Assembly (NCBI GenBank): GCA_907165135.1
Contig: OU015568.1
Coordinates: 806,001 to 870,000, forward strand
Reading direction: 5' to 3'
DNA: 64,000 bases
Source: Oikopleura dioica
Lineage: Eukaryota > Animalia > Chordata
Both the position numbers and the translations under genes were made by a program. Under the pieces are notes generated by a model that ran no database searches, had not been told where the DNA came from, and was given only the letters and a program-made list of their open reading frames with translations. Positions 1 to 64,000 of the stretch are shown here, in pieces. Position 1 is the stretch's first letter; each line of letters starts with the position of its first letter.

Positions 1-2
1 TC

Positions 3-1237
3 CTCGAAGTTGCCTTGATTGGACTCTCCGTTCTTGCAGCTGAGTTCTCCCTGACGCCAATCTGCTCTCTCGATGGTGAACCGGCCTTCTATTTTGATCA
101 TAGGGCGCGGTTTCATGATGGATTGATCCTCAGCGGTGGCAACGGTGGTCTCAAGCGAGGTGCTTCATTTCTCGCAGCTCTACTTTGTGGCTGTCGCCCG
201 TCCACCGATGCTGATCCGTCAACGATTCGTGATGGTGCTTCCGGTTCTGGAACAAGCAAGGAAGTGTCGGCTCCGAAGTGCTACTACGATGCAACTACTG
301 GACGCCGATTCCCGCCCGTTCCGTCGTTGACTGGACTTCGTCCTGGCGAGTCCGTTGTGGCCCCGTACCAGTCCAAGTTCGTGCGATCCACCGCTTTCTC
401 CGACGAAGCCGAACCTATTCGTCATGTTGGCATGACTGGCTACTCCTTGAAACGACTTGACGGTGGTGAGTCTTCCAGTCGAATTCTTCTTGAGTTCCTC
501 GACTCACTTATGTTCGTGAGTTTGAAGGTGAGTCGACCCTCTCTGTACTTCATTTCGTGACTTGTGATCTATTTAGCAACCGGAGCCGCTGTGTACGCCA
601 CTGTGAAGCATTTGCAGCAGAAGGGATCGTACTCGATGGGTGAAAGAACTTCCAACCGCTTCCCATATCGTAAGTCGATGAAGACTAGTGGGATGAAACC
701 CATTGAATCTTGAATTCAGAGCTTCTTCCTGCTAGTTTCCAGGAGTGGTACGCGGCTGGAGCTCATTGTAAGTACTATGGAGGTACAACTCGCGACGTTG
801 TCGACACGATTCTCGGTATGTTATCCGATGCCGAACGTCTGACTCTCCACGGTGGTGAATGTCTCTTCCCCTTGTTTCGAGGTCGAGAGGTAAATGTTTC
901 TGGTAAGTGTAGTTTGTTGGTGATTTGATGTTTTACATGATTTGTACTTGATCCGTTGGTTTTTCATCTTGTTTTAGTTCACTTCGGACGCCGTGCTACG
1001 TTCGCCAGGAGCTCGACTCGCGGCTTGTGTCACCGCTACGCTTCGGGGCTTGCCAAGTATCAACTCGACGAACGTGGTGATCCTGTCGGTCTCAATGAAG
1101 AGGAGCGTGAAGCTCTGCTACGACGTATTGATGCTGATAAAGCCTCAGCTCTTGTCCCTCTGGCGAATCCAGCCGGAGAAACTGGAGGAACTGTTGAATC
1201 CTCGACTGCTGAAGATGATTCGAACTTGGCCGATTGA
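3..1237 (+). CDS. Four-exon gene of unknown family (5' end outside window), antisense to and convergent with retrotransposon pol
   Basis: Exons <3-465, 577-669, 720-902 and 978-1237. Three phase-1 GT-AG introns (466-576 gtgagt..tttag, 670-719 gtaagt..ttcag, 903-977 gtaagt..tttag) join the frames into one ORF ending ...EDDSNLAD*. AATAAA at 1483-1488. Confidence 0.75.
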
Positions 1238-1506
1238 GCATTATGCTCAGTACTCCGACCTCATCCAACGTAAGTTTTATTGTACGTCGTAGCAAGTTGA
1301 CAACGGAGTTTGTAGTGATGGTGTCCTCAACTGGTTTTCACCCAACTTACGACTGTTCCATCTCTACAGAAACTACCACGGCGGCGGCGAAGAAGCAAGA
1401 TGAAGAAAAAAATTTGAAGAGAACTGTTCCTACTCTGTAGTTCCATGTACCAACGCTTGATCGAGTTCCAAACTGCAGGCGTAATAAATTTACCCGTCGT
1501 GGCCAC

Positions 1507-4500
1507 TTACATGTAATCTTCACTTCTGTAGCGATCTGGTTCTCTTCTTGTCCTTGAGCTTGTGCGGATCTTTAGTTTATCAAGATCCGACTCATTTAAC
1601 GCAGAAGAAGATGCTACAGAGTGGAACGAGCAATCCTCGCTCGACTCGTTGTTTTGTACAGTTTCGTCTGTCTCGTTTAGATCTGTTTCTGGTGAAGCTG
1701 TCCACACTCCCGTGTCTCCTGTTGTTAGTAACCGGCTCACGATGTTGTTCGAACACCAAAGCCCGAATGAGGATTTCAGCGTCTTCGACGGAGTTGATTG
1801 CTTCGGTGAAACTTCAATTTCTGGTGCTGGCGTCGGTGGTAATGTCGATTTCGGCCCGAGGGAGATTGCTGAGTCATCGAGAAGGTCGATTCGATGAGCT
1901 CTTGGTCCCAGATGGTTCTCGTCGGCTTCTTCCCATACTGACACGTCTTCAGGTTGCATCAGCCACAATCTAGCCATCGGATTCGACAGTAAGTTATCGC
2001 TGACTTTGCGGACCGTGTCTGACACGATTGTGTCAATGATGTCGAAGGATATTTCTCGGGGTTTGACGTCGTTCTTGGCGTTGAACTTTCTAGCGAGGCA
2101 CGTGCGACTCTTCCAGTTTATCTCGACTACTTTCCATAATCTGTCGTAGTCTTGCTTGTCCCATCTCGTGCTTAGCCTGATGATATCACCTATTTTTAGA
2201 ACTTGTTCGTCTTTCTCCGCCAGCTTCTTGTCGTCAACGATCTTCAAGGGCTTGTTTTTCAACTTCTTCGCCGCGTTCCTTGAATCAGCTGAAGTTCTTC
2301 GCCCTTCTCTCTTTCTCGATCTGAGAGACGAGGTCGTCTACGCTCATCCTGATGTTATCCTGCGTGCCGATCTTTCTACCCGTGAATAGTTCGACCGGGG
2401 CAAGCTTGCCGTGCCCCAGCGTGTGGTTGTACGAAGCGATGGCGTTCTGTACAGCTTGTGGAAGTTCCAATGATCTGTCGTTCAGCTGAGCGTTCAACAA
2501 CTTGCTCAAGACTGCTATTCTTCCGTCTTGTTCTGGAATGATGTTTTTGCTCATGTGCGTACTCTCGTACAGCTCGACTTCCATGTTCAGCTTCGCCAGT
2601 CTCGACTTCGTTTCTGCGCTTCGATGAGCTGCATGTTTGTCACATCTAATGATGATTCTCGTGGACTTGCTCTGTAGTGGCGCTAGAAGTTGCTTCACTA
2701 GGGTCATGAAATCGACGAAGTTTCCTGTGTTCACGCTGCTTCTGTCGGCCAGTGCTACGCCGAAGCGTGTGATACCCTCGGTTGCGAAATACAACTTGAA
2801 GGGCTGGTTGTTCCTGTCCGTCCTGTTGATTTCGTCCACCAGTATCAGCTCTCCGATCCTTTTAGGCACTGGAACTGCCTTCAGAGGCTGTGCAACCAGA
2901 TTGTCTGGTTTCTTCATCAGGCTGCACTTGTAACAAGATGTTGTGAACCTCAGCGCGTGCGTCTTTATGTTGGATATCTCGAAGATCTTCCTTGTTTTAT
3001 CGGCTAGCTGTGTTGGAGATTGGCAAGTCGTGGCGTTGTGAACCATTCTACACATCTTTACAGCGTGAGGCTCTGGTATTATCACCAAGTCGTATTCTTC
3101 CGTTCCGATCCACTTTTTCATCCGCAGATGGTTGTTGACGATCCTGGCTTTTCTGCATAACGTCGCCAGTTTCATCTTTTTCGGAGGAGGATTGAGCTTC
3201 TTCTCGATGTGTCTCAACGCTTGCTTCAGGACTGGATCCGTTTCTTGGATTTTCCTGATTGCTCCGCCGTCCTTCAAGAATTCCTCCAGCGATCTCGGCT
3301 TCCGCTTCGACGTTACGTAGCAGACTTTCTCGAAGGCTTCCTTCTCGTAGTCAACTTCATCTACCCAAGAATCTGTCATGTTCCATGCTACATCTTTCAT
3401 GCTTTCGTCGAATTGGTGAACTTGGATTCTTCTGACCGCTTGGTAGTTCTTCAACTTGCTGACCTGTGTGTCGATTTCTTCTAGCTGCTTTTCCGACACG
3501 AATGGTACTTCGTTAGAGCTGGGTGTTCTTGCGATTTTGCAGATCTGGCAATCGTCGTTGCAGTCTTGCATGTGACTCTTGCTTCTCGATATGAAGTCGC
3601 ACCCAGATATTTCGATGGACTTTCCTGGAAGGTGAACAACTGTTACTTGAAGTCCGATGATGCTGCGAAACAGGTTGTTTATGGTCACGATGTCGGATGG
3701 ACATCTATTCTCGGCCCACCTCTTCGCGATACAGTATAATGGTCTCGAGTCCGTGTACACTACTGTAGGCCATTTCGACTCGATGATATACCTTCTCCAG
3801 TAGGTTAACGCGCCTATCATCCCTGCCGTTTCAAGCATGCAGCTGCTCGCCTTGAACTTTCGTTCTGCGTCTGGGCGTTTTCTCGAGTAGAACTCGCAGA
3901 CTACGTTCTTGCCGTTCTCGTCCTTCTGGAACAGTATCGCGCCGCATCCGTCTGCTGATGAGTCTACCACGATGTACGCCTTTTTCTTCGCGTCGAATGG
4001 AGTTAGTTCCATCAACTTGTCCATTGATTTCTTGGCTAGTTCAAGTGCTTCTTCACTTTCTTCCGTCCAGTTGATCTTGACTTTGCCGTCGCCGTCAAGC
4101 AGCTTTCTTAGTGGCACCAGGTACTCCGTTGGTCTGTTCTGGAACTTCGACAGTGGAACAAGTAGGCCCAAGAAACTTCTCAACTCGCTGACGGTGGTGA
4201 TCTTCTCTCTCGAATACTGGCGGATTTTGTCTGCTTGATGAGGGCTTGGGTAGATCTTGCCGTCTTTTATCACGCTTCCCAAGAAATTCATGCGTTCAGG
4301 ACAAACGAAGATCTTGCTTCCTTTCAGCGTGAGCCCGTAGTATTTGCATATGTCGAGAAATCTTGAGATCACCTTCACGAACTCATCTTCCGTTTCTGCA
4401 ACTAGATGAATATCGTCTGCATACCTCAAGCACCATTTCTCGATCGGGCTGAAAATCCTCAAGAATGCTTCGCGCATGAATCCCATCGAGGCGATCCATC

Positions 4501-5650
4501 CTTGCGTGCATCTTGTATACACCATTACGCCTTGGCGCGGGTGATATACGCCGAACCATTTCCACAGGTCTTGGTTCATCGGTAGTTGGAAAAACGCGTT
4601 GCTGACGTCGCACTTCATCGAATACTTGAACTTTGACGCCTTCGCCGCTTTCTGAAGAATGTCATGGAGATCGTCCGTTACCATCGGCGGTGTTTTGCTC
4701 CATTTGTTGACCGTGTTGTGCGCTTGTGTGACGATTCTGGCGCTCTGTGCCAGTGGAATTGCGTTCCCATCATCGTCTTTCTTGGACACAACCATCAGCG
4801 GTATGATGTTACGTGGTCTTATGCCGTATTCGTCGGGGAACACCAGTATCTTGTCCCTGTACAGCTCGTCGAGATGGTCACAGATCACGTCCTTTTTCTC
4901 TTCGGACTGCTTTTCGTGCTTTCTTCTTGGACCGATGTTCTCCTCCTTGATTTCAACGTTCATTTCAGCGTTTATGTTGAAGTTTTTGTTGAGGCATCCG
5001 ATCCTTTTCTTGAACACGACTGCGTACTCATCGCTCTTGAAGACTGACCACAATCTCTTCGCTGAAGCTTCGCCTACATCTCCCATTGTTATATCATCAA
5101 CCGTGGTAGAATTCTCGGCTTTTTGGCGCATCTTTTCGATCTTCGCCTTGTAGATCTTCCTCGAATCTGGTTCGAATTTGGTCTTGTCCAATTCATCTGC
5201 TTCTCCAATCTTCCACACCTCCTCGGTACCGTAGAAGACTTTGCCAGCATCGTTAAACGTGACCGACTTCTCCACAAGATTGACGATGGTTTTCCCCTTC
5301 AGATGTGGGAGGCCCATCAGCAGACCTTGTAGATTTTCGATGACTACAGCTCCTTCGATCCAAACTCGTTTGTTGTTTATCACGATCGCGAAGCTGGCCA
5401 CCTTGTTTCTGTTGAAATTGTCGAATACGCCGAGTCTTTTCCCGGCGGCGCATCTTATGTTCCTGCTCTCCCATCTGAACAGGTGCTTTATCTTCTTTAG
5501 TGGTTCCAGCCCGATACATGTACATTCAGCGCCAGTATCGAGCTGTACGTGCAGAGGAACGAGGCCTTCGTCATTACCAGATTCTGCTTGAGTCCAGAAC
5601 ATTGGGATGTCCTTCTTGTCTGTCGCAGTAATCTGGTTGACGCTTTCTAG
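1507..5650 (-). CDS. pol: Pol polyprotein (protease, RT, RNase H, integrase) with a +1 frame break near 2290-2335
   Basis: Protease LDTGA; RT motifs KCDVSNAFFQ and YADD; RNase H VDSS...LETAG...YTDS; integrase CYKC, LVD and RCD-X35-E. The integrase C-terminal segment (KIGDIIRL...WKVVEI) continues in ORF 1507-2262. Confidence 0.95.
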
Positions 5651-7111
5651 TCAACTCAACTGCCACATTCCAGCTCCTCCGTTTTCTGATGCCGAATCGC
5701 TGGAGCGCTGTTCATGGACTTGTCCGACTTGTTCCTCTTTCTTGTGCATCGTTCTTATCATCTTCAACGCCTTCTTTCTATAAGGGCAGTCGTAGGGCTT
5801 GTGATCGTACACGTTCCATTTTCTGATGGCTACTTTGCAGTGCCAACATGGAGTGCTTTCTTTCTTGGAGCCGGCTGAGTCCTTGTTGTCCTCATTGCCG
5901 TCCTTTGGCTGCTTCTTCGCGCGATCGCTGTCATCTCGACCGTTGGAATATCGACCTCCGCGACCACCGCCGCGACCTCTGCCGCCGCCTCCGCCTCTTT
6001 TCGACCCTTTTGACTTATCACCGATCTTCGCTACCAATTCCTCGTTTTGATCGTGATCACCACTTTCTTCAGTTATCTTCTTGACCGTTGCGATTCGCTT
6101 CGGGCATCTCCTGATTTCCGCGGCTGCGATTTCTTGGTAGATCTTGGCGTTCTTGAAGAATTCAACTGGAGTCGACGTCTTCCCCGTTTTTTTGTGGAAT
6201 TCGTCTTCAATTTTCTCGATTGTTCTAGCGTCCACCGTGATCAGCGCACAGCACGTTGCAATCCTTGACAAGATCTGGGTCTCAGCTTCTTTCTCGCTCA
6301 ACGTTTTCTTTGAGCCGATGGCGTTGTTTCCTGATATCTTGTCCGTCCCCTCTGACTTACAGAGGTTCTTTTTGAACTCCGTGAAGAACGCTCTAGTCAT
6401 CGTGGTGAAGTTCAACCTGCTGCTGTTGATAGCCATCATATTGCGGAGGGACTCCATAGTTGTGACCATGTTCCTTCCTGTATTCAAGCATGCTGCGCTG
6501 TCGTTGTGAACGACGGTGTTGGTGAAGTGTTCAAGTGAGTAGAATTGACCTCCTTCCGCTACAGCATCCCGGAGTACTCTTATCTCACCTTCACTCCCGT
6601 TTAGTAGAGCCAACATGGCTTCCCGCGCTAGGCGAGCCGCCTCTCGAAACTTGTCTGCGGTGCTCTTCTTGGCGTTCTTGATCTTTTCGAAGAAGTGCGA
6701 TGATTTCTTGGCTGCTTCTTTCTTCGCTTCTTCGGATGATATTCCTGGATCCCTGACTTCTAGCCAGTTCCTGGTTTCCAGTACGTACGCTCCATTCGTC
6801 ACGAATTTTAAGTAGCCGCTGTCATCGTCCTCTACGTCGTCTAAGTCCTGCAGGACTTTCTCGCTGACCATTTTCTCGAGTTCCGTCATCGAAACTGGGA
6901 TCCCGTAGCTTGGTAGAACTGCACCGCTCGTGTCATCCGTCGACCATAACCACCGGCTGTTGGTAATCATGTCTCCCGGAACTTCCGCGGTTCCTGCACT
7001 TCTCATTACTGCGATGATCTTGTCCTTCAGACGGTTCCTATTTGCTAGATCGCGAGGTTCAATCATGCCACTTCCCGCGGCGATTATCGAGCTTAGGTTC
7101 TTGCTTGTCAT
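5651..7111 (-). CDS. gag: Gag-like protein, 486 aa
   Basis: Long ORF directly upstream of and in frame with pol; RGG-rich segment and C-terminal CWHC-X11-H-X4-C knuckle. Confidence 0.9.
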   Translation of the reverse strand: MTSKNLSSIIAAGSGMIEPRDLANRNRLKDKIIAVMRSAGTAEVPGDMITNSRWLWSTDDTSGAVLPSYGIPVSMTELEKMVSEKVLQDLDDVEDDDSGYLKFVTNGAYVLETRNWLEVRDPGISSEEAKKEAAKKSSHFFEKIKNAKKSTADKFREAARLAREAMLALLNGSEGEIRVLRDAVAEGGQFYSLEHFTNTVVHNDSAACLNTGRNMVTTMESLRNMMAINSSRLNFTTMTRAFFTEFKKNLCKSEGTDKISGNNAIGSKKTLSEKEAETQILSRIATCCALITVDARTIEKIEDEFHKKTGKTSTPVEFFKNAKIYQEIAAAEIRRCPKRIATVKKITEESGDHDQNEELVAKIGDKSKGSKRGGGGGRGRGGGRGGRYSNGRDDSDRAKKQPKDGNEDNKDSAGSKKESTPCWHCKVAIRKWNVYDHKPYDCPYRKKALKMIRTMHKKEEQVGQVHEQRSSDSASENGGAGMWQLS

Positions 7112-7147
7112 GTTCTTCGGGGTAGTTCAACTTTACTCGTGAGTTCA

Positions 7148-7165
7148 GACCTTTATCAGTCACCA
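7148..7165 (-). promoter_or_regulatory. Putative primer-binding site (TGGTGACTGAT..., tRNA-Trp-type)
   Basis: TGGTGAC lies 54 nt upstream of the gag ATG and is complementary to the ...GUCACCA 3' end typical of tRNA-Trp. The adjacent LTR end is not a clear CA. Confidence 0.4.
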
Positions 7166-7770
7166 CAAAGTGGTTCAAATAACTTGCAAAAGGCTCACTT
7201 CCTAAGCTAGAAGACCTGCTGAAAGAAGACAACAATTTTGTAGTTGCCAGAGCCAAAGAGCACCTGGACTTCAAACATGTTATGAACAGAACTTGAAAAA
7301 GAAGCTCACCTGTGGGTTGACTCTCTTGGAATGAGGTCGTCAACTCCACAGGCAAGATGCACAGCTTGATAAACAAGGGCGCCAAACGCGAGACTTCAAC
7401 CGAATTCGATCTTCGCTTGATTTCGTCGCTGAACTCTCGTGAAGGGTCGAATATGCGGGTCGCGTAATAAAAATTTGCAACTCTGGTTCAAAAGGCTCGC
7501 AATGAAGTCGAGGAAACAAATGAACCAAACCAATGAGTATTCGTAGAAGACATTTTTGCGTTTGACTTTTTTTGCAAAGCACAAAAAGATGCAAAGCATC
7601 AATGTGTTGTAGGAAATCCAAAGGGAACCGGTTACAAAAGAACCCATAAGATCGCGGTTTCCACTGCAGAAATCATCAGGCCAGATGTGATCTTCATGAT
7701 ATCTAAGAGATTTCTCTTTCATTTCGATTTCAGGCGCAATAGAGACGACGAATAGAGACGAGAGAGAGTT
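7166..7770 (-). repeat. Probable 5' LTR/leader region of the retrotransposon (limits unresolved)
   Basis: Position upstream of the putative PBS and composition shift to host-like sequence near 7770; no second LTR in the window to compare. Confidence 0.3.
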
Positions 7771-8033
7771 TATAATAACTTGCCATTTAATATTTACAAA
7801 AGAATGATTTACAAAACCGATTTTACAACTGGATGACTTTCAATTTGATATTCAACACTGTCTTACATTTTCAATCGTAGGAATTCTTATGAAGCTTCAT
7901 AAGTTAGTAGATTAAAACTTAGGCAAAGGATAAAAATTACAATAAGAAAGTGTATTCAACAGACAAATTTATTGAGAAAATGTCAAAGAATAAAGTCAAA
8001 AAATAAGTAAAGAATGATGTCACAATTTTCGTC

Positions 8034-8459
8034 TCAGTGTTCGCAATGAATGTCTCCACCGTCAATTTTCATCCCGATGTAGACACCATGTTTGCACACT
8101 GTCTGCGCTTTTCCGTCCATTTTCATGTGAGTGCCGTCGTCCTCCTCCTTGATTTCAGTTATCAAAAATCCAGATTACGATTGAATTTACCTTGAGCTGG
8201 CACTGCTTGTTTTCTGGATAGTAAGTGACACAGTCGCAATGTGACTGAAGGGCGCACTGTCCGATACAGTCATCGATGGTCGGAGCGTGAATGTGACATT
8301 TTCGAGTCTCGATTTTGCTCGATTTCTGGCTCGGAAGCGCTAGAATTTCAATTTTCAAGGCGTATCGAAAAACATAAAAACCATAACACAAGAAACTTTG
8401 AACTGCTGTAATTTACCTTGGGATAAAGCAGCAAGTAAAGAAAATCTCAAAATTTTCAT
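8034..8459 (-). CDS. Small secreted PAN/apple-like domain protein (3 exons, ~100 aa)
   Basis: Signal peptide MKILRFSLLAALSQA; Cys pattern DCIGQCALQSHCDCVTYYPENKQCQLK; two GT-AG introns. Confidence 0.75.
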
Positions 8460-8776
8460 GGATCAAGTGAACTCTTCGTTGATATCTTCGGTCGCAAAAA
8501 TTTTATACTTTCGAAAGTTGTTTTCGAATGCAAAAATGACCTCTTCTTAAATAGTAGGGCGATTCATTACTGAGTAAATTTTACGAAACGACCCACTTCC
8601 CGTGAGCAATCGACAAATTTATTGATGAGTTTACTCGTCTAGGAAATCGGCCAGAAGCAACTTGAGCTTTTTCTTGTACTGTAATGAATACAGTATCTTT
8701 TCTCTTCATTTTAACTCTAAGAAGGCATGAAAAACCGAAAGACTCGACATTTGTTTTGCAATTTTCTGAGTCTTAA

Positions 8777-9436
8777 GGGTACGGGTATCGATTTTGAAAA
8801 GGGGTTTATATTGCCCGTAAGACATTTATTTTGTCTTTCATTGAATTCTAGGCAAAATTTGAGGCATTTTTGTAATAGATTCTAAGCTGCGATCATTCGT
8901 CGTTTTCAAGATATGAGCGCTAGAAATTTGATCGAAAAAAAAATTTTTGGCTTCAATTTTTATCAATGAGGCCTCTTTATAAAGCTTAGAGCACGAGAAA
9001 CATTATGGTGGTCTTGGATTTACTTGAAACATGATACTTTGGATTCTAGAGCCAAAAACGTGAATCTAACTTTCAAAAAATGCATAAATCGCCGAAATCA
9101 ATTTTTCAAAAAATTATTTTCGATATAAAAGTTATTTCACTCGTTATAAGCTACTGACAAAATTAAGATAAAGGTCCGATCTTTCATACAAAAATATAAA
9201 ATATGCATGTTTACAGGCTACTTTACTCGGAATACGCTCAGTTTTCGGGCGAATTTCGACCGAGATCAAAATTTTGAGGCGAAATTTTCTTAAAAAAATC
9301 TTAGAGGAAGATAATTTCCTTCTGACAAAATTAAGATCTAGGATAGTTCTTTATCTGAAAATGATTAGAAACCATCCACCATTTACAGGTTGTCAGGAAT
9401 ACGGCCTCAAACGTAGCCTGATCGATACCCGTAGCC
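8777..9436. mobile_element. Non-autonomous DNA transposon, 660 bp, flanked by TTAA
   Basis: TTAA|GGGTACGGGTATCGAT ... ATCGATACCCGTAGCC|TTAA; 15 of 16 terminal bases pair. Confidence 0.75.
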
Positions 9437-10051
9437 TTAATGACCTTAATTCTTTGAATAATCATTTCACATCGATTCTTACAGTAACGAGACGGTCAAA
9501 TATTGCGAAATACAGTCAGATTCTTCTGAAACGACCTTTCCGAAAGCGAAAATTAATGACTCGGCTTTTGAAATCTTCTTGTTTTTCCTTTTCTGGAAAG
9601 ACAAAGTTTTAACTCGTGGAAAAATTCATCAGCTTCTGTCATTGAAAGCTGTCATAACTCGCAAAACGGCTCGTATTTTATCTTAAATTTTTCCATGGAA
9701 AGCAATTTCGGCCTCGGAGGAGGTGGGGAGCTACGTTCGTCGAATCGTGAAATTTGAACTTTGAAGCTATAAATTCACCTAAATCGTGATCTCTCACCGT
9801 AAAAATCGCTCTTATAGATAAGTGGCCTTTAGAAAAGAATGTTCAGCGATAAACTAAATTTCCTGGATGCTGAGTTTAGTCTGGAATGGTCACAAGTTCA
9901 ACGATCGAGTTCAAAAAACTCATCGTTGCGCAATTTTCTTGCTGAAAGCGAGTAAGAATTTTCAGTGCAAAGATAGCTTTTTTGTGAATAATATGAATTT
10001 TTTATTGAAAAATCGAATAAAAGAAAAATAAAAAAGAAAACTTTCAGAAGG

Positions 10052-11359
10052 TTACTTTCTGCGTAAGAATACTTCAAGTAGACCAGGGTTGTCCTTTTGC
10101 GGATGGAACTTGAAGTCGTTTTCAGTAAGGTATCTCTCAACAGATTTGCGTAGTTTCGCTAGAATAATAAATAAACAAGATTGAGATGATTGAACGAGAA
10201 ATCACCTTTATTGCCTTTCGAATGTCTCCCTGGTCAGTTATTATGAAAATCTGACTGTAATGCCCTTGAGCGGTGACTTCTGCGATGAACTGCTCGAGTT
10301 TCTTGATGGCTTCATCTCGGTGCAAATTGTGGAAGTCAACATAATTATCTGATGAAGTTCCAGCAAAGCGCTCGTTATTCTTCCTGAAGAAATATTCTGC
10401 CTCTTTTTTTCGCGCTTCTTTTTTTCGCGCCTCTTTTTTTCGCGCCTCTTGCCAGAAATCTTCTTCAGAGTCCGGAGATTCGCTTGTAGATTCCGTCTCT
10501 TTCGTCCAGGCAGGAGTGCTTGCTTGTTTTTCATTAAATAAAAGCGGTTGTAGAATTTGTTGAGCGGTTTGTCTGTAGTCGTTCTTGTTCTCACGGAGAT
10601 ATTTTGGCAGATGTGCTGCCTCTGCGGGAGTTGGCGGTGGTCACGAAGGATGGTGTATCCTTGGTGTCTGTCCAATGCTTCGACTCGAAGTGACAATGAA
10701 ATATTTGAATCTTCCACGTTTTTAATCAATAAAAAAGTTAAATGAAGATCCTTTCATTTTTCTTGGAGATCTCCAAACGGAAAAGAGCCAAGAGAGAAGA
10801 ACTCAGAAATTGTACAATCGAATCGATAATTGAAAATTCGGTGAAAGTTTCATTAGGAATGATTAGCTCTTTGGCTATCGAAGAAAATTCATATCACATC
10901 TCGAAACGAATATTTTCCGCGAATGCCCTGCTCGATGCCCTGATGAGGCTGATTTACAGTGTAGATTACAGTTCCCTATACCACCAGGTAACGATTGATC
11001 TCTATGCATGTGCGCGCAGCCGTTTCTTTTTCAATCTTGGCCTATATATGCCCTACTCACCTTCCGGAGCCTCTCTTCTAGTTGCTCTTTCGGCATATTC
11101 GGGAAACGTTTCTGTAGCTTGATAAGACTCAACTTTGTCGAGTAGTTCCGCATCTCTGCTTCTTGAAACGCCAAGGCTAGCTCCTGGTCTCTCAATTCTT
11201 GTGTTGTCATCGTTGTCCCTGTATCCGCATCTCCAGAAGAGGAGGGACGAGACCCTATTATTTCTGAAAATTCAACCGTCAAAATCTACGCAAAAGAATG
11301 AGTGAGCTAGAAAAATACTCACTTTTATTCGAGGACCCCGCGTTGATTTTAGACGCCAT
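10052..11359 (-). CDS. Smr-domain protein (N4BP2/Cue2-like architecture), multi-exon
   Basis: C-terminal YVDFHNLHRDEAIKKLEQFI...IITDQG...KLRKSVERYL is an Smr motif; a CUE-like segment (LQKRFPNMPKEQLEERL) lies upstream. Confidence 0.75.
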
Positions 11360-11895
11360 AATTTTTAGTTTTTGAATTTCCGCTGATAATTTGATATTGT
11401 GGTTAATTTCTTCTTTGACCCGTTTCTGCATTTTTACCGCATTTGTCGCTTTATACAGTAAAAAAATTATTTTGAAATAAACGCCAAAAAGGTCAATTAT
11501 TTTTTACATTCCTTGATTCATTAGAATCGAATTCGTTTCTTCATTGTTTTCCGCCGTTTTCATCTTTGAACTTGTAGTAACCCTATCTTTCCTCCCCGAT
11601 AACAGTCGTGTCGACCCATGGTTTGCTCGCGGTTGTTCGTGACTGTAATCATCTAATTTTACCCGCACCAAATTTAAAAAGAATACCACTAACCATTTTG
11701 AATTATTCCGTTGTCGCATAATTCGTCCGGCTTCAAAAAACTTGTACATCAAATTTAAAATTGACGAACTTATTTTTATGTCAGCAAAATGGGCATTCTA
11801 GAATTTCATTCAACCTTATTATCACCTTACTTAAACGTCGATAACACGAGTCTGTCTTTCAACTTTTATTTTTTATTTACAAAATATTTTGTCGA

Positions 11896-12897
11896 CTAAC
11901 AGTCAAAATTAATTGGCTTGACGGCTCCATCAGAGCAGCATTGGAATTTGTTCAGCCCGATCCACTTGCTAAAAACTTAAAAAAGAGCCCTTGAAATTCA
12001 TCCTTACAAAGCTTTATCTCCCCCTCCGCAGCATTGATGCTCGACTGGAATCCCTCCTTTCTTTGGGCAATTGGCTGGCTGTCGATTGTCAAAAGGCGGG
12101 CTTCCCCAGAAGAAATGGTAGCTTTCGTCGAAGACGTCTTTTGCAAGGAAAAGGTCTTTGACGAATTGAAGGTCGCATTCGAACAGGTCTCGCTCGCAGG
12201 AACCGACGTGGTTCATTGATTCGAAGGAAGATGTCGCTCTCGAGTATTTCCAAGTATACTGGACTCTTTCTCCTAAAAAAAATGTGCTGAAAATTTTTAG
12301 AGGGAAAAATTCTGGAAGCTCTTAAACATAAAATGTATGAGTCGCACAAAAATTCTTCAAAAATATATTTTTATTATTTTTTTTTACCAAATTATGGTTT
12401 GTCTTACCGATGCAAAGATCGCCATGCTCTTGTCTCACACACTTGTTGCACTGCTTGTAGGCTCGGCATTTCGTATCAATCTGATCCTTAGGCGCTCCTA
12501 TCCCCATTTCGGACATTGGTCGATCTCCAAGCAAAAAGCAGTGGCAGCCATAAGCCCAGTACTTTCGCTCGTCGAATTCTTCCGCGCCATTTTCTTTCCA
12601 GAGCTTTTTCGCAATCGCTAGAAAGAGGGTTTAGATTCGGGTTGAGGGAGGGAGGTTACCTTTTAGATCTTGATATCGTCGTTCGTCATCGGTGACGATT
12701 TGATTGGCGAACTTGGCAGAGCTACTGCTAAATCGAGGAGAAATTCCAAGATCTTCGGCTTCCTCAACAGAGCAATCAACTTCTTTCCCGTTTCGGTAGC
12801 AGATGTCATCTTCTTGAGCGAAAGCGCTAGAATCAAGATTAAATTCAGTCCTGGAAATTTTTACTTACGAAATAGCGAGGTAATTAAAAAGCTTCAT
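11896..12897 (-). CDS. Secreted phospholipase A2-like protein (probably non-catalytic)
   Basis: Signal MKLFNYLAISAFA; YGCHC...GAPKDQIDTKCRAYKQCNKC...CERDLFECD; five exons join in frame. Confidence 0.8.
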
Positions 12898-13771
12898 CCT
12901 CTAATTGACAGAAATTTTTTCTCTTTTTGAGATTTTTTTTACTTCTTATCGAAGTTTTTGATAAGAATCATTTCTTGAACCTGGCTTTTTATAACAGAAA
13001 ATGGCAGCAGAGGGACAAGGAGATCAGGGAACGGCTAAGATAATAAGGCTATTTCAATTTTGGATCGACCGGTTTTTCTTTGCAAGAACTGCGTCATCAA
13101 ATTGAATTTGAAGGGGGAAATTTGAATAAGTTTAGTTTTTTCCTGTCTTTAAATTTTTTTCTTTTACTTTTTCAAATTAACGATGCACATGAAATCATGG
13201 AAGAGAACTCATTTCACATGTAACATGAATCTTTTTTATTTCATTAAAAAGAGATGTATCAAAAGAAGAAGCTTGTCAATTGATTCATCATTTCCGAAAG
13301 TTGTTCGTGGTCGTTATTCCCCATTCCAAGAGGGGCCTTTCCACCTTCGTCCAATTTCATCAAGTCTGCGGGCCCCCAATTTTCGAAGGCGTCTTGTTGT
13401 CGCTGCTTTTCCTTCTCTGAAATCAAAAAGGTTATTGTCTAAGAAGATTAGACAGAGAGTTATCTTCGATGATCAATTAAAAAAAACAGATGTAGCAAGT
13501 AAAAAACATGAGCGTTTTAAAAACACGTGTACCGGCCTCCTGGTGAGAACTCATATTTTTGAGTAATTATGAAAATACTTGTGCTATTTGAAAAAAAGGG
13601 GAGATGGAATGATAAAACTTGCTGTAAAAATAGAAATGACATCTATCGTTCAAAAGAAACTTCTCCGTCATTGATTGTTCGAGGCAAGAAATCTTTAAAA
13701 AAATTACTTATAAAGGCGTAAAAATCTTAGTTCCAAAAAATTTGGCCGAAAGAGGGGAAATCTCAGGAACT

Positions 13772-13892
13772 GACAAAAAAACTCGACAAATTTTGCGTGG
13801 AAATTTTAAGCAAAACAGAAGCCTGGACTCAGCTACCCGGCCCATCAGAAGCCTAGTAGCCACCAACGCGAAATTTGTCGAGATTTTTTGTC
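13772..13892. mobile_element. MITE-like family A, copy 1 (~120 bp)
   Basis: Terminal inverted repeats CTCGACAAATTTTGCGT / ACGCGAAATTTGTCGAG; related copies near 19214, 21745 and 23138. Confidence 0.65.
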
Positions 13893-14430
13893 GATTCGTG
13901 ACACCAAACCCAAAAAGGGTCTTACCGGAAAAATCTTCATGAAAGTCCATTTTTCCCTTTATGGAGGCTCTCTCGCTTTCATTTTCTTACCCATTTCTGC
14001 GTGCTGAAGTTGCCAAGACATGCTTTTGACGAGTCCAAAAACTGCGCAGGCGTATAGAATCCGCATTTCACTGTATCGACTTCCGACTTGGAATTACTTC
14101 CTCTCGAATTCTGAACAAGGGCTTTCCTCAATTTTTCCTCCCAAAAAATGAAATTTCGAAAAAATGATTGAAGCCCCTCCTTTTTCGACTGCTAAGAAGA
14201 TTGAGCTCGGACGATAAGAGGGCTCTGCTTTTATATCCTGAGAAAGATGGGCGATTTACCGGATTATTTCTTTCAGAAAATAAGGAAGATGGACAGGTGA
14301 AATGTGCCGAGGAAAAAGAGTCTTACTGTCAAAAGTATCTGTAGTTGACGTGCTAAGTGGCCGTCACTGAGGATGAATGGAAAAAGAAATTGTTCTGTTA
14401 AACATACAGTCTTTCAAATTGCGCTCGGCA

Positions 14431-14524
14431 ACCTGTGAAGAAAACCTAAGTCAGGGTCTGAAAGACCTGAAAATGAAAAGCCGCGCACTTCTTTCAGACC
14501 CTGACTCAGGTTTTCTGCTCAAGT
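14431..14524. mobile_element. MITE-like family B, short copy
   Basis: AAAACCT(A)AGTCAGGGTCTGAAAG ... CTTTCAGACCCTGACTCAGGTTTT inverted repeat. Confidence 0.65.
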
Positions 14525-17500
14525 TGTGGAGCCCAGCCTACAAATCTGTAAGTTGCATAACTGCCTTTACATCTGTCCAGTCTCCCAAAAGCACAAAAAG
14601 TAAGCAACCTAACCGAGATGCTAGACAAAAAGAAAAGGAATAGAATTTCCAGTCTTGCGGATTTCCGCAGTATAATCTTCAGAAGAAAAAATGCCGCGAA
14701 CGCGAATTACCGGGAAAACGATCCAGCCGCTATCGCTATTCTAAACACGTTTTTTGGAAACCTAACAGCTTCTTTATCGCCTCGACTTTGGTTCTAGCAA
14801 GATATTTTTTCTTCCAGAATTTTTGAAAAAGGGCTTTGAAGAGGGCGTGAAAGGTAACAAAAACAAGTTTAGCCGTGACTTTGGTCGCAGCGGATGTTAT
14901 TTCAGCCGCGTGTTTTGTACTGTCACGCGATTGTGTTTTATTTTGAGCGATTACAGTAATGCTCAAGGCCACTTGAAGATGTCGACGGGGCTGCAGCGGC
15001 CACGAATGAGCAGATATCTTATTTTTCACAGAGATTTTGAAGGAAGCCCAAAATCAAAAGCGACCTCGAAAATGATTCCAGGTAAAAATTGGCTGGCTGT
15101 TGTGTTCATAAATGACCGAGAAGCCGCGTTTTGTCGGCTCTGTGGCATCAAAAAAATAGAAATGGCGAGGTGCGGATCGCTCATGTGGCGCTCGCGAGCT
15201 CAAATCTCCTCGCAGCGGAGAGCGTCGCAAGCCTGCTGATTTTTCTGAAGCTTGAGCTTTTTTCTCGGAGAATTTTCTGCTTACAAAGGAGTTTTTGATT
15301 GTTTTTTTAATAAGAGAGGAATAAAATAGAGAGTAAAAAGAAATTTCAAAGAAGAAGGAATCACTTGAATCCGGATCAAAAAGTAAGTCATCTATAACTA
15401 GAGTTTTACTTGAAAATTTAAATTTTCCAATCTAAAATGCTCTAAGAAACGTTTATTTCATTAGCATAAGGTTGAATTAATCTAAGGATTTAACTGTCAG
15501 TTTATCTATAAAAGGAATTTCTTCAAATTAACAGTTATTGAAGTAAGAACAGCATATAAAAGGATGCTCTACTCGTCTTTGTAGTTGCTCCTATATTTAA
15601 AATCAAAACTTCGAATAGATACGAGATCAAATATGCCCAATAAACAAAATTGTGGTGCTTTTATGGTTTTTATCCAAATAAGCGGGAATGGAGGCGGCCC
15701 AAAGTCGAAGATCCTCGTCGCGGGGAAAAATATTTATCTCCGGCAAATCTCCGCCCGAGTCCGTTTTTCCTTTGTTAGGGGCTTAGTATCGTCCTCTTCC
15801 GATAATTCCAAAAATCAAAAGCTTTTAGAAATCATCCCTTTTCTCTTATCACTTCTTTTCTTCGCCAAAGAAAACAGCTTGTTTTCGACGAAAATCCTCA
15901 AAAACTTAAACAGACAAATCTTTCTTTAATTTCTTCATTTTTGCCGCTGCACCGAACCAAAATAAAAAGAAAAGTTGTGTGAGTTGGAGGCAAACAAAAG
16001 CGAATTTACAAATTGGCGGTCTTTTTCGCGGCGGGTGACCAAACGTGCGGAGCAAAAAGCATGACCGCAGACAACTCGCCACACAATGTTGCCCGACTGA
16101 CCAAAGCTCAGAATGTCTCTCTGCAATTTTGCGTAATCGAGTGAACCTTTTTCAGGCGTTTTCTTGACCAATTTAGTTGACAGGGATTTTTGAAAAATTT
16201 CATGGTTTCAAATAAAATTCTTCAATGTTCAATTTTCATCCATTTCAACCTCGTTCAAATGTTTTTTTCTGATTGGTCAATCAAGATAAAAATTGATCGA
16301 CCAATCAGAGGTGCTTTTTATGATTTTCAAAATCGATTATTCTGATTGGTTCAGGCTCAAGCGAAAACCCTCCTTTGAGCCAATCAGAATTCTCGAATTA
16401 AAAATACACCTTCGACTTCTGATTGGTCGATCAATAAGCATCCTGATGAACCAATCAGAAGCAGAAATACAGTTGTTCAAGATTCAGAAGAAGGGAAAAC
16501 CCAAAACTCGCTCGATAAAATGTTTCCATAACGATAAACGGGAGCCTTATCCGGAAGAAAATGTGTGGTAAAGACTTTTGCATAATCCGCGCAGATCGCA
16601 ATTTTATCTACAACACCACGTTTTTCTCAAGTCCTTTTTTTCCTGCTCAGTTAAAATGAGTTTAGTTCTTTCTCTTTTTCCTTTTTTTCTGGTAATTTTC
16701 AACGCCAAAATTTCCGATAAGCTCAATTTTAAGAGCAAAAAACTCAAGATTCAAGTTTTATCTAAATTCCTTTTCCTTGAAATCAAGAATTTTTTTTAAG
16801 TTCAAAACAGCCAAAAAAGTTGACCGGAAAACAAGTGCCACTCGTCATTTTTTGGCATTTCCTGGTTTGTACTTTTGGTTTTGTTCTACACGCGTTGCTC
16901 AATAGAAACAGAAAGGGATTAGAAGCACAAAGACGCGGAAAGCTCCTGTTTCTGTCTTTTTCAGTTAAAAAAATGCCAAAAAATCGGTCTCTATTTCTGT
17001 ATTTCTTCTTTTTTGACTGCACAAAACGCGAGAAGCCGCGTGCAGCTTCGAGTAAACAGCAATTTAGCCGCGTTTTGCGCGTCTTTTTCGCTCTAGACTC
17101 GAAGCCGCAAGCGACTTCTCGCGTATTTACGAGTCAAAAGAGGAGAAATACAGAAAAAGAGACCGATTTTTGGCATTTTTTGACACCTTGTTGGCGCCAA
17201 AATTCTTCCATTTTTCGCGAAGGTGAACATGCGGCCTTTTCTTTACACACCGGGCGGTTTGAAAATAGATCGATTATGACATTACTACGGAATGATCAAT
17301 TTTCCACGCTCTGGTTCGGCCGACTTTTTTTCTACTGAAGGATGGTTTTTCTGTTGCGAGAAGAAAATTCATATGAAATATTGATTGAAGAACTTTTTTC
17401 AGAAAGCATTTTCAAAAACCATAAAATTATTTTAAAAAATATTCTTTTATTTTTTTTTTCTTAAATAAAATATTGGAAATACCATTCTAATGAAAAAAAT

Positions 17501-19213
17501 TAACAAGCAAAGAGAACAAAAAAAATTCTAGAGCCACGAGAAGCTGGCGTTAAATCTGACCGTGGAAAACTTGAATTGTGGCTAGCTCCCGCCCAAAAGT
17601 CGATAAGATGACGAGTTCTTTCTTCAAAAAGTCCCACAAGTTCAACTCTTTTCCCAAAGGACTTACAAGCACTTGTACAATTGTAGCACCTTGATTTTAT
17701 AAATAATTGTCGAAATACAATTCGGAAAAGCAACTACAGCGAATTGGCGGTGTAAAAATAGAAAAGGCAAAACAAGGACTTTGTATTAAATTCACACCAA
17801 GCCTCTTTGTCGTCAAATTAGCTATGGCTGAAAATGGAAAAGAAAAAACATGTTTATTTTTAACGATTTTGGGAAAGCCCGCGATAGTAATTTTTCAAGA
17901 AAGATTAAATAAGTTTGCACTAGAAGTCAATTTGCTTCAAGAAAAGAAAAAAAACAAATATTCAAAACAAAGCCTTTTAATTATCAGGTCGTTGAAAAAC
18001 ATGAGCTGAAAAATGAGGGGACTAAGGAGCAGCCGGAAATGATTATTCCAAATATCAACTAAGCGAAAAGACTAAGAGTTATTCCTGATTATGCGCTCAA
18101 CGTGAGAAACAAATTATTCTCAATTAAACAAATCTGATTAAAAACGCTTATTTCAATTCCTGAACGTCTATTTTCGCGGGTCAAGGGGCATAAACATCAA
18201 TAAGCTGATTTTCAACAAGAATTGAGAACAAAATAGTCTTTACTGTAAATTCTAATTCAGAATAAAAAGGTCAATTTTGGTTTTTGTAAAAAAAAGGCGA
18301 GAAAGTCAGATTTTATTCGATTTTTAACCCGTAAATTGGCCAAATCAGCTGTTTAAAATCATATTTAACAAAAATTATCAGTTACAAATAGCTAGGTATT
18401 CTATATAAGTAATATTCGGTAAGATGATTTTTATACAGTTGATTTTCTCAATTCAAACCAAATAAAATCGACTAAAATCACCAAAAAATTTGACTTTTTC
18501 CAGTTTTTTTTTCTCACAAAAAAATCGAAAATTGATGTGTTTATTCTGATAATATAATATTAGGGAATATTTAATTCGACATAATACTTAAATAAAATCT
18601 TAGAAAATCGAAAATAAGGGTGTGTCGTTCCTCTTTTTGAGAGATCACGTGGGAATTAAATCATTTCTGTCCAAAACGTGGCTTTTCGGTTTGATTCGGA
18701 ATTCTAGCCTCGTCTTCTGGTCGTTTTCGGGAATGATAGTCTGCCCGCATCGTGGCGAGTTCGACCGCGCTGGAAAAATGATATTTTTCGGTGAACCTTG
18801 AATCGACAGTCGTTTATCGCGATTTTTAATTTTAACGAGAACGGTTGATTTTTGATTTATTTTCTAGTAAATTTGAATTTCAGATTTCAGCGAAGAAAAA
18901 TCTCCAAAAAGCGGCGAGGAAATGAGCCGGCTTCGATCTGGTGGAACGACAATCCTCACGGCGAGCACGTAAGTCATCCCAAATAGACATCACCAGATAA
19001 GACTAACAATCCGTCAACCTTTTCCCAGAGCGTAAAAATATACTCGAGGGAGATCTCAGATCATTTTTTGATTAAAGGTTCATCCTCCAATGTTTGGAAA
19101 ATCTTTCCTCCAGAAAACTTAACAGCAAAACCATTGTGTTTTTTTGGGTAAGGGTTTGGATAAAAGTCTAGAGTGTGATTGGGTGTGCCCAAAATGGGGT
19201 GGCTTCAGGAACC

Positions 19214-19332
19214 GACAGAAATTTCGACAAATTTTGCGTGGGCGGCTACTCGGCTTCTGATTGGCTGGTTTTCCGAATCCAGCCTTCTGATTGGCTGAAA
19301 ATTTCCACGCAAAACTTGTCGAAATTTTTTGC
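19214..19332. mobile_element. MITE-like family A, copy 2
   Basis: TTCGACAAATTTTGCGTGG ... CCACGCAAAACTTGTCGAA with two internal CTGATTGG boxes. Confidence 0.65.
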
Positions 19333-21744
19333 TTTTCCTGACACCTCCCCCAATCCCACCCCAGTCTCGTATTTGAACCAAAACCCTAACTCTAACCCTT
19401 ACCTTGGTTGGGGTTATGCTGGGTTTAGAAAAAGGGTCCGATATAATCACAAAGCATTTGGGATTCTGTTGAGAAAATTTCGTCGGAAATTAAGCTCGAA
19501 TTGAACCTGTCCGAAAAGCCCTCGAAAAATGCTCGCGAAATCCGAACATCCGTCCAATTTCAAGCTCTCCTCATCAAATTAACGTCTTATCGCCGCTCAC
19601 ACGTTACATTGACCTTCGACCAGATTTGTTGATCCGCTTTTCAGCCGGAGCAACTGCTAGTCCGCTCTGAAACTTGATCGTGCGGATTTAAGCCGCAACT
19701 GGCGAGGGGAGATTTGCAGACTTTGCTAAAAAATGAGCTCTAGTCTTTTCTCTTTTGACCGCAAATAATTGTCTATATTATAAGTCAGATTTTAGGTCTC
19801 GTCTTGGAAAAACCGAATGTTAAAAGAATCGTATTTCGAAGAAAACGACCTTATTTGAACTTGTTGCTCGAATTTGATAATAATAAGAAACCTCCCTCTT
19901 TTCAACCTTGAGTTATCGTCACTGGTTGTAAATATTTGCAAAGCTTTTTGGTAGCCGTCTCATCCCACGTGAATCTATCTAAACAGCCCTTTTTCTCCCG
20001 CTTTACATTGGAAGGTTAAGAACCCTTACTCGGAGCACAGCCACTTTCCCGAGTCGTTTTTTGCAGCTGCAGCTGGAGCAGCGACATGATCTCACGGTTA
20101 AGTACATCCATATGCTCACTCCACGGGAGCAAGATTGGACACAGAATCTGACACGGCTTACTGCTCAGTGCTCACGAGCTGGATTACTTTTCCGAGGATA
20201 ATGATCTTTGACGTCATTAAAAAGAAAAGATGGCTCGCCACGAATTAATTTCGAGCCGGGTCAAATTTTGGTGAAGAAAAAGAGCTCCGTGAAATTTTGA
20301 TCCATCAAGAAAGGAGAAGGAAAGAAAATTTCTCAAAAAGTAAACCTAAAAATAGAAATTTGTGAGTAGTTGTCGTACAAAAACCACGTTGCAAAGAAGT
20401 ATTGTAATTGTTTCGGGCACTTGTAAAGTACTCAAATTCAATTATTGGCAATCATTCGACCTCAGTTTTTATAATCTTCAAATAATACTTTCTTTATTTT
20501 CTTTCGACAATTAAATTTTTATATTCATTTTTTTAATTAATAATCTTTTTGGAAAATTTCATAAAAGTTTTGACACAAATTGACCAATTTTTTTCCTCGA
20601 TTTGACGAAAAATTCTAAATTGACACGCAAAATTTTGATGAAAACAGGATTATTCGAGTTTAGAATTTCGTAAAATCGCGAATTTCGGATATCGCCCATC
20701 CTTAATTTGCTAATTAGAGTAATAGAAATACGCATTAGTACCCCCACGGGTGCAATTAGAAGCCGTTCGTTTAAAAAAGTGTCGACTTCTTGAGCCGATC
20801 GCAGTCAGACCGGCTTAAAAGTAGAGTCGATGTAAACAGAGCTAGTATCGAAAAACCCAAACGAGCGCGCGCTGCTTCGTCGGTGACATTGCAGCTGCAG
20901 CGGATTAAAACCGGCCCGAACATCAGCCATATCAATGTCCTTAAATCATCAATACGCAGAATTATAACGTAGCCAAAGCCGCGATCGAGAGGGCCACGAA
21001 ATTCTCAAGCAAGGGGTCCCACTTGAACGGGAAAGAAACTAAAATGGAAAGCCGAGCTGCGGCTTTTCCAGTAAAAAAAAGCCGCGCAGCGGCTTAGCCG
21101 ATATAAAAAGAGGAGACAAAAAGGATTGTGTTTTAAAGCCGCTTTGCGGCTTCGTTCTCAAAATAGCCGCTACGCGGCTTTTCATTTTTGCTTTTCAGAA
21201 CCTGACTCAGGTTTTCTTCACAGGTTGTCGAGTCCGAAATCGCTCCTTTGGCTCAAAAAATGACTTCGAAATTGAATCCTCAAAAATCTCGCTCGATTTT
21301 GATAAGCTCGCCTTTCAAAAGAGAAAGAGGCTATTCTGAATAGGCTATTCAATCAGCGCTGCAAAATAATTATCGCCGTTTTCTAAACCGGATCATCCGT
21401 CTTTTCTCGGCTGTTGAGGGTCTCTTCGCCGACAAAACACGAATTCAAAACGAAAATAAACGAATTTAGAAATTAAACGTTTTGTCCTGTTTTGTCAAAC
21501 GTGAGGGAAAAGAACTTAATTAAATTAAAGGATAGAAAGACAAAGTATCTGAATAACGGAATAAAAAAAAAGGATCAAAGGGAGGAGCGCTGTTTTTAAA
21601 AATAATAGACACAATATAACATTTTACGATGAAATAAGGACATCGTATTATAGTCTATAATTTATAGATGTTTGGAAAATAAGGAAAATTTGAGTCGTTG
21701 TTTATCCTTATTCAAAAAAATAGGGATAGCGTCAAGAACCGACT

Positions 21745-21853
21745 GTCAAAAATTTCGACAAATTTCACGTGGGCGGCTATTCTGCTGCTGATAGGCCGAG
21801 TCCTGACTTCTGATTGGTTGTAAATTTCAGCGCCAAATTTGTCAATTTTTTTC
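21745..21853. mobile_element. MITE-like family A, copy 3 (diverged)
   Basis: Same termini and internal CTGATTGG as copy 2. Confidence 0.6.
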
Positions 21854-23137
21854 TTCAAAAGAGGACGAATCAAAAGTCAGCTTTCGGCTTATCCGCCAAT
21901 CCGCTCTCAATACTTTAACAGAAGGGCGTCCTTAAGAATTTTTTTTTTAATTGATGAAAAATGATGAAGAAAATCCTGATTTTTTGATCAAGTAACCGGT
22001 TAAAATAAAATCTTACCGCTTTTTCTATTGTTTTCTCAGCCTGAACGGTTGTCAAACTTTTCTGATCTCCGTTTGTTATTTTATTTTACGCACAACAAAA
22101 ACACTTGTTGCACTCAATTTCGCCGCAGTTGGGGAATTTAACTCACGTTATTTTTATATACCTCCGCAGAAAAAATAACATATTTTATAATAATGGATAG
22201 ACACGTGTCATGAGCTCCAAGAACAAGCAAAATAGATGGCGGAACATAAAACAATCTAATTCTGACAAACCAGCCCCTTTTTTGTTGAAGAATTTTTCTT
22301 TAGAAGTTTCTAACAGTTTCTGTTTCTAGTGTACAATATGGTCGCCCGCCGCAGAAACGCCCGGTCTACCGATCCGAATTCGTCATCCGGCTAAGGAAGG
22401 TCCAAAAATCCGCTCTAGAATTTTGCATAGCGGAAGATCGCCACGAATTTTTCTTCCAAAAAGTTCCTAGAGCAAAATTTACAGCAAGAAAAGTTTCTTT
22501 CATCGAGTTTTAAGGGTATCGATATCGATTTAAATGGTTTAACCTTACTGTTAGGCCTAGGGTTAGGGTTAGGATTAGGATTTTCATGTATCAAATCGCT
22601 GATAACACTCTTAATCCTAAATTCATTTATTCGACTAAAAACACCAAATCTTAATATTGTTACTAGAAAAAGACTGGTAGACAGTAAAAAGGTGTCTTTC
22701 TAAAAAGTCGATCGTATTCCTTGATCGAATTATTCTCCAGAATCATACAGCTGCTATTTTGGTATTTTGACAAAAGCGCAATTCAAACCTTTTCACAACT
22801 CAGCAAATTACAATTCAGAACCAAATAATACATTCTTTCGTAATTAGGCCATAAACGTTTTTTTAACCTTTCTTTTCTCTTCGCATTCTTTTATCTTTCA
22901 TGATCGTTAAGATTCGGATAACTTATCCGGGATAAGCCATTTTTGAATATTCAAAGAAAACAGATTTAACAGTTCAAAATAGAGAGAAAATGGTAGAGGA
23001 AAATCCAAAAGGAAGCGGATTTTCATATTTAAAACATTAGAAAATAGGCTCAAAAACCTGTGAAAATAGCTAGCTCAGGGACTTGAAGCCCTTACTCAGG
23101 TTTTTCGACAGGTTTTTGAGGGGAGGTATCTTGACCC

Positions 23138-23254
23138 GACAAAAACTTCGATATTTTTGCGTGGAAATTTTCAACCAATCAGAAGCCTTGATTTGGCTTA
23201 CCAGCCAATCAGCAGCCAAGAAACCGCCAACGCAAAATTTGTCGAGTTTTTTGT
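23138..23254. mobile_element. MITE-like family A, copy 4
   Basis: Same layout with two CCAATCAG boxes. Confidence 0.6.
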
Positions 23255-23540
23255 GGATTCGTCAGGGGTCTGGATTCGCTTTGCGAAATCGCCATATAGC
23301 GAAGCGAAGCGAGGCGAAGCGAATTCGCTTCGCTTCGCTTTCGCTTTTGAAAATTTCAATTCGCTTCGTGACACCACCCCGTTTTGACCTCATATTGTTC
23401 GGAAAAATTCATGATTCAGCAAAAATTTTAACTTGATTTTAACAAAAAAGCCCGTAAAAAGTAACTGCCCTTCTAAATAAAATCTCATATTTTTCGACCT
23501 CGTTGACAAGATCCAACCTGGATAAAAGAGCACTTACACA

Positions 23541-26513
23541 ATGATGGACGAGCCGATCGATTGGCGAAATCCGGTCATTCCGCAAGTTCCAGTCAGAGCG
23601 CCTTCCCCCTCTAAACAGAGACGACTTGTTCTTACCAGCTCAGAAGCTCCCAAAAGTTCAATCGCCAGGTAAACTTATTTTTCGAGCTCTTTTGCAAAAT
23701 AATTTGTAAAAGTCGAATTTTTATCTTCAAAAAGCCGCACCGAATTTTTCGGCTAAAATTCAATATATTCTGCGAAGCCGCGGCGCGGCTTTTCAAATAA
23801 TTGAATATTGAAAATTGAAAAGTATCATTTTCGAAGATTTTGACTCAAAAAGTTTCTCTAAAGCCAATTTCGCTCAAATTGAAAACCCCAGCTGAGAATT
23901 TCGACTGAGAGTATTAGGTATGCAAGTAAAATTAGCTGAAGCCCCTCTGCTCGAAAACTTGAAAACTTGAATACTCGAGCACTTTAGAGATGATCTAAAT
24001 TCGAAGTCCTCACGTGTTCATTTTTCGCAATTGCATTTTCGCTCACGTTATTGTAAATTGTTCACCTTCAATTAACCCGAAATTGGTACTGTAAAGAATT
24101 TTCCAAAAAGCCGCAATTACAAGCTCTTTTTTCCTGCGCTAAATTCCTTTTTGTTCAAAGTTTTTCTCATCGTTTCTTTTTATTAAGACTTAATCAAAAT
24201 AAAAGCCGCAGAGCGGCTTTAATAGATTTAGTGGCTTTTCCGAAATTAATATCAATAATTGAGATGATATTTTGGCGAAGCCGCTCTGCGGCTTTATCAT
24301 GGAAAGCCGCAGAATCGTTTTGTCGGCGCGGCTTTTTTAAAATTTCATAAAGCCCCTGCTTCGCGGCTTTTTATCAAAGAAAAAAAAATTGCTGACTTTT
24401 CATTTTTTCTCAATTTTCGCCGCGGTTTCGGCTAATACTTGAACAAATCCAGTAATTGCGCTCGTGATTCAGTTCGCCAGTCATCAGCAACCCATCAAGC
24501 AATCTGCAGCCGCGACTCGCTCAGCCGCAAACTGCATCGCCGACACCACTGCTAAAAACAGCTTCAAAACCTAAATCCCCAAAAGCTTCAAAGGTAATTA
24601 ATGCTTTACTGCTGCAAAAAATATTAATTTAAAAAAGCATTTAAATGATTTATGACATGTTCACACGTAAGAATTCGAAATTATAATTGAAATTAACACA
24701 AATAAAATTAAAAATAAAAAGTACAAATTTAAATAAAAAAATATCGTAAGAATTCGAAATTATAATTGAAATTAACACAAATAAAATTAAAAATAAAAAG
24801 TATAAATTTAAATAAAAAATTTTTAAAACTATTTTTTAATTATAAAATTTATAAAAAATCTTTTTATTATTTAAAAAAATTTATTTTTTTTTTACTTTTT
24901 TATTTTGGAAAAATTCAAATTCGGACTTTTTGTAATATTTTTTTGTTTATTTTCAATAATAATCTTTAATTCATTCCTCTTCTATATTTTCTTGTGCGCT
25001 GGCTTTCCAGAAAATTGGATCTTTATTAACCTAAGTCACGCATGTTTGGGACCTTTCATAAACTTTATCATTCATTTCCATAAACTGACGACCCATCGAA
25101 TCAAGCTAGAAACATCGCGGAAGCACTTTCGAAATAAATTGTCTGTAACACGCAAAACTTACAGATTATTTATAGTAGAAGAAGCGCACGTAATCTTTTT
25201 TACCAAAAATGATAATCTTTTTTCGAGAAAATGAAGCTGGAATTTCCATTTTCGCCGGAAAGTGGCGGTAAGAGGTCCTTATCGACCGACCCGGATTATT
25301 TTCGGGAGAGGAGAGATTATCAGAAGCCCGTTAGCCCATTACATAAGCTCTAGAAACTCCGAAAAGCAACGTGGTTTTTACGATGAATTTTAAGAGATGC
25401 GCAGTCATCTTTAACGATTTCGTCGACGTCAGGGAAGTGGACGATTACGACAGAAAGGTTGACAAATCATGGACGAGACTGACTCAATATCAAAAGGTAA
25501 AATAATCGAGAGAAAAATAATTTTATTCTCAAATTTTTATCAATAAAGCGTCAATATGAATAAAAATTGAAGCTTTTTCGGAAATCCGAATAATTGACCG
25601 GAAAAGTTTATTCTTCTTCTACTTAAAATTCTTCCAGTACGGGGGTCCTCCACGTACAAAGAAAATGAAATTTCGGGCTTTCTTTTTCGGGGCAATCATC
25701 AAAAATCATCGGTATCACTAAAAATTCTGAAGGAGAAAAGTCAATAAAAATAAATAAAATTTTTCCATAATAAGAGAAGACATAGACAGCGCGACTAGTC
25801 AAATTCGCGGTTCAATCATCAGGTCGCGACATTCCGTATTTTCCCCGCTTTCCAAAATCGCTGCTCCACGAACTAGTCTGCCTCTAAAGCGACCACGTTG
25901 TGGATTGGAGCTTGGCAGGTTTTGCATCAGACGGGGCGAGGACCTAATCCGATAACTGTCGCTATCCTCCGCCAAAAACGCCTTCCGCTGTTTCGTCTTT
26001 TTCTGCTGACCTTTTAACTTTCGATTTGGGAATGGAATTATGCTCCCTCAAATTTGATCAGACCCGAGAAAGGTCAATAAAGACGGATTTCTTGGAGAAT
26101 GACCAGACAGCAAAAAGACTATGAAAAAGGCCTAGGGTTATGACGAGGCTCAAAACCTGTGTAAAAACCTGAGTCAGGATCCAGAAAAACTTATATAATA
26201 AGCCGCCTTGCGGCTTTTTTTATAACAAAGCCGCGGGGCAGCTTCTCCAAAATTGCAATCTCAGGACCCTGACTCAGGTTTTTACACAGGTAGCCCATGC
26301 CTTAGAAAATGCATTTTCAGGGAAAATAACCCGAAAATGACCGTGAGAAAATTCGAAAATTCACTAAATTCGATCGAGGGCACGTTTTTAATCGAAAAAA
26401 TCTGACATTGTTGATTTCAGTTACGAATTCGCTGCGAATTGAACGATTTCAAAACGACGGAAATGAACGTTCACCGCGAGAGCCGACAATTTACAAGGAT
26501 GCATCGAATATAG
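23541..26513 (+). CDS. PHACTR-like protein (phosphatase and actin regulator C-terminal domain); 5' structure uncertain
   Basis: Last exons (to 25496 and 26421-26513) encode FNDFVDVREVDDYDRKVDKSWTRLTQYQK|LRIRCELNDFKTTEMNVHRESRQFTRMHRI*, matching the PHACTR PP1-binding tail. Pro/Ser-rich upstream exons near 23541 and 24475; the middle junctions are unresolved. Confidence 0.75.
24666..24822. repeat. 79-bp AT-rich tandem duplication (2 copies)
   Basis: CGTAAGAATTCGAAATTATAATTG... starts at 24666 and again at 24745. Confidence 0.9.
26155..26291. mobile_element. MITE-like family B, best copy (137 bp), in a PHACTR-like intron
   Basis: 27 of 28 bp TIR ACCTGTGTAAAAACCTGAGTCAGG(A/G)TCC, with internal AAGCCGC-N3-GCGGCTT hairpins. 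Confidence 0.8.
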
Positions 26514-28340
26514 AAAAATACGAAGAATTTGATTTTTATTTTTTTCTCCATTAAAAATTCGATGAAAAAGAGATGAACAGGGAAGAATAAGAAAAAAAAC
26601 TTAAAAACTGACTGTGAAGATGAGTCTTTTCAGACTGTATATAATTCAGATAAAATTCGACATTACTGTTTACCGGATTCTTCAAAGGATGAAGAAGGGT
26701 GTGTGTAGAACCTGTGTAGAAAACCTGAGTCAGGGTCTGCAAAATCTTGATTTAAGGAGGGGGGGTCCTTAATCTTCAATTGTTTTTTTTCCAAAGCCGC
26801 TAAGATCTTCTTGGAAGCATCAATGTTCTTCTACCTTTTTCAGAACATAAAAAATTCAAAGCTGAGACCACGTGACGGTTTTTCAAAATTGCTCACACTG
26901 CACTATTGGGAGTCAATTTGGGATTGTAAATATTTTAGAGATCGGTTGAAAAAGAGTGCCACTTCGTTTCTTCTGAATCCAAAGCAAATAAATTTCCGAT
27001 GAGAGTTTTGAACTTTTTCATTGTCGTCGGCCAGGTTCAAGCTAGCTTTTTTTCTCATGATGAAAGTGGACATGCGACATTTATTCATGTTTTCAAGGTA
27101 AAAAAGCTATTTTTTATGAACCAAAAATTTGTGGTGGTGGCTAAAAATCGCGACAAAAATCGATTTTTATGAAAAAAATTTTTCTGAAATCTGATTGGTC
27201 AACCGGCCAAATGCGTCTATCTGATTGGCTTTGATTAAAATTTAAGGATCTTGTAAAAGCAAAAGAACAGCGAGGCGAAAAAATCAGCTACCCAATGCTG
27301 AAAAAAGCGCTCAGCGAGATTCCTGCCATCATCAAAAGATCAACAGTTGACGATGATTTGATTCCCTTCTGATGTCAGAATTTAAAACTGTCTCAGGTTC
27401 CTTTTAGAAAAAATACTAAACCGTTAGAAGAATTAGCGCCGAGTTCATTGAAGGGGAAGATTAGAGATCGGCGTCTAAGACGTCAGGGATTATGACGTTT
27501 TTGTATACAGAGGCTTCGCATTTCTGTCAATAGGATTATCGGTTCAACAACTACTGTCTTTGCTTCTCATAAAATTAGCTCATTCTAAAGCAAAAATGCA
27601 TTTGATTAAAAATTACGCTCGATTTTTTCAGCCAAATTTTATACTACCCTTGTTCATCATTGTCTCTGTGAAGGTGTGCCTTTGTTCATCCTCTTACTTC
27701 CTGCAGGTGGCCCTTTGTTCATCCGTGTACAGATTTCCTTTCATTTTAAATAATATGAGGCTTTACTGAAGAAATTTGTAATGCTACGTGGCCCAAGGGA
27801 TGAACAAAGGGGCACTTGCGAGAAGTCTGATAATGAACAAGGGGACCCCCTTTTTTGACGAAAAGAGTAATCCAAAAATCTTCATCGCTCTTGAAACAAA
27901 CAAGCCTCTCCCCTTCTTGGTCTTTCGAAATTAACATATCTGCTGTTTTGTCCACAGGTCTTTTTGAATAAACGTATCTTTTCTCAACTTATCGCCAGCT
28001 TAAAAAACAAACAAGCCTTACGTCGTATTTTCAAGGGCTCCGGGTTCAGTCGGGAATTTATTGATTTCAATCATTTTAATTTGACAAAGGGGAAGTTAAG
28101 AGGAACAGATGAACACTTATTATTTTTTGTTCTTGATGTCTTGGTGTTGTTAGTCTGAAGGGGTTTGTTGGTAAAGATGCTGAAGGTAGAAAGGAAAATT
28201 CGACGAATGGAAGCCTGGAGCTCGTTTTTCGTGCAGCTTGTCCCTGAAAATCCGGATTATGAGTCATATTCAAAACTAGAAATAAAAAACACATAGTCGG
28301 GAAAAAGGCTCTTTCTCTTCTTGTTCTCATCAATGATAAC

Positions 28341-28540
28341 TTATCATTCGAGCCTTTGATTCAAGCCATCCAAAATCTCTAGAATCTGGGCCAGTGGTTA
28401 GGATTAGGGATTGGGAACTCTAAACGGGGGGGGGGGTCCGGGGGGAGCGAAACCCCCTGGTTTAGGCCTAAGGTGAAGGCCTAGCCCCCTGGGTTAGGTT
28501 TAGGGTTAGGGGCAGCTTAAATGATAACCCCCTACTACCC
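28341..28540. mobile_element. Non-autonomous family C, copy 1 (opposite orientation to copies 2 and 3)
   Basis: Sub-terminal IR TTATCATTCGAGC / GCTTAAATGATAA, a GC hairpin, TTAGGG-like tracts and terminus CCCCTACTACCC. Confidence 0.65.
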
Positions 28541-30141
28541 TTCTTGTTAATATTATAAAACTAAAATAATGGGATCGGTTAAAAATTTTCCTTCAAAATT
28601 TAATGAAGTACGAACCAGACAAACCCATCGTTAGATCGTTTCATGTACAAGCTGTATCGAGGCGGGTTGTAATTCAAATTGGCCGCGACAAGCGACAAAA
28701 AGCAAGCGAAGTAAAGCCGGAACATTTTTTTTTCTATTCTGGCAAAGTGAAGAAGTTCCTACTTAGCGAGTTTTATAAACTTACATTGCAGATGGAAGAA
28801 CTGACAAAGCTGACAGTAATGGTTTTTGAGTAATGGACACATGGTTCTGTCACTTTGGCATTTTTTCAGCACTGTATAATCGCGATTTGCCGTAAATTTG
28901 TGGAATAAGCGAAAGTTCATTTGTTTGTGTAAAAAGATCTAAGCAAAAATCATCATATTTTTTCAAAGAAAAGTGCTCATAAAACAATGTTTCGGCTCGA
29001 AAACTCATGTTTCTAGCACCAAACAATGATCTATCTATTTGAACCTATGACTTTTTATTTTGATGCTTATTATGAATCCCGCTTGAATGGTAATAAGTAA
29101 CGCTCTAAAGCGTGAAGCAGAAGCGCCCATTACAGCATCTCGCCAAGGAATGTGATGTTGGTCGGCGCCGCGGCCGCAGCTGACGATCAATGATGTAGCC
29201 ACGACGCTATAATTGCTCCGATGTGTCAATTTTAACCTTCTTTTTACAGAATTCGTAATTTTGGTGCGATTTTTATTTACGATCATGTTTTTTGCGAATT
29301 TTTAGGAAAAAAATTTCCTAAAGAACGTAATTTTTAAAAAATTCAAAATAAAAGTCGGAAATATCGTCAGATTTTCATGAAAATCGATTTAGAAAAACGC
29401 CGGAATGACGATTTTCCACAGAAGCTACGTATTTTTTGATATTGTCTGGAACCATTTCAACGCCCCGAAATCGTTACTCTTCGTCGGTGCTGAAATTAAA
29501 GAGTCAAATTTCTCCATAATTCGCCACTTTTTCAAGTGGCCAAAAAAAGTAGATGAAGATAGACGAGATTTAGAGAAATCAAAAAGCCATCAAAAATCCC
29601 TCTTTTTAAACAGGACATTTGAAACAACAAAAATTAAATTAAAAATTAATTTATTAAGAATAAAATAAAAATTTTATATCATTTTCAGAAATTTTCATTT
29701 TTCTTTAATTTTTTGAAATTTTCTCTTCCTTGATTTCTCAAAATTTTGACCCGTTTTTTTGAGCCCTAGTTTTTGATTTACAACTAAAAAAGTGGATAAA
29801 AGAAGCTTTATAAAAGAAAAGGAGGTTCCCGTTTTTGTCTCTATAAATTGACCAATTCTACTATTTGGTCTTCTGTGTTTGTTCAAACGAAAAGGAGAAA
29901 AGAAATAGATCCAATATAAACACTGAGCAATATTGTGAGAATAAAGCAAAAATTTCGTTATCGCGAAAGCCAAAGTTGCTCATGTAAAAAGGACTAAGAG
30001 CGAAAAAACGAAGAAGAAGGCGAAAAAAAAGACGAGCATAATTGGTGAGTTATTATGACAAATCTTGAAATAATGGTCTTAAGCATCTGACTTTTTTATC
30101 TTCAGATTTGAGGGCAAGGAAGAATTTTCAAAGAGAGAGAA

Positions 30142-32908
30142 ATGGATATTCCGAGGATCGAAATATCGCCACCTCATGCGAAAAATGAATATGAAGGAAA
30201 TTGTTAAAACAAGTTTCAAATGAAACTTATCATTAATAAGTTATCAAAAAGGCAGTACCAACACGCTTTATCTGTTCCTTTTTTGAGAAAAACAAATTGT
30301 CAAATGGAATTAAATACGGAAGAATCTTAAACAAAGAAGTCTATTGATTTTTGAAATTTTGAAAACAAAACAAAAAGAATCTGGAATGGATTTCGCGAAT
30401 CAACACAACAAGCTTCCTGCTCACAGCTCTCCTCACGTAGAATTCAATGCTCCGTCGATTCCTCATCGCTCCATGCAAAATGCTGCCTACAACTCGGCTT
30501 ACGATTACGACTACAGACATCGCTACAATACTGAAACGCTTCTGCCAGGGTTCTGAAAAATATCTGATATCTTTACTTCAAAATGTCCTTATGAAACAAA
30601 AATGAACCCCTTGGAAAGTCCGCTCAAGCTCCTCACCATGGTTATTTTTCCTCTCCTGACGCATCTCCTATGGGCTCAAGAAATTCCAGGTATCAATAAT
30701 TCTGCCCTTTTCCTATCTTCTTTCCAATATTCGATTAATTCCTAGGATACCTAGCCTCAAAGTCGAGAGTTCAATTTTCGTGGCATTTTTAATTTTACGA
30801 GGGGCACTTCAAATTTTACAATTTTGATTTTTATGCGGAATACGAATTTTTCGTTACAGAAATTGTAGCTTTATATCTAGGGTGGGCAAAATGGGAGTTT
30901 TAAGTTTCCTCGCATCTGATTGGCTGATAGAAAATAATCTGGGTTTTTACTGGCTAACAGGGACCCCAGCTCACACCCTCCCTCCAACCCTACTTAGAGA
31001 TTTCCGCCCACCTTAGCTTGACAAATTCTTTTCAGCTTCTCGGACTTGGAGAACTTGGCAGCGTACGAGCAGCACATGTTTATGGTCTCGCCGAATTTGC
31101 AGATGACGTGAGTATTTTGACATTCCAAAGCAACCTCTTTTTCCGTGAGAAACGTGTCAGCTTCCTTCTTGGCCGCGTGTCAAAAACTAAGTGTAATTAT
31201 TTCAGACATGGCCACAGCGATAGCGAAATGGTCGGTCACGATTTTGATGCGAAACGAAGAAAAGTCCCGAACCGGGCGAGATCGGGGAGCTGTATCGATG
31301 CATTTCAGTATAATAAGCAAGTGGAAATGCAGGCGCCATGGATAAGAGAATATCCGTCAGAGGTGAGAAGGGGGACCATAGCAATAGAAACAAAATGTAA
31401 AATGCGGTTTATTTTTTCTAATGAGATTTGATTTTCTCGAAAATAACAGACTTGATTTTGCACAAACTTGACTTTGAAATTAAGAATCAAAATTTTAGAT
31501 AGATGGAATGCGAGTTGAAATCACAAAACAACCAGTTAACCACCGAGCTCAATACATTGGCGAAGGATCTCGTGGGCCAGTCAGATCCACCAAAGGAAAA
31601 GCTCTACATTTCGATCTCCCTGAAATTAAGGAGAAAACTCGAAGAGCTTTCAAAAAGGCCACCCTCAACTGCGAGTCTCTGGAGTGATCGGAAACATCGT
31701 CATACGAGTCTATCTCTGTATCGAGGATGATCCAGTGCGATATCATCCTTTTTACAGAGTTTGCAAAGTGCTGAACAAATTGAACAACGGAAGTCAGGGA
31801 GTTCAAGCGGAAAGAACTCTCGATAATGCCGTCATCATCGGTAAAAGAGATCGGGTTTATTATTCTAGCGGTTTTTCTAGAGCAATCTCACGTCTGCACA
31901 TCGAAAAATGAGCTGATCGACATCAACAGCGTTGGAATCCTCAAGCTCAAAAACTCGACTGTCGAAGCAGCTTTTGGAGCAACTTTTTTCACACCGAGGT
32001 TTTTTCAGTTTCATCAGCTTAGAAAAGAATTTGCCAATAAAAATTCTTTGAATACTTTTATTGATCTTTTTCGTCACCGAAATTATCAATGAATCAAAAA
32101 TCAAGGAGAAAAATATTTGCCGAAAATATTTTCGAAGTAGTCGAGTTCTTTGGCCCTTTTCTGATTAAAGGGTCATCCTGTTCAATTGACTAAAACTTAA
32201 GAAGCACAAAAGTGCGAATCGCCTTCATGGTCCAACTTCCTGACAGAAGCGTAAACAACATTATCCAAGTCCTGTCCGACCCCATTTGCTGCAGTAAGAA
32301 CCAAGAGAGCTATTCCCTTCTATCAAGCGTTTTTAGATCAAATTTCGAGCGATCCAGTGGTAATGCGATCTTCAATTGACAAAGCTCCCGCCACGGGAAA
32401 CGTAGAATTATGGCTCATTGGGAAGCATTTCAGACATTTGAAAGTGTTTTTTCAAGAGCTCGGCTCAGACGGAAAAGTTGTGTGGAAAGCAGAAGCGACC
32501 GTCAACAAATCATTTCTAGCAGCGGTAAATTATCTTCTCCGGTTTATTTTTTACTTAAAATTTGAAGAATCATTTGATCTGTAATGTCCCGGAATACTGC
32601 AACACGAACATCAAAGAGCCCGTCAAAGTCCAAGTCTACGTCCAAACTCAGTACAAAGAGCAATTCCGGACATCCTCCACAGTCGATTTTACATACACTC
32701 CCGTCAGACAAAATGAGAATATCTTCGCCAATCAAACTCGCATTAGCGACCCTTCTCCGGTAAGTTTCACCGTTTCTTCTTTTCCTTTCCAAATTCTAGA
32801 TTCACCGAAACGAGCCGACAATGCGTCTGAAAGACATCGGAAAAACTGACAGTTTTGACCGAATGATCAACGCCCTGAAATTCTCTGTTGACCAGATGAC
32901 CAATTCAG
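30142..32908 (+). CDS. nfat: NFAT-family transcription factor (Rel homology + IPT domains); 3' end not resolved
   Basis: KQPVNHRAQYIGEGSRGPV, GHPQL, YHPFYRV, INSVGILKLKNSTVE, KVRIAF, SDPICC and IPT VELWLIGKHF...VDFTYTP; N-terminal PRIEIS. Confidence 0.92.
30880..31012. mobile_element. 133-bp MITE-like insert with TA flanks, in an NFAT intron
   Basis: TA|GGGTGGGCAAAAT ... ATTTCCGCCCACCT|TA. Confidence 0.55.
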
Positions 32909-34297
32909 GTACTCTTCCTTGATTTCACACCCGATTTTTTTCTTAGAAAATAAATAAAACGAGTGAAAAGAGTGTGAAAAGAAAAAGCGAAGCTGGACAG
33001 AAATTATTGTAAGTCATTTACCTGCCAAGTAGAAAAACAATAAAGTTGCTTGATGTTCAATTATACTGTCAGGAAAGTAATACAGTGAAGACTTTATTAC
33101 TGTAAGTTATCAATAAGTAGGTCGTCGGAATCAAGAAAAATGCATTCTTTTACGTCTTTTTCAGGCTTTTTTGCATAGAGAAGTCATTTTTTGATGACTC
33201 ATAATTACCCCTCCCTCGATTAGGAAACAAAATCAATTAGGTTTAATTGCTCCTAAAGCCCGTTTCCTAACATAATACTTGGAGCCATGAAAAACGTTGA
33301 AGCCCCGCAGGACTTCCGGATTTTTCGCTTCTTCGGTCAAATATTTCACATCTTCGCCAATTGATCCAGGGGTCAGGTGGCCCAAGCCTCCGAGGGAGAC
33401 AAAACAGAATATCTTGAAGGTAAAAGTCTTTAGGGGGGGATTAAAGGATCAGCTGAGAAAAATGACGTCAAAAGGTCGAGAAAGTTGAGAAATCTTGAGA
33501 AATAATTTTCTATCATTCTAAAAGCCGGCTTTTTTTATCCTTAAAACTTCTTATGTAATCATACAAAAGAAGATATCTGTTAGAATTTTCACCAATCTAA
33601 GGCTTTTGACTCAAAATTTTGATAAAAAAAGATAATTGTTCTCCAAAATCTTTGTCTTGAGTTTGGATACTAACACCCTTATTTAAAATAATAATAAAGA
33701 AATAATAATAATAAGTTATTTTATTATACAAATAACAAACTGAAGAACTTTCATTCATCTTTTCTTAGCTTGAATTTTCGAAGATCAACTTCAGAAAATT
33801 TCCATCAAATTCGTTAGACTTGTCAAAAAATGCCTTTTTTTTAATTTTGCAAAGAACTTGAATCCCCCGTTCCAGAAATTGAGTAAACCTCATCTCGCCA
33901 ACTTAAAAACTTAAAAAAAAAATCTTCTTCCAATTTAAATGTTTCTCTTCGTCTAAATTCCTGATTCTGACTAAAACAATGAATGAGTGACGTTGAGAAG
34001 CAAATCTGGCTCGCCTTGTTCGTCCCGATTATCCTGTCGCTTTCCAGCGACTATCTGTCAGATTCAATGTTGAATCGAAACGATGAAAAGCCCAAATTCG
34101 CTGTTATTAATGAGCATCTTTCGAATAAGCAGACAAGAGGCTTTGCTCCTTGAGTATTCGGGATAAAGATGTTTCAGATGGGGTTAAGGATGTATATGCG
34201 GTCTGACATCAATGAGCAAGGAGAATTCAGTCAACAAATTAATTCGGGTCAGGTTTTATATCCGTTTTTGCTCGGTTTTAGGGTAAGAGTTAAGGTT

Positions 34298-34476
34298 AGC
34301 CCAGCCCAGCCTAGTCAAGCCGAGCCCAGCCCAGCCCAGCAAAGCCCAGCCCAGCCCAGCCCAGCCCAGCCCAGCCCAGCCCAGCCCAGCCCAGCCCAGC
34401 CCAGCCCAGCCCAGCCCAGCCCAGCCCAGCCCAGCCCAGCCCAGCCCAGCCCAGCCCAGCCCAGCCCAGCCCAGCC
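34298..34476. repeat. (CCCAG)n pentanucleotide array, ~35 units
   Basis: Directly visible; a few variant units at the left end. Confidence 0.97.
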
Positions 34477-37400
34477 TAACTCTTAAAATCTTTTCTGGGT
34501 TAGGAGGGCAGTTCCCATTTAAGAATCTTTTTGTTTTTTTCTCCGAAGAAGCGTTTTAAATTCGAATTACAAGCCTCTCTACTGGCGGGTTCTAACATCT
34601 CGGAAGCACGTTTCTTCGATGTGGAAATTGCGGACAACGTAGAAACCTTTGCTGACAGCGCGCCGTGGAAATTTGGCTTGAGAAGTTTAAGCATCTTGCG
34701 TAAGAAAACGACGTCATTTAAGTCACTACTAATTGACTTGCAGGAACTTTCAAAGACATTCAACTCTTTTAATGCAAGAAAGTTCATTTGAATAACAATT
34801 TGTTTTTAGGAAATTACAAATCAAAGACACACATTAAATGTAGAGAATTATTTATTTTTCCTGTTATCCAAATACATGTAGAATATAATTAGGTTTCATT
34901 TCATACAATCAAATACTTTTTTCCTTGTTATCAATCAGATTTCAAGATTTCAAGATTTTTTTCTATAAGCTGCGAAATTACGGACGTAGACATTTTGGCA
35001 TCAGTATTATATTTGCTTCATTTTTAAAATTTTTCTTTTATTTTGGCAATCTTTGAGTAAGAGCGAGTTTTTATACCATACGAGCACCAGCCGAGCTGTG
35101 TCATCAATTTTCAATGTTCCAGATCCGGTAAACTCAATCAATTTCAATCGATATTTTTACAGAAAGCTTCAAACCAAGAATAATGATTACGGACCTTTCA
35201 CGTGAAACCAAGTTATTTATGATGATTAAAATTTGAAAATAACCGCAAGTCGTTTTTCCAACACATTTCCTTGCGTAAAGAGTACAGTTAAATGAATTAA
35301 AGATCGTGTTTATTTTTCATTTTTTATTGACAGGACAGTTTATTTTTTGGCATTTTTTCATCATGATTTCTTCTTTAAAGGTTGATCGCGTCTCAAGGAA
35401 AATGATGGCTGGAACAAGTTTGGACTAACTTTTAATGGTATCGTTTCATTTTAAAAATCACTCTTTCTTATTTAGCCGAGATTTGAGCAGACCAGAGTAT
35501 TTATAAGAGAAGAGCTCCTACTGTTAGCTAAGAAAAGCCAGCTGTTTAAATCAATTTCTAACGCATTTCCAATCGATTAATCTTCGAATAATCAAATAAT
35601 TTTTCGAAATATTTAACCTTCTTTAAAATCAAACGAAAATTGTCCGTCGGCTAGACATTGTCTCAAAAACCCTTGCTGGGAGAAAATCTGCTCGATGCGC
35701 AATGTTGCCGGAAATCTAGTGCTGGTTGAACTTGGTTGAATCCAACGCAACATGGATTTTCGCTGCGGTTACGAATAGAGGGACCGGAAGCTTTATTCGG
35801 CGAAGAGGACGCGCGATTTCACCCCGCGTTACGAGCAGGCCCTTGTCCAACCTAACACAAAGACGTTCTAACACGTGTTCACGAAATTTTTCTTCCGGGA
35901 AAATTTCTTCTCCAAGCATTTTTGGAGTTCATAGCTTTGTTGTCTTTTAGCATCTTTATCGCAGAATATTGGATAATGAAACAAACAATGAAGACAAAAC
36001 CAATTTATTGAAGTTCATTTTTCGATAACCAATAAGATTGCTGTATTTGGCCTACCGTCCAATCAAAACCCTGATCCATAAAATCACATCCATGAATTGG
36101 TTTAAGGAACATAAAATTCGAATCTTGGTTCGAAATTAAACCGACCCATTTTGATGAAGATAAGGACAAAAAAGTGGCTCATTTGAAATCTGATAATGAA
36201 AAAACATCTGTCGATTGCAATAAAAGCACAGCGTAACTTCTGCAAACGCCTTTATTAATAGAAAATAGAGACACAATATCCATATTTTTTTCAAATGAAT
36301 CACCTTCTGCTTGAATTCTTCTTTAAAACGATGCAGTTTTGATTTAATAAACTCTTGTAAGCAAAAAAATAAGAGTCCGTTTCCAAGGAAAAAGTATGAT
36401 TATAATTGCTCATTAGTCAGAAAATGACGCTCAAAGATGAACTCTCTGGACTCTATCCAGCGTTAACCTGTTAGAATCGTCAAGGACAAGGCTAGATATT
36501 CTTTTCAAAATTGACAGGGCTCATTACAAAGCCCACTTTTGCTGCGAAACGAATGCGACATATTGTTCTAAATCATTGTCCAGCTAGTCAAAATTAATTA
36601 ATCCAATGCTCGTTACCCATGTTAATCGACTTCGGCAACGGGTTAATCGCTTACGTGTAATGATCGTCTTCACGATGAAATTTTTAATAGAAGGATGATC
36701 TTTTTTGGCAAGCAAAATTTGAATTTCATCAAAAAAATCAAACTGGATTTCGAAATCATATAAAAATGGGTAGCCATTTTTCAAAATTCTCTTTTTCATG
36801 ATTTATGAATCCGTTAAATTGAGTTCATCCTTGATTTCGTTGACCTAGCAGTTTTTCAAAGTACTTGCCCTGCCCCCAGCGACTTGGAGACAAAAATGAA
36901 AACTTAGAGCTAAAAGCAGATCGAGAGATTTTACGAGTTGATAGAAAGACTTGATGATGAAGAATCAAAATAGGAAAAACTTCACAAAGATCACTTTCTT
37001 ATTTTCCTTCCTCAAAAACGTTTCCGCGAGGGGAAGAGGAATCGTACGAAGAAGGAATGGATCAGATGAAGGAGGCTTGCCTGGCTGGGTAAATTCTTTC
37101 TTTAACTTGATTAATTTCGATTGTAAAAGGTGATTTTCTTCGGCGGTCTTCTTTCCCTTGTGTTGTCGGCTTGGTTGATTGAAAAGTATTGCTGTAAGAA
37201 AACAAAAGAAAAGGAAAAAGGAGAGCCTGAGCTTTTAACAGTTGAATAAAAAATAGAAGACTCGAAATTGACTTCAAATTCTTGCGAGTTTTCATTGCGT
37301 CGATTAACAGAAAAGAAAGAAGATTGATCTAATTATACAAATTTCTTGCACAAGAAGAAAAAGACGAAAAAATCGCCGTAATTAGATATTCATAGCCTAT

Positions 37401-37620
37401 CAGTGCTGATTTAACAAGATTGAATTAAGATTCTGCTTCTCTCGCTTTCAAGAACTTGCCTTGTCAAGTTGATTAGGGCCGCCGCGTAACGATTAGCGCG
37501 GCAGGTGGCGCTGTTGAAATCGGCGATATAATTTTAGGAACGCTAGAAAATCGGGGAATCTGAGTTCTAGAGTGGATTTTGAGTCTGCAGAGAGAGAAAA
37601 GGAGCAGAATCGACGAGAGC

Positions 37621-39672
37621 ATGAAGATTCTTTCAATATTGGTAAACTTCATTTGATATTTAAATTTTGATTGGACCAAAAAGGCTCGAAACATGAATAT
37701 GATGCCTCAAAATTTCATCTCATTAAAAAAATTTCAGGCATTATCGTTGATAGAAGATATTAATGCTGGACGAAAGAAAAAGCTCGAAAGAAGAAAAGCT
37801 CTTGCAAAAGAGAAGATAAAGTTAGGGGCTTCTTATTTCGGAAAAAATCAAGCTAAACCCTAACCTAAGCCTGTTTTTCACCCTAACCCTAAGTTGTTAT
37901 CCATAAAAACCCCGGAAAAGATGCTGTTTTTGACAAAGAATCTATCGCGGCAGCTAATTTCAATTATTGCGGCAATTTTACGTCCACCTCTGGAGTTTTG
38001 GAGAGCGAGCATCCCTACAAGCCCGAGACAAGATGTAAGTGGTTCATCACAACTCCGCCGGGGACGAAAATAAAACTGACGCTCCTCAACCTCGACATCG
38101 AAGAAGAAAGATCAGACGATGGCCCAAAATGCTCAAATGTCGATATAACTCTTCCAAACTGCGATCCGCCGCTAGAGACTGAAAGTTGCGAGTGGGACTA
38201 TCTCCAGATTTTCGCCAAAGAAAAGGAGGAGGCGAAAATCTGCGCTTTGGTCGACCGAAATCGTAAATTTTTCAGAGCAGATTCAAAGTTTTTAGAATAT
38301 GACTACGAAGACGAAGGAGCTATTCCGTATGATTTTCTTTATGGAAAAGAGCTGGAAACGAACAATGTTGAGATTCGATTCGTGAGCGATGAGAAAGTAG
38401 AGTTTTATGGCTTTCGGCTCAAGTGGGAAATTTGGGAACACAGGGGTTGTGAAGGGATTAATGGATGTGATGAGAATGCGGACTGTAGGGATGTGAATGA
38501 CCAAGGAGAGTATGAGTGTAGCTGTAAAGAGGGGTTCGAAGGAGATGGGTTCTTTTGTAGAAGTGTTGAAATCAAGGAAGAGGATCTGAATCAAGATCGT
38601 GGACCGGCAGATTATCAAGCGCGATTTGTTCTTGGCGGATTTGATGATGATTATTCAGGAATGAGATTTCACATCTGCAAATATTCTTATGTACAAGGAG
38701 AGAAATGTAATGTCAAAATTATAGTAAACATGATTAAATATTATCGATAGACTGCAAGTAAAAAAATTATAAATACAACAAATTCAAACAATACTTATGG
38801 TTTCTCGCTGAAATCTCATCAAAGCAAAATTCATCTCCGAAGACTATTCTGCTCGATATGTTCCTCCTCAAGTTGACATGGACTCATCTGATAGTCCTGA
38901 TGATGCGGAAACTAACTATGATGATTACGACTATGCTCCAAAAGCTCGACCTCCAGTCAAAAACGATGATGTCGACTATTCAGCCCGAGAGTCAGAAGTC
39001 ATGATGAGCGAGCTCAATTCTCTCCAAGAAGAACAGAGCAGTCCAGCTGGTCCCGGGGGACCAGGAGGCCCAGGTGGATTTTCAAGGCCGATGGTGGATA
39101 TCAGCCCGAGCAATTTAAACCTCGTTACACAAGGGATGATGACAATAAGTCCCCCTAGTGTCGAAACTATGCCTAATTTGATAATTCCCAAAAATGAAAC
39201 ACAGGTAGAAAAGGGCTTCTTTCCAGGAATAAAGACCCTAAATGAAGACCCAGTCAATTATTACATCAATCTGCAAATCGCTTTTGAGCAAGCTACCGAG
39301 AGAATTCTCGGTGGCCGCGTTTCTCAGTGGAGAAATCGACCTTTTTTGGTCAAGAAAATGATCGTCAGGATCAAAAGCACGATCAAAAAGACCTTCTTTT
39401 ACGTCAAAGGGCCTTGTGATGTGTCCTTAGAGGACCAAACTTCTGGCGAATTCTTCGCTCAAACGGAGCAGAAAGTTCAAACCGTGGAGAAACTCGGAGA
39501 GCTGAGGGGCCTTTTCGCGGAGTTTGCTGCTGAACGCTTCAGAAAAGTAAGAAAAGTCCTGTTCATTCTGTCAAGAATTTTGTTTTAGGCAAGATGCAGG
39601 GGAAGATCAAAGAAAATCCTCGGCCGAATAAACAGGCTCCTCAGCTGGGCCGGGAAAATGTCCTCGAGATAA
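37621..39672 (+). CDS. Secreted CUB + EGF domain protein with acidic/low-complexity C-terminal region (ORF 38878-39588 probably the same gene)
   Basis: MKILSIL|ALS signal; CUB YCGNFTSTSGVLES...CKWFI...CEWDYLQI...IRFVSD...GFRLKW; EGF CDENADC...CSCKEGFEGDGFFC. The link to the downstream ORF needs an unverified GA donor. Confidence 0.8.
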
Positions 39673-39895
39673 GTTTCCACCTTTTTTTTCTGTAAATATG
39701 CTGTAAAAATCTACATTTTTCTGAATAAACTATCCTTCGTTAACATAATTTCTACAAGATATTTTCTGAGAGCGCTTTATTAGAGGATTTAATCAGGATT
39801 GTGAAGTAATTTTCTTCAAGATTCCAGAGCAATTAGTTGTGAAAAGAGCCAGAAAAGCGTAAAGAAACTCCTTTGATTCTTTTCATTTTTCTCTT

Positions 39896-40663
39896 TTAGT
39901 AGCCAGTAGCCGGGTAAGTCTCCTCACCAGTGTACGCCCATTCCACTCGAGTAGTTGGGTACCACCATTCGGGTTCTTTGACGCAATTGTCCGAGTCGCA
40001 ACATTGCCGGCAAACGGAATGAGTGTAGCCCGCCTCAGGTCGGCACTGCGTGTAGTGGGGGTTAGGGTTGCGGAAGTTATTGTTCATGTTGTTTTTGCAA
40101 GCGTCGGTCGATTTGCAGCCGGTGCGGATTTGCATGATCACTCCTTGGCGCTGGCGGATTTCGAGCTCGCAGGATTTTTCGTTGGCTTGGCACATCTAGA
40201 AAATAACTATTAAAATCTATCAGAGGTCATGGTAAATCAGAAATTCGAAAATATTTTTCATTTAGAAAATATTTTTAAAAATTCATTTTGACAAATATTT
40301 TCGTTGAGTTATGGTTTCTTGAAAAAAAATTGAAAAACTTACAACTTCTCGTCCAGAAGTTCCGCAAAGCTCAAAGCTATCAGCATCGCAAGTCCAGCAC
40401 TTGAGTGGCGTGGCATAAACTGGGCTTCCGTAAGCTCCGTAGTTGCCGCTCGCACTTGGGTTTTTCAAGTTTTGCTGGCTCGTTTGCTGAAATTGCTGCT
40501 GCTGCTGTTGATGGTGGTTTTGTTGTTGGTGAGCTTGGCTGTTGAAGTTCATGTTGTTGTTTTGAGCTGGGGCCGGGTTGCTGTTGGACATCGAGGCCAG
40601 CTGGGCAATGGCTTCGTGGTGGGCGCCATTGGCAAGAGCGAGGATAGTGGTGAAAAGCTTCAT
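39896..40663 (-). CDS. Secreted Ly6/uPAR (three-finger)-like protein with Q/N-rich N-terminus
   Basis: Signal MKLFTTILALANG; CWTC...C...CQANEKSC...TGC...AC...CRQCCDSDNC; one intron. Confidence 0.75.
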
Positions 40664-41061
40664 TTTTCTGAGAAAAAAATTGGAAAAGGGGATACTCGAT
40701 TATTTCAAGTTTCTGATTCGGAAAGAAAGAAGAGAGACTTTATAGGTAAGATGTGGAAAGTTGACATTTTCGGAAGTAGCGCGGTCAATTAATCGCGAAT
40801 TCGGGACCTTCAAAATTACATGATCGGTAAGCAGAAAAGGTGAAATTGAGAATTTCTCGACAGTCGCACCAATCATCGGCTTCTTCAGTGAATCTTTTTT
40901 CTGCTGTAATCAAACTCATTCAAATATGACCTGAAGAGTTTCGTCATAAATAGTTGCATCGTTTATTATACGATGACTTTTGCGAACCTGCGGCCAGATT
41001 ATATTTAACCCGACGCTGGGAAAGATAAGACCTTTCGTCAGTCTAAAGAGAAATCTCAGAG

Positions 41062-43826
41062 ATGGCGAATCTTTCACCAAATGTCGCGGGCTTAGGTACA
41101 GTACTTTCCGGGACTTGAATTGATTCTCATTAGCGAATGTGCCGAATATCTCCTGTACAACAAGTCCAACTTATACTTCAATCAAGAACGCATTTAACTT
41201 GGCATTTGGTCCGACAAATACTGGAAAAGGAAAGGCTAATTAAAATTCATCCTTGTAATAAACGAGGAAGCACAAGCATCATAACTAACCCAACATAATA
41301 TCATGCGAGTTCTTGATGATTATGGGTGCAATCCATGCGTGATAATCATGATTATTTTTCCTTTATAATGATCTCTATTGAAAGACTCTTTGAAGATCAA
41401 AGTTTGATTGATCAATGATAGACTTTTTCTCCAGTCTGGGAGAATTTAGTAGTCTTTTCAAAAAGACCTTTTTGATGTTTTTAATTAGCCAGCATTTTGA
41501 AAATTTCGGCGTCAATCCCGACTGCACCGACTTTGGTCCGATCCGTCAAAAGTACCCGCAAGGTGTTGCCGCTTCCTCTGGCGGGAGCGGTTTTTACTGG
41601 CAACTGACTGACTCTGGCAACGATTTTCGAGAGTCGTTGACATTCAAGTATCAAGTAAAGTTCGAAGATGGTTTCGAGTTTGTCAAGGGCGGCAAGTTAC
41701 CCGGCATCTACGGCGGCTCATCCGGCTGTGGAGGTGGAGCAAATGCAGCAGAACTCGGCTGTTTTTCGACTCGATTGATGTGGCGAGCAAATGGGGCTGG
41801 GGAAGTTTATCTTTACGCTCCTTACGATCAAGCTGATGGTTTTTGCGACCGGCCGAATTATCACTGTAACTTTGACTATGGAAATTCTATCGATAGAGGG
41901 TCCTTTTCTTTTACGCCTGGGCAGTGGTATCAGATCGAAGAAAGAGTAAAGGAAGGAGCTTAAATTAACACTGAAGAATCTTCACCGAAGATTGAAGATT
42001 TTAGGAAATTATAGAAGTTAAAAAGATTAAATTTTAAATCAGTAAGATAATTGCTTTAAAAAGCTCAGATAAAAGCTAAACACAGCCGGCTCTCTTGATG
42101 GTACTCTTATGCTATTTGTGGATAACATTCTCAGGATAAACCTCAACGACGTCAATTACCGAGTCGATCCTCTTTTGAAAATACATGGGGGCCAGTACTC
42201 GACTTTTTTCGGCGGTTCTTCTGCAGAATGGGCTCCGGTAAAGGACGAATATGCCCAGTTCCGAAACTTCGAATTTGCCGAGTTTTCTGATTCGCTTGAT
42301 CCAATCGTTGTCGATCCAACACGATGCGATAGAGAAGCGAATTCATGTCATAAAGCGGCAGAATGCGTTATTGAAAATGGAAGCAACATTTGCCGCTGTG
42401 TTGATGGCTGGACGGGCGATGGGACGATTTGTGTTGAAAATCCAACTTGTGAGAATATGCCTTGCCATGAGTTTGGACACTGCTCGATGAGAGATAATGT
42501 TCCGATTTGCTTTTGTAACGACGGATTTGCAGGAGATGGGTTTGCATGCGGAAATGGGGAGACAAGGAAAGGGTTTATGTTTGTTGATGGTTAGTTTGAT
42601 TGATCATTTCGATGATAAAGATTTTAAAATCGCCTAATTTTTTATAAAACATGGAAAAAAAATTCACCAGTATGCAAAGAATAAAAATAAATCTATTTAA
42701 AAATCAGAAGGTTTCTTATGGTTTCAACAATTTTTTCTTCAGAAATTTCCTGCGACGTTGAACCAACCTACACCGCAATCCGCGAAGCTTTCAATCTCCC
42801 CGGCAATCCTGGCAGCACCGGCCGTGACAACCTAGGCAAGCTCGAAACTTGCCCCGATGGCGAAACCACTCCAATCCGTCAACTTTACCCCCAAGGGGTT
42901 GCTGGCGGAGCGGGCGGAAGTTATTTCTACTGGGAGCTGCCCGCTGCTGGCGAGGACTACAGAGAGTCGCTTTCTTTTAAATACGATGTGATGTTCGAAG
43001 ATGGATTTGAGTTCGTCAAGGGTGGAAAGCTCCCAGGCCTCTTTGGTGGGAAAACTGGATGTTCGGGAGGAGCAGATGCTGCGGTGAAAGGCTGTTTTTC
43101 CACAAGACTGATGTGGAGAACCGGAGGCGAGGGAGAACTCTATCTCTACGCTCCCTACAATCAGGCCGATGGTTTCTGCGACCGAGAAGGCTACCACTGT
43201 AATTTTGATTACGGCCATTCCGTCCAGCGAGGAGCTTGGACCTTTGTCCCGGGAACTTGGTACAAAATCGAGCAGCGAGTTCATTTGAATACTGCCGGCA
43301 ATCTTGATGGGAAGATTAAGATTCTTGTGGATGATCAGCTTGTCCTCAGCCTCGATGATGTTAATTACAGAGAAGGAACAGGGATCAAGAAGTATTTTTT
43401 AATAAGTAACCCGATTTTAGACACTTCGCTTAGATAAGCATGCGTAACAAAGTTCTAAAAGTACCTCTCCATATAATCTCGATTCTTACATCAGTCGACA
43501 CTATTAAAATCAACGGCGCTCATTACAGCACCTTTTTCGGAGGATCTAGTAGCTCGTGGGCTCCTGTGAAGGATGAATACGCGCAGTTTCGAAATTTCGA
43601 GTTCAGCGAATATCTCGACTCGGATCGCGCCGCAGTTTCAGCCTCAAAGCATTGCGACAGGAAAGGATTTGAATTTTAATACTCAATAAGAAGGTTCCCA
43701 AGCTCAGAAGATTCTTCCTCAAATAATTCTTAAATAGGTTTTTAAATGGTTGCCAAGAAAATGAGGTGTGCTTGGAAATGGCTTCAGGAGACACTTGTGT
43801 TTGCCACACGGATTGTATCAACGATC
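41062..43826 (+). CDS. Tandem polysaccharide lyase family 14 (alginate-lyase-like) protein: PL14-EGF-EGF-PL14-EGF-like; ends uncertain
   Basis: Two domains, each with FEFVKGGKLPG, CFSTRLMWR, YLYAP, W..IE.RV and YSTFFGG..WAP; interleaved EGF-like Cys patterns. Confidence 0.85.
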
Positions 43827-44630
43827 GTAAGTAGCTGCGATATGCGTAAATACATATCATCATATGTATATCATGCTATTTATAGAAGCGTTCCAAGATG
43901 TATATTTGTCTTATATAACACATTATAACATATAATTATCCAGAACAAATTATTCAAAATAAATTGATCGGATCACTGAATCCTTGAATCCTTTATCAAT
44001 CAATGGATGTCAAACGAGCTCAGTTTGATTGAGTTTGTTACAATATCCTTACATCCAATTGATGGTATAATGATTGTAATACAATCATTGTATCATTAAG
44101 AAAAGGAAAGAAATAGTCTTTCTTCATGTTCTGCTCGTTTTTTTTCACTTCAATGAACATTGGCTAATTGGCTAATCAATCAAATGATAAAACAATATTT
44201 CGTTTTCTTTCTGGCGAAAACAATTTAGCCGGTTCTTTTTTGGCCTCACAAGCAACTTATTCTTGACTCAGATGAAGAAAGAGAGTATGAGTTAATTCAC
44301 GTGATATCCGAACTGGTATAGAGCAAGAAGTACTACTACCTAAGGTGTTCCAATTATCTTACAATTAATTCAAGGAGGGAGATGATCAAGAGCCGTGATA
44401 CGATGTAAGTAGATCTTTAATTTATTCTACAAGCGTTATTAATAGAGTCTTGATTATAATTCGAGTATTCTCGAAAGACGCCAATCAAGAAGAAATATAA
44501 ATGCTTAACTTACTGTTTTTCATTGGAAAGGATTTTTATTTTCTCAAGAAGAGAATAAATTTTCAATTATGCCGATATTTTATCGCACATATCAGCGAAT
44601 GCATTCCAAGCTACCGCGAGACAAAAGTTT

Positions 44631-44703
44631 TACCCTACCCGGGACTCGAACCCGGAACCTCTGGATTAGAAGTCCAGCGCGCTATCCATTGCGCCAGCAA
44701 GGC
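44631..44703 (-). tRNA. tRNA-Arg(TCT)
   Basis: 73-nt cloverleaf, anticodon loop CTTCTAA, T-loop GGTTCGAGTCC. Confidence 0.93.
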
Positions 44704-45299
44704 ATGTCCCTCGCCGCTAATTCGGGGGATTTGATTCTTGCTACTTTCAGCTTACCAGGTGTGGAATCCGCCTTACCGACTCTTTTCTGGCTATTCAGAT
44801 AAAATTATGAATTAGAATGTTTATTTTTCGAAAAAATGTACTCATGACTTGAAATAAAGGATCATTAACGATATTATTTATAGAATTTTAACGAAGAATC
44901 ATATTTCCAATTTGAACAAATTAATTTTCTTTATCAAATAATTCGTGAAATCAATAAAGTATTTTTTAATAATTCTCTCAAAAAGTTGTTTTTATACAAG
45001 CAAAGCAAAAACTCGCGATGAAAGAAGAATGTGGAAACGACCGGTAGAAAAAAAGGTTGAAAGGGCCGCGGGCGGTTTTCTTGACAGGCCTAGGTCATAT
45101 TCCACGAGAATTTTGTACATCAACACTACAATCAAAATTTTGATTGATTGACTTTTTTGATAAAATGAAACTTTAGTAAAGCGAATTAAATTGGAAGTAA
45201 TAAGAAATACATAATTTTTGAAAAATGATGTAAGTTTTAAAAAGAGAAAAAATCGAAGAAAATATTTCGAAAAGAAAATTACATTTATTTTTCAGTCGG

Positions 45300-47903
45300 A
45301 TGCAGAGAATATTTCGCCTCTTCGCGACGCCCTTAGTCGTGACCTTTTTCGTCATTTATTATAAAGAAGCTACATATGATCGAAACACCAAGGACTTCAG
45401 CTTTGATCCAATTCCTGACTCCGTAACAGTCGATACTCATGGAATCGCGGAGAACTTTGGGATCAATCCGGGCCCAGAAAAGAAGGAAAAGAAGAAAGAT
45501 GATGGTTTTGCGAGAGTTCAGGGAAGGAGTTAAACATTTCTAGTAGTAGGAGCCTTACTCATCGAATGAATTTTCTTTTGACGCAAAAATAACGGTCTGA
45601 TAACTTAAATTGCTCGACTATGGCGTGACGTAAAAGTCTGGACTTATGACGAGAGCCCCTTTTTTTAAGAAATAGTTACTAAGCAAAAGACGTAGTAAAG
45701 AAAGATGTTCCAACTCCGGGAAAAGGGGCAATTGGTTGAGCACGGGATGATGGATATGTCGGATGTAAATGTCAACGTGAAGGAAAAAATGGTACTGGAA
45801 GATAAACCTTTCAAAGTTGGCCTTTCCGAGAATGTGGATTACGCTGACGGTGTCTCATTTCCCACAGTGGAGGAGCTGGATTTAACTGTCGAGCAGAAAC
45901 AAAACCTGAGCAGTTTCCTCCATTCGCCGATGAACAGAAGAAGGCAGAAAAAACATGGGCAGGAAATTCCAAAAAGACGGTGGCCAGATCTGATCATTAC
46001 TGGTGCGAAGAAATGTGGAACGACGGCGTTGAAGATTTTTATGAACTATCATCCGACTTTTCAGGAACGTATTTACAAATTTTCTAGTGGAGGTATTATA
46101 AGTAATCGACGATACTGTATCGTTGATACTGTTTCTCGTTGATACTGTTTCGTTGATACTACTCTAAATTCGGTAAACCGAGAAACTAAAAATCTGTGAC
46201 TTTTAATTTTGAAATAGGTCTTATGGTTTCCTATGAAGTAATTTAATCTTTGACACTAACGAATTTTCAAAATACGAAAAAAGGACAAACCCGGCGAGCG
46301 TCATTTCTTCAATCGAGCCCCTAATTGGAAAAAAGGCTACTCTTGGTATTTGAGTGAGATGCCGCTTACTTACGATGATGAGGTACTGACTTTAATTGAT
46401 GTTGTATCTATCATTTTATCTTTGTTAATTTTAAGAAAAATTGGCAGATAGACAATGTTGTTTTTGAGAGATATTATATCATATATACATTTGATATTAT
46501 TCGATATTGAAAAAATTTCTCCTTTGTCAAGCTTTGATCAATCAACCCGGCTCAAAAATATTCTTTAGGTTTGCTACGAGAAAACTCCGGACTACTTCGA
46601 TCGACCATTTGTTCCAGAAAGAATGAAAGAACTACCGAACTCCGACAAAGTCAAGTTTATTCATGTCCTTTGCGATCCGGTCAGGAGAAGCTTTTCGCAC
46701 TTTTTGCATATGTTCACTGTTCAAGGTACAGTTTTATGAATGGATGCAGAAGTTTGATCTTGTTTTTAGAGCATGGAGAATGGGCGACAGGAGGATTCGA
46801 ATTTTTGTCCAAAAATTTCGGAGACATGCCGAAAGAACAAGCCTTTGGGGAAACGATTGAAATGGCCTTCAAAAATCTCCTCAACGGGAAAGAACTAATG
46901 ACACTATCAGATGACGAGATCAGATCTGCTGTCCGAGAATATTTCACCAAGTAAGTATACAAGTAGCTCATCATTGTTCCATACCAAAGTTATCAGACTC
47001 ATAGTATGAACTCATACCATTGGTGATAAGGCTTATCGCGCCGGAGGGCATGTCCCACATGGTCTAGGGGTAAGGATTTCGGATTTTCACTCCGACGGCC
47101 CGGGTTCGATTCCCGGTGTGGGAGGACTTTTTCGATTTTGAGAGGAGAAAAATTAAGAATAAGAGGGAAAAATTGATCAAAATGATATTTTATTGGGTTT
47201 CCTCAATTGATTTCAAAAACACTTTATCTCAGAATCGAAAAAGTGCTCCCACACCGGGAATCGAACCCGGGCCGTCGGAGTGAAAATCCGAAATCCTAAC
47301 CCCTAGACCATGTGGGACATGCCCCTACGGCGCGATAAGCCTTATCACCACTACTCATTTCTCAATTTTCAGATGGGACTTGAAGCCTGGCGATCCGAAT
47401 CGCGTCTTTCCACTCCGAATCCCTGACGCAATCCTTACTGGAAGTTTGTACTCGGTTCATATTTCCACTTATCTCCATTATTTTACTCAAGGTAATAAAT
47501 ATTTTCGTGACGAAGGGGAGGGGCAATTTCAAATTCAGATCGAATGCTATATCTTGACGCGACGGAGCTGATCGAAAATCCTGGAAAAAGTCTCCGACGA
47601 GTAGCTCAATTTATGAACGTACCGGCAACTATCGACGAGAACAACTTTTACTTTGACGAGCAAAAAGGTCAGTGGCAGGTCTTCTCGACAGCTAACATCA
47701 ATCATTTGTTAGGTTATTACTGCATGACGCCGCCAGTTGAGTCAGGACGTGCTTCATTCTGTCTCGGTTCTGAAAAAGGTCGCTCAAAGGACAAGGTGCT
47801 TCCCGACGAGTTGAAGAACCGAATACGGCGCTTTTACAAGCCGTTTTTAGAAGATCTAACGAACAAGTATTCCGGCGATAATTATGATCACTGGGACTGG
47901 TAG
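45300..47903 (+). CDS. Heparan sulfate 3-O-sulfotransferase-like type II membrane protein
   Basis: N-terminal TM segment; PDLIITGAKKCGTTAL (5'-PSB), ERHFF, YEKTPDYF, LCDPVRRSFS (3'-PB) and CLGSEKGR. Confidence 0.9.
47053..47124 (+). tRNA. tRNA-Glu(TTC), intronic, left copy
   Basis: 72-nt cloverleaf, anticodon loop TTTTCAC, downstream T-run. Confidence 0.93.
47246..47317 (-). tRNA. tRNA-Glu(TTC), intronic, right copy (inverted)
   Basis: Reverse complement of the left copy with one D-loop difference. Confidence 0.93.
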
Positions 47904-48162
47904 AATCCTATCTTACTTATTTAAAGAAAATACTATTATTAAACTGCCATTACCAATTTTATTATTTAATTCTAGATTTCTGTCACGGATATCGACAATA
48001 CTGTATTGTGATATTGTTCATAAAGCATTTAGAAATAAACCTATATATACACAAAAATAAGATACCGACTATTTCAGACTCAAAACCCGAAAAGCGCCGC
48101 CACTAAGGCTTTCCGGGGCTTTGATTGGCTGACCAGGCTTATTCTTTTTTATTCTAGAAAAT

Positions 48163-51100
48163 TCAAAGCATGATGGATAAAAACTTAAGAAGGCGGAAAT
48201 TTTTGTTGATGAGGCAAATTTGGATGAATTTTTTCACCCCTTCTGGATTTCTTCTGACGGTTTTTCGAAGCTCTTCGTTGATCGATTCTGATGAGTCATC
48301 CACAATCGCCAGCAAGGATTCTAGCTCCTCGAGCTCGGGTATGGCATCTTCTTGCTCTTCCACCTGATTTGTCACGAAATCGATCAGGTGCTCAAGGTAA
48401 AATCGGAACGCAACTGCACTGAGAGGGTTGTTTTTATGACCGACGAGATCCATGAGGACGTTTTTTCCAGTCTGTACTCGTCCTAATCGGAGTTGGTTCT
48501 GTGCCAAAAGCAGCGTCGATGATGGGCTTAAAAATATTCAGAAGGGAAATTTATTTCTTCACCAAAGCAATTAAAGTGCACATTAAGGTACTTGCCAGGA
48601 ATGATTGGACAATTATCTTTACATAGTAGATATACTATCTATCTTAGATAGACTATCTATCTATGTTTAATTCGCTCTATCTAGGCAAGCTTACCTTAGC
48701 CCTCGCTCTTTTATTTCATTGCACAAATCACTACTTTTCTGAAACAGTTCTTGATCGTTGACTGTACTTCCCAGTAGATACAGCATCGACGCCAGCTCCA
48801 ACTTATTGAACTCAGTCGCGTTTTCTCCCTTCAAAAATGCTTGAAAATCGTCCCTCGCCGATTTGAACTTTTCCACAGCCTCCCTCAAAACAACAGTAAT
48901 AAAAGATAAGTCATCCTTGTTTTCAAGTGTAAAAGGGTAGCCGTCACTTACTTGGCGTTATTTCTGCCCTTTTCGCTAACTCCCAGGATTTTGGATAGTC
49001 GACCACGTAGCAAGACTCCAACGGATGAATCAGGACTGTGCGACAGAGCAAGTTGAACTGAGCCTTTTTCAAAGTTCATTTTACAAGAATACTTCGCGTC
49101 TAGTTTTCTATGTGGAAAACATACAATGTAAATGAGGTTTTAGCCAAATTGGAATTATTATTGAAAACTTTTGCCATCGCCACCGGAAAATTATCGCAAT
49201 GAAGTAGAAACAAAGATGTCAAAAGATAAAGTTCCGGATTTTCTTCGCAAATCTCCAGCATCTTTGAAACAATGTTCAAATTCTCCCCAGCACTATTGAA
49301 CTGGTAGTCATCGATGGAAACAAAGCGTAAAAAATAAGAGTAGAGTTGTTGAACCGGCGTCTCGTCGACAGAAGAGTTATGTTCGAGAAGATTGACAAGA
49401 TAGGACTTTTTCAAGGGTGGCTTAGCTCGACAACAGGTTTTGAACTGGAGAGTAGACTTATTGCCCCGTCCTGAATATCAAAGGGCAGCTTTTTCTGATG
49501 AAAACGCAGCAGAATCCGACTCAGAGAGATCCTTTGAACTTCATCAAGTTGTTCCAACTGAATGTTGGCAAAGAGCTTCTTGGCTTGTTCAACATCAAAT
49601 GATTCTCGTTCCTCTTGATCGTAGTAATCGAAGCAGAAGAGAGCGAGTCGGTCGATTTGGAGGCCATTCCAAGCGGAAGGATTTTCTTTGAGGATTTCTT
49701 TGACTCGTTGAATTTGATGCTCAGCAGCTGATTCTTTTCGGCGCTTTGTCAGGGTTGTTATAATGGTAGTAATTCATAGAAGGGGTTTAGGGTTAAGTTG
49801 ACAGAGTAAGACAAAGGGGCCCCAAGAATGGATGGCTCCTTGGGGGTCAGACCCTTAGGTAGTAGTAGGGGCCTATCATTCGAGCTGCCCCTAACCCTTA
49901 AGTTAAGGGCCTCAACCTAACCCAGGGAGCTACGCGGCGTAGCCTACGCCCCCGGGACCCCCCACCTAGGGCCTCAAACAGGGGCTTCGCCCCCCGGACC
50001 CCCCGTTAAGAGTTCCAAGACCCTAACCCTCACCAATAGCCCAGGTTATTGGATGGCTCGAATGATAACCCCTCTTTACGCTTTTGGCTAGGGTTTAGAA
50101 TCTTGATTTCAGATAAGGGGAAGGTGCTTGATATAAATGCTAAAGAAATGTTCTTTCTCAATATACAAAATGATGTTCATCGCTGATAATTATCAGATTA
50201 AAACAAGATATAGACCATATCATATAGTTGAAACATGTTTCGGAGAGGTACGCTTTGCGAAGAAAAAGTGTAACCTTGATGTAATAAAACCCGATTACTG
50301 AGCATAGATGTACGAAAGACTCAGCAAGGCGGTACAATTTTCAGAGGATTTTTGAAGAATCTTCTCGAGTATTTTAAGCGAACTTAATTAAGAAATTTAG
50401 ATAGGGCTTTATAATTAAAATGATTCACCTCGATATATAGCCAAGTTGATAAGAAACATAAGCAAGAATATTCTGAGTTGTTGAGCTTGTTATTCCGACT
50501 TCTGAATCGATGAGAATTGACGTCTTTGATCGGATCTTTTACAAATAAAAAAAACAAGGCAATTTATATACAATGCAGCGGATGAATTGATCAATCAAAA
50601 ATTCTCCTTTTCAAATTGACAAATTTTCAAGATGCGTTCCTGGAGATCATTGTGAATCGCGTGGAGAATTCCTTCATGATGCTCGATGCATTTTGGGTGA
50701 CGATTATTGAGATTCAAGAGCTGAGAAAAAAGTGACTTCATTTCTCTGAAATTCTGTTTTTTCCAATTTTCAATCCCTCTTCCTTTCAATTTTCGCCGGA
50801 GGTCAAGTTCTATGAAGGTTTTCTCCTATAACATTATTTGACGTTATTTTTGGTCTTATGTTGATGAAATTCCCGAACCCTATCGAAGGTTGATCTTTTT
50901 ATAGCTGATCCTCCTTTAATAAGAAAATATAATAGAAATTGTTCATAAGACGCAATGGCCCATTCCGAATGGGTAGTAGGGGGTTATCATTCAAGCTGCC
51001 CCTAACCCTAAACCTAGACCAGGGATTCGCCCTCAGACCCCCTTAAGAGTTCCCAGTCTCTAACCCTACCCAATAGCCCAGATTCTAGAAATATTGGACG

Positions 51101-51320
51101 GCTCGAATCATAGGCTCGAATAATAGCCTTTCTCAACGACGCAATGACTTTGAGTGAGTAAGATTTTGAGTGACAAGTTGTCAAAGTTACTTACTTTCTT
51201 TCCCAGTAACATTTGATTATCAGGAAGTCTGCCTTTCAAAAAGAGCTCATCTTGTATAACAAGGTAATGGTTGTTTGAAGGCATCTTCCACGTGCCAAAA
51301 GTCCCAGCTTCAAAATCCAA
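48163..51320 (-). CDS. Uncharacterised multi-exon, alpha-helical (TPR-like) protein; model incomplete
   Basis: Protein-like exon ORFs at 48163-48507, 48691-48888, 49100-49414, ~49450-49735, 50595-50789 and 51108-51320, separated by intron-like gaps; no firm family motif. Confidence 0.5.
49858..50069. mobile_element. Non-autonomous family C, copy 2
   Basis: GTAGTAGGGG..TATCATTCGAGC ... GGGGCTTCGCCCCCCGGACCCCC ... GCTCGAATGATAAC. Confidence 0.7.
50971..51112. mobile_element. Non-autonomous family C, copy 3 (internally deleted)
   Basis: GGGTAGTAGGGGGTTATCATTCAAGCTGCCCCTAACCC ... GGCTCGAATCATA. Confidence 0.7.
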
Positions 51321-51442
51321 GAACTGTCAAATTCAGAGAACGTTACACATCTTTCTCTCTACCCCCTTCTTTTCTGCCGGCTCCGTCCATCAAAAAACGC
51401 CAAGAGATGGCGCTACGCTGATAAGTTCACGCTGAACCTTGC

Positions 51443-51449
51443 TATAAAA
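51443..51449 (+). promoter_or_regulatory. Candidate TATA box
   Basis: TATAAAA 70 nt upstream of the ATG at 51513. Confidence 0.45.
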
Positions 51450-51512
51450 AGGACGTTTCTAGGTAGAAAAACTTATTCTTTTCAAGACCCTCGAAAACAT
51501 CTTCTTTCAACA

Positions 51513-51722
51513 ATGAATTTTTCCATTCTTCTGTCAATTTTAACCACATTAGTCGCTGGAAACCACCACCGCGATTTCGCTTCACACCGGAGTTTGCCAA
51601 AACAGCTGAGCCAAGTTGCCAGAGCTCGAACTCAACGATCCTTGCTTAACAAATATGCATACCAGCAACCAATTCAGCGCAGGCTTCCCCGAAACTTCAG
51701 AATGCTCATGAACAGACTGTGA
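51513..51722 (+). CDS. Single-exon 69-aa secreted basic peptide
   Basis: Hydrophobic signal MNFSILLSILTTLVAG, upstream TATA box, Arg-rich mature part. Confidence 0.6.
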   Translation: MNFSILLSILTTLVAGNHHRDFASHRSLPKQLSQVARARTQRSLLNKYAYQQPIQRRLPRNFRMLMNRL

Positions 51723-52879
51723 TAAAGGCGTCTGGACAACCAGGATTCCACAGCAAGAAAACACGATTAGAAGAATCGATTGCCTGAGATCGTTCAAATA
51801 TTTTACTGCAATATTATGAAATGTCTATTTTGTTTGCTTTTTCCGTTCGCCCCTTTTAAACTGCTTTTTCACTTATAATAATAAAATGCAAAAAACAAAA
51901 TATCGTCCATAAAAGGGGTAGTCATCAGAGCCTTAGATGAGATGTCTAGAATTTTGGCGATAAGAGTTAGGGACTTAAAGCTCTTAGCGAAGAGCATGGG
52001 TTACTTCGCCCCGATGGGGCAGGGGTAGCACCTGGTTTTGAGTAAGAGACTTATCCTTCTTAGGAATAGGAGCCCTCCTATCATTTTTTCCGCAATATTT
52101 TTCTTGAAGCTTTACGTGAGTCCATACGTATATGTTTTATGCTTTTTATGTGTATAACAATTCGCACTTATTTTACACCCAGATGAGCACGCTATAATAT
52201 AATCGAACGTCCCCTAGTATCTTCGAATATAATTTTACGCTTCACAAGAAATTCTATGTATAAACATGTTTTTAATTGGTGGCTATCATTCATATTTTTT
52301 TACACATTTTTCTATCGCCCAATTTTATGCATGATAAAATTTCATCATCACAATATAAAGCTCGATTCATATTCATGTTTATTTTATTTATTTCGACTTG
52401 AAAACAGATCGCAGTACATTTAAAACGCTCATTCAAAGAAAGGTCAAAGGATTGAGCTGCCATTTCCCGACTCAAGTGGAGATTAGATGAGATGCGTCAG
52501 TATTCGAGTTCACAAATCCTTCGAAAGATGTTCTGTGTGACAGTTTCCGCCGGCTAGAAATAGCTTTTTCAATCGTAAAAGAAGAATAAACGAACCCATA
52601 TTGAACTTGGATCTGCGCTCTTTCCGCGTATTTTCGATGAATATTCAGCGCAGAAACTGAAAAGTTGTTTTATTAATTAATTAAATAATTGACCCGCTTA
52701 CCTCCAATAAGACCGACTGCAATTAGAGCTCCGAAAATGCCGATTGTAATGTTAATTGCTCTTTGCCGATCTTTCAAAGCAAGATAATTGTCGATTTCTT
52801 TGTAGAAACATTCATCTTTTGGCCTTAAATAAACATAATTGGACACTTATCCAATCAATTGTTGCTGAATCGATGTATT

Positions 52880-55736
52880 TTAAGACACTAACGGGTCGGC
52901 GCAGGTCGGAATCGGCGCTTGAAACCAAGCCATTTGTCCACACCAGCAATTCGGATCGGTTCTGAAACATTCGCAGTAGTCGTTCCAGTGTTTCGAATCC
53001 TCAGGGCAATGAGCTCCGATATCCTGACTATGCTCCAGCGCTGCAGAGGAATCGAGATCGTTGTCATACAGCCATGCTCCGGAGCTTGATTGTCGATAAA
53101 TCACTCGAGTGTAGTTTCCATCTGTGTCGTTGAAGAACCAAACGTCTTTTTCGGCTAGTTTTGTCAAGGTGACGTTTTTCTGAAAATTTGACGTCTGAGT
53201 CAGCACTGACGAAATTTGTAAAATTACTAGAGTTTTGTCGGGATTCTCAGGATTATACGTGACATTAATTTTATGACAGCAGCCAGCGTGTACGCACGAT
53301 ATACTCATGCGGGAAGCGCTCAGGGCTCCATCTTCGTCGAAAAGAGCGGCTGGCCGCCAGTTAGGAGCTGAATCAGTCGAAGAATCCTTTTCGTTTCCAA
53401 GATAGAACCACTTGTTAACATCGCCGGGACATTCACTTGTTCCCTCTTCAAGTTAGTTTAGTTGGAAGAATATTTTTTTAAGAAGTTCTTTACCTCCATA
53501 AATCATCGCATTTGTATCATTCAAGACATCCGAAACATGCCAATTTTGCATCTTGCTACAAATCAACTTGTTTATTTTCTTGACGGAAAAGATTTCTTAC
53601 TCTGAGAAGAAGAGGTAGAATTTTTGTCGTTGCAGTTGTTGGAGTCTTTTTCGTAAATCATTCGATCATTCAGTTTAAGCGCTTTTCGCAGGGTGTATTT
53701 ATCATGTTGGTGGACTACTTCGCTCGTTACTAAAATTATTTTAATTTAATTCTGAAATGAAGAAAACATGGAAAAAGAACTTTAAGCTTAAGGGGGTCCC
53801 AAACGATTTTTCCGAAATGAGCCATTTTCAAACGGCGCTCACGGCGTCACGGACTTAGATTTTTCAAAAATTATTTTTCGTTTAACTAGATCATTCTTAG
53901 ATCTAGTGAAGCGTGTCTCAAATTTTTTAATCCAATCACATTCGGCGCTAGAGCGCTGAGAAGGTAACCATCTCGCGCAAAATCGCGTTTTTGGGTACTT
54001 TTTGAACGAGATTTACTCCAAAAATTTAGGAAACAATTTATTTCTTTCCTATGGTTTCTAAAAGGTCTAACGCTAATCTAGTGAAGCGTATCTCAGTTTT
54101 CAAATTCCAAAAATGATAATGTAACGAAGACGATCAAAATAATGTACGATTTTGAAATTTCAACCATGCGAATTGCCTTCCGGGCATTACCCAAACCCAT
54201 ATTTTCGGGCATAAATAGAAAGTTGAGCTCATAGCCTTTCTAAAAATGTGCCATATTCGTACTTTAGACAACTGTAAATAAGGGTTGATTTTTTAATTTC
54301 CATGCAAATACATCAAAATTGGCCACTTCAAGGTCAATTTTGGACACTTTTCTAAAACAATCGAAAAAAGCTAGAGACCTTTTTTGAAGCTTTTTGCATG
54401 AGGAATTCAAATCTGAAGAGTAAAATCTAGAATTCGAAAAATCTAAAAATCGTGGGGACCCCTTAATAAGCGTTTTGATATCTAATTAAAAGCCGCGAAG
54501 CGGCTTCGCCAAAATTACTATTTTAGTTTATTTTTTGGGTTTACGCGAAGCCGCTTCGCGGCTCTGTTTATAGAAAAGCCGCTACGCGGCTTTTATTGAT
54601 ACTCTTTCAAAAGTTGACTCAGGTTTCAGGGGAAGCCTGAGTCAGGACAATTCATCAAAGAGCAAACCTGAATAACTGCCGACTGCTTCTGGAAACTTCA
54701 TTCCGATCCCGTCCTTAGCCGTAACCTTGATTTCCATTTTCTTGCAACAATCGCCCATATTGTAAACAAAACTGGTGCCAGTGTGGTCGCTTCGAAAATG
54801 CGTCTTGGCGCATTGAGGGGGTGACGTTTTAATCCATTTTGCGCCACCGCAACGGGATGTGGAAAGATTGTGGAGGGTCGGATCGCAGATACTGAACCAG
54901 GAGACGATTTGGTTGGGGCACAAAGCGTCGCTGATTGGTGTGTGCTGGAGTCGCTCTTCTGGATCCAAACTTGGGCCCATGGTCCATCTTGGGCTGAAGC
55001 TGATTTTTCTGTCGACGTAGATGTAGTAGGAAAGGCCTTCTTCCTTGCATGCGACGTATTCGTAGACGGTCGAGTTCACTTTGGTGAATTTTGCCACTCG
55101 ATTGCTGTAGTCGCCATTGCAAGTTTGAAAAGTGTAGCGATGGTAGAGCTCCTCGCAGCAAGAACTTGTGAGGCTTTGGCGAGAAGTCGGCGCGGCAATT
55201 TCAAAATGCTCCTCTCTTCCGCACGAGCAAGTCGATTGCTTGTAGCAGGGACATCTGTAGAGCCACTTGTTGTAGTAATTCGGGCATTTTGAGGGCTTGT
55301 CGGCGTGGGCTCGGGTGAGATTTATATCCATAGGCGGGCTGGTGTCTGGAGAGTTTTCGGGGCGGATTTCCAGGTAGTGCTCGTAATAAGTCCAGTTGAA
55401 CTTGCCGAGCTCTTCCACTGCCTGCCCAACGAGGGAGAGAGTATAATTGACTGTAAAACGGGCTCAAAAGAAGAAAAAAATTGAAAAAAATTTTTTATAA
55501 TTTTTACTCATTCTTTTCTCAAATTTCAAATGATATTTCTGAGCCGTGACTGTAACTGTACCCACGCCATGATCCGTTAGCGTTTGTTGTCCCTTATTTT
55601 CATAGTAAGTATTGTTTATCTGTCTGAAAGCATTCAAAACAGTCTGATCCTGTCTTCCAACTTTGAAATAGACGACTTCTGGACATGAACTCTCTACTAT
55701 TGTTGAAAAAATAGAAAATAAGACAAAGTTCTTCAT
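52880..55736 (-). CDS. Secreted protein with four Cys/Trp-patterned ~110-aa repeats
   Basis: Signal MKNFVLFSIFSTIVES; repeated CC...Y..Y...W...CP...W...C units across exons. Confidence 0.75.
53792..54462. mobile_element. Non-autonomous DNA transposon, 671 bp, flanked by TTAA, intronic
   Basis: TTAA|GGGGGTCCCAAACGATTTTT ... AAAAATCGTGGGGACCCC|TTAA. Confidence 0.75.
54489..54648. mobile_element. Family B-related remnant
   Basis: Three AAGCCGC-N3-GCGGCT hairpins followed by TGACTCAGGT...GCCTGAGTCA. Confidence 0.55.
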
Positions 55737-57404
55737 ATTTCAAAAAAATGATTCTGAAAAAAAATGTCCGGGAAAAGAAAATTCTTCGCAAAGAAACTGT
55801 ATTTATTTTTGGCCGGAAAAATAACGGATTGTAAGAATTTCGCTCCTGTTTTGATAACTTCGTTTGCTGCAGGAAATCGGTTGCTTGTTTCCAATGACTT
55901 TAAAATAAAAAAAACAGATGGTAAATTCAACGGATAGAGACTTCCCAGGTAAGTTTCAGGTACCTCAGGGTTAGGGTTAGGGCTAGGCCCACAGGGTACG
56001 AGATGACTCCCTACCATCAATAGTGAAAATGATCATCAGCTTCTGGGGTTTCTAAAACTATATTATGTCTACCCTTCTAAGCTAGGAAAAAGCTCAGTTA
56101 TGAGTGATTTTCCCTAGTTATGCCAGGGTTGTGACTAACCCACTTTCCTGATTTCCTATCCCAGGTGTGGGAAAAGGGCTGTAATTGATTGCTTCATAAA
56201 AAGCAATAATTGAAGGAAAACTAATTCAATAAACTAAAGTTATCCTGAGTTCGTGAAAATTTTCAAACGGTTTCGATCAAAAAGTATTATCAACCAAAAC
56301 GGCTCTATTACGGAGATAACAGGATATCGCCTCGTCTAAATTTAGCTGCCAGAGAAGTCTGAAAGAGGCGGTACTTGAAAGGAGAAAATTTAAATTTTGG
56401 CGTGAAAAAGGTTAAATTTGACATTTCTTCAATTTTAAGCGCGGCCTTTTTGCGAATTTGACAAACCAAGGGATCACAAACAGAGATTGATTACAAGCAG
56501 GAAAGGATTAGGGCGACCGTTGGTTTCGTAGACGATTTTTTGCGGTAAGTCACAAATTCCACAATACGAAGATTTATTGCAAAGAAAAACAGAACATTCG
56601 AGTTTTCAACATTGAGAGAAAAACCAAGTTCAATTAAAAGAAGCTGATATGAAAAGGTAACTTCAATTTTTTGGCATTTTCGGGATTTTTATGTTAGATT
56701 TTTTGAATATTTTTGGAAAAAAAATGATAAAAATCGTCCAAAAATTACCAAAAAAATTTTTTAAAATCGCGGTTTTTCCCGATTATTTATTTTATTTGTC
56801 GAAAAATCGCGTATTTTCATCCAAAATTTCGCGTTCAAGGCGCATTGATTACGGAGATTAACAAATTAGAGTGACCCTGTCAGTTAGGTTCCTCAAAATT
56901 ACACGCGTCGGTTTCGTAATCCATCAGAAACGGACTCGTTTTGGTTTCAACAAAAGGGAGAATGCAGAAAGAACCAGTTGAGGTTGCTCTTTTTCTTATC
57001 TTCGAATTTTCGGATTTTCAAATTTCCTGATTAAACCCGCAAGAAGGCTCAAATACCAATGTAAGAGCAAAAAGAAAGCTTATAAAGCCCACAGTCTGTA
57101 GGCCACAGAGCTGATAAGGCGACTGATAAGGCTGATTCTAGAGAAACAAAGATAAAGAAATCTCAAACAACGTTTACTTACCCTCTGTGCTGTGGCTAAG
57201 AGAAGGATTATGTCAAAAAAAACATTGTTTTTTGAATAATTTTGGCTTTTTTGCGAGACTTTTTTTTTTTCGAGCATTGTTTCAATTTTTGGAATTTAAG
57301 GACTCATCTCTTATGAAAAATATTTTTCAAAAAGCCCTCAATCTTTCCCGCAAAGTCTATTTTTCTTCCTCTTTTTCTTCAACCTTACATTGTACTTTAG
57401 GACA

Positions 57405-59895
57405 ATGAAGAGCTTTCAGAACACTGGCTTTGCGGCACTTTTGATTTTTTGCATCTCGTTTTTGTTTCTTGGAAGCTTGTTTATTCCGAAGAACGAAAAG
57501 GATGAGAATTTTCAGGTGATGATAGAAGAGATTTGGGAAGATCAAAATGAGATTCTCTCGATTTTGACGGAAGAGAATTTTTATCAGAAGCAAAAAGAGA
57601 GACAGGCGAAAATCATAAGAGAAGAAAATCAAGAAGAAAATGAACAGGCTTATTGCGAGCTGAATATCCAGCCCTCAATTGAGAAGAAAATCGAGCCAAA
57701 GTACAACCTTAGCCCGGAAAGATTCCTGACCGCATTTGTCTCTCGAGGCCCAAACAACCAGATTTACTCGCTGAGAGAAACCATCTTCATTGCCCTCGCT
57801 TTGAATAGGACGCTGATTTTGCCGCCCTTTTTCAAACACGACCGTGGCGATCCGACTTCGAACGGATCAAACACGGCTGTGGTCGATTTTGACCAAAGGG
57901 TTGACATTGAAAAACTAAGAGAGCTGATTCCAGGAACGGATTTTTAAAATTAAAATTAAAATTAAAATTAAAATTAAAATTAAAATTAAAATTAAAATTA
58001 AAATTAAAATTAAAATTAAAATTAAAATTAAAATTAAAATTAAAATTAAAATTAAAATTAAAATTAAAATTAAAATTAAAATTAAAATTAAAATTAAAAT
58101 TAAAATTAAAATTAAAATTAAAATTAAAATTAAAATTGATCCTTTCGATAGTCATTCTCACAAAAGATGCATCGAGCGTCTGCCCAAATGGGTTAGGAAA
58201 AATCTTCCGGGCTCAAAAAATCTGTCTTTTCGACGAAAACCCTCCTCGACTCTCTGCCACCCAGGAGGAAATGAATCTTCCAGTGAATTTCGAAACTGAA
58301 AACATCTGCCATCACAAAACTCAGCAGGATAAAATCGTCCCCAATCGGGAGGACATCGACGCGGCTTTTGGAGAAGGTTTTGGGAAAGAGAAAAATCTTG
58401 CGATAAAACGGGTTTTGAGGATGAACAACAAGGACTTGATTCGCGGACTCTTTCAGAAAGAGAAGGACACAGTTTGTGCGGCGACGGGATTTCCCTACGA
58501 AAGTGTGCAAATCATGAATTTGATCAAACATGACGATGAGGCTGGAAATCTTGCTAGGGAAATTATACAGTAAGGCTTACTGAGTAAGCTATACATGTAT
58601 AAGTTTGATAAAGACAATTCAAATAACTGATTTCATTACTATATCATATGAGTTCGTAATTTATTTGCAGAAGAAATTTGGCTTAACGTTTTCGGAAAAA
58701 ATTTCCATCATCAGAATCGCTTCCTTTTTGCTGGAACCAGAAAAACAAAATTATAAAATAAAAAATAATGAACAGTTAAAAGCATTTATAAGCCGTTTAT
58801 TGTTCGTTTTTCTTCATTATTGTTTCACTTTAGAAATAATAATTTTTGATAAAAACCCGCTCTCTGCATCAATTTTATTCTGCTATCGCAGCTGCAGACT
58901 TTCTGGAGTCAATCGACACCCATCAGATGTTTTCGATAAACTAATCTACTGTAAATTATCTACTGATTATCTCAATACTTTTTCCATACTTACTTGAACA
59001 AATTAAGTTATAATTTTCTGGGATTTCAAACATATTTCAGATACACTGAGCGACCAAAACACATTCAAAATCTCGTCCAAAAATTTATCGAAAAATTCGC
59101 CGGGGAAAAAGAAGACCCTCATTTCATGGCGATCCACTGGAGATACGACGAAAAGGACTGGAAAGATGAGCAGTGCAGGCGGAAACCGGACTTCAAAATT
59201 TGCAAGGACTTTGAGATAATGCGAGATCCGGAGAAACTGTCCGATGAAATAGAGAGCTACTTGTCCAGCCTTGAAGAGAAATTCGACTTCATCTACATCG
59301 CCGCTCCTCCATCAGAGCTCGCGCTCATCGAGGGCGTCGGCAAATCCTTCGCTCGGAAAGGACTCATTCCGATCGTTTCTCAAGTCGAAATGGACCAGCT
59401 GATGCGAGAAGAATTTGAAGCTTCTTGTGGCGAAAAGTTCAAAAGCCTGCGATACGAAATACTATCAATGCTAGACAGTGAAATTTGTACAGTTGCGCCG
59501 GTCTTTTATTATTCTATCATGTCGAGTTATTCGATGAATATTCAGCAAGAAAGATTCGTTAGGTTCAAAAATGGCGCGACGAGATTCGTAAGTTGCGATT
59601 TCCAGAATAAAATTCTACTCCCGTGTAACAATTTTAGGGTAGGGTGGGTTGCGTCATTTCAGCGCTGCGCTCCCGGTACAATACCTACCACACTGCCCGC
59701 AGCGAGCGTAAAATCCAATAGAGATGGCGCTTTTTGAGAAAGGCGCTTGCTGCGGGCAGTGTGGTAGGTATTGTACCGGGAGCGCAGCGCTGAAATGACG
59801 CAACCCACCCTACCCTAAAATTGTTACAAGGGAGTAGCTCCTCTTTTCAGAACGGCGACTTATTTGGTGATTCAAGATATGCTCAAATCCACTAG
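57405..59895 (+). CDS. O-fucosyltransferase family protein (POFUT-like fold), type II membrane
   Basis: GPNNQIYSL...ALALNRTLILPPF, FMAIHWRY, IYIA and LDSEIC...FYYSIMSSYS; four exons, last exon 59851-59895. Confidence 0.85.
57944..58137. repeat. (TTAAAA)n hexanucleotide array, ~32 perfect units, intronic
   Basis: Directly visible; fills most of GA-AG intron 57934-58151. Confidence 0.97.
59615..59837. repeat. Near-perfect inverted repeat (94-bp arms, 35-nt spacer); foldback/MITE-like
   Basis: 59615-59708 is the reverse complement of 59744-59837 with two mismatches. Confidence 0.92.
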
Positions 59896-60093
59896 CCTTC
59901 AGAAAAAAACTTACCTTTTGATGAAAAATCCAATTGGAAAAAAAAAACTCATCATTTCTTCAAAACTTAGAATATCTTTTATTATTTTCTACTGCTTACC
60001 CTCATGATCTTTATATAAATGAAAAAAGAACACGCCCATTTTGTTGACTCAAATCTTGCAAATCAACTTTTCTTATTCAAATACAGAGAAAAA

Positions 60094-62382
60094 ATGAATG
60101 AAACAGGTTTTTTACCAGATGATATCTGGGAGAAAACGTTTATCTTGAGAGGATTACTTTATCTCGTCACGCCCAGGTACTGCTTTTTAATGAGAAAGGA
60201 AATTAAAAAAAGTATTATCTGAATGTCTGATTATTAGTTTTTTTGTCGAGACAAAGCCGATTCATCGAAAATTCTAATTGATTTTTTCAAGTTGAGTGAA
60301 TATCAGAAAATCATGCTAATTGTAGTGAAACGAGTCCGAAAACGCTTGATGATGTTCCTGATGTTGTGGCGATGGTCATTCCTTACTTTTTCTTCTTCAT
60401 TGTTCTTGAAGGAATTATTTGTCAATTCAGGCATTGGTTTTTTCTCGGCTAAGATGGGATAGTTGTTCCTGATTTTTCCTTTTTAGCCCTTTTTTCTGGA
60501 AAAAAACCTGGATAAAGATGGACCAAGGGTCGATTTCGATTCAACGACAGTCTGGCTTCCATGTCGCATGCAACCTGCTTGCGCGTTTTTGAGCTTATTG
60601 GAGAAGTCGCAATCGAGTACCACATGTACATCCTTGCTTACGAAAAGTTCCACTTCTTCGAATTCGACCCAGAAAGCAAGACGACTTGGATTCTGGCGCT
60701 GCTTGGCGCGGATCTTTCTTATTACTGGGCGCATCGGGCGATGCATGAAGTCAATTTGATGTGGAGTGCGCATCAAGTTCATCACAGGAAAAATGCTCAA
60801 AAAGAACTGGCCAGTACGGGGATCGAACCCGCGACATTCGCGTTATTAGCACGACGCTCTAACCAACTGAGCTAACCGGCCTCTGCCCTCGGGCGCGTGA
60901 ACTAGAGTTGTGAAAATTGAAAACTAAGCCGGCAAGAATATTCTTCTATGAAAGAAAATGAGCGTCAAGAAGTGTTTTGGCTCATTATATTCGACCGGCA
61001 AACATCTTGTTTCTCACAAATAAGTCTTGCTCAAATTTGATGAAATCATGTCATGAGAACATTGCCGTATATAATGAGCTACTTATGAGTATTTAACAAA
61101 GCGGCGAAGATTATAATCTTTCGATGGGAATGCGCCAAAGTATATTTCAACGATACACAAGCTGGCCGTTTTACATTCCGATGAGGGTTCCCAAGTCGAT
61201 AAGAACCGGCCTCTTTCAAAAATAACGCGTAATTTAATTGGTTACTTCCCCGGTTTGTAATCGCGTTATCTTTCATCATAGGATCTTCATAAAATTGTCA
61301 ATCAAGAAAGATACTTGTCGATCAAACCTTTGTGTACTTTCCCCTGTGAACCCAAATTTCGCTTGCTCTTTTCGGAATTCCGCCGCAATCGTTCATCATG
61401 CACCACGGAATGGGCCTCCTCTATCAATTCTGGATTCACACAGAACTCGTTGATGGACTTGGAGACTTTTGAACTATTTTCTCAACGTCCCAAAACACCA
61501 TCAAGTCCATCATGGGAGAAATCCATATTGCATTGACAAAAACTACGGCGCTTGCTTGATCATTTGGGACAGAATGTTTGGCACTTTTGCGGATAGAGAT
61601 GCTGACCGAGGTTTGTCTCTAGAAAGAAATTTCTTCAAACGCAAAATTTAGATTACAAGGATGAAAAAATCGCCTACGGACTCATTCCACCAGTCAATTC
61701 TTTTGAATATTTCACGGTTCAATTTCATTCACTCAAAAAGGTAAGACTTCTTTCTGAAAAAAAACTTGATTTTTCTAGCTAATCATTCGATTCTTCAAAA
61801 CCCCCGAAGTCATCAACAAGCTAAAAGTGCTCTTCTACGGGCCAGGGTGGAACCCGAAGGACAACATTCGCCTTGGGGATCCCGCCAAGCTCCCGAAGAT
61901 TCACAAAGGAGATGAGAAAAAATTTCACGACCCGGAAGTTTCTTCATTTTTGGGTCTTTACGGACTCCTTCAAATGGCACTGACGGGTAAGTTGAATGGT
62001 AAAACTATTGATAAAGAAATTTTAGCACTGGTTCTTGACCATTTTCTGAATTTGAAAACGAATGAATATTCATTTGCGTTGAATATGACGACGATAATTT
62101 GGATATTTTGGTCTATGTGCTCTGTTGGAATCATGATGGAAGGAGTCACGACTTTCATGGAAATCATGAGGGTCGCCCTTACTTCTTGGTATTTCTATGA
62201 CTCTGAGACCTTTCCAGAGCGAAAACAGTAAGTTTTTCTCTTCAAAAATATCCCCAAAGCTTTTTTTAAGACTTCCAATCGACCTTTTCATCCCGTTTCT
62301 TCTGAGCTCCGTCGCTGCTGTTTTTCTCAAACTTCAAAAATCCACTTCAAATTCCGCTGTTCAGAAAATAAAGCCCTCATAA
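60094..62382 (+). CDS. agmo: Alkylglycerol monooxygenase (TMEM195), with an apparent frameshift
   Basis: YYWAHRAMHE, WSAHQVHHSGEDYNLS..RQS, LYQFWIHTE and HHQVHHGRNPYCIDKNYG..LIIWDRMFGTF. Confidence 0.92.
60808..60881 (-). tRNA. tRNA-Ile(AAT), in an AGMO intron
   Basis: 74-nt cloverleaf, anticodon loop CTAATAA. Confidence 0.95.
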
Positions 62383-62585
62383 ATTCTTGATTGCTTTTGA
62401 CTCAATCACTTAGTTGAATTTCCACTTTTCTTGTATCCAGCTAAAAATGGTTACTTAGCAACGACTGCTGAGCCAAATTGTCCTCAAACAACAGTCAGAA
62501 ATGACTTCCAGAAGATAGAATTGTGATTTCTGAAAAATAAAATTTGAGAGATAAGAAAGAAAAAGAGGAAGAAAAAGCTGACCAA

Positions 62586-63530
62586 ATGGCTGAACAAACT
62601 TTGCCAACAGGAAAAACTTTTACTTTATCAACAACATTAGGTATTTATTTATTGAAGTATCTTAAAAATTTCACGAAGATCCTGGACTTTTTGCATCATT
62701 TTATTGCTAAAGAAAATTTATGCTTTCCAATTCACATGACAACTCCTTATAACGCCCCTTATCACCCTTAAATCTCAAAATCTAATCAACCAGGTCATCT
62801 AAAATCGACCCATTTACATCAGAAAAATATCTTTCTTGAACTTTTTCAAAGGAACGAACTATAAAATACCTCTAAAATGCAAATTACGCATTTATCCAAA
62901 ACAATAAACGATAATTGGCATATCTGGAGCTCCAATTTATTCTATCTGTATGAACTTTTCCACATCATGGATTTTTAGATCAGAACCCCTTTTATGGTCC
63001 TATTTTGCCGTCAACAAAGCCACTTCAGAAAGACTCATTGCCATTTACGAAGGATATTGTTTATGATCCCGTCATAGGTAAGTTCATTATTTATATAACA
63101 ATTCTACTCATTGTTTTCAAGGTTAAAAACCTCATCTTTAACTTCAGGTCGTCAAATCTTTGTCCAGCAAACTCCATGGGGACCGATTGCTACTGTACCC
63201 ACTGTATTGCCCGCCCAGGTCGTCAACGTTACAGGTCCCGGTTGACACAACTGTACTTATGAGCAGTTACTGTATTGAATCGAAAATTTGATAAAGCTGA
63301 GTTCTGAACTCAAGGCAAACATAAACTTGTCAACCGGGCGCAAAAGGTAAATATCAGGCATTTGCTAGTTAAACAGGAAAACAATGATAAGATGCGTACA
63401 ACGCCACTGTAAAAAAGCTGATCAATCACGTACCCACTTCCTCGGCGATTCTGCGAGATACCAAAGTTCTTGCGAGGAGACAGAAAGATGGACTCTATTA
63501 TCCTGCTACGGTGGCTGATTATCAAGAAGG
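62586..63530 (+). CDS. Tudor-like/DUF4537-type domain protein, 5' part only
   Basis: KVLARRQKDGLYYPATV motif in the exon ending near 63530; upstream GT-AG exons from the ATG at 62586. Confidence 0.55.
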
Positions 63531-63584
63531 AAAAGGGCTCAAAATGAACAAAGTGATAAGCAGAAACGCGCCCTAGGGCAGTAC

Positions 63585-63657
63585 GGCGAGTTGGTTAGGT
63601 TGATAAAGCGTTAGGATTTGTACCCAGACGCTGAGGGATCGAGTCCCGAATTACCCA
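63585..63657 (+). pseudogene. Degenerate tRNA-like sequence
   Basis: 73 nt with tRNA arm spacing, GGATCGAGTCCC T-arm and an immediately following T-run; all stems partly mismatched. Confidence 0.6.
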
Positions 63658-63965
63658 TTTTTTTGGTTTGGTTCGTTCTATTTTATGCGGGGTAGATAAG
63701 ACAATTGATAAGAAGCAATATAAAGAATGCTCCATGCATCTCGAAACAAATATATTCTAGTAAAATGATTTCTTTATCAATTGAACCAGAATGATTTGTA
63801 TCCTCCAGTGTTTTAAAATTTATTGATAAAATGAAACAGTGATTGCTTTAATCTACGAATTGCACAAATCCGAAACCGTTGGTTATGATTTTCTGAAAAC
63901 TGATAATAAATGTTAAACTGTTAAAAACTGAAATCTGAGATTTCAAATCTCACCCTCCAAAATAA

Positions 63966-64000
63966 TGGCCAGTACGGGGATCGAACCCGCGACATTCGCG
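63966..64000 (-). tRNA. tRNA-Ile 3' half (truncated by window end)
   Basis: 35 nt identical to 60808-60842. Confidence 0.9.

Follow-up and report, generated by a model that had tools for sequence, protein, structure and literature searches.

The window, a 64,000-nt stretch of the Oikopleura dioica genome, contains at 41062-43826 on the + strand a single multi-exon gene with a product of ca. 665-682 aa, in which the modules follow in the order PL14 (polysaccharide lyase 14) domain 1 (D1), two EGF modules, PL14 domain 2 (D2), and one degenerate EGF-like module. These limits, as drawn earlier by a model from the DNA letters (hereafter the sequence-only reading), coincide with the ATG of exon 1 and the end of exon 7. 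The features of the gene are:

41062..41095, + strand: exon 1, ATG and first 11 codons (MANLSPNVAGL)
41134..41233, + strand: exon 2, N-terminal lead-in of D1 (..NISC..TYTSIKNAFNL..), counterpart of the start of exon 5
41489..41951, + strand: exon 3, main part of D1 (Pfam PF21294, E 6.1e-45, profile 11-150)
41694-96 (Lys), 41766-68 (Ser), 41772-74 (Arg), 41808-10 (Tyr), 41814-16 (Tyr), + strand: catalytic codons of exon 3
41952..42075, + strand: intron 3 (I3), GA..AG, phase 0, within D1 (ERVK / LNTAG)
42076..42589, + strand: exon 4, C-terminal strands of D1 (PF21294 profile 151-215), EGF module 1 and EGF module 2
42590..42742, + strand: intron 4, GT..AG, phase 1, separating the first and second PL14-EGF units, placed by sequence reading and phase arithmetic
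42743..43375, + strand: exon 5, lead-in and main part of D2 (PF21294, E 7e-53)
43027-29 (Lys), 43099-101 (Ser), 43105-07 (Arg), 43141-43 (Tyr), 43147-49 (Tyr), + strand: catalytic codons of exon 5
43376..43494, + strand: intron 5 (I5), GA..AG, phase 1, within D2 (NYRE / VDTIK)
43495..43660, + strand: exon 6, C-terminal strands of D2 (PF21294 profile 183-215, E 7e-8), linker, and first Cys of the third EGF-like module
43661..43737, + strand: intron 6 (I6), GA..AG, phase 2, placed by frame continuity
43738..43826, + strand: exon 7, third, shortened EGF-like module (six Cys including one from exon 6)
43827..43990, + strand: 3′ end, GTAAGT donor at 43827 and AATAAA at 43958

The ATG, peptide and GT donor of exon 1 are all kept in the related contig L016, and an in-frame stop lies 6 codons 5′ of the ATG. 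Exon 2, which was matched by tblastn with the relatives P0001 and P0002, is likewise kept in L016; its 3′ boundary is uncertain, and since the sole in-frame donor starting with G gives an intron at 41234-41488, this intron is probably of the GG..AG type. For I3, no other pair of boundaries preserves both the frame and the family alignment. The donor of I5 was set at GA, because splicing from the GT at 43390 would not keep the frame and GA recovers the alignment of the relatives, NYR(E/Q)/V. The sequence-only reading had reported one GA-AG intron; the type is present, but the number is three, plus probably the one GG..AG. Its observation that the introns of the two domains differ in position agrees with the model, in which the split falls behind ..ERVK (phase 0) in D1 and behind ..NYRE (phase 1) in D2. 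The 3′ end can be read in two ways: unspliced, the frame runs to a stop at 43833-35, and spliced, it continues in a short last exon from 43886 or 43944. The 43827 donor and the 43943/44 acceptor are kept in contig L019, but the 43885/86 acceptor is not kept there. The frame of every exon is open, and the gene model holds seven or eight spliceosomal introns altogether.

Membership of the PL14 family was read from Pfam PF21294 (Polysacc_lyase_14), with a curated cut-off of 27 bits, and four pieces of the gene exceeded this value:

41490-41952: 154 bits, profile 11-150 (D1)
42076-42591: 46.7 bits, E 4e-12, profile 151-215 (D1)
42718-43389: 179.9 bits, profile 10-181 (D2)
43497-43661: 32.9 bits, profile 183-215 (D2)

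A chance origin of the matches is ruled out at these E-values. D1 and D2 are each complete over the profile and each split by one intron, as expected from the earlier description of two complete catalytic-type domains; their description as highly similar holds at 67-70% protein identity as far as similarity goes, but the domains are not near-identical. In a six-frame scan of the whole 64-Mb genome with PF21294, this was the sole locus, with the same four pieces. PL14 was clearly the top match in Pfam, in the PDB sequence search and in the fold search, the ESM Atlas search again gave PL14, and no profile assigned the domains to another family, in agreement with the family named from the letters.

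The structure searches were run exon by exon. Exon 5 (D2) matched AkAly30 (5gmt) with E 1.5e-32 and the Chlorella virus enzyme vAL-1 with E 4e-7, and exon 3 (D1) matched 5gmt with E 7e-24 and 3a0n with E 4e-8, with the catalytic residues aligned. The AlphaFold2 model of the exon-5 part of D2 (210 aa, ending before the last D2 strands) reached a pLDDT of 85.8 and a pTM of 0.84, and Foldseek placed 5gmt first (E 1.5e-13, TM 0.76) and vAL-1 next; this model thus has the β-jelly-roll fold of the solved PL14 enzymes, while the fold of D1 was assigned from sequence alone.

The five catalytic-site residues of vAL-1 (K197, S219, R221, Y233, Y235) are identical in D1 and D2 in the alignment and present in every close relative too, and the corresponding columns are nearly invariant across 263 family members (K 260/263, S 255/263, R 263/263, Y 258/263, Y 260/263). 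K197 and S219 of vAL-1 are reported to be essential (PMC13709232). The Arg and Tyr-x-Tyr belong to the active-site cleft of vAL-1 and AkAly30. Judged by these residues, both domains are apparently catalytically competent.

The EGF modules 1 and 2 of exon 4 were recognised by the Pfam profiles EGF_3 (42.5 bits, E 7.6e-11, cut-off 28.5) and EGF (23.2 bits, E 8.4e-5, cut-off 21.5). The third EGF-like module, encoded by exons 6 and 7, gave no Pfam match; it has six Cys and a short final loop, and its Cys pattern is kept in L019. The interleaving of EGF-like modules noted in the sequence-only reading is accordingly found between and after the PL14 domains.

Hydropathy reading of exons 1-2 and of every frame of 40664-41140 detected no hydrophobic core of a signal peptide, and neither a signal-peptide exon nor a transmembrane exon was seen when 40664-41500 and 43827-44700 were read in every frame. 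In exon 1 the highest Kyte-Doolittle mean over 9 residues was 0.46, versus 1.9-3.4 in the signal peptides of relatives; P0001 and P0002 have clear N-terminal signal peptides, unlike the Oikopleura gene, and L016 keeps the same signal-peptide-less start. A hydrophobic stretch near 44118-44176 was discarded as a part of the gene, being unsupported in the relatives. The hydrophobic tails of P0002 and P0016 were likewise rejected as a membrane anchor, since in the DNA a GTAAGT follows directly after the EGF module, which indicates intron read-through. No signal peptide was seen in exon 1 or the 400 bp upstream, and the product is therefore only putatively secreted or extracellular.

The gene was compared with related contigs. 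Where intron boundaries could be read there, I3 is again GA..AG in L016 and L017 and I6 in L019, each at its Oikopleura position, and the position and phase of I5 recur in the marine relative L007. The flanking host genes and tRNAs are in the same order in L016 and L019. At the protein level exon 3 is 88% identical to L016 and exon 5 is 85% identical to L019, with silent sites saturated in both cases; pN was 0.065-0.10 versus a pS of 0.84-0.87, and the EGF pair is kept in L017 and L019 with a dN/dS of about 0.1. The gene, including both domains, is under strong purifying selection.

It is highly improbable that the locus stems from microbial contamination or misassembly, or that it is a pseudogene in decay: nothing speaks in favour of this, the missing signal peptide being the only oddity, and against it stand the seven or eight spliceosomal introns, the GA..AG introns I3 and I6 at the same sites in other lineages, the shared order of host flanks and tRNAs, the open exons, and a pN far under pS. 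Contamination, already dismissed in the sequence-only reading, is excluded because the spliceosomal introns include the host-type GA..AG and the gene order is common to related contigs. The PL14 domains could also have lost their cutting activity and now function in carbohydrate binding within a matrix protein, but this is unlikely, as the five catalytic-site residues are intact in D1, D2 and every close relative and both domains are strongly constrained. Our main reading, held with a probability of about 80%, is that of a genuine gene of an O. dioica-type larvacean for a modular protein of ca. 670 aa with two predicted competent PL14 domains, each followed by EGF modules.

The PL14-EGF combination is not confined to this species. 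The closest relatives are marine metagenome PL14-EGF genes (P0001-P0004, P0010, P0016, P0122; contigs L005-L010 and L016-L021), which probably belong to other larvaceans. They form with both Oikopleura domains a supported clade (98/96), and share the lead-in motif, an EGF module after the domain, and a phase-1 intron after the EGF module; the PL14-EGF-PL14 layout recurs in L018 and L019, and a GA..AG intron in L007. When the L007 DNA and two neighbour proteins were compared with the Oikopleura genome, nothing or only 33% identity was obtained, and Pfam detected no marker gene among the L007 neighbour proteins. In L020, a THEG-family gene adjoins the PL14 gene, which points to an animal.

AkAly30, the PL14 polymannuronate/alginate lyase of Aplysia kurodai (PDB 5GMT), is the best solved relative by sequence and fold (36% identity). 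It shares with the Oikopleura domains the jelly-roll and the active-site residues GGK, S-x-R and Y-x-Y, as well as a Cys-Cys loop with Gly, which is two residues longer in Oikopleura; in this loop (C115, G118, C124) the Gly tunes polyM specificity (PMC8618178). Unlike the Oikopleura product, AkAly30 consists of one domain without EGF modules and is secreted as a digestive enzyme of about 30 kDa; in the gene tree the Oikopleura domains fall outside its mollusc clade. The glucuronan/alginate lyase vAL-1 (PDB 3A0N) has the same fold and Lys197, Ser219, Arg221, Tyr233 and Tyr235 in common with Oikopleura, but only ca. 21% identity, and it is a viral cell-wall-degrading enzyme with another N-terminal domain.

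Fungal PL14 proteins, which are thought to target cell-wall β-1,4-glucuronan (PMC11325530), are 40-50% identical to the Oikopleura domains, but have no EGF modules and carry Ser/Thr/Gly-rich linkers. Two tandem PL14 domains occur in P0121 of the chytrid Homolaphlyctis polyrhiza as in Oikopleura; this duplication appears independent, because both P0121 domains fall within one chytrid-containing clade, far from the larvacean clade. Searching with the 621-aa two-domain chytrid protein for an annotated O. dioica protein returned fungi only.

PL14 as a whole occurs in fungi, molluscs, annelids, bacteria and algal viruses. Relatives were sought by word search, by an exhaustive search of 1.84 billion proteins and by 30 cluster look-ups. 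Among the best 120-150 of 2946 matches overall, the named relatives were fungi, lophotrochozoans and bacteria only, and deuterostome, ecdysozoan and cnidarian relatives were absent from these named matches, including the broad deuterostome orthologues which the sequence-only reading had listed as evidence against its proposal of patchy retention or horizontal acquisition. In the tree, the larvacean-type clade is set apart from the lophotrochozoan clade and lies outside the group of fungi and lophotrochozoans (95/93), beside a bacterial grade, and is nested inside no sampled donor group. The lophotrochozoan genes nest beside a Mucoromycota sequence, not beside the larvaceans. All eukaryote sequences form one group versus bacteria (93/86), and by this placement the gene belongs to a eukaryote-wide PL14 branch of fungi and some animals. 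A single animal clade was not rejected by the AU test (p = 0.174), and both origins proposed from the letters are compatible with these results.

In the first of these, a larvacean ancestor would have taken up a microbial PL14 gene from a bacterium or a fungus-like or other protist, to which introns, EGF modules and the internal duplication were added. The missing deuterostome, ecdysozoan and cnidarian relatives among the best-ranked named matches argue for such a transfer, as does the position of the clade next to the bacterial grade and away from lophotrochozoans, and for two carbohydrate genes of tunicates, CesA and GH6, a transfer is already accepted (PMC7464555, PMC3390340). The lack of nesting in a sampled donor group, the single eukaryote group, the AU result, and the sampling of named animals from the best 120-150 matches count against it, and we give horizontal acquisition somewhat less than an even chance.

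Alternatively, PL14 could have been present in the opisthokont ancestor and kept in fungi, some lophotrochozoans and larvaceans, with many losses elsewhere. The unity of the eukaryote sequences and the unrejected animal monophyly suit this ancient vertical inheritance, as do the chytrids, Mucoromycota, Basidiobolus and Basidiomycota, all of which carry PL14, and an intron in an Owenia PL14 gene located 1 nt from I3, the D1 intron. On the other hand, numerous independent losses in animals would be required, the lophotrochozoans group with the Mucoromycota sequence instead of larvaceans, and the Owenia intron is weak evidence. Intron positions were set aside as too weak an indication of common animal descent, since the phase of the Owenia intron is another one, and neither the Owenia paralogue nor the Haliotis and Liolophura genes have this intron. 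Vertical inheritance is regarded as a lesser, though real, possibility; horizontal acquisition is slightly preferred, as the named matches included no other deuterostome.

According to the main reading, each domain would cleave a uronic-acid polysaccharide by β-elimination within the cleft of the jelly-roll, in the manner of AkAly30 and vAL-1, the likely substrate type being alginate/polymannuronate or β-1,4-glucuronan; the substrate itself is not readable from the sequence, because PL14 includes both alginate and glucuronan lyases. The protein would be extracellular, with the EGF modules as putative rigid, disulfide-bonded spacers, and a PL14-EGF unit duplicated within the gene may have given rise to its present layout. 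As to the biological role, the sequence-only reading had proposed digestion of algal polyuronates or remodelling of the mucous house. We give an even chance to the digestion of polyuronates that come from filtered algae and bacteria, and about half that chance to an action on the larvacean's own acidic matrix, in the house or at the surface, and the remaining probability falls to other roles. No lyase is mentioned in the Oikopleura house-proteome and single-cell atlas publications.

To our knowledge, polysaccharide lyases are very rare among animals, and the characterised animal PL14 enzymes are digestive alginate lyases from seaweed-eating molluscs. The literature search returned no publication in which either PL14 or alginate lyase is connected with tunicates, Oikopleura included, in line with the earlier statement that no characterised chordate member was known. 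What appears to be new is a constrained, apparently active two-domain PL14 in a filter-feeding chordate, the kind of enzyme itself being known. A large part of the particles in the ocean passes through larvaceans, whose discarded houses are rich in carbon, and the gene is a concrete candidate for their use or reshaping of acidic polysaccharides. It is also a further test case of transfer versus patchy loss in tunicates, whose cellulose synthesis is owed to a transferred gene.

A more speculative combination, which we consider unlikely, is that larvaceans took a microbial polyuronate lyase horizontally, doubled it, added EGF spacers, and use it on a self-made polymer, e.g. an acidic, glucuronan-like substance or an oxidised cellulose in the house or house rudiment. 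If so, the gene would encode the first chordate polysaccharide lyase acting in the animal's own extracellular matrix, and would be the third transferred carbohydrate gene behind the tunicate lifestyle, after CesA and GH6.

The PL14 gene at 41062-43826 is set in eukaryotic sequence that is rich in introns and has a G+C content of about 42%. Its predicted product of about 665-682 aa has the architecture PL14-EGF-EGF-PL14-EGF, a new arrangement within a known enzyme family, here in an animal lineage where it was not expected. In Pfam searches of the exon-by-exon translation, four exon pieces matched PF21294 (Polysaccharide lyase 14) with scores well beyond the curated cut-off, and both the first (D1; profile positions 11-150 and 151-215) and the second domain (D2; 10-181 and 183-215) were complete. 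Two EGF modules were identified in exon 4 (EGF_3, E 7.6e-11; EGF, E 8.4e-5), and the shortened third EGF-like module after D2, with six Cys, had no Pfam match. When the entire 64.3-Mb assembly was scanned in six frames, PF21294 turned up at this one locus only. Searches and fold modelling used single exons.

Exons (E) and introns (I) of the PL14 gene. Predicted boundaries were corrected by hand against the sequence.
E1, 41062-41095, +, ATG and first 11 codons
I1, 41096-41133, +, GT..AG
E2, 41134-41233, +, D1 lead-in
I2, 41234-41488, +, GG..AG, uncertain, as is the E2/E3 junction
E3, 41489-41951, +, D1 main part
I3, 41952-42075, +, GA..AG, phase 0
E4, 42076-42589, +, D1 end, EGF 1 and EGF 2
I4, 42590-42742, +, GT..AG
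E5, 42743-43375, +, D2 lead-in and main part
I5, 43376-43494, +, GA..AG, phase 1
E6, 43495-43660, +, D2 end and first Cys of EGF 3
I6, 43661-43737, +, GA..AG, phase 2
E7, 43738-43826, +, EGF-like module 3

A GTAAGT donor directly follows E7, and the 3′ end is uncertain: the stop is at 43833-43835 if unspliced, or a short last exon begins at 43886 or 43944, with AATAAA at 43958. D1 and D2 are 67-70% identical. The sequence-only reading, which had proposed two PL14 domains combined with EGF modules, was right in both family and layout, and also in placing the internal introns of the domains differently, as I3 in D1 and I5 in D2 are not equivalent; the GA-AG intron it reported proved to be one of three (I3, I5 and I6).

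The gene belongs to the host. Metagenome contigs of related lineages (L016, L017, L019) align at 72-86% DNA identity and keep the gene order, i.e. a small Cys-rich gene head-to-head upstream, and a tRNA-Arg and a sulfotransferase-like gene downstream, with I3 and I6 as GA..AG introns at the same places. The GA..AG introns and the common gene order thus agree with the earlier argument against bacterial contamination. Between lineages, replacement differences were few (pN 0.065 in D1, 0.10 in D2) and silent sites saturated (pS 0.84-0.87), and therefore both domains are under strong purifying selection; dN/dS of the EGF pair was about 0.1. L019 has an additional 242-nt intron inside D2 (L019:1175-1416, after ..NFDYGHS) which is missing in the window, showing that introns have been gained or lost between closely related lineages.

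The nearest solved protein in the PDB sequence search was the Aplysia kurodai alginate lyase AkAly30 (5gmt; E 1.5e-32 for D2, 7e-24 for D1), and the Chlorella-virus lyase vAL-1 (3a0n) matched with E 4e-7 and 4e-8. Along the alignments, vAL-1 K197 corresponds to the Lys of GGKLPG, S219 and R221 to the Ser and Arg of CFSTRLMW, and Y233 and Y235 to both Tyr of YLYAPY, in D1 and D2 alike. Across 263 family members, and likewise in every close relative, these five columns hardly vary; K197 and S219 of vAL-1 have been reported to be essential (PMC13709232). The Oikopleura protein also has the Cys-Cys loop and the Gly by which specificity is tuned in AkAly30 (PMC8618178). An AlphaFold2 model of exon 5 (pLDDT 85.8) had 5gmt as its best fold match (TM 0.76, 36% identity), followed by vAL-1, the PL36 lyase Aly36B and a PL20 glucuronan lyase. 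We conclude that D1 and D2 are predicted competent beta-eliminating lyases for a uronic-acid polymer, on sequence grounds for both and on the fold model for D2. Since PL14 includes alginate lyases and beta-1,4-glucuronan lyases, the polymer cut cannot be told from sequence. The literature search found no paper linking PL14 or alginate lyase to Oikopleura or other tunicates, and no lyase is mentioned in the Oikopleura house-proteome paper or a single-cell preprint.

With three EGF modules the protein should be extracellular. Exon 1 (MANLSPNVAGL), the start of which is conserved in L016, lacks a signal-peptide core, and no upstream sequence provides one, whereas P0001 and P0002 among the relatives open with typical signal peptides; either a 5′ exon was missed or export is unusual. 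A membrane anchor in the relatives was rejected, as their hydrophobic C-terminal tails are intron read-through: in P0001, P0002, P0010, P0016 and L020:1190-1240 the last real codon runs into GTAAGT or GTAAAT. As a result, the ends of the public protein models are truncated and misleading.

Relatives were sought by a word search and an exhaustive search, the latter returning 2946 proteins at E ≤ 1e-3 and 101 at E ≤ 1e-30, with names covering only the top of the match list. Closest were marine proteins: P0004, encoded on L016, shared 87% identity with D1 across 103 aligned columns. Identity was 60-72% for P0001-P0003 and about 53% for P0122. Contig L007 carries a GA..AG intron and an intron at the position and phase of I5, and on L020 a THEG-family neighbour is 90 nt away from the PL14 gene. 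Together with the layout of L018 (below), this is evidence that these relatives come from compact animal genomes, and they are probably other larvaceans.

The tandem layout is not unique to O. dioica, as on L018:1-1326 the final part of a PL14 domain and a further PL14 domain are separated by an EGF module and an acidic Ser/Asp linker, and it is common to the L019 lineage, where the EGF2-to-D2 junction is visible. In a maximum-likelihood tree of 80 domains and 166 columns (support as bootstrap/SH-aLRT), the second L018 domain branches outside both Oikopleura domains. D1 groups with P0004 (99/89) and the position of D2 is weakly resolved, so that the duplication is older than the divergence of the lineages that L016 and L019 represent. 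The chytrid Homolaphlyctis polyrhiza protein P0121 (621 aa) also has two tandem PL14 domains, with a Gly-rich linker between them, which arose by a separate duplication of this enzyme domain.

Other matches were lophotrochozoan (Owenia, Haliotis, Babylonia, Nucella, Liolophura), fungal (many, from chytrids to Basidiomycota) and bacterial (cyanobacteria and others); the named, best-ranked of the 2946 included no deuterostome, arthropod, nematode or cnidarian, which is not proof of absence. The larvacean-type clade (98/96) was sister to fungi plus lophotrochozoans (95/93), the lophotrochozoans forming one clade beside a Mucoromycota sequence (94/91), and all eukaryote sequences were separated from a bacterial grade (93/86). 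Because the deuterostome record is empty among the named matches, we lean slightly towards horizontal acquisition by the larvacean line; however, forcing the two animal groups together cost 13.8 log-likelihood units and was not rejected (AU p = 0.174), and old inheritance with many losses is only slightly less likely. Intron positions do not help in deciding the origin: in one Owenia gene an intron lies 1 nt away from I3 in another phase, and it is missing from the Owenia paralogue and the Haliotis and Liolophura genes. Structures of animal PL14 genes (L011:4161-4373, L012:3001-3657, L013:2023-2787) vary widely, with three introns in Owenia P0007, none in the chiton Liolophura, and the whole domain in one exon in Haliotis.

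The head-to-head neighbour (39896-40663, -) has two exons; its product combines a signal peptide with a Gln/Asn-rich stretch and a Cys-rich tail resembling a Ly6/three-finger module, and had no Pfam match. The gene is syntenic in L016 at 72-86% DNA identity. The intervening 40664-40827 is non-coding, with stops in all frames, yet about 72% conserved with L016, and is probably a shared bidirectional promoter. Further upstream, at 37998-39670 (+), is a gene with CUB (E 7.5e-10) and EGF_3 (E 1.6e-8) domains, the C-terminal part of which is long and unassigned; since it has its own stop and AATAAA at its end, it is distinct from the PL14 gene. Just downstream of the PL14 gene, tRNA-Arg(TCT) at 44630-44704 (-) is 90% conserved in L019, and an inverted tRNA-Glu(TTC) pair (47053-47124, +; 47245-47317, -) lies among the exons of the sulfotransferase-like gene (45300-47900); L019 has PL14, tRNA and sulfotransferase in this same order.
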